The notes below the pieces were generated by a model. It made no database searches. It worked only from the letters and a program-made list of their open reading frames with translations, and was not told the DNA's origin. From Gekko japonicus (taxonomy: Eukaryota), in assembly GCF_001447785.1 (NCBI RefSeq), contig NW_015175435.1:214432-278431 (forward strand): 64,000 nucleotides of DNA, in the 5' to 3' direction. Both the position numbers and the translations under genes were made by a program. Below, in pieces: positions 1 through 64,000 of the stretch; the stretch's first letter is position 1, and each line of letters begins with the position of its first letter.

Positions 1-149
1 GAATCCTCACACATAAATTCTACATAGATGGAAGATTTCTGAAATTACTTCTGTGGTATGTTGCTCCTAATGCGGCATATTGCTCCTAATTCAAGACAGA
101 CCTCATATAACATCCGATGAAATGAAAGAACTGATTGCCCAATTAAAAC

Positions 150-750
150 CAGGAAAAGCAGCTGGTCCTGATTTGATCTGTTCTGGGGAAGGGAACCCTC
201 TCCAAGCTCTGCTATGATGGAGAACTTCTGACCAGTCTCCATCTCCATTCTTCAATTATTGGGGAAGGCATTAGAGCCGGCGGTAGTTTCTGATCTCCAG
301 GTGTTTTTGGAAGAGACTGGTTTTCTGGAACCATTTCATTCTGACTTCAGGCCGTGATTTGGAATGGAGAGTGCTTTGGTCACCTTGGCTGATGTTTCCT
401 ATCAAGAATGAGACAGGGGAAACGTGACACTGATAGTTGTGCTGAATCTCTCAGATGCCTGTGATTTTATTGATCATAATATCCTACTGAGCTACCTCTT
501 AGCAGTGGGACTAAAGGGTACTGTGTTACAGTGAGCTGAGTCCTAACAGGGGAGTCAGCCTTAGGAGGCGGTGTTGGGGGATTCCTGCTCTGCCCCACAG
601 ATGTTGGTCTGTGAGGTTCTGCAGGATTCAATCTTATCCCCTATTTTATCTAATATGTATATGAAGCCACTGGGAGAGGTCAACAGGAGGTATGGGCTAT
701 ATAGAGATGATACCCAGTTCTATCTTTTCCACCTAATTCTGAGGATGTGA
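150..750 (+). mobile_element. Degenerate L2-clade LINE RT fragment
   Basis: Decayed motifs resembling PFQSGFRP..TE.ALV (~330-390), GVPQGS.LSP.LF (~615-660) and DDTQ.Y (~705-725); many stops. Confidence 0.7.
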
Positions 751-1884
751 CTGATGTAGGTCATGTAATCTTCCTCTTTGGGAGGTGACTAGCAGTGCCC
801 CTGCTGCGCTGTGGCTGGCTGCTACAACACAGGCACAACAGAGGATTGCTCTGCAAATTACCTATAGCCTGCTCTGTATTCATAGATAACTATGGCATCT
901 TTTAGGTATTAGTGACTAATTGGGCTATACTACAAAAAAGAATGTGAAATCTGATTTTTTTAAAAAAACAACACTTTTTATTATTTTCCCTCCTTTGTAA
1001 CATGATGCTGAAAATATCTGCATACTTCTAGACCAAGTTAAAACCAAAACATTTTAATAGGAATGTAATGAAGTATAATTTTCCTATTGCTATTAAAATG
1101 TGAGCTCAGCCATAGATTTCTTAGCACAGGTACTAAAACGGAAAGCAATATATATGGGAATGTCAAAGAACTTTCAACAGCACTGTGATGTAGTAAAATT
1201 ACATGTCTTCTTGACCACAAGGTGAAGAAAAAACATTTTATAACACAGACTTAATGTTATAAATATGCCTCAATAAAACTCCAATAGGCTTTTATTGTAA
1301 TTGCTTATCTCAAGACTCTAATAATTTTGAATGCTCAGTGATTTCTTATTTAAATGCTTCAGTGCTTCAGCTTTTTTCTCATGTCTCTTTTATAACCTCT
1401 TCAGCAAGCAAGGAAGAAAAACAGAGTAACAAGGTAAAGTCTAATCTGTAGGGAACGATAATGTAACATAGACCTCCCATACTTTATTCCCAGCCTAAAG
1501 TTACTGAAAACTCACAGGCAAAGAGTATTATAATGATCCCCATGCTGCACACTGGAGTTAAGACAATGGATCATTGAAATAGATTGTCTGATCTAATCTA
1601 GTTAATTCCCTCATTGACAGAATTACATTTACCCACTGTGAAATTTTATTTACACAGGCCAGGAGGGGGGAGTATTCTGACATGACATAAAATGCTTATT
1701 CTCAAATTGGAACCAAAATGAATAATTTCTGACATGTCAATCAGAACAGCATTTTTACCCACAATCTTTTTCCAGACAGAATACATCATAATGGCTTTTT
1801 TATCCTGGATGGGTAAAAATAAAAAGAACATATACCTAAAGCACTTCTTGGAGTTTTACAAATTACTAGCCTTCTAAATATGCA

Positions 1885-2112
1885 TTTGCATTTTATTTAT
1901 ATCCCACTTTTCTACCCAGCTAGGTCTCAAGACAGTTTAGCACTATGTTCTCCCCTCCTTTGTTTTCTTACAACAACCCTGTGAAGTAGGTCAGACTGAG
2001 AGTACATGATGGCCCAAGGTCACCCAGCAGGCTTCCATGGTATAAGTGGGGATTCAAACCAGGATTTCCCAGGATCCTGGTCCAGCACTCCATCCACTAC
2101 ACTATACCAGCT
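1885..2112 (-). mobile_element. Older tRNA-derived Ther1/MIR-Squam3-type SINE
   Basis: acaacaaccctgtgaagtagg...cccaaggtcacccag...gggattcaaacc...ccactacactata is the reverse complement of A/B boxes plus core; similar to the copies at 7388 and 7861. Confidence 0.75.
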
Positions 2113-2721
2113 TTCAAAGAGCTCTCCTTCTTGAACTATTAATACGAGATTAAGCAATATATATTTATTTATTTGCTTCTAGGTTTTTTGGTAACACCGT
2201 TGCAATGATTTGATTAATACTTTATTGTTATGGTTTTAAAACTTATTTTGTACTGTGCCTATTTTTAATTGCATAGCAGTTTTCTAAGCTTTCTTGAGTT
2301 CCTTTTGTTGGGGGGGTAAGGCAGAAATATTTAAGAAAATGAATGAATTCTGAGAGGTTCTTTATGAACATGGAGTGGGTTCAGATATGAAAGCCCCAGT
2401 CCCAGTGATCACGTGCCAAGAAAAAGAAAAGCAAATTAGATATCAATGAGAATAAAAAGTAAATGTTGTCCATATTTTAAAAACAAAACAAAAAAAACCC
2501 AGTTCATTTAAACCTTAATTACAACCACTGTAATACTCTGTCAAGTTCAGCTTCTAATGCAGATAAAGTAAGATAATGGGTTGGATCCAAACAGCCTTTT
2601 TGCTGGTCAAAAAGGAAAAAGGAGAGTCCCTTTTGACTATCAAAAAAGGTTATTATCAGGTGACAGGACTGTCGGCAGAGTGGCTATTTACTATGCAAAG
2701 AAGAGGAGCCAATTAAGAAAA

Positions 2722-3072
2722 ACGGTGGCTCAAGTGGTTAAGACGCTGAACTGCAGGCTGTGGAAGGTCAGTAGTTCAGCAGTTCGAGACCCGGGTGCCG
2801 CATGAGGGAGTGAGCTCCCATCTCTAGTTCCAGCTCCTGCCAACCTAGCAGTTCGAAAGCAAGAAATTGCAAGTAGATAAATAGGTACCACTTCGGTGGG
2901 AAGGTAACAGCGTTCCGTGCACCTTGGTGTTTAGTCATGCCGGCCACATGACCACAGAAACGTCTTCAGACAGCTCTGGCTCTTCGGCTTTGAAATGGAG
3001 ATGAGCACCACAACCCTAGAGTCGGATTCGACTGGCTTTTGAGCAAGGGAACCTTTACCTTTACTTTACCTT
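2722..3072 (+). mobile_element. Sauria SINE, near full length
   Basis: tRNA-like head (gtggctcaagtggttaag...gttcgagacc), conserved aataggtacc core, and (ACCTTT)n tail at ~3051-3072. Confidence 0.9.
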
Positions 3073-3420
3073 AAGTATTCTATTTAAGAACTAACATTAC
3101 TGCATAGAAAGAGTAAGATGCATAAGCAGTCTAAGTACATGGCTGGTGGGAAGAACTAAGAAGAAGCAGGAAGGAAACATGAGAATTGCAATCTGGGAGC
3201 AAACAAGGAAAAGACATGTAATAGAAGAAAGAGCATTGTGACTAGGGGTGTGCCCCCCATTTTTGGGGGGTTGGGGTTGGATTTAGATATATTGGACCCA
3301 ACCCCCCCCCCCCAAATTCCAATACTGGTATTTGGATTTGAGTTTTTCCCCAGAAATCCCTCCCCCCCCAGCTCCATTATACCCTATGGGACCATTATGG
3401 TCAATGAGAAATCTAACTTG

Positions 3421-5325
3421 GGGAGGGACTTCCGGTTTATGGCGACACACTAGCGGACGCATCTCCCGGACCTCCCGGGGATGTGATCTGCACACCAGCG
3501 GTTGGGGGGAGGGAGACTGGTCACCACCACCCCCGAAGCCTTGGTGAAAGGCTCCTAGCCATGGGGCTTTTGAAGGGTGGCCTCTTTGCCAGCACATTGC
3601 TGGGGAAATGAGGCACCTTTCCACCCCGGCGGTGCTGCCACTGAGTGTACATATGGAACTAGAGCTGCTGACCGGGACAAGCGTCGGAGATCGGGCGTTT
3701 GAAACATATCCTGAGTGAGGTCGTAAGACCAACAATAAACAGTGAGTAGAGTTAAAGTGAATGATGGGAATTTTAAAAGGAAAGTACCCCCTGGGAACTG
3801 AGAGAAAAGTGAGCGGGGGAGGGGCCCCTCCCACACGCGCAAATGAAAAAGGGACCTACCAAGGGGGGAGCGAAAACAAAAGCATCAAAATCTGTTTTAA
3901 GAGACTTACCAGAGCACGGTCAGGCGTATGGGCAAATTTCAGAGACTTTAGCAAGTTTTTAAAAAGTAAACAATCCATAAAGATGGCGGGGAAGAAGACG
4001 GAGGAAGATAGACTGGCAAAAGTGAAACTAGCGGGGAGCATGAGCCCCTGACCGGAAGAGGTCACTGAGTTCTCGAAACAGCTGGTGGACTCTTTGCGTC
4101 TCCTGCTGGACCAGATGACCAACATCAATCAACAGCTGACAACCTTAAATCAGAACCTTGCAACTCAGCAACTCCAACTGACTGAAACTTCAAAAAAGAC
4201 AGAGCAAACAGCTGAGAAAGTGAAGGAAATGGACGCCAAGAGCAAAAAAGTTAAGAAAAAAGTGCAAATCCTGGGGGGAAAGCAGGCTTCGGACAAATCT
4301 CAACTTTTACAACTACAAATGGAGAAAGCAAATATGGTCCTCAGGTTCCAAGGGGTTCCAGAGACAAAAGACGAGAATCTAAAGCAACTTTTGAGTGAAG
4401 CATTAGCCCCAGTTACAGATTTGAAAGCGGAATATCTTGTAAGTGAAATGGATGTGGTCTACAGGGCCTATTCCGTTTATATCAAGAAAAATAATCTGCC
4501 TGGGGAGATAGTGGTCAGATTCTCGAAGAGACACATAAGGGATTTAATCCTGAAAGCAACTACAGTAACACCCTTGAAAATGGGGGAAAATACCATCAGG
4601 ATCCTGAAAGATATCCGATTTGAAATAAGGCAAAAGAGGAAGAAGTACAATGACTTAATCCTTTTCTTACAAACAAACAGCATTGCCTACAGATGGCTGA
4701 TTCCAGAAGGCGTCATTTTCAGACTACACAATAAAAAGGAAAAGATTGACTCTGTTTTTAAAGCGTGTGAGTTCCTGAGATTGCAACTGGGAGAGACAGC
4801 CAAGGTCGCTAAAGAAGAAGATGATAGCAAATCTAGTGGCGAATTGGACTCTGTGTCTTCCGATGAAGACTCTGCTTCCGAAAAGGGGGCGGCTGCTCTC
4901 AAACGAGCATATCAATCGAGGATTAGAAAAGATAAAACAAAGTGAAGGCTGAAGGACTCTGAATTGTGCCTTAAAGCTTTTTAGTATAGATGATGCTCTT
5001 GAAGTTCTCTAAACAGTTAAATTAATGGATAAAAAGATACATAATTTAGGGTAATGGACTATGTTCAATGTAATACTAGCAATTTTAGATTAACAATTTT
5101 AGATCACAAATACCGGTAGTTGTTTTAGATTACAAGCTGTTTTTAGATTGTGATTTTAGATTACAAGATGTTGTTATGATCTCCTATTCTTGGGGTTTTA
5201 GTTATTAGTGGTTTTCTTTTCTTTCTCCTTAGATGTAGTCCCCCCCCCCTATTTTTTCATTGTAGTTTGTAGTCTATTAAAAATGCAATAAAAAATCCCC
5301 TTCGGGGGGCACAAAAAGAAAAGAA
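3421..5325 (+). mobile_element. ORF1-only L1-derived retroelement (half-L1/HAL1-like)
   Basis: L1-type 5' start GGGAGGGACTTCCGG..ATGGCG, CpG-rich 5'UTR, one ORF1, ~340 nt 3'UTR, AATAAA at ~5287, A-rich tail, and direct repeat aaatctaact at 3409-3418 and 5326-5335. No ORF2. Confidence 0.85.
3983..4945 (+). pseudogene. L1 ORF1p (coiled coil + RRM + CTD), 320 codons with one in-frame TGA at 4049-4051
   Basis: aagATGG start at 3983 is in frame with ORF 4085..4945. Heptad-rich N-region, LRFQGVPE (L1 RRM start motif), EIVVRF, IRILKDI, YRWLIPEG, then an acidic/Ser-rich and basic tail. Confidence 0.88.
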
Positions 5326-5671
5326 AAATCTAACTGGGGTTTATCCAGGGGTCTCTGCAGCTGTTTTTGAGGTAGAGGCACCAAAATTTCAGTGTAGCTT
5401 CTGGTGCCTCTTCTCAAAAGACACCCCCCACACAGGTTTTAAAAAGATTGGACTAGGGGTCCAATTCTGTGGGCCACCAAAAAAGGTGCACCTGTTCGCC
5501 ACTGTACCATGCCAGAAGGAGGTGTGGCAGAAAAAAATCAGGGATGATGGGACGACAGATGAGAACCTGTGTGGGCCAAGCACACAGCCCTTTGAAGCCA
5601 ACAGTGAGAAGGGTGGAAAAAAGGTACATAGACCCTGTGGGAGGAACTATTGACACTAGTCCCTGTCCTTC

Positions 5672-6692
5672 ATAAGAACATACGAGAAGCCAAAGTTGGA
5701 TCAGGCCAATGGCCCATCTAGTTCAACACTCTTNNNNNNNNNNNNNNNNNNNNNNNNNNNNNNNNNNNNNNNNNNNNNNNNNNNTAGGGAAAGTGTTCCA
5801 ACCCTTTTATCATTCTAGTTGCCCTTTTCTGCACTTTTCCCAATGCTATAATATCCTTTTAGAGGTGTGGTGACCAGAACTGTACACAGTACTCCAAATG
5901 AGGTCGCACCATTGATTTCTACAGGGGCATTATGATACTGGCTGATTTGTTTTCAGTTCCCTTCCTAATAATCCCCAGCATAGCGTTGGCCTTTTTTATT
6001 GCAGTCACACACTGTCTAGACATTTTCATTGAGTTATCTACTGCAACTCCAAGATCTCTCTCTTGGTCAGTCTCTGCCAGTTCGGACCCCATCAATGTCT
6101 ATTTATAGGATTTTTGGCTCCAATGTGTATCACTTTGCACTTGGCCACATTGAGCCCCATTTGCCACATGGACGCCCATTCACCCATCTTCAACAGATCC
6201 ATTTGGAGTGCCTCACAATCCTCCCTGGTTCTCAACACCCTGAAAAACTTCGTGTCATCTGCAAATTTAGCCACCTCACTGCTTACTCCCAACTCCAAAT
6301 CATTAATAAACAAGTTAAAAAGCATTGGACCGAGTACTGATCCCTGTGGTACCCCACTGCTTACCACCCTCCACTGAGAAAATTGCCCATTTATACTCAC
6401 TCTCTATTTCCTATTAATTAACCAGTTTTTGATCCACAAGAGGATTTGTCCTTTTATGTCATGACTATTGAACTTACTTAGGAGCCTTTGATGAGGAACT
6501 TTATCAAAAACTTTCTGAAAGTCAAGGTAAACAGCATCTATTGGGTCCCCCTTGTCCACATGCTTGCTCACCCCCTCTAAGAACTCTAAAAGGTTAGTGA
6601 GACAAGATCTTCCCTTACAGAACCCATGCTGAGTCTGCCTCAATAGTATTTGTTCATCAATGTTCCTACTAATTCTTTCCTTAATAAGGCTC
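5672..6692 (-). mobile_element. CR1 LINE 3' fragment (RT + 3'UTR), spans an N gap
   Basis: ORFs 6404..6763 and 6092..6400 give QHGFCKGRSCLTNLLEF, YLDFQKVFDKVPH, SGVPQGSVLGP, KFADDTK. The cataagaacata tail marks the CR1 3' end. Confidence 0.93.
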
Positions 6693-7387
6693 ACTTCAGG
6701 ACTGTTGGGATTGGTAGAGCTCAGGGCTCTTCCACCTTCAGGGCTCTTTAAAAAGCTGTCCAAGGGTGAGACAGGGAGGAAGAGCCAGACCTCTCATGCT
6801 GTAAAGGAGGCTGAAGAGTGACCCAGCCCATATAAGGTTGTGCCAATTTCCAACAGTTCTTTCCTCCCTCTTCAGAGACTCACTAGGCCGTACCTGAGGG
6901 TCCACTCTCTGTTTTTTCTGTCTGTGTAGTGGGCGGCACATGAGGATCAGGACTCAAGAGAGCTCCCCACTCCCAAAGGTGCTCATTCTCAGTACCAGTT
7001 AGTACCATTATTAAAAAAAATACTTTTATACATCCTATTGTAAGGCAAGGAATTTGTATTCAGATTCTCATTCCACTTAACGTAATGAACAGCATCTAAG
7101 TCACTTCTTACAGGGGGAACATTTGAAAAACTACATCAGATAAAGATGAAAAGGAACAACTTGGTCTCTGGATCAGGATGGCATACACGGAACAAGCAAT
7201 TCAAATATCAGACTATTGATTTTCTAACAAAAACATGCTTCTTTCTCAGAGGGTTGGAAGGTAGCCAATATAATACTAGTTTTAAAAGGGGATACAGAGG
7301 GAACAGAACATTACAGGCTCATTAGTTAAACTGATGAAAACATGATTAAAGTTAGACTTGTTAAGCATACGTAATAAAAAAATGCTA

Positions 7388-7675
7388 AGAGCCAGTTTGG
7401 TGTAGTGGTTAAGTGTGCGGACTCTAATCTGGGAGAACCGGGTTTGATTCCCCACTCCTCCACTTGCACCTGCTGATGTGACCTTGGGTCAGTCGCAAGC
7501 TCTGGCACAGCTGTCCTTGAAAAAGAGCAGTTTGTGTTAGAGTTCTCTCAGCCCCACCCACCTCACAGGGTGTCTGTTGTGGGGAGGGGAAGGGAAAGGA
7601 GTTTGTAAGCCGCTCTGAGACACCTTTGGGTAGTGAAGGGCTTGGTATAAATCCAATCTCTTCTCTTCTTCTTCT
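7388..7675 (+). mobile_element. Squam3-like tRNA SINE
   Basis: A box TGGTGTAGTGG (~7398), B box GGTTTGATTCC (~7441), core ctctctcagccccacccacctcacaggg, (TTC)n tail. Confidence 0.88.
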
Positions 7676-7860
7676 AAGAAAGAATCAGCTTGGATTCTAC
7701 AAAAGAAGTTGTGCCTTATCAACCTATTAGAATTAATTCAACCATCAAATATATATGTAGAAAGAGGCAATCCAGTAGGTATTTCTAAAAAAGTTTTGGT
7801 AATCTTAGCAATCATAAAACAGGATGGATACTCTTATGAATAAGTACCTGATTTTTTTTA

Positions 7861-8135
7861 AAGAAGAAGAAGAGATTGGATTTACACCCCACCCTTCACT
7901 CAGAGTCTCAGAGTGGCTAACAAACTCCTTTCCCTTCCCCTCCCCGCAACAGACACCCTGTGAGGTAGGTGGGGCTGAGAGAACTCTTTTCAGAACTGTA
8001 CTTGAGAGAACAGCTCTGACAGAACTATGGCTTGCCCAAGGTCATCCAGCAGCTGAAAGTGGAGGAGAGGGGAATCAAACCCGGTTCTCCCAGATTAGAG
8101 TCCATGCACTTAACTACTACACCAAACTGGCTCTC
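7861..8135 (-). mobile_element. Squam3-like tRNA SINE
   Basis: Reverse complement of the 7388 copy, (GAA)n tail at 7861. Confidence 0.88.
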
Positions 8136-8139
8136 CAAA

Positions 8140-9350
8140 CATACACCTTCCTTTAGCTGCAGGCCTACTTTGCAGAGATCCTATGGTCCACCACAAGGTA
8201 TGCAGGTTCAAGTTGAGAACTTGGCTGCTGAACAGTCCCAGTTTGGGTTCTCCAACCAGGTCGCCAGTGTCAACTCCTGTAGACCTTCTACTAAGAAGTC
8301 TTATATGAGTAAACAGGTCCATTTTTCTGATTGGGCCAGGACACAGGGAGTTCAGACAGAGAATTGTCCTATTGCCCTGGTCTGGCGGTTCCCTTCCCTT
8401 AAGGTATGTTTAGCTGCTATATCTTCCTACCATGCCAAGATCCAGGACAAGATGCTGTTTTCTCACCCAGTGTCCAAGAGTTTTTTGAAGGGGTTGTTTG
8501 TTCCCTCCATAGCCACGTATAGTGCCACAGTGGTCCTTGTCAGTGGTTCTCTCCCAGCTCATGTTAGCCCAATTCAAACCTTTAGGGTCTTGTAGCTTGT
8601 GACTCTTTTCTTTCATGGTCACATTTTTGGTGGCGATCATGTCAGCCAGGAGAGTGGGAGAGTTGGCAGCTTTGAAGGCTGACCATCCATTTATTAAGTT
8701 CCAGACTAGCTATGTAGTTCTGAGACCCAGTTTACGTTTTTACCTCAGAATGTCTTTAGTTTCCATCTTGCTCAGGATATTGTCCTTCCAGATTTTTTTC
8801 CCATCCCCTGCCTTGGAGGCTGAAAACGCACTATATTCCTTAGATGTGAAGAGGTCTTTATTGTTTTACTTAGACAGAACAAAAGGCTTCCAGTAGTCCC
8901 CACATTTTTTTGTGTGCTACTCCTGTAGCTCAAGGGGGAGGTCAGCCTCAGCACAGACTTTCTAGATGGATGGCTTTGGCTATTTGGTTGGGGTATGAGC
9001 AAGCCAGTCTACCATGACCTCTTGAGATTTGGGTGCACACTGCATGGGCACAGGCAGTGTCAGCAGTGTTCCAGAGAGGCACTCCCTTGGAGGACATCTG
9101 CCGAGCACCGGCACGGTCATTATCGGACACCTTCATCAAGTATTCTGTGGACGTGATAAGGGGTTCAGTAGTTGGCAGAGTCTTGCCATACTCCTTGTTC
9201 CACTGAAACTCACCCCTCCTCCAAGGTAAGGAGCTCTGTAGATTCCCTATGTGGGTCTGCACAGACGACTGAAGATGAAAACAGGATTGCATTTACCTGT
9301 AACTGTTGATCATAGAGGTGTCTTCTGTGCAGGCACATATTCCCTTCCTC
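8140..9350 (+). mobile_element. DIRS retrotransposon block: end of MT domain, tyrosine recombinase (frameshifted), ICR
   Basis: RPSTKKSY..F.DW, SLKVCLAAISSYH, FLVAIMSARRVGELAAL, LDVKRSLLFYLDRTK (YR motifs). Internal complementary region at ~9245-9345 (gcacagacgactgaagatgaaa...tcttctgtgcagg). Confidence 0.88.
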
Positions 9351-9439
9351 CTAACCCTCTGTGAGTTCATAGAATGCAGTTACATGCATAACCCTTCTTC
9401 ACATTCTTCTTCTACATAGAGGCCCTTAAATAATAATAG

Positions 9440-12367
9440 GAGGACGTGGCATGTTTGTATAATCAGGGAAACCTGCAACTCTAGTCCCTTACAGGAAGGT
9501 GCAGTAATGAGCCAGTCATCCAAAAATGGGTAAACAGAACAACGTTTAGACCATAGGTGTGCTAATACAACGGGAACACCTTTAGAAAATAACAGTGGGG
9601 CAGTTGCCAGCTCAAACAGAAGGGCCATGTACTAGCAAGAAAAATGATTATATTTAAAGTGCAGGAACCGGCAATAACAGGGTGGATAGCTGTATTGAAA
9701 TAAGCTTCCTGAAGGTCAAGTACACAAAACCAGCAGTTTAATGTTAACGGTTACAAGACTAAATCCAAAGACAACATTTTGAACTTCTTAATTTTCAGGG
9801 GAGAAATTAGATCCCTCAGATCCAGGATTGGCCTAAAGTCTCTATCTTTCTTGGGTACCAGGAAAAAATGTGAATAGAAAACTGTGAAGGGGTCTGAGTC
9901 AGGAACCCTCTGTACTATTCCCTTTTGGATAAGGGATGACATCTCCTGTTCCAACTCAGGCATGGAGAAATTCAGAGCCTGATCAGCAGGGGTGGCCATT
10001 GTCAAAACTCTAATTTATAACCCAAACTAACAATCGACAAAGCCCAAGTGTCATGAGTGACTTCCTGCCATTTGTCACTAAAAGCAGCTAACCTGTCTTT
10101 AAAGATGGTAGGTGGCTAGTCTATTACAGGATCGATTCAGAAAGAACATTATGGAGCCTCTTGTGGCTCATTAGGAAGTGGCTGATGTAAGCCCAAATGT
10201 CGAGCTTTATGATTGGACCTACACCTGCCCTGTGTCATAGACCCTGAAAAGGGCCGTTGTCTAGGATACTGTGATGAGCGAGGCTGCTGGTGCAAGTGCT
10301 GAGAGTATGGTGACTGTGATTGGTGGAATCTAGACATCTGCTGAGGCCTGTATGACGTGGTGGGATATGTTATGATGCCTAATGAACAATCCGTTTGCTT
10401 GTTCTTCTTGATTTCGGATAAAAGATCATCAGTTGATGAAGCAAATAGTGTCGTTCTCTCGAACAGGAGATCTTCCATCTTCTACTGGGTTTCAGGAAGG
10501 AGAGCTGAGAAGCGTAGCCAAGCATGCCTTCTCAGTAGGAGGATTGAAGCCATGGCCTTGGAGGAGGAGTCAGTGGTGTGTCTGTTTGCATTCATCAGTT
10601 GCTTGGATAGGCACAATGCTTCCACTTAGAGAAGTTTAGCCAGAGGCTTACTGTCTTCAGGCAGAAGCTCTACATAAGCAGCCATCTTTCCCCAGAGGAA
10701 CAACTGGTATCCTCCCATAATTGCACTATAGTTGGCAATACCTAGGTTGAGCGAAGCAGAAGAGTAAACTTTTCTACTAACTGTATCGATTGTACGCCCA
10801 TCTCTATCAGCTGGTGAGGAATGCGCACCTGTACGCTGTTTCATCTGCACATCCGCGGCTATGAGAGATGAAGCCAGAGGATGGCTGAATAAATAGGTAT
10901 GACTTCTTGTTGCATCCTGTATAAATTCTACACCATTTTGGATGTGGCAACCAAGCTAGCTGTTTTTTGCCAGAGGGCCTTGGAGATGTTGGCAATACCC
11001 TCCAGGATAAGGGATTATACCAGGTGATACTGCGGTCTTGGGTTGCTGGAGGTCACACCTATATCCAACAATTTAACCATTCACATCATTTGCTTCAGGC
11101 CTTCAATACGTGACACTGGGTCAGGGCCCCTACAGTGTCATCAGGGAAAGGGTCCGATGGGAAGTCTGAGCCCAGACCAGAAGGGAAGTTAGCCCTCAAA
11201 ACCTGCTCTTCCTCAGAATCCGAATGCCCCATAAGGGGGTGGAGAGAGACTGCAGGAGGATACCAAACTGGTGGACCCGCAGTGTCATGATTTCGTGAAA
11301 AGGGGTGCCTTGGTTCTGGAGGTGCTTTTCATGACTGGCAGTCATCCCATTCTTGAGGTCTAGGAGATGGGAAATAATAGGGGTAGCCTTGCCAAGGAGG
11401 CAGAGGAACAGAACTCTGCCACCATTCTAGGGAGGATGGCTCTGATGGTCGATTAGCTGCTGGAACCGCCAATGAGCCCTGGCCAGGCTCTATTTCCCAT
11501 TGTGAGAATGAATGAGCCAGGGAGGCATGTGAAGAAGGCATTTGTGGTGGGGAGACCTCCCTCCGTTCAGTCGGAACCAAAGATGCTTTTGGCTGGAACT
11601 AAAGAGTTCAATGATTCCGGGAGTGGCATGATACTTCTCCTTATGTCTGGATTTGGAACGGGCTTTCTTAGGCAGGGGTTACAACATACAGCGTTCAGCT
11701 GAACGGGCAGGCAATCAGACCTGACACTCTTTCCCTGGAACCAATCGAACCGAGGCACTCGATGGTGGGCTCTCAAGTTGGTCAGTTCTAACTGGTGATT
11801 TCGAAGGCAAGGATTGATTGTGCTCTGCCAGGGTAGATGCTTTCACTGCTGCACTATTAGAGCAAAATAATGCTTTCTCCCATAAGCTTACCTTTAAGCG
11901 CACTGTTCAATATGAGCTGGCTTTCGGGGTAAATTGGAGGGAAATTTTGTATGTGGCTGTATTATGGGTCTCACCAAAGCAGAAAAGGCAAAGCAGGTGT
12001 TCATCTGAACAGGTCATTTTTGTACTGCACTGGGTACATTTTTTAAACAAAGCCTTCTGCGACATTTCCCAAAGAAGGGAGAGACCCCAGGAAACAAAGA
12101 AAACTTCAAGAAAACTCACAGCAATCAGAGCTGAAGAGAACATGTCCTTACAATATGGCAGCAAAGAAAGGATTGGGGGAAAGGGGAAGCTCCTCCCTGC
12201 AGAGCAAGTGACCGTTAGGTGGGAAGAGGACCTCTAATGAACTCTGCAGGGGAGGGCTACGCTTGGAGTATTAAAGAAATTCCAGAGTAGCTGTAAGAGA
12301 ACCTCCAGTGGCTGGCCTGCATGAGCGCAGTCTCAATGTGGGATTGCACAGAAGACTGAAGATGAAA
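9440..12367 (-). mobile_element. DIRS retrotransposon block: 5' terminal repeat, gag-like ORF1, truncated RT
   Basis: N-terminal Cys/His finger FKKCTQC..DEHLLCLFCFGETH; gag-like segment PADRDGRTIDTVSRKVYSSA; RT motifs FYSHFFLVPKKD..RPILDLR, LATAP..FSK, YPFLDDWLI. The terminal repeat at ~12335-12367 matches the ICR. Confidence 0.88.
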
Positions 12368-12919
12368 CAAAAGTTACTGCTACATGGTGACAATTATGCA
12401 CGAACAGTCACTGGTCATAACAACTAACTGAAACAACTCTTTCCAACAGCAGTATTGTAGCTCAGAGATGCTGCCTTACTTGCAGGGTAACCCCAACAAC
12501 AGGGTACCCCACTTCTGACCTGAACCAGAGACCCATAGAACCAGGCCAAAGAGAACACTCCTGACCTGTGCTAAAGAGCTAGCCAAAGCTCTGCAAAGGG
12601 TTTCAGGCTAAGGTTGCACAAGGCACCCTCAAGGGCAATCTCCAATCCCCCTCCACCCAGCAAAGGTATGCATATGGAATGACAGCAAGTTCCTTCAGAT
12701 AAAGTATCTGCATTCTCAAAGCAATTCAGGAGATGTCTGGCAAACCTCCTCTGTCTCCATATCCCCACGTAATCCCCTTTGTGTGATACCTGTGCCGATC
12801 TGGAAACCTTTTGTCTCAACATCTACCCTTCCTGTCCCCTCCCTCAGGATACCAAGCAAAACTGATCAAATATTAAATCATTAACAATTCTTCCTGACAG
12901 CTGTCAGAGACCCTCTCAC

Positions 12920-13560
12920 ATTTTGACCTTTATTGGCATAAAAATGCTGATAAATTACAATCAAGAATAAACACAAAGGTCTAATAGATGATAAGAACAG
13001 AAACATAAAACAGTTGATTGAGATGGTGACCAATAATACAGATTAAATATGTATTTAAATCAATAAAACATCAGAAACAAATAGGAAAAATAGGCATCCA
13101 ACAATTAAGATATAGTGATGTGTTTGGACTTAATTTTATAAGATTCTGCTAAAAATTTGGCAACACATGTAGTGATTTGAGAGTTGACATCATCTAAAAG
13201 ATAAAGTAAAATGTTTACCTTAACAAAGACATTATGCTGGAGGTATTTAGAAAAGAACTGTTTACGTTGTAAAGGATGGAGGGGACACTTTAAAATGATA
13301 TGGAATAACGAATCAAGAGTACCTAACTCACATGGACAAAACCTATTTTGAGAAGGTGTTTGCCTAAATCTACCAAAAAGGACTACCGATGGAAAAGCAT
13401 TTAAACGGGCCAAAGTAAAGGCTCAGTGCTGGAATGGGGAATCCAAAATGGAAAAATAGTGGGGCATCATTCCATGCCTTTGATATATACCTAAATTAGC
13501 TGTGGAACAGATGGGGGTGCGAAGGGAACACTTTTTGTAATTCATGATCCATAAGCCTTA
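12920..13560 (-). mobile_element. RTE-X-like LINE 3' fragment
   Basis: ARLNAFPS..GRF..RFCPC..DSLFHIILKCP C-terminal CCHC knuckle; gccAATAAAgg 3' end at ~12930. Confidence 0.7.
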
Positions 13561-13567
13561 GTTGGAT

Positions 13568-14113
13568 TGTACAGGGGGATATCAGAGACCCATTTCCCCC
13601 TTTTGTCTAAGCCTGGGAACCCATTCAACCTACTCCAGTAAGACCATCAATGGTCATTAAACCCATCAAGTCCTGGTCCGGGACACCATTCCCCAAATTC
13701 CTATAAAAATAGAGAGTAAGCCCCACTTCAGTGTGCACTCTGAGGGTGCCTACTATAGGGTACACTCGCAAAGCCTCTACTTTGGGTCTCTTCTCTTAGT
13801 GTGAAACGCTGGCTGTTTGCACTTTCTTGGCTGGAATATAATATAATATTACCTACCCCTATAGCTGATCTTTAACATCTCTATCATCACCTCTTTATTT
13901 CTTAGTTCTGGACTGCATGCACATTTTGATTGCTTAGCGTGTATGTAAGCAGGGATATTCTCTAATAAAACTATTAAACACTCTTCAAATCTGGAGTCTT
14001 AATACTGAACTGGACCTTTGAATATAAAGGTGTGCAATCTCTTGTACCTTTCTGGCCTCCTCTGTCTCATAGCTAATTTCCCCCAATATCAAGACAGGCC
14101 ATTTGTGGTAACA
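13568..14113 (+). mobile_element. Probable solo LTR
   Basis: Starts TGT, ends ACA; flanks ggat/gtat (4-bp TSD with one mismatch); TATA-like ctataaaa at 13701; AATAAA at ~13964. Confidence 0.6.
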
Positions 14114-14129
14114 GTATGTGTCAGAATAC

Positions 14130-14790
14130 TAGCTGGTGATTGCTATAAATATCAACTGTTAAATGCTGAAAGCCTCCCAACCTTTACCATATTGACAGAA
14201 CGTGAACGTTGCTGGTCAAAATGGAATGACGCTGTAGATGTGAAAACAAGACAATTGGGCTTACGGAAGACAGAGAACTTAACCAAAAGAAGACAAACTT
14301 TACTCACAGAAAAGTTGCTCCAAAATGATTGGGATGCTCTTCAAACAGATGTTAGACGAAAATGCTCCCCACTTCATCTAGGAATTACATATTTCACCAA
14401 ATTTGACCTGCCTCTTTACTTAAACATGTTGAACATTCCAGAACTGAGACGGTCATACATGATTGCATGATGCAATGCGTTTCCAACAGCCCAGATGAAG
14501 GGCCGTTTTCTCAAGACCCCTCTGGACCAGCGCTATTGTGACTGCCCTTTGACAGAACTTAACTCAGCATGTCATGTTTTCTTCTACTGTCCAAATCATG
14601 CAGGAGCAAGAGAAAGATTCCTAAGAAAATGGCTGTTGAAATATTAATATTTTCCTGATGCACAAAGATTAAGACTACTTCTGAGCAGCCTCTGCAAAAA
14701 TTGCATCGTGGATGTGGCAAATTTTTGTTTTATTGTTTTTTAAACTCTTAATTAAAAAAAAATTAAATGGTGCATGGCTTTGAACTAGCT
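14130..14790 (+). mobile_element. RTE-X-like LINE 3' fragment
   Basis: YLNMLNIPELRRSYMIA*CNAFPT..GRF..RYCDC...HVFFYCP, the same CCHC region as the 12920-13560 fragment. Confidence 0.7.
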
Positions 14791-15407
14791 TGTGATGCCT
14801 CCATGTCCTGCTTGTGTAATCATTGTTGCAAATCGAATGCTGAATGAGACTGATATTTGATCTGATGCTGCAGGACTTTGCTTATGTTCTTACTAGTATG
14901 ATTTCATATGAAGTATGCAGCAGTTGAGTCTCAAGGACCCCAGCACACTCTAAGAGGTCATTTGCAGCCATTAATTTAGACATTTTGCGACATGGGAGAA
15001 AATAATTGATCTATATTTCCTTAAGTCATCAGTTATGCACACCAGTGAAACTTCTAATTTTTAAATCAATTTGTGTATACCTGAAAAAAAATGGGGGGAA
15101 TAAACACAAACTGAGCTTCAAAGAACTATTTGGGTATGCCCAGTAGGAGGTTTTTTTTGTCTTTTTGACAGCAACTCTCCCACCCACCCCCTTCACACAT
15201 TGCTTTTAAAAGTCTTTTCAGTTTTGAAACAGGTTTGTCACATGGTCACAAGGATTGCTCTTTCAGAAACCCTGGATACATGGAAGTAATCACACAAATC
15301 TTCAGATTCTGGACATAGGTTTTAATGTGTCCACCAAACAGATTTTTGTTTTAGCCCTTGAATACTGTGCATAAGTTAACCAGTGAATGATTAATGATGA
15401 TTAATAA

Positions 15408-15735
15408 AATAAGAACAGCCTTCCTGGATTGGGCCAGTGGTTCACCTTGTCCAGCAACCTGTTCCACACAGTGGTTAACCAGTTACTCTGGAGGGCCAAC
15501 AACAGGGGTTTAAGACCAAGACCCTTCCCTGATGCTGCCTCCCAGCACTGGTGTTCAGAGGATTACTGCCTTTGAATGTGGAGGTTTTCTTTAATCACAA
15601 TGGCTAGTCGTCACCGATAGACCGATCCTTCATAAAACTGTCTAATCCCCTTTTAAAGCCATCTGTGCCTGTGTTCATCACTACAGTGAATTCCACATTT
15701 TAATCACTCGTTGAATAACAAACTATTTTCTTTTG
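15408..15735 (-). mobile_element. CR1 3'UTR fragment
   Basis: ataagaacagccttcctggattgggccagtgg...tctaatcccctttt resembles the CR1 3' end at 5672. Confidence 0.7.
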
Positions 15736-15924
15736 TTTGATTAATTAATTAATTACATTAAAGTGTAAACAATGGACTTGCATTAAGAAAGCTCAGTGAA
15801 ACAGTATCAGAAAGCACAATCTTGATAAACATTCTGCATAGAAAACTTAGCTATGTTCAAGATTTTGTACACCAGCTTTTACAGAGAGGATAAAATCAAA
15901 GTAAAAGAATTAGTCAAGGCTTCA

Positions 15925-16194
<270 letters not shown>

Positions 16195-16659
16195 TTAATG
16201 AGGGAGGGAAGTGTAAAAAAAGCTGCTGAAAATTCTGTTGACATTTTATTAAACATTTTAATTGTTTTATTTATTTATTTGATTTATCTACCACCCTCCC
16301 CCCAATTTGGGGCTCAGGCCAGTCAACAACAACTATAAATACAATTCCAATAAATATGATAAATATACACACATAATATTTTTTTAAAAACAGTAAAAGG
16401 AGCACTATCAAAGCAGATGGTATTAAATATTCCATATCCTTCTCTGGAAGGGAGGAGACAGGGAGGCCAGGCCTGATGTCAACCATTGATGTCTTGAACC
16501 ATAGGCCTGGTGGAACATCTCTGTCTTACAGGCCCTGCAGAACTGCATTATGTCCCACAGGGCCCGGATGTTATTAGGTAGAGAGTTCCACTAGGCTGGC
16601 ACCAGGGCCAAAATGGCCCTGGCTCTGGTCAAGGACAGCTGGACATCCTTCAGGCCAGG

Positions 16660-17986
16660 GATGGGTCAGGAAGTTCTTGTCTCCCAAGAATGTGGAGTGC
16701 CTCAAGGGGCGGTGCTATCCCCAATGTTATTCAACATCTACATGCACTCCCTTGCCCAGATTGCCCAGAGCTGTGGGCTGGAATGTCACCAGTATGTGGA
16801 TGACACCCAGCTCTATCTGATGTTGGGCGGTCAGTCTGGCTCCAGACCAGAAGATCTGGACCAGACGTTACAAGCCATGGCTGGCTGGCTTAGACTGAGC
16901 CAACTGAAACTGAATTTGATGAAGACAGAGGTCCTGTGCTTGAGTCAGGGAAATCCAGGGGTAGGGATCCCACTCCCAACCTTCGATGGGGCACCACTGG
17001 TGCCAGCGCCAGAGGTTAGAAGCTTGGGAGTGCTCTTGGATGCCACCTTAACAATGGAGACCCAGGTAGCAGCCACTGCCAAGTCGGCCTTTTCCCATCT
17101 TCGGCTGATTAGGCAGCTGGTTCCCTTCCTCGAACGCAACGATTTAGCAACAGTGATCCATGCGATGGTCACCTCGAGATTAGACTACTGTAATGCTCTC
17201 TACATGGGGCTGCCCTTGTGGAAAATCCGGAAGCTTCAGCTAGTGCAGAATTCCGTGGCCAGGCTTCTGATGGGCTTCCCCATGAGGGAACACATCTGGC
17301 CTGTCCTGAAGGCATTGCACTGGCTGCCCATAGCATACCGGGTTCACTTCAAGGTGCTGGTTCTTACCTTTAAAGCCCTTTATGGCCAGGGTCAGACATA
17401 CCTGAGGGACCGCCTTTCACCATATATACCCCAGAGAGCACTTCGATCAGGGTCACAACACCGACTGGCCCTACCAGGTCCCAAGGATGCCAGTCTGGCT
17501 GCAACCAGGGCCAGGGCTTTCTCGGTGGTGGCTCCACACTGGTGGAATGAGCTCCCGGAAGAGATTAGGGCCCTGCAGGACCATTTACAGTTCCGCCGGG
17601 CCTGCAAGATGGAGCTCTTCCACCAGGCTTTCAACTAGGAGCTGCCACTACCATCTCCATCATTATTACCATCACCTTAACAACAATAAAAGTTTGGTGC
17701 CTGGTCTATTACTGACAGCTTGAGCTCTCTGACTGTATTTAGGAAAGACCAATGTGCTGTATACCAAGTTAATATATAGAATGTATAATGCCATCTATAT
17801 GATATTATAACTGCTAGCACTTTGATATTAATGTAATATTGTTTTAACAAATTGTTTTAAATGTCTATGATATTGATTGTTATTATGTTTGTATCGTGTA
17901 AGCCGCCCTGAGCCTACGTCGGCAGGGAGGGCGGGGTACAAATTTGATTAAACAATCAAACAAACAAACAAATAAATAAATAAATA
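16660..17986 (+). mobile_element. 5'-truncated young L2 LINE inserted antisense into the older L2
   Basis: Uninterrupted frame GVPQGAVLSP, YVDDTQLY, LDYCNALY, LQLVQN, LHWLP to a stop at 17638; 3' end gtaagccgccctgagc..ggcgggg plus (CAAA/TAAA)n tail. Confidence 0.92.
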
Positions 17987-18889
17987 ATGCCTTTTGGGGG
18001 GTATATAGGGAGAGATGGTCCCGTAGATATGCTCGTCCCAGACTGTTTAGGGCCTTGAAAGTCAGTAACAAAACCTTGAATCTGATCCAGTACTCAACTT
18101 GGAGCCAGTGCAGCTGGTAAAGCACTGGTTGGATATGTGCTGTCAATGGGGTCCCTGTAAGGACCCACATCACTGCATTCTGGACAAGCTATAGTTTCTG
18201 GGTCAGTCTCAAGAGCAGCCCTGCACAGAACACATTACAGTAGTCTAGCCCAGAGATAACCGTTGTGTGGATTACTGTGGCTAAGTCAGGACAGGACAAG
18301 AAGTGGGCCAATTGCCTGATCTGACACAGCTGTAAAAACACCAGTCTGGCAATGTTTGTGACCTGGGCCTCCGTAGATAAGGAGGCATCCAGGTACACAC
18401 TCAGGCTCCAGGTGGTTCGTACCACTGTTAGAGGTACACCATCAAGAGCCGGGAGTTGGCACTCTAATCCCACACCTCCTCTGCTCAGCCACAGAACCTC
18501 TATTTTTAAAGGATTCAGTTTCAACTGGCTATGCTTCAACCACTTAGCTATGGCCTCCAGCCCTTCAGCCAAAACAGATGGGGTGGTATCCAGTCAGCTG
18601 TCCTTCAACAGATACAGCTGGATGTCATCAGCATACTGATGGCAACCCAGCCTGAAACTCTGCACCAGCTGGACAAGACGGTACATATAGGTATTAAATA
18701 GCATCAGAGAGAGGATCACCCCTTGAGGGACCCCACATACTAGAGGGTGTTGGGGTGAAACCTCTTCTCCTAGCACCACCCTCTGTCCCCAACCAAGGAG
18801 AAATGAGGTAAGCCACTTCAAGGCCACCTCACAAACTCTTATGTCAGCGAGGTGGTGGGTCAACAGACTGTAGTCAACCATGTCGAACA

Positions 18890-18985
18890 TTTATTTATTT
18901 CATTAGATTTTTACCTCACCCTCCCAGCAAGGCCGGCTCAGGGTGGCTTACAGCACACTATAAAACAATACAATATAATGATTCA
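18890..18985 (-). mobile_element. Short L2 3'-end insertion nested in L2
   Basis: ttatttattt...ctcagggtggcttaca 3'-end signature interrupts the RT-coding region. Confidence 0.7.
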
Positions 18986-21098
18986 CTGTCAGATCTAATT
19001 ATAACAGCAGCTCCAACGCACCGTGATCCAGCTTTCTGTGAAGATTGTCTGTGAGGGTGACCAACACCATCTCTGTCCCATGTCCAGGGCGAAAACCAGA
19101 CTGGAATGGGTTCAAGGCCTCAGCATCATCCAGGAAACTCTGTAGCTGTTCTACCACTGCTCTTTCAATTACCTTACCCAGAAATTAAAGATCTGAGATT
19201 GGGTGGTAATTGGAAGGATCTGAGGGATGCAAAGATGGTCTCTTCAAGAGTGGTGTTACCACAACCTTTTTTAATCCCCCTGAACTAAGGGACAGATTGA
19301 TAATGTCCCCCAAGGGGCCCCGTACTCCACCACCACCGGCTTTCACCATCCACGATGGGCATGGATCCAAGAGGCAAGTGGTTGGCTTAACAGTACCCAA
19401 GATCCTGTCAATGTCAGCCTGGGAGAGATGGCTGAAGTGAACACTGAATCCAAAGGCGACTAAGGGGCCTCCAGTTTGCATACTATATCAATATTGGCAG
19501 GCAGGTCAAAGAGGAGTGACAAGACTTTATCCACGAAAAAGCTCGCAAAGACCTCACAGCTAATAGCCAATTTACTAGTATTTTGACCTCTCAGTGAGAG
19601 AAGTTAAAGAAGTTAAAGACTGGATTGTCCTAAAGAATTGTGCAGGGCAAGAGCTAGCAGATGCAATGGAGACTGTAAAAAATTCCCTTTTAGCAGCCTT
19701 CACCACCAAATCCTAGGTTTTCATAAATGATCTATAAGATGTTTTGCAGCTTTTTCATGACACCACTGCCAAACACACACTAGCCTTCTAAGCTCCTGCT
19801 TCATCCCTCTAAGCTCCATGGTATACCGTGGGACTAAGTTGGAGTGGGGTGAAGAGGGCATTGGGAAGCAATCTCACTGATGGCTTCAGAGAGTTGGGTA
19901 TTCCAGTCCTCTATCAGCTCATCCAATGAGTCGTTGGTAGGTACTGGATCCTGCAGAGCACTCTGGAAATCAATTGGATCCATTAGTCTCCACGGGTAAG
20001 CATAAATTGGCTTGCCACCTAGACGGGGCGGAGGTGGAACACTCAGCTGGGCCTTCAGGGCATAGTGTTCTAATCATGGCACCCTATCAACAGCAGTCAG
20101 ATCCATATCAATCCAGTGTGTGGCCTGCTCCCACTGCTGCTATGGAAGTCACCAGGTCCAACGCCTGTCTGCTGGTGGCATTGTCAGCATGGACATTGAA
20201 GTCCCCAAGAATTATTAGCCTCGGGAGCACCAAGGCCCAGCTCACTGCCACCTCCAGCAGGCTTGGCAGGCTGTCTGCTGGTGTGCAAAGCGGTTGGTAC
20301 ACCAGCCAGATAGCCAAATTCTCCTCAGTACCCCACACCAGGTCAACACAATCCATTCCAAGGATCTTTAGAGTGGTGAGTGCCCTGAAGGAGAGCGACT
20401 CTCGGATGAGTATTGCCACCCCCCCTTCCTTATCAGGTCTGAGACTGATGGAGGACTGAGAAACTGGGGGGGGGGGAGCTCTTTCAAGGTGACTGTCTCG
20501 CCCTCCCTGGCCCAGGTCTCAGTCACACATGCCAGGTCCACTTTTTAATGTACTTCATTGGAAGAGATTAAAGGCTCAGAACCACCTTCCTCCCCTACTG
20601 CTGCAGTAAAATGGCATAAAGGGCCTATCTAGCTTCTCTCCCACTGCCCAAGACTGGAAAGAATATAGTCCTTTGTTTTTCTTCAAATCTCTTGCCCTAT
20701 AAGTGGAACCAGAATGTGCCCAAAAGAGCTCAAAACCACCCTTTATGTTCAACAGCTTACATCTCTCCTTGCTATGACAGCTTGTGGATCATGCCCTATC
20801 CTTTGGATTACTGTGGAGTATTTGCTACCTGGATAACTGGACTTATGTTTTCCAAAAAATGGAACCTTGCCGAACTTACACAGATAGGTAGCTATTCCCC
20901 ACCCACCACATTACCCTTGGTCTTCCTCTTTGGCCTCTTGCCTTTTTATTATGCATGTGCTTGTGGTCAGAATATCTGGCTATGAACATGGTTTTCCAGT
21001 ATGAGGTATTCTGATTTAATTCTTGGAATTCTATTTATTGCTTGAGTTTGCTAATTATCTATCCTGAAGACCTGCATTATTTCCCTTAATAAACAATA

Positions 21099-21245
21099 GC
21101 CACTTTCACACACACTAAATAACACACTTTCAATCCACTTTCAGCACAACTTGCAACTGGATTTTACTGTGTGAAATGGCAAAATCCGCTTGCAAACAGT
21201 CACTGGTGGATTGAAACTGCATTATTTAGCATGTGTGAAAGTGCC
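21099..21245. mobile_element. Palindromic MITE (PIF/Harbinger-like)
   Basis: cactttcacacacactaaataa ... ttatttagcatgtgtgaaagtg; nearly the whole element is self-complementary; related to 39790-39917. Confidence 0.8.
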
Positions 21246-21829
21246 CTTCTTTTCTGATTTCACTCTGTCCTGTTTTTGACATTACTTCCATGCTTTTACC
21301 AAAAGTTCACCATTTGGTCCACAGATCCTGTATAGCCATTTGTGTGGGTCACAGCTTGCACGGGAGGGAGTTCATTTAAACAAAATGTAGCACCTATCCT
21401 AGCAGTTCCTTTTATCACTGACCTGAGAAGCAATGGAAGGAGGGTTAATTTCCTTAATCTATCTAGACTGTTTCAGTTTGTATTTGGGCTAAAATGAGAA
21501 ATGGTCCACATTAACACTGGCATGTGTCTCCTTGACCATATACAATAACACTTGGATTATATGAAATATTTGTTTACACAAATCTAAGTTACATTTTCTG
21601 TTGCACCAACCAGTAGTCAATAAAACCATGTCCACCAGGCCAATCACCCAGCAAAATGTAAAACAGCAGATAATAAGCTTTTAATTATTACATCAAATAG
21701 TTCAGAGGTCTAGAAGTGCCTTCCTGAATAATAAAGGCTTCATTTAGTTTAAAAAAAAGCATAAGGGAAATGATCATGTGATTTATCCCCAAGAGAAAGT
21801 TCTAAAATATGGGCCCCACTTTAATAAAA

Positions 21830-22132
21830 GGGCAATTCTGCACTGGCTTTTCCCTCTGTTGTTTTACCAAAGGTGCAGCTCAAAACCACATTCAAATATT
21901 CCAGGGCAATGCCATACTGACTGTGAAGTCACCCCCGAATGGCCATTAATCTATGCAGAAGGTACCATAAAACACAATGATCAAAGAAAATGAAAGCAAC
22001 ATGCAGTGTAGAGGGTACCATAAAATCCAATGATCAAAGAAAGTGAAAGTGGGCATGCAATGCAGAGGGGAATTTCTGTTCCAATGTGGGTTTGGTAAAA
22101 CAATGGAGGGAAAGGCCAATGCAGAATCGCCC
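21830..22132. mobile_element. MITE with ~42-bp TIRs (GGGC ends, Harbinger-like)
   Basis: gggcaattctgcactggcttttccctctgttgttttaccaaa versus tttggtaaaacaatggagggaaaggccaatgcagaatcgccc; internal ~50-bp duplication at 21955-22050. Confidence 0.75.
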
Positions 22133-22276
22133 TTAGATACAATAAAAGCCCAGGACTAAAAGTAAGCACAAGAACTACCAATTGAACCATTAATCTTGGC
22201 AGCCAGTGCAGTTGAACTAAAGCAAATGAAAAATGTTCTGTATGGGTGATCTCCATTTTATAAAAGAGCTGTAATT

Positions 22277-22520
22277 CAGGAAAACTAAGATCATGGCATC
22301 CGGCTCCACCACAACTTGGCAAACAGAAGGGGAAGTCATGGAAGCAGTGACAGAATTCATGTTCCTGGGATCCAAGATCACTGCAGATGGTGACTGCAGC
22401 CATGAAATTAAAAGACGCCTGATCCTTGGGAGGAAAGCGATGGCAAACCTAGACAGCATAATAAAAAGTAGAGACATCACCCTGCCAAAAAAAATCAGTA
22501 TGGCCGAAGCAGTGGTATTC
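22277..22520 (+). mobile_element. BovB (RTE) LINE internal fragment
   Basis: KTKIMASG...FLGSKITADGDCSHEIKRRLILGRKAMANLDSIIKSRDITLP, the characteristic BovB RT C-terminal region. Confidence 0.92.
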
Positions 22521-24234
22521 CCAGACTCCATGGGTTTTTACTCAAGAACCCTCTTCAGCAACTTTTAAAAGGTCATCGGGATAAGATTTTCTGCTGCTCA
22601 CAGAAAGCTGGCGGCATCAACCACATAGTAATGAGTTTCTGGAAATTAACTTCACAACCATAAAAACAATGGTGATACTATGATAGATCTTGTAAAATTA
22701 CTTTTAATTAGACTTACATGCATTTATTTAATAACTAAGCAATGCAATAGTCCTGCACAGTAAAATACTATTTAATATTTGGTAAGTAAAAAGGTGGAAT
22801 AGTCTAACACCCTATGAAATACCAAGTCAGTTAGTTAACATTTTTGAACATATAACAAATCTGGGCAGTGGCTCTTTGTATTAGCAAGTTAATTGGCACC
22901 TGAAATTAAGTCGCTTATCCCCAGATTTTTTTAATGCTGTTTTTTAATTTTTTTTAATTATTGCATATGGATAGATATGCTTTGGATACTCCCCCCACAA
23001 GCTAATATCTATTAAAACAAATGAGGAACAATGTTCCCAAATGCTAGCATCAAAAATAATATAGCAGCTACCATGAAACTTAACAATTCATAAAATCCTA
23101 TTCTCATGAAAACTGCATATCCTTTTCTTTCTTTCTTTTTGCAGAAAAAAGTCCTGGATCCTTTGAATGACACACAAATAAAACAGGAGGATTTGCAAAT
23201 CCCTAATCTGAAGCTCAAAAATCATTTTATAACTGTATGATTTTATAAACATATGCTTTTTGGAACAACAGATTCCAAATGCATGAAAATTTACTCATAT
23301 TATTTGAACCTATGAAGTCATCTAAACAATCATGTCATTATATGACTGCAAGGGTGAATAATTCCACTAAATATCTATAGTTTAGAGAAGTACACTTAGA
23401 TAATTGCTCATTATTTCCATATCTCCTTTGACTTCCAGTAATATCAGAAACCATGTAGCCTTTTCTACAAAAATAAATGAAAGAAAACAGAAAACAATGA
23501 AGACAGCCACTCAAACAAACAAACAGTGGGGAGAAGGCAGAAGAGTGAGAAGAAGTAAATAAATTTAAAACCAGGGTGAAAAATCCTTAAATGATGATGA
23601 ACATCCACATACACTACTCTGTTCTGCAAATTATCACCACTACTACAATTATTATAAATAATTATTATGTGTTGAATACTATGACTCTCTTCTATTAAGG
23701 CTGCATCCACATGGAGCTTATTCTCCATTTTGGCTTCCAAATGGCAGCATTTTTTCATGGGGGGACACAATCGCATAACATTATCCTCCAATTGTCCACT
23801 AATCATAGAAATAAATTGACTATTTTATAGTTAGAGATATACAGTATGTTTTTTTCGCCATAGCCTGTGTTCCGTTTTATCAGCCTCACTGTGACTAGCT
23901 TTCCACCGCTTAAAGGAATCCTTTTTATTTTCATCTTGCCTATTTTCTCTCGGAAATTTCCCATTTTCAGTAATATCCTTATACACAATAAAAGTACATT
24001 AACATTAGGATTCCCCAGGGATCTGTTTGGAGATCATTGATATTTACTTATTCACCAATGACTAAGGAACAAGCAATGAAACAGCCAAGTTTTCAAGAGA
24101 CACCCAATTATTCAGTATGGTACAATCCCACACAACCTGTGAAATGCTTAAAAATTATCTCTTGAAAACATGGGTGACTAGGAAATAGAATGACAAATGA
24201 GATTCTATGTAAGTGCAAAGTGATGCACTTCAAA

Positions 24235-24400
24235 TAGACCTATGCACATTGATGGGGCCTAAATTAGCCGTCACTACTCAGAAAAGAGATCTTGGGGTCA
24301 CAGTAGAAAGCTTGTTGAAATGATTCACTCAGCATGTTGCAGCAGTGAAAAGGAAAATTTGATGTTAGGATTATTAGGAAAGAGACTAAAATAAAACAAC
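24235..24400 (+). mobile_element. CR1 RT fragment, degenerate
   Basis: gaaaagagatcttggggtc...cagcatgttgcagcagtgaaaagg...atgttagga (ERDLGV..QC.AAVK..MLG-like). Confidence 0.65.
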
Positions 24401-24762
24401 CTCTGCATCTTTAAAAAAAAACCCAACATCAACCAGAAAATATCCCCCCCAAACAGGCCATCCCACAAAGGGTAGGACACAACACAGCCAGTTGTTGGGC
24501 AGAGGAGGATGGATCACTTGTGTTTGTGTGTAGGTGCCAGATTATTAACTTCAACTTAACTTTAAACACTTGAGGTAACCAATGAAGTTGTTTCAGAATT
24601 GCTGTAGTATTTTCATATTGGCTTATTCCATTATTTGGCAGACAGCCACGCTTTGTACATGTCTGGCATCTGTTGACAGAATGACAGATATCAAGAGTAT
24701 TGTTGATCTGATCTAGTAATGAAATCCTTACATAGAATGTTTTTGAGAAGAACTTTTCTCCC

Positions 24763-25290
24763 TAGGGATGGGCATAAACTGGTTCCTGAGTCAAAATTCA
24801 TCATGAACTTGGCTCAGTTCGGAGTCCCCAAACCAAGGTTTGGGGAAGGTGCCTTCCTTGAATATTTACCGGACTTTTGTCCGGTTTGGCTGTTTGGTCC
24901 ATTTAAACCTACCAGCTGAGCAGCATGGGTCTGCAGCTCACCTGTTAGGTTCAAATGGCTTTGAGCCATTTTAGCAGTGGGTTTCGCTTCTTCCCACTTG
25001 GAAGTCGGGTAAAGCGAAACAGACTGTTGAAATGGCTCACAACCATTTAAACCTAACAGCGGGGTGGATCTGCCCATCAGCTGTTAGGTCTAAATGGCTG
25101 CAAGCTATTAGTTTCGCTCTGCCCTGCTTTGAAGCTGGGTGAAGCAAAATAGACAGGTTCAATGGCTGACAGTCATTTAACCCTTCCCAGGCAACCCCAC
25201 TTGGCTGGTTCAGTTTGGGGCATTTTTGGTTTGGTTCAGGAACTGCCCTGAACCCCAAACCAGAATTTTTAGGTTTGTGTCCATTTCTTT
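24763..25290. mobile_element. Non-autonomous hAT-like DNA element
   Basis: TAGGGATGGGCATAAAC start; degenerate inverse gtttgtgtccatttct at ~25273-25290; internal repeated motifs. Confidence 0.55.
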
Positions 25291-25807
25291 TTCTCCCACT
25301 GCTTGCTATTAATCCTTTAATTTTTCATAGCCATGTTCCATATGCTACAAAACATAGAAGAGATGTGAGTAGTAGTGGGCTCCTTGCCATTCATTTTCAC
25401 TGGCACTGAATATTTTCATCCAAAGGAGGATAAGCAGTTTTGATACATGAGTTTTGAAATTCTTGAACCATTATTATGCACAACTGGCTTTATTCTCAAT
25501 TTAAAACACATATTTAAATGCTGCTGAATATGATTCACCATTCTAAAACACAGCTGTAATGACACTGTGAATCACCGCTGCGTAAACTGGCTTAATAGCA
25601 CAATGGTGAATTGCCACTTTCTTCCCCCTCACTGGCCTGCAAAGACAATGTGCAAACCCATTGCTTACTTTGGACATTTTTTAAAATTTGCTTTGAGAAC
25701 ACAAAACCACAAATATTCACTATATTCCTACATATTACAGATCAGAAAGGCATGTATGGGCAGTGCAAACTGTCATTCAATTTGCTTCTGTGAAGAAATG
25801 CAGTTTT

Positions 25808-26498
25808 TATCCTGGAAGGTTTGAGATAAACAAAGTCTCCCCTTTGTTTCTTAACAGCGCCCCCCCCCCCCGGGCAGAGAACAGGCTGGGTAGGAGGAAG
25901 TCTGTCAATGACTTTCCTGGCCCATCTCAACTACCCCTTAAGAAATGCTAATGGGTCTAGCTACAGACAATGGAATGGCCAAGCTCCCCCCTTCTCCTAG
26001 CAAGCTCCCCTCCTTCTCCTAGCAAGGAACAGAAGTCTGGAGGAATGAAATGCTAGATAATTGTTAGGAAAGGGATTCCTGGAGATCTCCAGGAAATGTT
26101 TCCTTGACCTGGCCTGGCTGGGTCACTGAGAGGAGAAACAGATATGATAACAAGAGGGAGCTCTCTTTTCCTGGGATGCTGTGTCCATGAGCACACACAG
26201 ACCTCTCCTCTTGCAAAGCAGACATTGACCATGTGCCCACCTCAAGAGCTGGAGCAAGCTGTAGAGACGTGTAACTACCTAAACTAAAGGAGTCTGTCCT
26301 ATAGTTTAATATCTAATGGAGCATGTATACAGAGAGGGACAGAGGATTTGCATTCTACTTATTTCTTCTGTATCCCTTGCTCAGTTTGGGGCTGTGCAAA
26401 AAGTATGCTTGTAAACATTTTCTTTTTAATAAATAATTTACAACTTTGGATGCTGGCTGTGGTTCTCTGTACCACATAGGCCTCCAGCATCCTGGACA
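25808..26498 (+). mobile_element. Possible solo LTR
   Basis: AATAAA at ~26428 followed by a U5-like segment ending cctggACA; 5' end degenerate, no clear TSD. Confidence 0.35.
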
Positions 26499-28381
26499 TG
26501 CTATTTTAAAAGGAGTGCCAGGGAGGAAAGGCAGGCAGTTGGCATGGCCATTCCTCCAGGGGCGCACAAGTCAGTAAACTGTCTCCATGGTGACCAGGTG
26601 CTGGGCCTCAGGAGACACAGAGGTAAGGCCTCAGAACTTGGAAGGGAAGGTGGGAGTCCAGACCCTCCCAGTGGGCAATTCCATACAATGGTCAGGTGGT
26701 GATGGCGAGCTACCTGACCATGGAAGAAAAGCCTCTCCAGGAGTTGAGAAAAACCTAGGAGGGCAGGGCAGAACAGGGCCTGCAAGCCAGAACAGGGATG
26801 TTCTGCCACAGCTTCTAACATCAACAGAAAATATATGGGCAGCATTTTCATGGTTGGAAGGATTTACACTTGAAGAACACAACTTTTTCACCTCTCCCTC
26901 CTGCTGCAGCCTCAAATTCCCTCTTCCCCCAGAAGCAGCATTTGGAGCTACAGCAGGAGGGAGAGGAGATAAAGTCTCATTTCCTATATGGAGATCCTTT
27001 CACCTAAACAAACACTACTCCTGATACAAGCCATAGTAATTTAGCCTTAAATCCTCTGTTTGTGGCAGAACTTATCAGTATCAGCTTTTAAGCACCACAT
27101 TCAAAATGCTGCTGGGGGGCATGTATATGTCAATGGCATGTGTATCTCTAATTCTGACATGGATGAGAATACACTTTTCCTGTTGGTGTTCCTCTGATTG
27201 CTTTTTCTGGGGAAAAACACTGTAAAATTTAACTACAGGAGCACAAATACATGCATATTCTCAAATCTTACATGTACACCAATACAATGGTTTTTTTAGC
27301 AACATAATCAGGAAAAAGAAAAGAATGGTTTGAATCCTATGCAAAATCACTCTAGAGAAAAGCAACTTCCCATCTGCCATCTTTCACTGAAGACTTCTGT
27401 GCCTCTGGAAATTTTCCTCCTGTCAATCATTGGACTTAATAGAAACCTGGGGGTGGAGCAAACTGGGAGTCTGCAGCATGAGGGGAGATTCCCCACCCCA
27501 CCCCAAAAAAGCTGTTACATCAGAAGAGCTGCTGTTGCAACAAAGGAATAGCATCTTGGGATCCAAGTCCATATTTTATTTTTTCTTATGATATTCTTTG
27601 CTCAAAACTCAGACACAAGAATGGTCAGCAATGAGATGAGAGACATCTATTCTTGCCAAAGGCTAGAGTTTTTCCTGCAGCCAAGATTTTTTCCAGTAAG
27701 TGACTGCATTTCTACTTAGATTTAAAATGTGGACGCATTCACTGCTTTACAAACTAAATAATTTCAAGTTAGAATATTGAAAACAGCTGTACTGCAAGTG
27801 CTGTTCCTCATCCTCCCCACACCATTGGTCAAGATAGCTTTACAGATTACCCTGAAAGAAGACACTGAGTTGGGGCTGGCAGGCTTACCATATCTTCGCT
27901 TATGGAGGGAGATTTCCTGTCTCCTGACTCGATTGCGTGTCACCAATCAACTGTGTGGCAGGAGGAAACTGGCTGGTGGGATGGGGGGATGTGATCATCA
28001 TCCCCAGTGCAATGACATATCATAGCATCAGGAGCAATGTTCTAGCACTTGCCAAAAACACTAGAGTCTGTAACTTCCAGCCTTCCTCTTCTTCCACTGG
28101 TTACCAGTTATGCTTGTCAACCCTTTGGCCTGGCAACAGTACAATATTTGCAGTATTTAAAACCAAGGTGCCTGCTCCCTCTGGATTTTGTTCTGGACCA
28201 CCTACCCTCCCCACAATACAAGATAAATATACTGGAGAATTGAGTACGATTTTTTTCTCTTTGAGTCAAATTGGCCATGGCAGGAGTTTTATATTCATCC
28301 CATATTGCATGTGAATGAGATAAAACATGTTATTGCTGATAGTGTGATGGGTCTGTTGTCTTAAAAAGTTCTCCTGGGTGG

Positions 28382-28642
28382 NNNNNNNNNNNNNNNNNNN
28401 NNNNNNNNNNNNNNNNNNNNNNNNNNNNNNNNNNNNNNNNNNNNNNNNNNNNNNNNNNNNNNNNNNNNNNNNNNNNNNNNNNNNNNNNNNNNNNNNNNNN
28501 NNNNNNNNNNNNNNNNNNNNNNNNNNNNNNNNNNNNNNNNNNNNNNNNNNNNNNNNNNNNNNNNNNNNNNNNNNNNNNNNNNNNNNNNNNNNNNNNNNNN
28601 NNNNNNNNNNNNNNNNNNNNNNNNNNNNNNNNNNNNNNNNNN
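28382..28642. other. Assembly gap (largest of five; others at 5734-5784, 45770-45872, 48670-48719, 59082-59176)
   Basis: Runs of N. Confidence 0.99.
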
Positions 28643-28749
28643 NCATTGACCAGCACATAGTATACCAATGGCATATCTTGCAACATAAATGATACATATC
28701 ACATTAAAATAGAAGCAGAATTTTAAAAGCAGGTTTTTTAAAATGGGAA

Positions 28750-29545
28750 AAAACTCCATAAAACCATATTAATTAAAATTAATAAAACTAAATATTAATT
28801 CTCCTCTTTTTGAGCTAATATAGTTTTTCTAATTCCTAGGGCAAGCCATCCAAACCTAGGCTCCCAATTATTAACTTCTGCTCACCTATCCGATAAAAAA
28901 CTTCTTAAAAGGTAGATTCTTTGCCTACAAGAAAGAGGAAGTGTCTTAGAGAAAGGAAGAGATTTGCGGATGTTGTTATATGCCTTACAATCAAATATTA
29001 CGTGTTTTATAGACTCAATACCATCTGCACAACAGGGACATATCCTTTCTTCATAAGGAATTTTATTAAATTTTCCTTCCAGGACTACAGATGGGAGTAC
29101 ATCCCAGCGCATTAGTGTAAATGCTCTTCTGTAGTCCTGATTTAGTAAACAGGAGAGGTAGGGCATAGGGATTATTCTGTTATCTGGAGCCAAGAGTACT
29201 TGCCATTTCCCTACCATGTTTAAATTGTGTTGTTTTGAGATATCCAGTATTCTCTGTTTTGCCATAGACGTGGCCTTTTCGTAACCCATAGAGCACAAAT
29301 ATTGTTTAGACAAGCCGTAAGAGGCTAATTTCTTCTCTAGCACCTTAAACCAAGGTGGTTCAAAGTGATCTAACATAATTAGACTTGTCAATCCCTCGGG
29401 TAGGAAAGCTAGCTTTAACAAAAACATTGTCACCACAATTCATAGCTTTGCCTCAACTTTTACCATAACTGTCTCTATACAAATAAGAGCATTTGGAACC
29501 CCATTGGGGACTTGTAAAATTGCTCTCAAGAATTTTGACTGAACT
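28750..29545 (-). mobile_element. RTE-X-like LINE 3' fragment
   Basis: ORF 28882..29436: YRRAFTLMRWDVLPSVVLEGKFNKIPYEERICPCCADGIESIKHVIFDC. Confidence 0.78.
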
Positions 29546-30281
29546 GTATATTAGGAAAGTTTGAGGAGAACCATGATGCAATAATTGGATTGTGAAAGGG
29601 AGTAAGGACATTCTTAGACCACTATCACAGGGCTAGGGATTCTGGTACAGGGACTCCTTTGGGGAAATTGCAATTCCCTAATCCAAAGTTCAGTGGCTAG
29701 GGGGAGATGTTCACTGTTTCAAACTGCCTGTTAAAAAATTCTTTTTGGTAATCATTAATGAAGCATTCATTCACTACTTTGAATTCTCTTCATTCCATAT
29801 GCAAATAAAAATTCAACCTCCTAGACCAACAAATTCTATTTAATATGTTGTACTTATAATGTACTTTGTTCCTTGTTCTACACAAGGGCTTCTTAATAAA
29901 AAATATTTGATTTCTAAGCTTTAATCATATAATGATCAATCAAAAACCTTCAAGTAAATGTTGGCTTGCACAATTAAATCACCCGTTAGCACTGAGAAAT
30001 ATGAGACATTTTTGAACAGCATTAATATTTATTTAAGCTAAAGTATTCAGACCATCACCTCCTTTTCATCATCTCATCATTATTATATTACTATTAATAT
30101 GAGTATCACATCAGCTCTAACATGAAAGCTGATTCAGCAACAATGAAAAGATTGTGATGAGTATGACATTGTGTATAAGAACTGAGAAATGTGGAAAACA
30201 GAGAAGAAAGCATGGAAATTCATTCTCCATTCTTGAAGCAGCCGTGTGATATTTTTTACGATACTGTGGTACTGTTTTACT

Positions 30282-30578
30282 TAAAGGTAAAGGTAAAGGT
30301 TCCCTTGCTCGAAAGCCAGTCGAATCCGACTCTAGGGTTGCGGTGCTCATCTCCGTTTCAAAGCCGAAGAGCCAGCGCTGTCCGAAGACGTTTCCGTGGT
30401 CATGTGGCCGGCATGACTAAACACCAAGGCGCACGGAACGCTGTTACCTTCCCACTGAAGTGGTACCTATTTATCTACTTGCAATTTCTTGCTTTCGAAC
30501 TGCTAGGTTGGCAGGAGCTGGAACTAGAGATGGGAGCTCACTCCATCATGCGGCACCCGGGTCTTGAACTGCTGAACT
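30282..30578 (-). mobile_element. Sauria SINE (5'-truncated)
   Basis: (AAAGGT)n tail, then the reverse complement of the 2722 copy; CpGs well preserved. Confidence 0.92.
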
Positions 30579-31646
30579 TTTACTTAAGGTCAAAGCTTAA
30601 AAAAGAGAACGATCTTCATAAACACAAAACCCCCCTGTAGTTCAGTTTTATCCAAATTACACAAAGGTGAAGCAATCTATTCACAAATTATATCAGTTTG
30701 GATTCAGTCTGCAGCTTTCATGCATGGAAGAACATTTCCACTCATGTCATGAGAGGGAACAAATTCTGCTGATTTACCCTTCTCACTCAAACATGCTATT
30801 CCTGAGGGTTCTCCCAGCTTCCTGGTGGAACTTTTCAAGGGGAAAAGGGGGCTGCAGCAAACATCAACTATGCAAGGAAAGTTTTGTCCACAGTTCTTTC
30901 CACACAACGTGATCTCAAGAGACAACGCCTCCAGGTGATAGATGTTTATTAAACACACAGAGATCTCAGCCTCCTGACTCCTCTAAAAAATTATAAAATG
31001 CCGTTGTCACATCCTGTGGTTTGCTACTGACTGACAAAAGCCACATGACATTCAGATAATTGCATTTTTTGGTAATGATTAGGCTTCAGGATTTTCCTAC
31101 CTGGAGAGGAAAATTCAGGAACTAAATGATCACAAAAGCACAGAAGAAAAATAAAAAAGAAAAAAAAATGAAAAGGGACTTACTACTGTATACTAAAATC
31201 ATTCTTTCTTCTGAACTCTACTGCCACATTCTGCTAGAGCACGTTTTTGTTTTCTTGTAAGACTAGGATTACCATGTTTTGAAAAGCAAAAAAGAGGGCA
31301 TATTTCCTGACTCATTCAAACAAGTGATCACTATGACAAATCTCATTTTAAATACCCCTACTATTTAAGCTGTGATCATTGCTACTAACTAGAAATATCC
31401 CTAATCTTCCAACCCCAAAAGAGGACATTTTCATCAATTTTTTAAAGAGTGCAAAACAGGATGGGCACAAAAATAACCCTATGTAAGACTGAAGAATTGT
31501 TATTGCAGAGGGGTGTTAATGAAATTTCAATGGAATTATTGTATATAATAAGCCACATTTTCTTTCCTTGTTTCTGTAGAAGGGAGCAGTAAAAGGAAAT
31601 GGCCTGTTCTGTACCAAAGTTGAAGAAAGGGATGTGTTCAGATTCA

Positions 31647-31964
<318 letters not shown>

Positions 31965-32234
31965 TCACTTTAGTACTGATATATCTATATATGACCAAAG
32001 TTCCCTAAACAGGGAAGACAGCTAGGTAGGACTGGATACCTACTGATGGAAAAAGAGTCCCGTTAACAGTTGAAATGACACCTCCCATGTCCTCAAATCG
32101 ACAGGTCCAAGGGAGGCACTGGGATGCTATTTCCACGCTGCCTCAAATTTTTGGCAGATAGACATAACAGGTCAATGCTAGGAGCACATCTGAAAGGAAG
32201 CTTAATACAAAGTTTTGTGCTTTTGCCCAGCTTT

Positions 32235-32818
32235 TGCTGGTGCAACAATTGTGTCCGTTCCTGGGTCAGTCAGATCTGGCCACAGTGATCCATGCCTTAG
32301 TTACACCCAGTCTGGACTACTGCAATGCACTCTACTTTGGGTTACCCTTTAAGAGTATATGGAGGCTGCAGCTAGTGCAGAATGCTGCAGCTAGACTGGT
32401 GGTCAGTGCATGTGACCCTGAGGGCATGTGACCCTGAGGGCCTTTTCAGTGTCAGCACCACAATTTTGTAACAACATCCCCAGGAAGGTGAGCCTTACCC
32501 CCTCACTTTTAGTCTCCAGCTATAATGTGCATGTGACCCTGAGGGCCTTTTCGGTGTCAGCACCACAATTTTGTAACAACCTCCCCAGGGAGGTGAGCCT
32601 TACCCCCTCACTTTTAGTCTTCAGGAGGCAATTGAAGATGGCTTTATTTAGGACAGCATTTGGTTAAGTTTAGTAGCAGTCCTGAGTAGTGATTTTAAAT
32701 TTTGGTTTTATGTTTTTAAAATATTTTGTTCTATGTGTTCTATTAATGTTTGTAAGCCACCTTGTTCTCCACAAGGAAGAAAGGCAGCTAATAAATGTTT
32801 TAAATACATATAAATAAA
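32235..32818 (+). mobile_element. L2 3' fragment with internal deletion and ~100-bp tandem duplication
   Basis: DLATVIHALV..LDYCNALY..LQLVQNAAARL; duplicated segment 32424-32517 / 32529-32621; gtaagccacctt 3' end. Confidence 0.85.
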
Positions 32819-35689
32819 TGGTGATTACACAGTGGAGACAGAAGCAGCAAGCTCAACTGCTTCCCCCTTTGGCCCAAAGCTATCACATGATCTGGGACAC
32901 TTTGATCTTAGGCGATGGATGTGGCTTCCCCTAAACAAAGAGACTGCAGTGGCTGTCCATGATGGCTCATGTAGCCAGGAAATATGGATGGAGAAAGAGG
33001 ATTTTTTTTTTAGAAAACTCCTATGTACCCTGCTTCTTCCCATTCACAAAAATTCTGTTGTGAGGAATGCAATGCTTTATAACCCTTGAGCATTGGCTTG
33101 AATCCACTGTATATTTTTAGTACCTGAAAAGAATCACATCTTCTCTCTCTTGCACTTTTTCACTCTTGAGCAATCTAAAACATGAACTCATTCTGTTGGT
33201 ATAAGTATCTATTGGTACAAGGATCCAGCACCCTAAGCCAAAAAAGTGTGACAATAGGTACCATGTATTAACTATTACCCTATGAATGCACTCTCAGCAA
33301 TTCATACTGAGGACCATCTTCACAGAAGCAAAAGGAAATTCTGCACACAAAAAACTTTAACCTATATAAATGATACAAATTAAACTTAGGATACATTGTT
33401 TATTTTGCTTTGACTACTATTAGAGTATGAAGAAAAGGAGCTATGAAGGACACTGAAACACTACATCCATGCACTTGGAAAGATTTAATTCTAAAAATGT
33501 AGGCTTAATTTCACTGCCTTCTATGCTTTGGGTGGATTATGTGTTTTCATATTGGTAGAAAATAACAAACCATTAGACACAGTGGGGCTTGAATAATACA
33601 TAATACTTAGAGGATTAAGCATAATACATTTTGATGTTTGATACATAATTTGTATCATTAAGGTATGCTTTTTTCAAGGTTATAACTGAAGCATTTAAAA
33701 TAATTTGATTATACAGATAGAGGTATTTTACAGACAATTACGGGGAAACATTCAACACATTTATTAATGTCATTCCAATCTTCTGATTGGCAAGTGCTCA
33801 TCTGACAGCACCATGGTCTTGGCCATCTAAAATATTCTTTTTTAGAATGCTAATTTTTCCAATGTTAAGAGACTAAACAGATCCCTGCATTTAATAATTC
33901 AACATTTTGCAGGAACAGTGCACTTTAGTCACTTTTTCAAATAATAAGAAATTCTTGATTACCTTTTTAAAATGTGATATTGTTTTAGCATTTCTTTCTT
34001 CAGAACTTTATTAATAACCCAATTCTCTTTGAAACATGCTTTGGGTGATTTTACGTATTTCAGATACACTAGGAGAGGATTTCTACAAAGAAGCTACAGC
34101 AGTATCTGCTCTGTCAAAAACAATTCTAAGCACGAATGCAAATTTAAGCAAAGAAAAACAGCTAATTTAAGCAAAGACATTTAAGCAAAGAAATGCAGAG
34201 GAATCTGCATGTTCATGGCATCCTTACGGAAAAATAATCTGAAAGGTTTATGCAAATGCATATCTTCTGATTGGCTAGGAACAGCTGCCAGATAAAATAG
34301 CAAGATTTCCATTTGATATAGCTGTTGAGAAATAAATGAACATGTATGCAAATCAATCCTGAAATAATCTGCACCCAAATGTGTGCTTTATTGGAATATA
34401 TTAAGCAGATGTACACCATTTCTTCATATTTAGATTGTATGCAACATTTCCATTTGAGAAGATCTTCCCTAAACAGCAGTTCCTATTTTTATATGGCAGA
34501 AACAGAGCACAGGCATGCAACCATCCAACAAACAAACAAACATAAAATGCATTTTATTGAACCTCAGGTATTTGAAATTGGATTAATAAAAAAATACAAA
34601 AAAAATTAAGAAGGAAATATGATTTTTGTAGAAAAACACTTTGATCTCAACACATCTATAAATATATAGTCTTTGGGCTTAAAATATGATCAGAAATGTG
34701 CATTCAGATATTAACTAATCAAACCTGAACTTCATCCCCCTGTTGAGTAATATAATTATATCTATGCATTTAATTATTTATTATATTATCTCTAAACTGT
34801 CTTTGCTCACTAAGGGGGCCTCAAGGTGGTTTACAACACTAAAATGAATTATAAAACAATACATAAATTAAATTACCATCTATCCACATTAAAAAAGTTA
34901 AAGACAACAATAAATGTCTTTCTTTCAGAGATGGCCATTCAGATCAACAGCAGTAAACCTGAACAGAAGGTTTTTGCAAGTAAAGCAGCCTTACACAGCC
35001 TACACAAGCTGGAGAGGGTAGAAACAGTTCTTACTTCTACTAGCAACTCGTTCCAAAGTATTCCACCCCACAAAATTCTTGGAACACAAAAGTCCTCATC
35101 ATTCTAAACGTCCTTTTAGAGGGGACAAAAAAGAGTGACTGGTTTCATGAATGGGGCTGCCATATAGGTTCTTAACAGGAGAGGTGGATATGTAAGCTTC
35201 AGGCACCTTCAAAGGTTAAAATCAGCCCCAAAATATATCAACAACTAACATAAATGTTCTAAGACTGGCATAATATGACAACAATAATAGATCTTAGGCT
35301 GCTTCCACATGGAGGTTTTGCTCTGGTTTGGTATCCAAACTGACTGTTTCTTTTTTCCAGAACATCCATATGATATTGCTGACCATTCACCCACTTTCCG
35401 GGTTTTCCTCTGCTTTGCTTTGATCTTTTCCAAACCTGACTTGATACAATCTTTTTACAAATATTACAAAATATGTTTACATACTGTATGGACAGGAAGG
35501 CACATATTTTTGAAAATCCTGCTCACATTGGCACAATTTTCCTTGCCTCACTATTGGAGTACCATTTCCCTCATTCCTGCATCACCTCTCAAATGATTTA
35601 ACAGGATGGAGTAATCCAATGTATCAAAGAACCTAGGTCACCTATGTCTGTCTCTAAGTGGAGTTTGTCCACCAGAGCAACTTATCGCA

Positions 35690-35805
35690 CTTTGCGTGCC
35701 TAAATTGTTTTAATGTGTTATATTTTATTGCACTGTTGTGCCGTGTAAGCCGCCCTGAGCCCGCATGCGGGGAGGGCGGGGTATAAATGAAATTAAATAA
35801 ATAAT
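35690..35805 (+). mobile_element. L2 3'-end stub
   Basis: cgtgtaagccgccctgagcc..ggagggcggggtataaat..(TAAA)n, nearly the same as 17895-17985. Confidence 0.75.
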
Positions 35806-37098
35806 GTTGTCTCTGTCCCAACACCAGGCCAGATTGCTCTGGGTCAAAATCAGATGCATTATACTTACTACAAATTGAAAATTTAGTAACAGTAACAGTT
35901 TAAAATCCATTTTTGAGTTTAGTAGTCTGTCCTAGGTACACAGAAGTCAGAGGGAGAAAGAGGGACTAATGAATCAGTTGATAAGGCAACTGGCAGGAAT
36001 GTTTCCTAATTAGGAAAGTTATATAGAACTTGACATTGGAGAACTTCATACCATTCACATGGCTGGATCACTTGATTCTACATAAGCAGTGTTTCTTATT
36101 TGCTTGCTAGTCTGTTCTCTGATATTGCAACTACTAGGTATGGAGAAACCTAACTGGTAACACAAAAAAGACTGAAACAGAAAAACTTACGACTGATCTA
36201 GATGAAGCATGAAAGACTGTGATAACAATCCAAATTTCTCAAATCTTCTTAAAAACAGCCACGGGGGGGCATATGTGGACTTTCCACCACCACCCCAAAT
36301 TTTAGCTAACAGTGAAAAGGTGATGCACCTTGGTTTAGTTAATTTAACTCAGGCTCCATCCCTCAAATCTCCAGGAATTTCCCAACCTGGAGTTGGCAAC
36401 CCTTTCCAGCCAGCCATCAACCTCCCTTTATCTGCCCCTCTGACTTTCCATCTCCCCTCCACCTGCAGCCTCTACTCTGCTCTGAAGCTGTGGTAGCCGC
36501 TTGAGCAATGTCAGATGTATTGCATCCTCACTTATGTTTCTGCTTATGCAAGATCTTATGCAACCAATTTCTGGGCACTATAATATATAGGGACGGAAGT
36601 CCTAGGTGTTACACTAGATCTTGTGCAAAATCCATTTTTGAGTTTAGTAGTCTGTCCTAGGTACACAGATCTGTCCTAGGTACACAGGTATGCAAGATCT
36701 TATGCAACCAATTTCTGGGCACTATAATATATAGGGAGGGAAGTCCTAGGTGTTACACTAGATCTTGTGCAAGTGGAACTGTGCTAAGTCGATTCATAAT
36801 TCCACTTGCATATTGCTGGATCCAGACCACAAACACATGAAATATGGATATACTAGGAGTAAGGCCCATTGTGGGAAGAAATTCAACAAGCTCTAGAAAG
36901 AGGTTCCAGGTGAGTGTCCTGGCTGGGACTCATGGAGGGAAGGGGAAAACAGAGGGAGGCAAGCCATGTTTATTTCCTCCTGCTTAGCCATAAGGCATTT
37001 TGCTGCCCCAAGTGGGTAATATGAGAGGAGAGCCACATGGAAACAAGTATGGTTCCCTCCACCCCTGACATATGTTGATTTGAGGCTATGCACTGCCA

Positions 37099-37635
37099 GT
37101 TGTTGTTCAGTCGCACAGTCAAGTCCGACTCTTTGCAACCTCATGGACCACATCATGCCATGCCCTCCTGTCTTCCATTGTGCTCCGGAGTTTGCTTAAT
37201 TTCATGTTCGTTGCATAACCATCTCATCCTTTGCTGTCTCCTTCTTCTTTGACCTTCAATCTTTCCCAGCATCAGGGTCTTCTCCAGTGGATGTTCCCTT
37301 CTCATTTGGTGGCCAAAGTATTTGAGCTTCATCTTCAAAATTTGGCCTTCCAGGGAACAGTCAGGGTCGATTTCTTTTAGGATTGACTGATTTGATCTCC
37401 TTGCAGTCCAAGGGACTCTCAAGAGTCTTCTCCATCACCATAATTCAAAAAAATCTATTCTTCGGCACTCATCCTTCCTTATGGTCCAACTTTTCAGCCA
37501 TACACTACTACCATTGCTTTGACCATATGGACTTTTGTTGGCCGGGTGATGTCTCTACTTTTTATTATGCTGGCTAGGTTTGCCATCGCTTTCCTCCCAA
37601 GGAGCAGGCATCTTTTAATTTCATGGCTGCAGTCT
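37099..37635 (-). mobile_element. BovB LINE 3' fragment
   Basis: RVPWTARRSNQSILKEI.PDCSLEG..LKMKLKYFGH..LEKTLMLGKIEG.RRR.QQRMRWL; 3' end gactgaacaacaac. Confidence 0.93.
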
Positions 37636-38015
37636 TAGTTTCTGCCAACTAAGATAGAAAAGCACCTCCTCATATGCCATGTACTGTGGGTTTCAAGGGT
37701 CTGGAAAGGAGTTCTGTAGCCAGTTACAGGGTTGCCAACTCTGGGTTGGGAAATATCTGTAGATTTGCGGGGTAGAGCCTGGGGAGGGCAGGGTTTGGAG
37801 GCAGGGAGGGACCTCAGCAGGGAATAATGCCAAAGAGTCCACTGCCCAAAGCAGCCATTTTCTCCAGGAGAACTGATCCTGGAGGTTGGCAATGCTTAGG
37901 GGAGGGCCAGGTTTGTTGAAGGACTTCAGTGAGGTATACTGCCATAGAGCTTACCCTCCGTCTGGAGATCAACTGTAATTCAAGGAGATGTCCAGGCCTT
38001 TCCTTTCTATTAAAC

Positions 38016-38312
38016 AGAAGAAGAAGAAGACGAAAGAGGAGAAGGAAGAGGAGGAGGAGATTGGATTTCACTAACCAAAGGAGTGTCAGAGTGGCTTACA
38101 ATCTCCTTTCCCTTCTCCCCCCCACAACAGACACCCTGTGAAGTAGGTGGGGCTGAGAGAGCTCTTCTGAGAATTGCTCCTGAGATAACAGCTCTGAAAG
38201 AACTTATAACTGACCCAAGGTCACACCATCAGCTGCATGTGGAGGAGTGGGGAATCAGACCCAGTTCTCCCAGATTAGTCCACACTCCTAACCACTACAC
38301 CAAACTGGCTCT
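38016..38312 (-). mobile_element. Squam3-like tRNA SINE with long (GAA/GAG)n tail
   Basis: Homologous to the 7861-8135 copy. Confidence 0.88.
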
Positions 38313-39259
38313 AACACTTCAACTGACTCTCTGTTAATGCCCCACGGCCTCTTGGGACTCCGAATTTGGGAGTTGTTGTTCTAATTTCCTTTGCTATGGT
38401 TGCAGTAAGGCCAGCTGAGAACTACAACTCCCAAGGTGCAATGTGTCATAAATGGGGGTGTAAGAATGGAGGATGCCAAGGCAGCTTCCCCAGTGGCCCT
38501 TGGGAGAGTAGGTGAGTCATCACCAGCATGACTTGCTTTTTATATATGACAGCTAAATCCTTGTATTGAGATACACAGACTAGAGCAGCAATCATGTGTA
38601 CATGTAACTGGGAATGGATTCCACTGAACTCAATAGAACTTACTTCTTTGAATAAATGTTGGTAACATAAGGCTTCAAGGCTGGAGTCCTATGCAAGCTT
38701 GCTCAACTTAATGGACAGTACTTCCAAAGATGTTTGGGATCGGACTACAAATATTTCACATCCTCCAATGCTACTGTTTATTTTTACAATATCGGTAATT
38801 TTGCTACTGCAGATGGAGGGGTTTTTTTGTTTTCTTTTTAATTAAATAGGTTAGAACCAGACTGAGGGCTTGGATCCAAAGATATCTTTCTACTAACAGA
38901 AGGGAACCTTATGTTATTGGCCATAAAGGTTTCCCTTGCTCGAAAGCCAGTCGAATCCAACTCTTACTTAAATGAAAGACCACCTTTGAATCCAATTCTA
39001 TATAATTAAAATATGCATATGTTTTATAACATTTTATTCTAAAATAAATGTCCCAACTCTATTTTTAAATCTTTGTTAGATATACTAGTAGTATCAAGCA
39101 GTATTTCTTGCTTTGTTTACTAGCACTTGATATGTAACCATAAAACTTGCACCAGCTTGATAGAGTCCCTGATTTTTCGTGGAATAAGCGAATTCTTTGA
39201 ACGAAAGTTAACTAACAATGCAGAACACCTGGAATAGTACTCCAAAGTCCTAAACTTTA

Positions 39260-39568
<309 letters not shown>

Positions 39569-39769
39569 TCATCAGTGTTCTGATGGTATTTTTCTTCTAA
39601 CATTTGTAATATGCTGTATCAGAAAGCATTCTTTTATTCCAGGATCTAAAACACCTGCGTATTATAAAATATGACTTCATTCTGTAATTCATTTTCAGTT
39701 GTCACACAATGTTGTGTTTATATTCATCCCTTTTTTCTTTCTTAAGCTATCATATAGCTAGACCTGTAA

Positions 39770-39990
39770 GGTTTGACAAAGGGAGCTTTGGCTGCAATCA
39801 CACACACTAAATAATCCACTTTCAGTCCACTTTCCAAATGGATTTTGACAGTTCACACAGTAAAATCCAGTTGGAAAGTGCACTGAAAGGGGATTGGAAG
39901 CTTGTGCGATCACAGCCTTTGACCCCCAAAAGCTTATACTCTGAAACTCTTGTTGGTCTCTAAGGCGCTACTGGATTCATATCTAACTGT
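39770..39990 (+). mobile_element. Penelope-like element terminal fragment
   Basis: tgacaaagggagctttgac..aaagcttatac..ttgttggtctctaaggcgctactgga; same family as 50060 and 58245. Confidence 0.65.
39790..39917. mobile_element. Palindromic MITE inserted into a Penelope fragment, TTT TSD
   Basis: ttt|ggctgcaatcacaca...tgtgcgatcacagcc|ttt. Removing the insert restores gggagctttgac..aaagcttatac. Confidence 0.82.
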
Positions 39991-40702
39991 AAGGTCCTTG
40001 ATGTTTTTTAGACATACTTTAAAAAGTTGGGCAACTTCAACACCAGAGCACTGATATGCATCTGGAATTCTGACCGTGAAAGCCTTCGACAACATACTTT
40101 GGAAAACAATGCTCTTAAGTATACCTTAAAAAAATTTATCTAACAGATGATATCAAACTCTGAAAGTCAAGTTGCTAATTTATTAAAGCAAAGAAATTAA
40201 AGCAATTTTTTTTAAAAAAAAAATCCATATGCTCCATGAGTTCCAAACTTCAATTAACTAACCTACAAAGAGATCTTGGGAAGAAAAAAAAAAATACGGG
40301 GGGGGGGGGGGGGATGTGAACTTAGTGTGCAGTGGCAGGGAAAAGGTAAGTTTCACATTAAGTATTGTTAGAAAATGGAATGAAGATCTTTTTTTTAAAA
40401 AAGCTATTTAGCTAGTAAGTGAAAGGTGGCTTCTACATTTAAAGTCAGATGATGGGTGTAAACAACAGGGACAGCCTTTAAGTTTCATGGCCTGCATATG
40501 GGCATCTGTCCACTCTTGGATGGATGATCCAGCAAGACGTTTCTTATATTCTTATGTGCTTTTATGTCATCATATATCAGCGATACAGAGTGTCCTGATA
40601 TAGACTGCAGGTCATAGCTGGAAAAAAATGTAATTAGGAATGCTATGAAGTGATAAATGATGTAATTTTCAAATGTGACATTAAAAAAAACTGCTACTGC
40701 TA

Positions 40703-40960
<258 letters not shown>

Positions 40961-43850
40961 TTAGCACCTGATTTTTTTGGTACCCTTCTTATCAGCTTTA
41001 AAAAAAATAGTCCCAGGAACAATAAGAACTCTCCAGCACTAGGAATGCCCCTACTAACATTTTTACTCCCCAGTGCTAGCAATGCCCCCTCCGAACATAC
41101 ATACACAAGTTCTATGCATATCTTCAAAATAAATAAACATAGCATGTTAACCAAATGTGTGGGTTTCTATGTTTACTTATTTAGTTGTAAAATGCACTGA
41201 GAGTTCAGTGCATGAAGAGGTGAACAAATAAAACAAGTGAAATAAAGCCTGCAAGCCTGGTTGCATAAATCACATTGTAGAATATGGGACTTTGTCTTTG
41301 GTCTGGTCACCCCATACAGCAGAATTAAATGGATTTTATCTCTTCAGACGTTAAGAAATATTATTCAAAAAAATTTCACCTAAACTACCTGGTCTGGGAG
41401 GAAAAGGGTTGCCCCCTTGAGCCTGGAAAATTCCTGGAGATTTGAGGGTGGTACCTAAGGGGGCAGAGGTTGGGGAAGGAAGTAATGCCATGGAATCCAA
41501 CATCCAAAGCTGCCAGGCAATTGATCTCTGCAGTGGAGATAAGTTGTAATTTCAGGAGAACTCCAGGCCTATTTATTGTGCTAATTTTCTACTGACAGGG
41601 AGCTTTCTGATGTCGGGTTGCATTGAAAATATCATTGCTCATTGGTAGTGTGAAGTGGTACACTACATTGTATCTCCTTGCTTCATTCCCACTTCATGCT
41701 GCTGCACAGGAAGACCGAGACTCATTTCATGCAGGGTTGCAGCCCCTCCCCCCGAAGTAAGCAAAACATAATTAAACAACAGCAAAAACATGTATCATTA
41801 TATCCATTGGAAAAGCAATTGCAACCCAGGCAACTGAAATTCTGTTTGCCAGTCCCCCAAGATGGAAGGAAGAGTGACCATCCATCAAGTAGGTCAAATA
41901 TAACAAGCAAAATGAGAATAGCAAAGGAGAAATTTTCTGTTGGTTAAAATCAGGCTAGATATGACAAGGGGGGAGGAGAGAAAAGCTGAACTAAAAATGT
42001 CAAAATATGACATGTTTTGGGCACTCACTAATTGCTTAGACTTGAAACTTTGACATAGCCTAGCAAGTTTCACAAGGAATGAATTTAATAATGAAGACTT
42101 TGGCCAGGCACTGAACAAACCTCCGATGACCACAGAACCCCAAGCAGGAAGATCTTAATCATTTATTTTGATTATTTATACTTTAAAAGGATAAGCAGTA
42201 ATTGAGAAATCATTAACATCTTGCTGTAATTGAGAATTTGGCAGGAAAATATTTAAAATTTAAGAATATGACAAGGGGGGAGAAGAGAAAAGCTGAACTA
42301 AAAATTTGGCAGGAAAATATTTAAAATTTAAGATTCTTCTGTCTCTTTTATAGCCAAAAACATATAAAATATTTTTGTTTGCTTGAGAAACATGTTCCCC
42401 AATCAAAAAAACAAAACAAAAACCCAGCCACTAAAATGAAAAAGCACAATTGTTTGCCTGCTGGCAAGCAACTAAATCCACAATCATGCACTTAAAATTA
42501 GATGTCTTGTTAAAGGATACCAAGCACCTTTAATTCACATTGAAGAAACAATAGTAATCAATGGAGCCCAGTCATTTTGTTTAAAAATAGACTGAGCTCC
42601 TTCATATTGAAGACTCAAAAATGTATACACCTTCTGATGACTCAGCTGAGGTAGGACACACAACTGTTTTCAGGGAACATATAAAGTGTTAATGCCACAA
42701 AAAATGGACACCAATGACTGTTGACAACAGTCAGGACACTAAGAAGAACTATTAAATCCCAGGTATCCTCAGCATACAAAAATACAACTTTGTGCACATT
42801 TTAAAAACTGTATTTTTAATGTATCTGTTAAACCTCTGAGGCCTCAAATACACTTGTTTGTTTGATAATGAAGATTTTAACCTGAAAAGCTTTCAGGGTT
42901 ATTTCTTCTTATTAAAATGTACCCAGGCCATTTCATCGTAACGTTTTTATTCAGTGGATTTAGTACTTGTTTAAAAAAAAAATACAGAAAAAGCAAAATA
43001 AAAGAAGTTGAAATCTTCTCCAAGGTGATTTACATTGCTATGGTAAACAGAGTTGATAGTGTATGTAACTAGGGATGGACATATTTTCCAGTTTTGGATA
43101 CAGATTCATGAGTATCAAAGCTGGGGTAAAGTGTATTGTCCGGTTCACACAGTATGTTAACTGTGAATATTGGAAGGTTCACGAGTAACACACTTTCCTA
43201 TTACATGAGGTTGGAATGCCAAAACTGTAACGAAAATGGCTGTTGGGTTTTATATATGTAAAAATTAATTATGGATTGTATCCTACTACCCCAATGAGCG
43301 ATGGATGGTGACTTCTGCCAAAAGAATGCTGACAGAGGATCCTCTTGGGCTGGCCTTGCACCATTAGCCCAGTGTGTTGAAGGATAAAACCCTATGTAAA
43401 ATCTATTGTTGTATAATTATAAAGTTAATGTTAACAAAGCAATAGTTTCTTTTCTTGATCAGTATGGGTGTGTTATTCCCAAACTCGGGTCAACAAGGGT
43501 ACCAAAAACTTCATGTGGGCAACCTAAATTAAAAACTTTGTGAAGGTTTAAAAGTGAAGGTATCCTGTCTTACATATGCATGCTGGGTAGCTCCAACTCA
43601 GTCCAGATTCCCAAGCATGTGTACACAAATGTTTAATGGCATGAATATTTTACTCCTTATTCCTAACTTTCCCCACAGGATTGTTTTTGAGGATAAAGGG
43701 AGGAGGGGAATGATATAAACTGTGTTGGGTCCCCATTGGGGGCAAAAGTAGGGCAAAAAATAGCTAAATAATAAACACACTTCAACATTTGATAAAGGAA
43801 AGACCAGTGTATGCATGGCAATCATGTACACAACACAAAATGAGAACTTA

Positions 43851-44129
<279 letters not shown>

Positions 44130-44813
44130 TTAGACACAACTTATACATCATCAAAACTTTACATGGCATAATACATTTTTTAAACAGAGGTATTTGTTCA
44201 GGTACACCATTATTTGTTCCCATGCTTACAGGGACCATAGTTTATGTGATTGTTTCTGCAGGTAAGTGCTCATTTTGAAGCATCTTGTTCAAGCCAGTCT
44301 CCTAATTTTCTTTAGTGGATAACAAAAGATAACATGCTAGAAAATAATAGTAGGGCTTTTGTATTCTGTGTCAAGCTAATCCCCCCCAAACCTAAAATTT
44401 CCTTTTACTTCCTTTAATACTGTTTCTGTTAATTCCTCTACATTTTAGGCAGCATTTCCATAAAGCACTGTAATTTAGTTAACATTCTTTGAATCGGAGT
44501 GCTTTATAGCCGAGAACAAGAGTCCGTAAGCAACAAGTCAAATCAAATGCTATTCAGCAAACCTGTATTATATTTAATCACAAAGGACTGAAACAGGAGA
44601 TTTTTGCACTGAATTCAAAATGCTGATTTCAACAGAACTTGCATAGAGTTATTACTTACAATGCCATCCTAATCAGAGTTACAGCCTTCTATGCCCACTG
44701 ATTTCAATCGACTTAGAAGGTTATAGCTCTGCCTAAGATGGTACTGCTAGTATTCACCCTGACAAGCTAGTTTTCTGTGTGCAAGGAGTTTTTAAAAAAG
44801 AAATATGGAGGAA

Positions 44814-46399
44814 CTAGGAATAAGGCCCATTGTGGAAATAAATACAATGAGCGCTAGAAAGAGGCTCTGGGAGAGTGCCAAAGCTGTGAGCACTCAGAAT
44901 CAATTTGCCATGGCAACCTCAGCAGGGTATAAGGGCACAGAGTCCACCATTTTCTCCAGGGGAACGGATCAATGCCATCTGGAGAGCAGTTGTGATTCTG
45001 AGTGATCTCCAGACCCCACCTGGAGATTGGCAACAGTGGTTCCCCATTACAGAATGGGTGGTTTGGAGGGCAGAGTCTATGGCATTGTACCTGTCTGAGG
45101 CCCCACTCCTCCTCAAACTTCACCCTCTAGAGGCTCCATCTCTCAAATATCCAGGATTTTCCCAGCTGGAGTTGGCAACCCTATCTACTTCCCAGCCAAG
45201 CATCAACCTACCTTCATTTCCCCCTCATTGATCAGCTTTCCATCTCCCCCTCACCAGCAGCCCTCACCATGCTCTGAAGCCCTGACTGCCACATAACTTT
45301 GGCTGTCATGGGGGGGGGGGCAACTCAGCAAGGTATATGGACACAGAGTCCACCATTTTCTCCAGGGGAACTGATCGATGCCATCTGGAGACCAGTTGGA
45401 ATTCTGAGTGATCTCCAACCCTCAGCTGGATTTTGGCAACAGTGGTTCCCCATGAGGGAATGGCTGGTTTGGAGGGCACAGTCTATGGCACTGTACCTGT
45501 CTGAAGTCCCATCCCTCCTCAAACCTCACCCTTTCCAGGTTCCATCCCTCAAATCTCCAGGAATTTTCCACCTGCAGTTGGCAACCCTATCTCCTTCCCA
45601 GCCAAGCACCAATCTACCATCATTTCCCCTCACTGTTCAGCTTTCCATCCCCCCCTGCAGCCTCTACCTGGAGTTGGCAACCCTATCTCCTTCCCAGCCA
45701 AGCATCAATGTACCTTTATTTCCCCCTCACTGTTCAGCTTTCCATCTCTCCCCCACACCTGCAGCCTCTNNNNNNNNNNNNNNNNNNNNNNNNNNNNNNN
45801 NNNNNNNNNNNNNNNNNNNNNNNNNNNNNNNNNNNNNNNNNNNNNNNNNNNNNNNNNNNNNNNNNNNNNNNNGAATTTCCAAGACTGGAGCTGGCAACCC
45901 TAGTCAGTACTGGGCCCAATTAGTTTTTCACAGAGCCATAGAAAGGGTTTTGTTCCTTTGTCTATTTACTGGCAGAACCAAGCTCGGTTGCCTACCAACA
46001 ACCACTGAGGGAGAAGTTAGAATGCTTTGGTCGGTGGCCTCTATGGCATTCTATTCAGCTGAGGCCTCCCCTCTCCAGTCCCCAAACTTTGGCTTCCTTA
46101 AACTGGCTTCCTTACCTGGAGCTGGCAACCCTATGAGTCCTCACAACAGCCACTGAGGGAAACCTTTGTCCCACACTCAAGAGCTAAGCAAGAAAACTGT
46201 GTTCCTTGGGAGACACAGAGCTTCTGACAGAGAACAATGCCTGACAGGGGAATGGGCGGGGAAGAGGAGCACACCCGGCCAGTGGCATGCCAGTAGTCTT
46301 GACTAGCAGCCGACGGGCCAATGGCTGAGGGAGCGCATGCAATCTCGCCACCCCATAGGCCAGAAGCCACTACCATTCGGCAAATATATATAAGAGAGA
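44814..46399 (-). mobile_element. Non-autonomous Helitron, full length (contains an N gap)
   Basis: Minus strand: A|TCTCTCTTATATATA 5' end at 46399; hairpin gcccattgt/acaatgagc (44825-44852) then CTAG|T at 44814; no TSD. Confidence 0.85.
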
Positions 46400-46403
46400 T
46401 ATG

Positions 46404-46717
46404 CAAACATGTGATTCCCCCTAAGTGCAGGATATAAAGAGCCCTGCTGAATCATACCAACATCCTCTTTCCCACACCCACTGGATGCCCCAGAAACTCC
46501 AGAGGCCAGACTCCCCTTGCTGCTGCCCCCCCACATCTGACATTTAGAGACATAGCATCTCAAACATGTGATTTCCCCTAAGTGCAGGATATAAAGAGCC
46601 CTGCTGAATCAGACCAACATCCTCTTTCCCACACCCACTGGATGCCCCAGAAACTCCAGAGGCCAGACTCCCCTTGCTGCTGCCCCCCCACATCTGACAT
46701 TTAGAGACATAGCATCT
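46404..46717. repeat. 157-bp tandem duplication (2 copies, 2 mismatches)
   Basis: 46404-46560 and 46561-46717 both start caaacatgtgatt and end catagcatct. Confidence 0.95.
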
Positions 46718-46870
46718 CCATATATGAAGCTGCTGCCTTATGTGATTCTCCTGATTATGTGGCTGACTGATCTCCTAAAGGGGTGCACATTTTATTATTT
46801 CATTTGAACAGGAGAGTTATGATAGATTGTGAGGGGCAAAGAATACAAAGAGAGCAGTGGACACATGTAT

Positions 46871-47215
46871 AAAGGTAAAGGTTCCCTTGCTCGAAAGCCA
46901 GTCGAATCCGACTCTAGGGTTGCGGTGCTCATCTCGGTTTCAAAGCCGAAGAGCCAGCGCTGTCCGAAAACGTTTCCGTGGTCATGTGGCTGGCATGACT
47001 AAACACCAAGGTGCACGGAACACTGTTACCTTCCCACTGAAGTGGTACCTATTTATCTACTTGCAATTTCTTGCTTTCGAACTGCTAGGTTGGCAGGAGC
47101 TGGAACTAGAGACGGGAGCTCACTCCGTCATGTGGCACCCGGGTCTCAAACTGCTGAACTACCGACCTTCCACAGCCTACAGTTCAGCGTCTTAACCACT
47201 TGAGCCACCGCAGCT
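46871..47215 (-). mobile_element. Sauria SINE, full length
   Basis: Highly similar to the 30282 copy and includes the tRNA head; flanked by repeated acatgtata (possible TSD). Confidence 0.92.
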
Positions 47216-47489
47216 CCATGGACATGTATACATAGCCTTAAATGACAACCCAGCAGATTTTCTGAACACAAGTTTACAAGAAATTGGAATTTGCTAGTTA
47301 TGTGATGGAGAACTAGTGTTCTCAATGCTCAGTGGGCTCTCTGGGTACATTATCATGGACTATTCTATATCACTTCCTAGTACAAAAATGGGAATACATT
47401 TTCCAAAAACATATTCTGTACATTTATTAGATCAGATGTCAATATAAGTCTAATGATGTACTGGAGTACCCATTAATATTTCAATACCT

Positions 47490-48265
47490 CAAGTCATTTT
47501 GCTGCCCCAAGTGGGTAGAATGGGAGGACAGCCTCATGGTAACAGATATGGTTCTCTCCACCTCTGACTTATTTTTTGAGGGGGGGGGGGTGTTATACAG
47601 TGGCAGCTAAGGTAGAAAAGCACCTCCTCCTATGCCATGTTTTCTGGGTTCCAAGGGTATGGAAAGTGGTTCTATAGCCAATTACACGGTTGCCAACTCT
47701 GGGTTGGGAAATACCTGTAGATTTGAGGGGTAGAGCCTGGGGAGGGCAGGGTTTGGGTGTGGAGGGACTTCAGCAGGGTATAATGCCATAGAGTCCACTG
47801 CCCAAAGCAGCTATTGTCTCTAGGAGAACTGGACATCAGTTTTCATAGCTGGAGATCTCCAGGTGCCGCCTAGAGGTTGGCTTATGTTAATTTGGGGCTA
47901 TGCAGTGACAGCTAAAATAGAAAAGCACCTCTTCCTATGCCATGTTTTCTGGGTTCCAAGGGTATGGAAAGTGGTTCTATAGCCAATTACACGGTTGCCA
48001 ACTCTGGGTTGAGAAATACCTCTAGATACTAGGGGTACAGCCTGGGAAGGGCAGGGTTTGGGGTATGGAGGGACTTCAGCAGGGTATAATGCCATAGAGT
48101 CCACTGCCCAAAGTAGCCATTGTCTCCAGGAGGACTGATCTTGGTCATCTGGAGATCAGTTGTAATAGCTGGGAAATTTTCTGTAGAGGAAATGAAGTGC
48201 TGTAGCTGAGGAACATGGTGATTTCTGGGAGATCTCCAGGCCCCATAGGGAGACTGGCAACTCCA
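47490..48265. repeat. Composite repeat with ~305-bp tandem unit, homologous to 36995-37100 + 37640-37890
   Basis: cattttgctgccccaagtgggta and gaaaagcacctc...ggttgccaactctgggttg modules; unit starts at ~47598 and ~47903. Confidence 0.8.
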
Positions 48266-49104
48266 GTGACCATTTAAGGGAAGATTGGGATATGTATTTT
48301 ACCTCAGGACATGTTCAGTGACTCCCAACAGCAACAGCAAACTGTTTAGAATGTTAGAGGGAAGGCCAATCAGGCCGCATATGCAAATGACCTCTGTGTT
48401 CCAAATGGCTATGGGGGGAGAGGAACAGCAAACTGTTTAGAATGTTGGAGGCAGGACTCAGGCAATGCAGCCAGTGGATAGGGAGACCCTCTGAATTACA
48501 TATCAGGGAGCCTACTGATTTGGGAGAGTGTGGAATGTTCAGCAACGTGCCATCACCAAAAGACAATTATTATATATACAGATGTTTATTCTTTGAGCTT
48601 CTGGTTAGCAATTATACAGGAGGCAGTGAAATTTGTTTTTGGCAATTCCCCTTTTCACAGCTTCACACTNNNNNNNNNNNNNNNNNNNNNNNNNNNNNNN
48701 NNNNNNNNNNNNNNNNNNNCACTCTTTCTACCCAAGATGGTACTGGGAGGACCCTAGAAATATTAGGAGTCCAATTATGAACTCCATAAAGAATGTCCTA
48801 GCGCTCCAAAAGCTGACAGCAAGCAAATTATTTCTGTTTGAATCTGTCCTAGAGTCTCAGTTCAGACATTATGTAAAATCACAGTTTAATTGAACTAACT
48901 ATGGTGAGTGTGACTGTCTGAATGCAGGCCACTCTGCTTACTTTCATCCATCGAACTAGGATCTGACTTAGTTTGTTAACTACGTTAGTCTTAAATACAG
49001 TTTTGCCTACGTTAGTCTTAAATACTTTCTCTAACAATCCTGGATTAATCCCTGGCTTGTTCTTAGGTGATGGTCACCAGGCAACAGAGATTTGCTTTTT
49101 TTTG

Positions 49105-49410
49105 CTAAGCTGCAGACTGGAAGGTCTGTAGTTCAGCAGTTTGAGACCCTAGTGAGCTCCTGCCTCTGGCCCCAGCTCCTGCCAACCTAGCAGTTTGAAA
49201 GCAAGAAATTGCAAGTGGATAAATAGGTACCACTGCGGTGGGAAGGTAACAGCGTTCCATGTACCTTGGCATTTAGGCATGCCGGCTACATGACCACAGA
49301 AATGTCTTTGGACAGCGCTGGCTCTTTGGCTTGGAAACGGAGATAAACACCACCCCCTAGAGTTGGATTCGACTAGCTTTTGAGCAACGGAAACCTTTAC
49401 CTTTACTTTA
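49105..49410 (+). mobile_element. Sauria SINE (diverged)
   Basis: Core aataggtacc and (ACCTTT)n tail at ~49393-49410. Confidence 0.88.
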
Positions 49411-50054
49411 AAGTATCCATGGTTTTGCCTTTGTCTTGAAGTTGTTCTGCCAAAAGGCTATGTCTACTAATTTTTAATTGGTATTAATTAGGAATAGGGT
49501 ACTTCCCCAAAACCGACACACAAGGAATCAAGCTAACAGAGACAATAAAAGATAGAAGATAAGGAGACTTATTAGGGCAAACTGACAGTTGTGTAAATAA
49601 ATCATTAAAATCATATATAAATTCACCAGCTCAGACCTTAGTAAATCAATCTTCATGGGGATAGGCAAAAGACATTTCCACCTCCTCTGATTTGGGAAGT
49701 TCACCTGGCTTTCTTCAGCAAGTTAGTAAGATCTTTGTTCTATCTGGTTTTTCTCTGCAATTATTTAACTTGTAATATACTGGTATGCTTGTAATATGCC
49801 TACGATGAGATACCATGCACTTAGTATGAAAATAATTAGAACTGTAACGCATCAAGTTAGGTATGTCTGGTCTCTGTGTATATTGGATTGTGAAAGGTGG
49901 TACAAAGGCTAGGAAGGTCTAAGGCAAGGAACACCTTCTCACTGACCTTATCATCTAGACAAGAAACAATTACAAGTTTGTACTGCACAGGGAGATGTCC
50001 CATGTAGACTGTTGATTGATGTAAGTATTAAGTAAAGATACAGATTCTCTGTTT

Positions 50055-50135
50055 CTTCTCTGAAGAAGTGAGTAGTGACTTACAAAAGCTCATACCTTGC
50101 CACCAGTTTTGTTAATCTTTAAGGTGCTATTGCAC
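50055..50135 (+). mobile_element. Penelope-like terminal fragment with degenerate hammerhead core
   Basis: CTGAAGA-agtgag-tagtga-cttac-AAAA-gctcatacc...taaggtgcta. Confidence 0.6.
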
Positions 50136-51559
50136 TTGTCCCTGCTCCAAAGCTAGCCGAAGACTGAGCCCCACTCAAGGTGACTGATCAATGTCAGTCT
50201 TACTTAGACTCAATCATTTTAGTTTACTCTTCATGCATTCAGAAGATCATTAACTCACGATCCAGCTTGTGAATGGCTGACAGAGTTCATCTTTAATGAT
50301 AAGAGTCCGTTTGTATGACTTTGGTGAAAAAAGATGATTCTGTGCATCTCTGTTGCTGCTAGTGATCTCTAACAAAGAAGGTAAAAAAATAAATACAAGT
50401 TTTGTGGGCTTGCTAGCTACCCCAGAAGGGAACGTATGCATAACCAATGAGGAAGGCTATCTCAGAACATCTGACCTAAGGGGCTAATAAACTACAATTC
50501 CCAATATGCATTATCTTAAAGGTAAAAGGCTTATTTTCCTATACTAATACATACTGCTAGCTATGCTTAGACTGCTTGCTATGCTTACTATGTACCCTGC
50601 TAGGCCAGCACTAGCACTCTTGCTCTTTTCTACTGCTATAGACGCACTAATATGGCTAACCATCTTAATCTGTTTGGTAGTTATTTGTACCCACAAATTC
50701 TGTTTGGATGAGATTGGCAAGAGTTCCACAATGCTTCCCCTTCTCCATTCACCACTGGAAGGAAAAATGGAGTAATAGGCAGAGAAATGTCCAGTGTTCA
50801 TTTCTTTTAATTAGTTTAACTTTTACCCACAGTCAAGTACAACAAGAAACTTAGTAGCCAAATTATAATTTTTAGATGCCACAACTTAATAACAAAAAGA
50901 CTAAATGGCCAGTGGTGACATTCCATTAACATCAATCTGAGTTACTTACTAAGGTCACTAATTTCTTTGTAACTAATTCCTTTGTTACTGTCACATTCAT
51001 ATACTACAGCAATGGTGCTTGCAATATTTACTCATCAGAATGAGTTTTAACGTTATTGATATACCTGATTCTTTACCCACAATATGTGAAGACAATATCA
51101 ATTTTGTCCTTTACTGAAGGACAAATATTATGAATTTAAGTCTTTGATAGGATATGTTTCAGTGTTCACTGTGGGGCATTTTAGCTGCACTGTGATGTTC
51201 ATTAAAAGAGTTCAAAATCCCTTAAAGATAAATATGGAGCCTTTCGAATAATTTCTGATTTTAGCATTCACACAATAGCACAATTTCTGCCTATTTTGCA
51301 TTAAAATTTACAATAGCTAAATGCTTGGAGCAAAGGTTTAAAGATAATTTTATTGTTTTGATTCCAAGAATGAAGTGTGGGAGGATGACTTCTTTTCTTG
51401 TAATGCTATCCACATATTACTCAGACACACAAAACACAAAAGGCCAGAGATTGCAGTACTGATTCCATAGAGAGAATCGCAAATGTTTATGCAGAAATAA
51501 TGAAAGATATGACATTGTAGATCAGCAGTCAACAGTCCTGAGCTGGTAGAGGTGATCTC

Positions 51560-51990
51560 AAAGCCGGTAAGGGTTTCCTAGGCCTTTAGTTCTGGGGGGG
51601 AATTGGCTGCTATGTTTGACCCAGAATCTTTACTGGAGAAGCATGTTAATTCACCTACCCTCCCCCAAATCTTCCATCTTCATTTAGCCTAGAGAATGGA
51701 TCCCTGCCTTTAGCTGGCCACATGGATCCATGATAAAGTAACCTCAAGGACAGACTACTGTAATGCACTGTATGTGGATCTTCTCACAAAGACAACTCAG
51801 AAATTCCAGCAGGTATAGAACACTTCAGCTCATTTATTATCAGGAGCTAAGCAGACTGCTACACCTATTCTGCAGCCAAGGACCCTTATATTTTCAGGGT
51901 GCCTCTCTCAATGAGACAGCTTTGTTCATCTGAGCAAAACTAGCTAAAGGTGCCACCAGGAAAGGGAGTAAGAACAACATCTGCCTGATC
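51560..51990 (+). mobile_element. Highly degenerate L2 fragment
   Basis: gactactgtaatgcactgtatgtgg (DYCNALY) and cagaaattccagcaggtatagaac (QKLQ.VQN-like). Confidence 0.6.
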
Positions 51991-53502
51991 CACTGGGGAG
52001 AAAAGCAGCTTGGGAAAGTAAATTTTGAGTGTAAAATAACTGGATGTTGAAGGGTTAATGACTTTTCCTGCCATCATTTTACCCTTTCATGCTGAAGGCA
52101 CCCACTACTGTTTTGTTTTAAAATACAAACACACCAACCACAGATTTGCAAGCAATATATAGTCTGGTCCACAGAAATGGCTAGATTGTGTCTTAAGAGA
52201 AATTCTAAAGCAACAGAGACTACTATAAAGACAATGCTATGAGTTCATTCAAAACATATTACTTTTTATAGAGAAGAATAATTTTGAAATTATCTCACTG
52301 ACTGGCAAGAGCAAATATCACTGTGTGCCTCAGTCAGGATCCACATTCTTATTTCCTGTCAGGAAGTTAGCGGGAATCCAACCAGGCAGACGCAGAGACA
52401 GATGCCACTGCTGAAACGGTCTTTTTGCCAAACTATGTCCTGTGGCTCTTGAAACTGACAAATGTGCTCAATGTGCAGCCAGTGATGCTTAAGATCATCT
52501 TTGAGGAGTAAGGAGATGCAGCAACAAAATAATCGACAGCAGTGGCTGTGACTCCCTAGTTGGTCTTCCAATCAAATGAATTAGTTAATTCACTTTTTTT
52601 ACTGCTTTCACTCAACCTCCCTGTCCCCTAATTAATGTCTTTGCAAAGAACATGGCACACTTTCTGACCAGTTCATTAGCTGAAGCCCCAACTGAAGTCA
52701 TCAGCCCAATTCCCATGCAAGCTGTGTAATTCTGTGACTGGTTCAAAGACAATCTTTTGTCAGACTTGCATTAGAGTCTCTGGCAATAATTTTATTATTA
52801 TAAGAATATATTTGAGGCAATTATAAACAGGTGTAGAATTCTCCTTCTGAGAAATCCTTAGCATTTTGGCATGAAAATCCTAACCAAGATGCTAACAATT
52901 GAACTGCCATGAAATGACTCCTAGAATGTCAAATTAATGGATTTAGGTTTTTATTGCTGCATAATTATGTGTTTGGAAGACAAAGTATATCCAGAAATAT
53001 ATTGAGTTGGCTAGTGTGCTATTGCTTTTATTTACAAGCAGTAAAAAGGGAAAAAAATAATGCTTCTTCACTGCATTATGATTATTGAACTACCACTTCT
53101 GGTTTACAGGGAACTTAATGTGGCCAAACAGAAAGGAAGACATGTGTGCCGCAAGTGGGGCTTGACTCACACTTAAGGCAACTGATCATGGCATAGGGAT
53201 TTTTAAAAAATATTAAATGGCAAAGCTAAAGATTGTATTTTCTCAGTGCTGGGATTGTATCTTCAAAGTGTTATTTGGAAAAGATATTCCCGGTGGAGAG
53301 TGATATGGTGAGCCCAGGGCATTTTCACTAATAAACATTATAGTGTAAGCACAGATAAACTTAATGAGTAGCAAGTCCCTTTGATTTCCCTGGAATTATT
53401 TCTAAGTAAGTATGCACTGGATTGCATCTGGGATGAGTCAACAAATTTACCTAAGAAAATTTCTAAAACTCCGGCCACAGAATGGCTTAGACTACAGGCT
53501 AC

Positions 53503-54343
53503 GTTATCAGGTGATTGGGGTGTGTGTGTGCTCGTGGCTGGGTTGCTTAGCGCCAGAGGAGATTACATGATTTCAGGTCCAATCTCCTTACCTCTGGTGA
53601 CCTGTGACTCCCTCAGCCCGGGAACTCACCTGCAGCATGTTAAGCCAGATGCACGGGAACTCGCTTAAATGATCACACACACACCCCACGATCTCTGCTT
53701 CACCCAGCATGGGCTACCAAAAGCTTGGGAAACTTGGCCGGGGTGAGCAACCCTACGGGGCTCCATCAGCCATGGGAGATCGCCAGAGCAACCCGATGCC
53801 ACAGCTCCTGGTGCACATCTTGGTCACAGCCTAGTGAGAGGTGGCAGCCTGAAGAGTGCTGTGTGGTGTGCTGCTGTCTATCTCAGGTGGCCTACCAGCC
53901 TTTGGGTAGTCTCTGGTGGGGGCTGGCCAGGGAGAGGTAGCCATGGTGGCACAGCACCTATGCCTGGCCAGTTTTCCAGCTCCAAAGCCATTCAGGGGTG
54001 CTATGCATGCGCAGGCGTGGCCTCCAGCTGCCAGGGGAGAGAGCTCACAACCAGACAGCAGGGGAGAACACTAAGGGGGAGTTGTCCGTGTGAGCTCCAG
54101 CAACCTGCCATCCCACTTTCGCTACCTATGCCAGCCGGTTGGGTGATGGGGGTACATTGGTTGGCAGGGGGCCAGCTGATGCACTGGATCAGGTGGGCCC
54201 ATGCTGTGCCAATTCTTCTTACAGCTGCAGTAAATAAAGTTGTGACCAATTTACTTCACAGATTTTCTGAATTCAGTAGTATGTGTGTGGTTCTTTAATA
54301 CTGGATTGTATATAGCCAACGGAACCTCCCCCTCTCCCATAAG
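53503..54343 (+). mobile_element. Possible solo LTR (GC-rich)
   Basis: GC-rich block in AT-rich intron; AATAAAGTTGTG at ~54233; degenerate TG..CA-like ends (cgttat / ataaga); no clear TSD. Confidence 0.45.
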
Positions 54344-54689
54344 ATCTGGAGCATGCAACTAATTTAGGAACTGAAACATGCATATTTTAAACAGCTTTCA
54401 GCACCTTCATTTTTATCCCCTCACACCTTAGTAAAGGTTCAAGTTCCTTCGTTTCGTTCGCATTTTCTGTGTCACTGATGGACTGTTGCAAATCTGGGAG
54501 ATTAGAGATTGATATGTTAGGCTGAAAAGTCGGGGAGTTAATAATTTGGGATATATGAACAGAGATCTGTTCCATTAATTATCCACAGTGTTCACATTCC
54601 ATGCTTCGGCCATGCCATTTCTTCTTTTTCTTCTTTTAAATGCATAAAATGCTTGGAAGAGGAAGGACATGAATTACTTGCCCTTAGTG

Positions 54690-55205
54690 GTCAGGGACCC
54701 ACATATCTTCAGGAATGACTCTCTCAGTATGCCCCAAGAAGAGCATTATGCTTGTGAAGTAAGAACTTCCTGGTGGCCCCTGGCCCGAGAGAGATCCGGC
54801 TGTCCTCAATCAGGGCCAGAGCTTTTTTGGCCCTACTCCCTACCTGGTGGAACTCTCTGCTGGAGAACATCCATGCCCTGTGGGATTTGTCACCTTTCTG
54901 CAGGACATGTTAGGCAAAGATGTTCTACCAGGCATTCAGTTGAAGACAGCGATGGTAGAGTATGTACTCTTATACCCTCCATTCTCTGCAAACCACGCTC
55001 CCCCGGAGGCCTGTGAAATTTGAAGATTTTTCCAACCATCTTGGAATGACTAAATTATGCTGATGAATCATTGGTGTTGTATATATTGTGTTTTTATTCT
55101 TGGTTTTGATTTTTAATTGCTTATTGTACACCCTTTTCTGTTGTAAGCCACCCTGAGCCTTGCTTGCAAGGAAAGGCGGTCTAAAAATCTACATAAATAA
55201 ATAAA
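54690..55205 (+). mobile_element. L2 3' fragment
   Basis: RD.LS.Y.P.RAL..., WWNSL-like motif, gtaagccaccctgagcc..aggcgg and (TAAA)n tail. Confidence 0.75.
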
Positions 55206-56515
55206 TTGGGTGGAGGCAGGAAGCAGTGTTTCTAACTTTCACCCTGATGTTGCTTCATAAAATGATGACACCCGAATCCAATTCAGAGTGGAGGCACGGA
55301 GCAGGGGAGGGGGGGACAGTACCTCAGTGGTAGGGGAAACAATAGCTGAAACTACCAGAACCATGCAAACTGGTAGCAAGATTTAAAAACAAAACAAGTA
55401 GGCATATATGGCTTCCTGAAATCCACCAATCTGAAGCAAAACAATTCAAAACAGATTTGTCGGCTAAGATTATTGTATGCAGAACCTCTTTTTAGACATA
55501 GATAGAATCAGTAGGTGTGCACATGTGGATTGGCCATGTGGGAAGGATGAAGGACATGAATGACTTGAAAGCTACAGCAAACTGTACACGGGCAGCATTT
55601 TGTCCAAAATTTAGATTTTAAAAAATAAGCAGGATTCCACCTTGGAATTAAGACCAAGTAATTCAGAACTCAGAATTTCAGAAGCATCCCTGGCCTGTAG
55701 CAATTTTCACAAGCTTCCTAATAGGCATTAAAAAAAAGACCTTCCCTAGGTACCAGTTTAGAAACTACACCTTCACTAACCCTTTTGTTTAATGTAATCT
55801 CTGCTTCTGAAAATAAGAAGCCCCCTAAACATTCACCTAAACTACTCCAGTTTTCTGGCTCAGTTTCTAATCTGCCAACAGTGTTTCCTTTCTTGTAAGC
55901 ACAGCAGGGAAATTTTGCAGGACCTCTTTTTAGACATAGATAGAATCAGTATTTATTTGAAGATAATACTTGAAGGTTATTAGGCTAGGGGGAAAATAAT
56001 TCTACACTATGCAATACTATAGGAACATATAGTAAATAGGACAATTTCTAAGACACTTTAAAAAAAGAGTATATCAATAAGTTTTCATCATAAGAAAAAA
56101 CCCAGAGCCTTCTTTTTATTTTAACATATTTCCCTCCCCAATAATTTTGTCCACCCTGGATACATGCTGAGCTTAGAAAATAAAAATACTATGAGTTTTT
56201 TAGTCATTTAAATAACCCAATACCACTCTAATAGGGACTAACCAAATCAGGGTCAAGGCTTAACGAACACTGAACTCGTGAAATATTCCTCTCCATTATG
56301 GGCAGGGTTCCCATAGAGATTTTAAAAAATAAAACAAAATGAAACAAACAAACAAAACATGGGTGCACACAAGAAACACAATAGGCTCTTACCAGAACTG
56401 GTAACGTCCTGTCAAGTTCTCAGGCTCCATTCAGTCAGGTTACTCAAGTCTTAGAATATGAGTTACTCAAGCTCTGAACTTGAAAAGCAGGGAAGTATTA
56501 TGAAGGATTTCAAGT

Positions 56516-56760
56516 AGGGTTGCCAGGTTCAACTCAGTAAATATCTGGGGGCTTTGGGGGTGGAACCAGGAGCAAGGATGTGATATCACTTTTGTGATGT
56601 CACATCCTGTGATGTCACTTCCATGGCAAAGGTCAAGTGATGTCACTTCCCAAGTGCCATCCCCTTCCAATGATGTCACTTCCAGCACACTGCAACAAAA
56701 CCACATTTCTTCCTGTGATGTCACTTTCTGGGCACTCCCCCAAACCCACCTCTTCCTCTG
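56516..56760. repeat. TAGGGTTGCCA-ended repeat with dispersed (TGATGTCACTTCC)-like motifs
   Basis: About six gatgtcac(t) motifs in 56580-56730; a matching inverted end ctggcaacccta lies at ~58225-58236. Confidence 0.6.
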
Positions 56761-57332
56761 AAGTGCCTCTGCCCACAATCCAAAGCTATAAACTGCCAGA
56801 AACAGGAGGACTGAGTAAATCTTCAGTAATATGTTGCAGCTATTACAAATGCCCCCTTTCATTATCTGCATGTAATATGTGTCTGTCTGTCTATCTTCAT
56901 TTGTTCATGTGATTTTATTTGTATTGTGTTGCCAAGGAGGTGAAGTATAGGAATCAAAATTTCAAATTAACAAAACATTCTTCAGAAATGCTAATATGAG
57001 TCTTATATGGTCAGCAGCTACATATGGCCATTGCTTCTATGTGACTTTGGATTTCCTGTGTGGTTCAAAACCATAATGGGAAATAAGAGTAGGAACAGCT
57101 GGAATTTGCTGATAGCTGAAGTCACAAAACCATTCAAAATAACTGTAAGACTGTATAATTTCAAGTCAGTAGACTTGAGCTGCTTAGGCATAGTTTCCCT
57201 AGGACTGACAAAAAAGAATTTATTTTCCTTATAAAAATTAAATGCTAGGTTTAAAGAAACTCACAAAAATTGCATTTGTATTATGTTTGCTGTACCAAAA
57301 TATTTCACCATGTTAAAAGCCACTCTGTTTAA

Positions 57333-57378
57333 TCACAGAATCACAGAGTTGGAAGGGGCCATACAGGCCATCTAGTCA
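57333..57378 (-). mobile_element. CR1 3' terminal stub
   Basis: aatcacagaatcacagagttggaagggg..catctagtc, reverse complement of the (ATTCTGTG)n CR1 tail. Confidence 0.7.
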
Positions 57379-58239
57379 ATCAAAAGAATCCAACTTCATT
57401 CATCATGTTGTTTAAAGCTCATTGAAATAGAAATCTGACACGGATTCTGACACAGAGATCTAGTCCAGGGACTGGGAGGGAGGGAAGGAATGGGAGAGCA
57501 GAGGTGGGGCAGCTCCAGCAGATGAAAAGGGATGATGGGGCAGGTGGAAAGGAAGGCATGGGCAAATTCTCCCACTTGCCTGGCACCAAGAGTGCATGGC
57601 TGCTTCCCACTAGCAGTGAGGGGCCCACCCGCACCCCCAGCCCTAGGCTCCAAAGCAAAGTGTACGGGCAACCCCCCACCCCCTGACTCACCCGGGGAGC
57701 ATGACCACAGATGCAGACCTCCTTCCCAGTCCCCTAGCTGCCAGCGACAGTGAGGGCAGGGTGGTGAGGGCAGAGCAGTGAGGGAACAGCCCCCCCTACC
57801 CCAAGCATTGATGACTCCACGACATGTGTTACTGACATGAGCCTGGGCAGGGGATGGGCAAAACTGGCCCTGCCACCCTGCTCACCTTGGGACTTGGGAC
57901 TAGCCTGGACACTCGCCCCAACAAGAGATAGCAAAGACTTTACCTTCTCTGCTCCCCAGTCAGTTGGACCTGTGTGCTGAGGCAGGGGAAATCAGCACCA
58001 TTGCTGCAGCAAACTAGCACACCATAGAAACTGGAGGCAAACATGTACCTCCTTGGAGGCTGCTGTGACTCTAGCCTTCATCTCTATGGCTTCCATAGAG
58101 ACTTGGCTGATAGAAATACTAGAGTGTCACAACGTGGCCAACATTTTATCCTCTGCTAGCTGATTCTTACAAAGTGGAGGTTGGGATCTCAAAGTGGGAG
58201 ATCCACAGCCCCCCTCCAAGGGGGCTGGCAACCCTAAAT

Positions 58240-58470
58240 TCAAGTGCTAGTCCAGTAGCACCTTAGAGAACAAAAGGATTTTGGGGATATAAGGTTTCAA
58301 GAGCCAAAGCTCCCTTTGTCAGATACATGTAGGAAAGGAGATCCCTGGTCAGAACGTGGAAGGTGTTGTAGGGATTTAAGTTCCTACTTGTATTTGACAA
58401 GGAAGTTTTTAAAGCTTATACTTAAAAAAAAAACCATTGGTCTCTAAAGTGCCACTGGACTTGAATCTAA
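58240..58470. mobile_element. Inverted pair of Penelope terminal fragments (fold-back)
   Basis: agtccagtagcaccttagaga...ctttgtcagatac versus tatttgacaagg...tctctaaagtgccactggact. Confidence 0.65.
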
Positions 58471-58554
58471 CTCTTCTACTGCAGAGCAATACAGCTACTT
58501 GAAACTATGTTGATGGGAAGATTTCAGGGATCTCATGGACTCCCCCCCCTCACA

Positions 58555-60389
58555 TCTCTTATATATAATTCTGTTTTCGAGTGGCAACATTCCATGCACT
58601 CCCTCAGCCATTGGCCTGTAAGCCGCCACTCGAGTACTCATATGCCATTGGCTGGGTGCTGGATCTGCTCCTCTTCCCTGCCCACTCACCCTTTAACCAC
58701 CGTGCCATGTCAGAATTACTGGCAAATGGCTTTCTCTCTTGACAACAATGCTTTTCCTGCTTGCCTCCTGTGTGTGACTAACTTTCTCCTCAGTGGTTGT
58801 TGATAGGTGTAACAAAATGGCAGTTACCTGTGTTTATAAGATGGCTGTGGTTCTTTGTTTAAAATGTTCACAGTTCCCAGCTGCCCCAAGGCCAAAAAGT
58901 GCAGGAAAACAGGGACTGTCCCAAGGCAGTCTTCATCCCTGGGAGCAGCAGAAATTCAGCCACTCCACAGTCGGCTGGACTAGGGAATGAATGGAAGTTT
59001 CCCTGCTCTCTTGGGCAAGAGAGAGAGGCTGCAGTACAGGTGAGCCCACAACTTCCAGAGATAGAGGGTATTGTGTGTAGGNNNNNNNNNNNNNNNNNNN
59101 NNNNNNNNNNNNNNNNNNNNNNNNNNNNNNNNNNNNNNNNNNNNNNNNNNNNNNNNNNNNNNNNNNNNNNNNNNNNAAGGAGGATTGGTAGAATCTATGG
59201 AAGCCAGGGTTTGGGGAGGGGAGAGGCCTCAGCTGAAAAGAATGTCATAGAGTCCAACTCCAAAGCAGTTATTTTCTCCGGTGGGGGATAGATCTGTTGT
59301 CTGGAGTTCAGTTGTGATACCTGGTGATCTTCAGGCTCCACCTGGATTTCAGGTGTAGCAGTCAGTGCTTCAGAGCAGAATCTGCTAGATCCAGGTTCTT
59401 GCTGTAGAAGCTGAGTGGGTGATTTTGGACCAGTCACAGACTTTCAGCCTAACCTCCCTCACAGGGTTGTTGTGCAAGTCAAAAGGTGGAGAGGAGAATG
59501 ATGTAAGCTGCTTGGTCCCCATTGCAGAGAAAGACTACTTTTCCTCCTGGAAAACCATTGTTGCCAATCTCCAGGTGAGGGCTGGAGATCACTCAGAATT
59601 ACAACTGCTCTCCAAATGGCAGAGATCAGTTCCCCTGCAGAAAATGGTGGACTCTGTGGCAGTCAGGGCTTCAGAGCAGGAAAGAGGCTGCAGGTGTGGG
59701 GGGGAAATGGAAAGGTGAAGAATGAGGGGGAATAAAGGTAGGCTGGCTGGGAAGGAGATAGGGTTGCCAACTCCAGGTGGGAAATTCATGGAGAATTGAG
59801 GGGTGGAGTCTGGAGAGGGTGAGGTTTGAGGAGAGGTGGGACCTCAGGTACTCCACCGAACCAGCCATTCCCTCCTGGGAAACCACTGTTGCCAATCTCA
59901 GGAGGGGGTGGAAATCACTCAGAATTACAACTGATCTCCAGGAGGGAGGGGCGAGGAGATGGAAAGCTGAAATCAGAGGGGCAGATAATGGCAGGTTGAT
60001 GCTTGGCTGGGAAGGAGATAGAGTTGCCAACTCCAGATTGGGAAATTCATGGGGATTTGAGGGGTGAAGCCTGGAGAAGGTGAGGTTTGAGGATGGGTGG
60101 GACCTCAGACAGGTACAATGCCATAGACTCCACCCTCCAAACCAGCCATTTCCTCCTGGGTTAACAATTGTTGCCTATCTCCAGGTGAGGGCTGGAGAGC
60201 ACTGAAAATTACAACTGTTCTTCAGGTAGCAGAGATTAGTTCCTCTTGAGAATATGGTGGACTCTGTGTCATTATACCCTGCTTAGGTTGCCACAGCAAA
60301 TTGACACTGAGTGTACAAGCCTTGTCACTCTCCCAGAGCCTCTTTCTAGAGCTTATTGTATTTATTTCCAAAACGGACCTTATTCCTAG
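58555..60389 (+). mobile_element. Non-autonomous Helitron, full length (contains an N gap and a SINE fragment at ~59355-59530)
   Basis: A|TCTCTTATATATAA at 58555; 3' subterminal hairpin region then CTAG|T at 60386-60390; inverted homolog of 44814-46399 at both ends. Confidence 0.85.
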
Positions 60390-62188
60390 TGTGTGTGTGT
60401 GTATATATTGTACGTCATAATACATAGATTTTATATGTATATTGTATAAATTACATATAAAAACATATAACTTTATGTAAAGAATATGAACGTATCTACA
60501 AAAGCAACATTATGGTCCAGCAGCCAAAACCACTGAAAAACCAGCCCAACAAATAAGAAATGAAAGCTGTTACCAGTCACTCATCCCTAGTGTATCTGTA
60601 CCTTTCCTATCCCCATACAGACCATGCTCTGCCTGTGCCCATGCATCAAGAATGAAGGTGGGAGAAATGGGGTTCACTTGTCCTATGCAGACTTTACAAG
60701 AGACACGTTCTTAGAGAGTTCTAAACATCTCATAATGAAGGTGTTATAAGGTGCAATTAGAGAGAGAGAGAAAGATAAAAATTACGTTTTGAATATTACC
60801 ACTAATATTTTTCATTTGCTGATTGTCATAAATGCTATTTACAAAAAATAGGCTATTTGGTTAGAAAAGCAATTGCATGAGGAGGAGGGAGGAGACACCA
60901 AACTACAAGGAAGGATGCAAAGGTGAGTAAAATCTAAATCTGCAGGTAACCCTGTTGCAAATGAATGAATCAGAGTTCTGATACTCTAAGATCAGAGGTC
61001 TGCTGTGGCTCAAGGATATGGGTTATTTAGTTAACAGCCATTTCACTGTCTACCTACTTCTACCTACCAGAATTCCTATGACTTGATGTGAGTTAGTTGG
61101 CAACCTTAGTTTCTAATAATTAGTTTAAACATATTTAACCCTGCAGAGTAAAGGTCAGGGATGCATGCTGAACTCTATTTTCTATCCTTACATGCATGAT
61201 TAAATGGTAATTAAATTTTAATGAAAAGTGTAGGCTGATTACAATTAACATAATCACACGAGTCAGTTCATGTCCTCATGGTGTTTTACATGCTGTGCTA
61301 AGCCAGCAACACAATAGACCCTTGATGGGGTCCAAACATTTTGTGAGCAAAAGACATCTGCATTCCTCCAGTTAATCGACTATGCTGGCCTACTTAATAA
61401 AGGGCAAAAACATTAATATGTGCAGGGATTTCTAGCATACATATATACATTTCAAGAAATTTGAGGAAGACACAAATATCACCCCATGGTTTTTCTAAAA
61501 TTTGAAATTGGATGATAACAACTTAAAATCTAATTGCAACCATGGGAATTAGTCACAAGATCTCTGCTATCATAGACCAAATTCTGGTTCATGTTAATAC
61601 TGTTGTAAGGGCCTCATATCCTGGAGACTCTTCGCCTGCTGTTTTGATAACACGTAGGAGAACATTCCCAACAAATAGGCTAGTTAGTCACTTCCCAGAC
61701 AAATATTATCTGGCTTTAGGTCATGACACTGAATGAGAACTGTCACAAAGGCAGCACTTTTCACCTGCAAGGCTGTGTGTTAAGGAATCTTACAAAGGCT
61801 GCCAAAACTTTGATTCCACAGCAATGTAAAACAATATCAAGCCCTGAGAACACATACAGAGAGATACAATGTGCATGGATGTGCACATGCACACACATTT
61901 TTTCTCTGTTGACAGTTGTTGGCTTTCAGTGACAATATGCTCAACTACCAGACAGATTAACTATATCAACAGCAGAATCAGAGAAAGAATAAGGTCAAGA
62001 AGGTTTGTTTCCTTCTGACTGTTCTTTGACCAATGCATTCAAGCTCTGAACTTAGCAGCTATGTTATATTAGCCAAGGCTCATTAGAAAGACATTTCTTC
62101 TGCTTATTAATTGCAGTAAGATAAATTCTCATAAAACAGACCGTTGCTTGGAAATTTTGCTGCTGATATTGCAGAAAAGTTGGACATA

Positions 62189-62914
62189 GGCTGTGTTCAG
62201 ATGGGCAGTTTCATCTGTTGCTGTTACTGTTCCTTTACTAATTTAAAGTGCATGGTCAGACAGCAACATCTGTCTGTTGTGACGCAGTCATCTGATTCCA
62301 CCCCCCCTGCTGCGTGTTTCTTTGATACCTGAGAAAGTCCGGTCCTGTTAATCTGAGCTGGTTCCAAAATGGATTGCTTGCTGCACACCCAAGTCATCAG
62401 GCAGGTCTGACTGGTCTCTTGTTTTCCAGCTGCCATTTTGTTTTACTAGTTAGCGAGGAACACATAACTGCATATACAAACCTTTCTCTCTCTCACACCC
62501 CCAATGGGGCTGCTCAAAACTTTGTTTTCTTTCTAAAAACTCTCAAAGAAAGACAGCTTTTTCCTGTCGTTTGGGGAATGGGTAAACTGAAAATATTAGA
62601 GGGAGGTGAACTCCATATCCCAGCAGTCTCAGTAAGTGCTTGGACACATGCTCAGATGGCAAACTTTTTTAAAAAATGGTCAATAGCCCCATGAACTACA
62701 TATCCCAGCAGCCTGATCAGTGCTTGTGGGCATGCTCCAAGGACAAACTTTTTTTTAAAAAATGGCTGACGGACTGACTCCCTGACTGATGCCATTTGAG
62801 CATGTAAAAGCGCTTTGAAGAGTGCTAAAAAGGGTGAGTCTGATCATGACAAAATAATCTGGCTCAATTAGAGGTGGGGCAACAGTGGATTGAACTGCCC
62901 ATCTGAATGCAGTC
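62189..62914. mobile_element. PIF/Harbinger-like non-autonomous element, ATA TSD
   Basis: ata|ggctgtgttcagatgggcagtt...aactgcccatctgaatgcagtc|ata; ~33-bp TIRs and 3-bp TSD. Confidence 0.8.
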
Positions 62915-63298
62915 ATAGTCATACACTACTGAAGCAGAGCAGAAGACACTTTTTCGTGGTTTTATACCATGCTTCCATCACACTGTTTGAAAAATTGAAA
63001 TCACATGGGCAGGGCTAGCCATGCAGGTCTTGTTATGCGCTTGCTTCCTCCTCTTCTTGACTGGCAACAGTCAGGAGAGAGTTATTTGCATGCTTCCACC
63101 CATTCCAGATGTCATGGTACAAAACCACAGAAAATACAGCTGCATCAAATATGAGATTGGCACATTGCCGGCTTTAGACAAGGGGATGGATACACTGGCC
63201 TTTTCCACAATAGTTTGAGCTACAGTGTACCCTTGTGGAAAGAAAGCATAACGTTTAAGGCCTTGCCTTATGGGACAGAATAGAACAGAACAGAACAG

Positions 63299-63803
63299 AA
63301 GTGGGACCCACGATACTTGCGGGGGGAGTATTCCCCACAGCTCCCAGCCTGCAGAAGCAGGAGGAGCTCCGCAGGAGGAGGAAGCGGTAGCAGGTGAACT
63401 CAGGAGGCGGGCCCACCAGGCCCAGCAAGCCTTCTCCCTTCTCCCCCAGCACTGGTGGCAAGGCCTGAGTGGCCCACAGCCACCAAGTCTTTTCCCACAC
63501 ACCCCTCCCCAGTGGCGGCAGCGGCGGCGAGGCCTGAGTGGCCCACAACCACCAGACCACCAATCCTCTTGACCCCCCTCCATGGCAATGGCAGAAGCAA
63601 GACAGTTGTCAGGGCGTTCTCTGCGCATGCACAGGGAAAGCTTTTTTACTTTTAGGGGGATTTAAGTATCCCCCGTATAGTTTTTTTTTAACTTTTCAGA
63701 TTTTTCTGCACACCTGGGGACTGCCCCAAGTGTGCAGGAAAATCTCTCTGCCCCCTAAGTGCCCCTGATGTGCAGATTCAGATATCTGCACAGAGGGGGC
63801 CTC
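63299..63803. mobile_element. Possible Tc1/mariner(Tigger)-like MITE, GC-rich with internal repeats
   Basis: Degenerate TIRs gtgggacccacgatacttgcgg / ctgcacagagggggcctct; duplicated ggcctgagtggcccaca motif. Confidence 0.4.
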
Positions 63804-64000
63804 TTGGCTATTAGATGTACAGATAGAATAGAATAAAGTTTATTGTATGTGGCCATTGGCTGTCACAATTCCATATAAAACTGGATCCCTAATATCTTAA
63901 AATACACATTTAGTTATTAAATTCAGTAAGAATTAAATTCATTTGTATAACATCTAAAATATTTAAAATGCCTCAAATTAAAATAGTATACATTTACAGA

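Follow-up and report, generated by a model that had tools for sequence, protein, structure and literature searches.

The question raised by this locus is whether an element that carries the first open reading frame (ORF1) of a LINE-1 (L1) retrotransposon and nothing of the second (ORF2) is the remnant of a single damaged L1 or a member of an ORF1-only lineage in a reptile. The window, a 64,000-nt stretch of the Gekko japonicus genome (contig NW_015175435.1, positions 214,432 to 278,431), contains the element at 3425-5325. We find that it is a single copy from a multi-thousand-copy ORF1-only L1 derivative of the HAL1 (half-L1) type. HAL1 elements were reportedly described in mammals by Smit in 1999 and by Bao and Jurka in 2010. 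Features of the element and its insertion site are collected in Table 1.

Table 1. Features of the ORF1-only element and its insertion site, in window coordinates.
Feature	Position	Strand	Remarks
Older interspersed repeat, left part, split by insertion	3310..3408	.	right part about 5340-5500
5' target-site duplication	3409..3423	+	15 nt, one extra T; basis: empty-site copies of the host repeat with the motif once
5'UTR, CpG-enriched, start GGACTTCCGG..ATGGCG	3425..3982	+	likely internal Pol II promoter
ORF1, 320 codons	3983..4945	+	coiled coil, RRM, CTD, acidic/basic tail; private stop at codon 23
3'UTR, T-rich, without ORF2 sequence	4946..5312	+	last ~90 nt conserved across families
Tandem insert, 62 nt, private to window copy	about 5099..5161	+	
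AATAAA polyadenylation signal	5287..5292	+	
Terminal GC hairpin, directly before A tail	5296..5310	+	
A-rich tail	5313..5325	+	longer A runs here in RNA reads
3' target-site duplication	5326..5339	+	14 nt

The L1-type 5' end proposed in the initial annotation is present, with ACTTCCGG at 3428 and ATGGCG at 3439, which we take to be ETS and YY1 motifs, respectively. The 5'UTR (558 nt) is CpG-rich as described, its observed/expected CpG ratio being 0.59 against 0.34 and 0.18 in the flanks. The claimed 320-codon frame (3983-4945) has codon 23 as its sole internal stop and is directly followed by a short 3'UTR (367 nt), AATAAA (5287) and an A-rich tail, all where they had been placed. No ORF2 match was found within the element or within the whole window. 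Between AATAAA and the tail lies a CCCC-TTC-GGGG hairpin, and the 62-nt tandem insert is found in the window copy alone among 64 copies. An Rfam search of window positions 2400-6600 gave nothing real. The flanking repeat aaatctaact had been reported as 10 bp; a target-site duplication (TSD) is indeed there, with a length of 14-15 bp and a one-base indel. The element also split an older repeat, as had been claimed: of 11 other copies of that older repeat, 10 have the left- and right-flank sequences directly joined. This host repeat recurs at several loci as inverted arms about 1 kb apart, a structure that suggests a non-autonomous DNA transposon. Nearby, a SINE ending in ACCTTT repeats (about 2720-3065) and a reverse-strand fragment (about 5676-6600) are presumably a Sauria SINE and a CR1-like element.

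The claim of a multi-copy ORF1-only L1 family is borne out by 64 distinct copies, each full-length and all sharing the same two ends (family A). Among 69 loci selected by ORF1, 61 share the family 3' end, so that the same 3'UTR does occur in other copies; 48 have the same 5' start, 45 have both ends, and 8 fall short of the 3' end, not all of them explained. The family A 5' terminus is the GGACTTCC end, and the 5' terminus of every family is L1-type and precise. A single copy, or other copies continuing into ORF2, had been named as the outcomes that would speak against a family; instead, none of the 118 ORF1 matches nearest the window protein runs into ORF2, the endonuclease start being sought within 700 nt. 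As predicted, the TSDs differ: among the 64 full-length copies, 53 are flanked by a TSD of their own, 11-19 bp long, and mismatched pairs gave 0/200. The targets mostly have T(T/C) before the TSD, and the TSD start is A-rich. Both the TSDs and the target preference are L1-type. The 64 copies give a majority sequence of 1,838 nt in which a 320-aa frame is open, in agreement with the predicted open consensus.

Family A is abundant. A 22-nt motif of its tail has 1,379 exact matches in the genome (controls, 0); at the first 30 of these loci, ORF1 lies upstream in 22, 8 are truncated or deleted, and ORF2 is present in none. The best 150 scored matches of the ORF1 genome search were all 80-100% identical (150/150). 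Whether the query was the 3' part, the 5'UTR or the ORF1 core, the search returned at least as many candidates as the best 40-150 that were scored, a depth at which a rare ORF2-bearing sister could escape.

The protein of the window copy is an L1 ORF1p. A profile of this protein and 59 relatives matches human ORF1p (E 1e-14), with which the window protein shares 17-24% identity. Its predicted model has a pLDDT of 89.9, and comparison with known structures returned 2ykp as the best match (E 1e-10), the top 10 all being human ORF1p; the model thus predicts a fold like that of human L1 ORF1p. Matching to Transposase_22, which had been suggested as a check, succeeded in part: Pfam gives no L1 family for the window protein alone, and 16 of 60 aligned proteins match. 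A phmmer search of the window protein against solved structures was weak (E 0.006), a word-indexed protein search was negative at E 1e-5, and an index-free search found 348 relatives. The best database relative is P0001; since its matches in this genome do not exceed 67%, another species probably has a relative. The best named relative is the gecko protein P0002, which groups with the ORF1p of an autonomous L1 group, clade Y, and is annotated as 'apolipoprotein A-IV-like'. From its sequence, P0002 is probably a mis-annotated retrotransposon ORF1.

Family A does not stand alone. Judging by ORF1p sequence, at least four ORF1-only families, about 45-85% identical to the window copy, make up one clade. 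Family B (ORF1p about 55-70% identical) was reached via loose RNA read ends. Family D (about 45-50%), reached via an odd tail, has a full length of about 1.9 kb with TSDs. Family E (42-52%), reached via P0001, is 1.8 kb long, with TSDs in 18 of 19 delimited copies, no ORF2 directly after ORF1 in any of 30 copies, and 468 exact genome matches to its tail motif (controls, 0). Families B, D and E are all ORF1-only, as is family A. In a tree of the ORF1 core, 17 HAL and 19 L1 sequences fall on opposite sides of a branch with 99/97 support under midpoint rooting. A quick tree of 114 selected ORF1 cores separates 37 HAL from 50 ORF2-bearing sequences (SH-aLRT 96), with all 50 outside the ORF1-only clade. 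The nearest autonomous group is clade Y, which is 37-45% identical in the ORF1 RRM-CTD and has a similar acidic-basic tail. A further 28 ORF1 matches related to family E have identical scores and open 315-aa frames (e.g., G000:C4:534921-535814); those within the listed range are without the exact family E tail motif. Their identical scores and open frames suggest a very recent subfamily; they may belong to HAL1 as a young subfamily, may be a sister group with ORF2, or may be copies collapsed in the assembly. At one locus (L451:2690-2750, in oriented coordinates), the 3' end of a family E copy has no A tail and runs instead into its own terminus in inverted form, and at another (L213) one ORF1-only copy stands directly before another.

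The ORF1 of these families bears the mark of selection. Among 63 family A copies (CpG sites masked; L036, misaligned and 30% divergent, dropped), the changes that at least six copies share number 80 nonsynonymous and 101 synonymous with no stops, a dN/dS of 0.34 that is below 1 as predicted; in the RRM-CTD part the value is 0.25. Private changes in 31 DNA-selected family A copies number 168 nonsynonymous and 40 synonymous with 6 stops (dN/dS 1.1), and the contrast between shared and private changes is highly significant (Fisher p 6e-14). Because shared and private dN/dS differ in this way, the copies decay neutrally once inserted, while ORF1 was needed in the source lineages, where it is under purifying selection. 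Among copies selected by protein, private changes give a dN/dS of 0.8 in family A and 0.47 in family E, both below 1, as ascertainment would lead one to expect. Shared changes in family E give a dN/dS of 0.21 and no shared stops. A tree-based estimate for family A, again with L036 dropped, is 0.31 on internal and 0.53 on terminal branches, the latter value being biased because copies had been selected by protein and some CpG sites remained.

The window copy itself is dead and of moderate age. It is 2.8% diverged from its own subfamily at non-CpG sites, retains 33 of 59 CpGs, and its stop is private. The initial annotation had called it young, which is partly right and overstated; the lineage, in turn, is larger and older than was proposed there.

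Between family representatives, the last 90 nt of the element agree at 59-78% of positions, whereas identity in the UTR immediately before them drops to about 50%, the level of shuffled sequence. Of the 64 family A copies, 55 end in a hairpin of -4 kcal/mol or better. In family E the stem has one extra base pair compared with A, and 27 of 30 copies selected by protein keep it whole, with 11 loop forms. At the ends of autonomous L1s a hairpin occurs in 1 of 53, the HAL and L1 end segments compared being slightly different. On these sequence comparisons, a predicted terminal hairpin is conserved in the ORF1-only clade and all but absent from the sampled autonomous L1s. According to the available sections of PMC10830416, human ORF2p engages a stem next to the poly(A), which is proposed to help Alu outcompete L1 RNA; the likeness to Alu would lie in a stem-loop adjoining the poly(A) of a trans-mobilised RNA. 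The gecko element differs from Alu in being Pol II-type and protein-coding, and its stem is only 4-5 bp. With this reservation, the hairpin may act as the Alu stem-loop does, anchoring ORF2p at the poly(A) tail, a role we regard as plausible and somewhat short of probable. Alternatively, it may serve 3' processing or RNA stability.

The same genome contains many open ORF2s of 1,247-1,272 aa. More than 80 of the listed L1 endonuclease matches have an identical score, mostly in open 1,272-aa ORF2 frames (e.g., G000:C1694:1686618), and are either collapsed repeats or the members of an L1 family that is very young. Among 20 clade-X and 49 clade-Y loci, an incomplete sample, no autonomous L1 shares the 5'UTR or the 3' end of the element. 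Two family A copies with ends 6-7 kb apart were considered as full-length parents and rejected, as they hold later insertions, a Gypsy-type element and an antisense L1. A Gypsy-type LTR element, now decayed, and a clade-Y L1 that is truncated are inserted in one family A copy (L061:2198-6649 and 1069-1735). The antisense L1 in the other (L062:2140-7968) is full-length, with an open ORF1, a 1,265-aa ORF2 and a TSD of about 16 bp. L062:2140-9311 and L063:2332-9501 are 99.65% identical over 7.2 kb and share the flank past the L1 5' end and not that past its 3' end, pointing to either an assembly duplication or an unusual transduction. Conversely, a member of the ORF1-only families is inserted within a clade-Y L1 ORF2 (L329:3948-5463). 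In three same-species RNA runs, family A is covered on both mates about equally and family E thinly; these runs give no clear read start at the family A 5' end.

Taken as a whole, the window element is very probably a dead copy of an ORF1-only (HAL1-type) clade whose sources likely transcribe themselves, have their RNA coated by ORF1p of their own making and obtain ORF2p from complete LINE-1s to insert further copies. Source copies would be transcribed by Pol II from the internal 5'UTR promoter. The selection on ORF1 suggests that ORF1p made in cis would package its own RNA. The TSDs and targets suggest that ORF2p of an autonomous L1 would bind the poly(A) tail and prime reverse transcription at the endonuclease nick, and the hairpin could help to anchor ORF2p there, like the Alu stem-loop. 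In the accessible text of PMC11260458, ORF1mneoI RNA in human cells is mobilised by ORF2p in trans and requires functional ORF1p.

The best-surviving alternative, which we still consider unlikely, traces the copies to autonomous L1 masters whose transcripts were cut short by polyadenylation after ORF1; the selection would then belong to such masters, which would be rare, extinct or unassembled. Premature polyadenylation is known for L1 (PMC5381506, in the sections available), the best-scoring candidates in our searches were all taken by short copies, and the 28 identical-score places related to family E are, where listed, without its tail motif. However, ORF1 leads into ORF2 in 0/118 copies nearest the window protein and in 0/30 family E copies, four families with ORF1 identity down to 45% all have a homologous 3' end, and every one of the 50 ORF2-bearing sequences lies outside the clade.

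It is still less likely that an ORF1-only element of this kind is mobilised by a non-L1 LINE of the CR1, L2 or RTE type that recognizes the 3' hairpin. Such recognition would fit a 3' end that is more conserved (59-78% in the last 90 nt) than the UTR upstream of it (about 50%) and is lacking from the sampled L1s. But poly(A) tails, TSDs of 11-19 bp and T/AAAA-like targets are the marks of L1 insertion, and these copies carry all of them; with an L1 query, no ORF2-like sequence was found at the 30 tail-motif loci. It is highly improbable that a single domesticated ORF1 host gene, L1TD1-like, gave rise to the copies as processed pseudogenes: purifying selection on the source and mRNA-like ends would fit equally, whereas several lineages that are 45-85% identical coexist, all of them multi-copy and divided into subfamilies of their own, and every family has the precise L1-type 5' terminus. 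A one-off deleted or prematurely ended L1 is refuted by the existence of 64 separate full-length copies that share both ends.

The HAL1-type reading places the gecko families beside several known systems. HAL1 is placed in mammals in the available parts of four papers (PMC5753468, PMC3627910, PMC5786205, PMC8535693), where it appears as L1-derived and non-autonomous, with ORF1p as sole product, the 5'UTR kept and ORF1 coding capacity maintained. The gecko elements have the HAL1-type features, namely an L1 ORF1p, family-wide absence of ORF2, poly(A) with variable TSDs and a maintained ORF1; the window element is without the ORF2 with endonuclease and reverse transcriptase that characterizes autonomous L1s. 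They differ from mammalian HAL1 in their non-mammalian host and in comprising at least four families from one origin, and they carry a conserved terminal hairpin. The ORF1p of these elements is 37-45% identical to that of local clade-Y L1 (42% in the core) and about 20% to human, in a comparison from which mammalian HAL1 sequences were absent. Because it groups with the genome's own L1s, its origin is probably independent of mammalian HAL1. HeT-A (Jockey clade) and Ag-Sponge (CR1 clade) are likewise ORF1-only non-autonomous LINEs relying on an autonomous partner, bipartite with the partner's 5' and 3' parts as outlined in the accessible text of PMC5786205; they belong to other LINE clades, and no end-sharing partner was found among the sampled gecko L1 loci.

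With lizard L1 clades, as far as they are covered in the available sections of Boissinot & Sookdeo 2016 (PMC5381506), and with local clade-Y L1 (L312-L401), the element shares the GACTTCCGG..ATGGCG 5' terminus and an ORF1p with RRM, CTD and an acidic-then-basic tail; its 5' start resembles the motif given there for lizard clade-1 L1. It differs from these L1s in having no ORF2, an ORF1 of 310-320 aa against about 385 aa, and unrelated UTRs. HAL1 is not mentioned in the accessible portions of two lizard L1 studies (PMC5381506, 10.1101/050880), and no reptile HAL1 was found in the open literature, including under HAL1 with gecko; Repbase, Dfam, subscription papers and supplementary repeat tables may name such families. 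What is new is the set of at least four ORF1-only families that group by sequence as one clade apart from the sampled autonomous L1s, with a predicted hairpin before the poly(A).

A wider scenario, which we consider possible and less likely than not, can be offered only tentatively. A lizard L1 that lost its ORF2 once, long ago, may have given rise to a self-sustaining ORF1-only clade that outlived its autonomous sister, is about as deep as clade Y, may be active, and wins ORF2p from unrelated L1s via its hairpin.

An independent, deep and abundant radiation in a reptile would make the ORF1-only design a general and long-lived strategy. Copies of this kind also mislead gene annotation, as the related L1 ORF1 filed as 'apolipoprotein A-IV-like' illustrates. 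The gecko clade offers a natural system for asking what obliges a trans-mobilised RNA to encode ORF1p itself, and by what means a passenger RNA beats the preference of L1 for its own RNA, for which the hairpin would be a small and directly mutable candidate.
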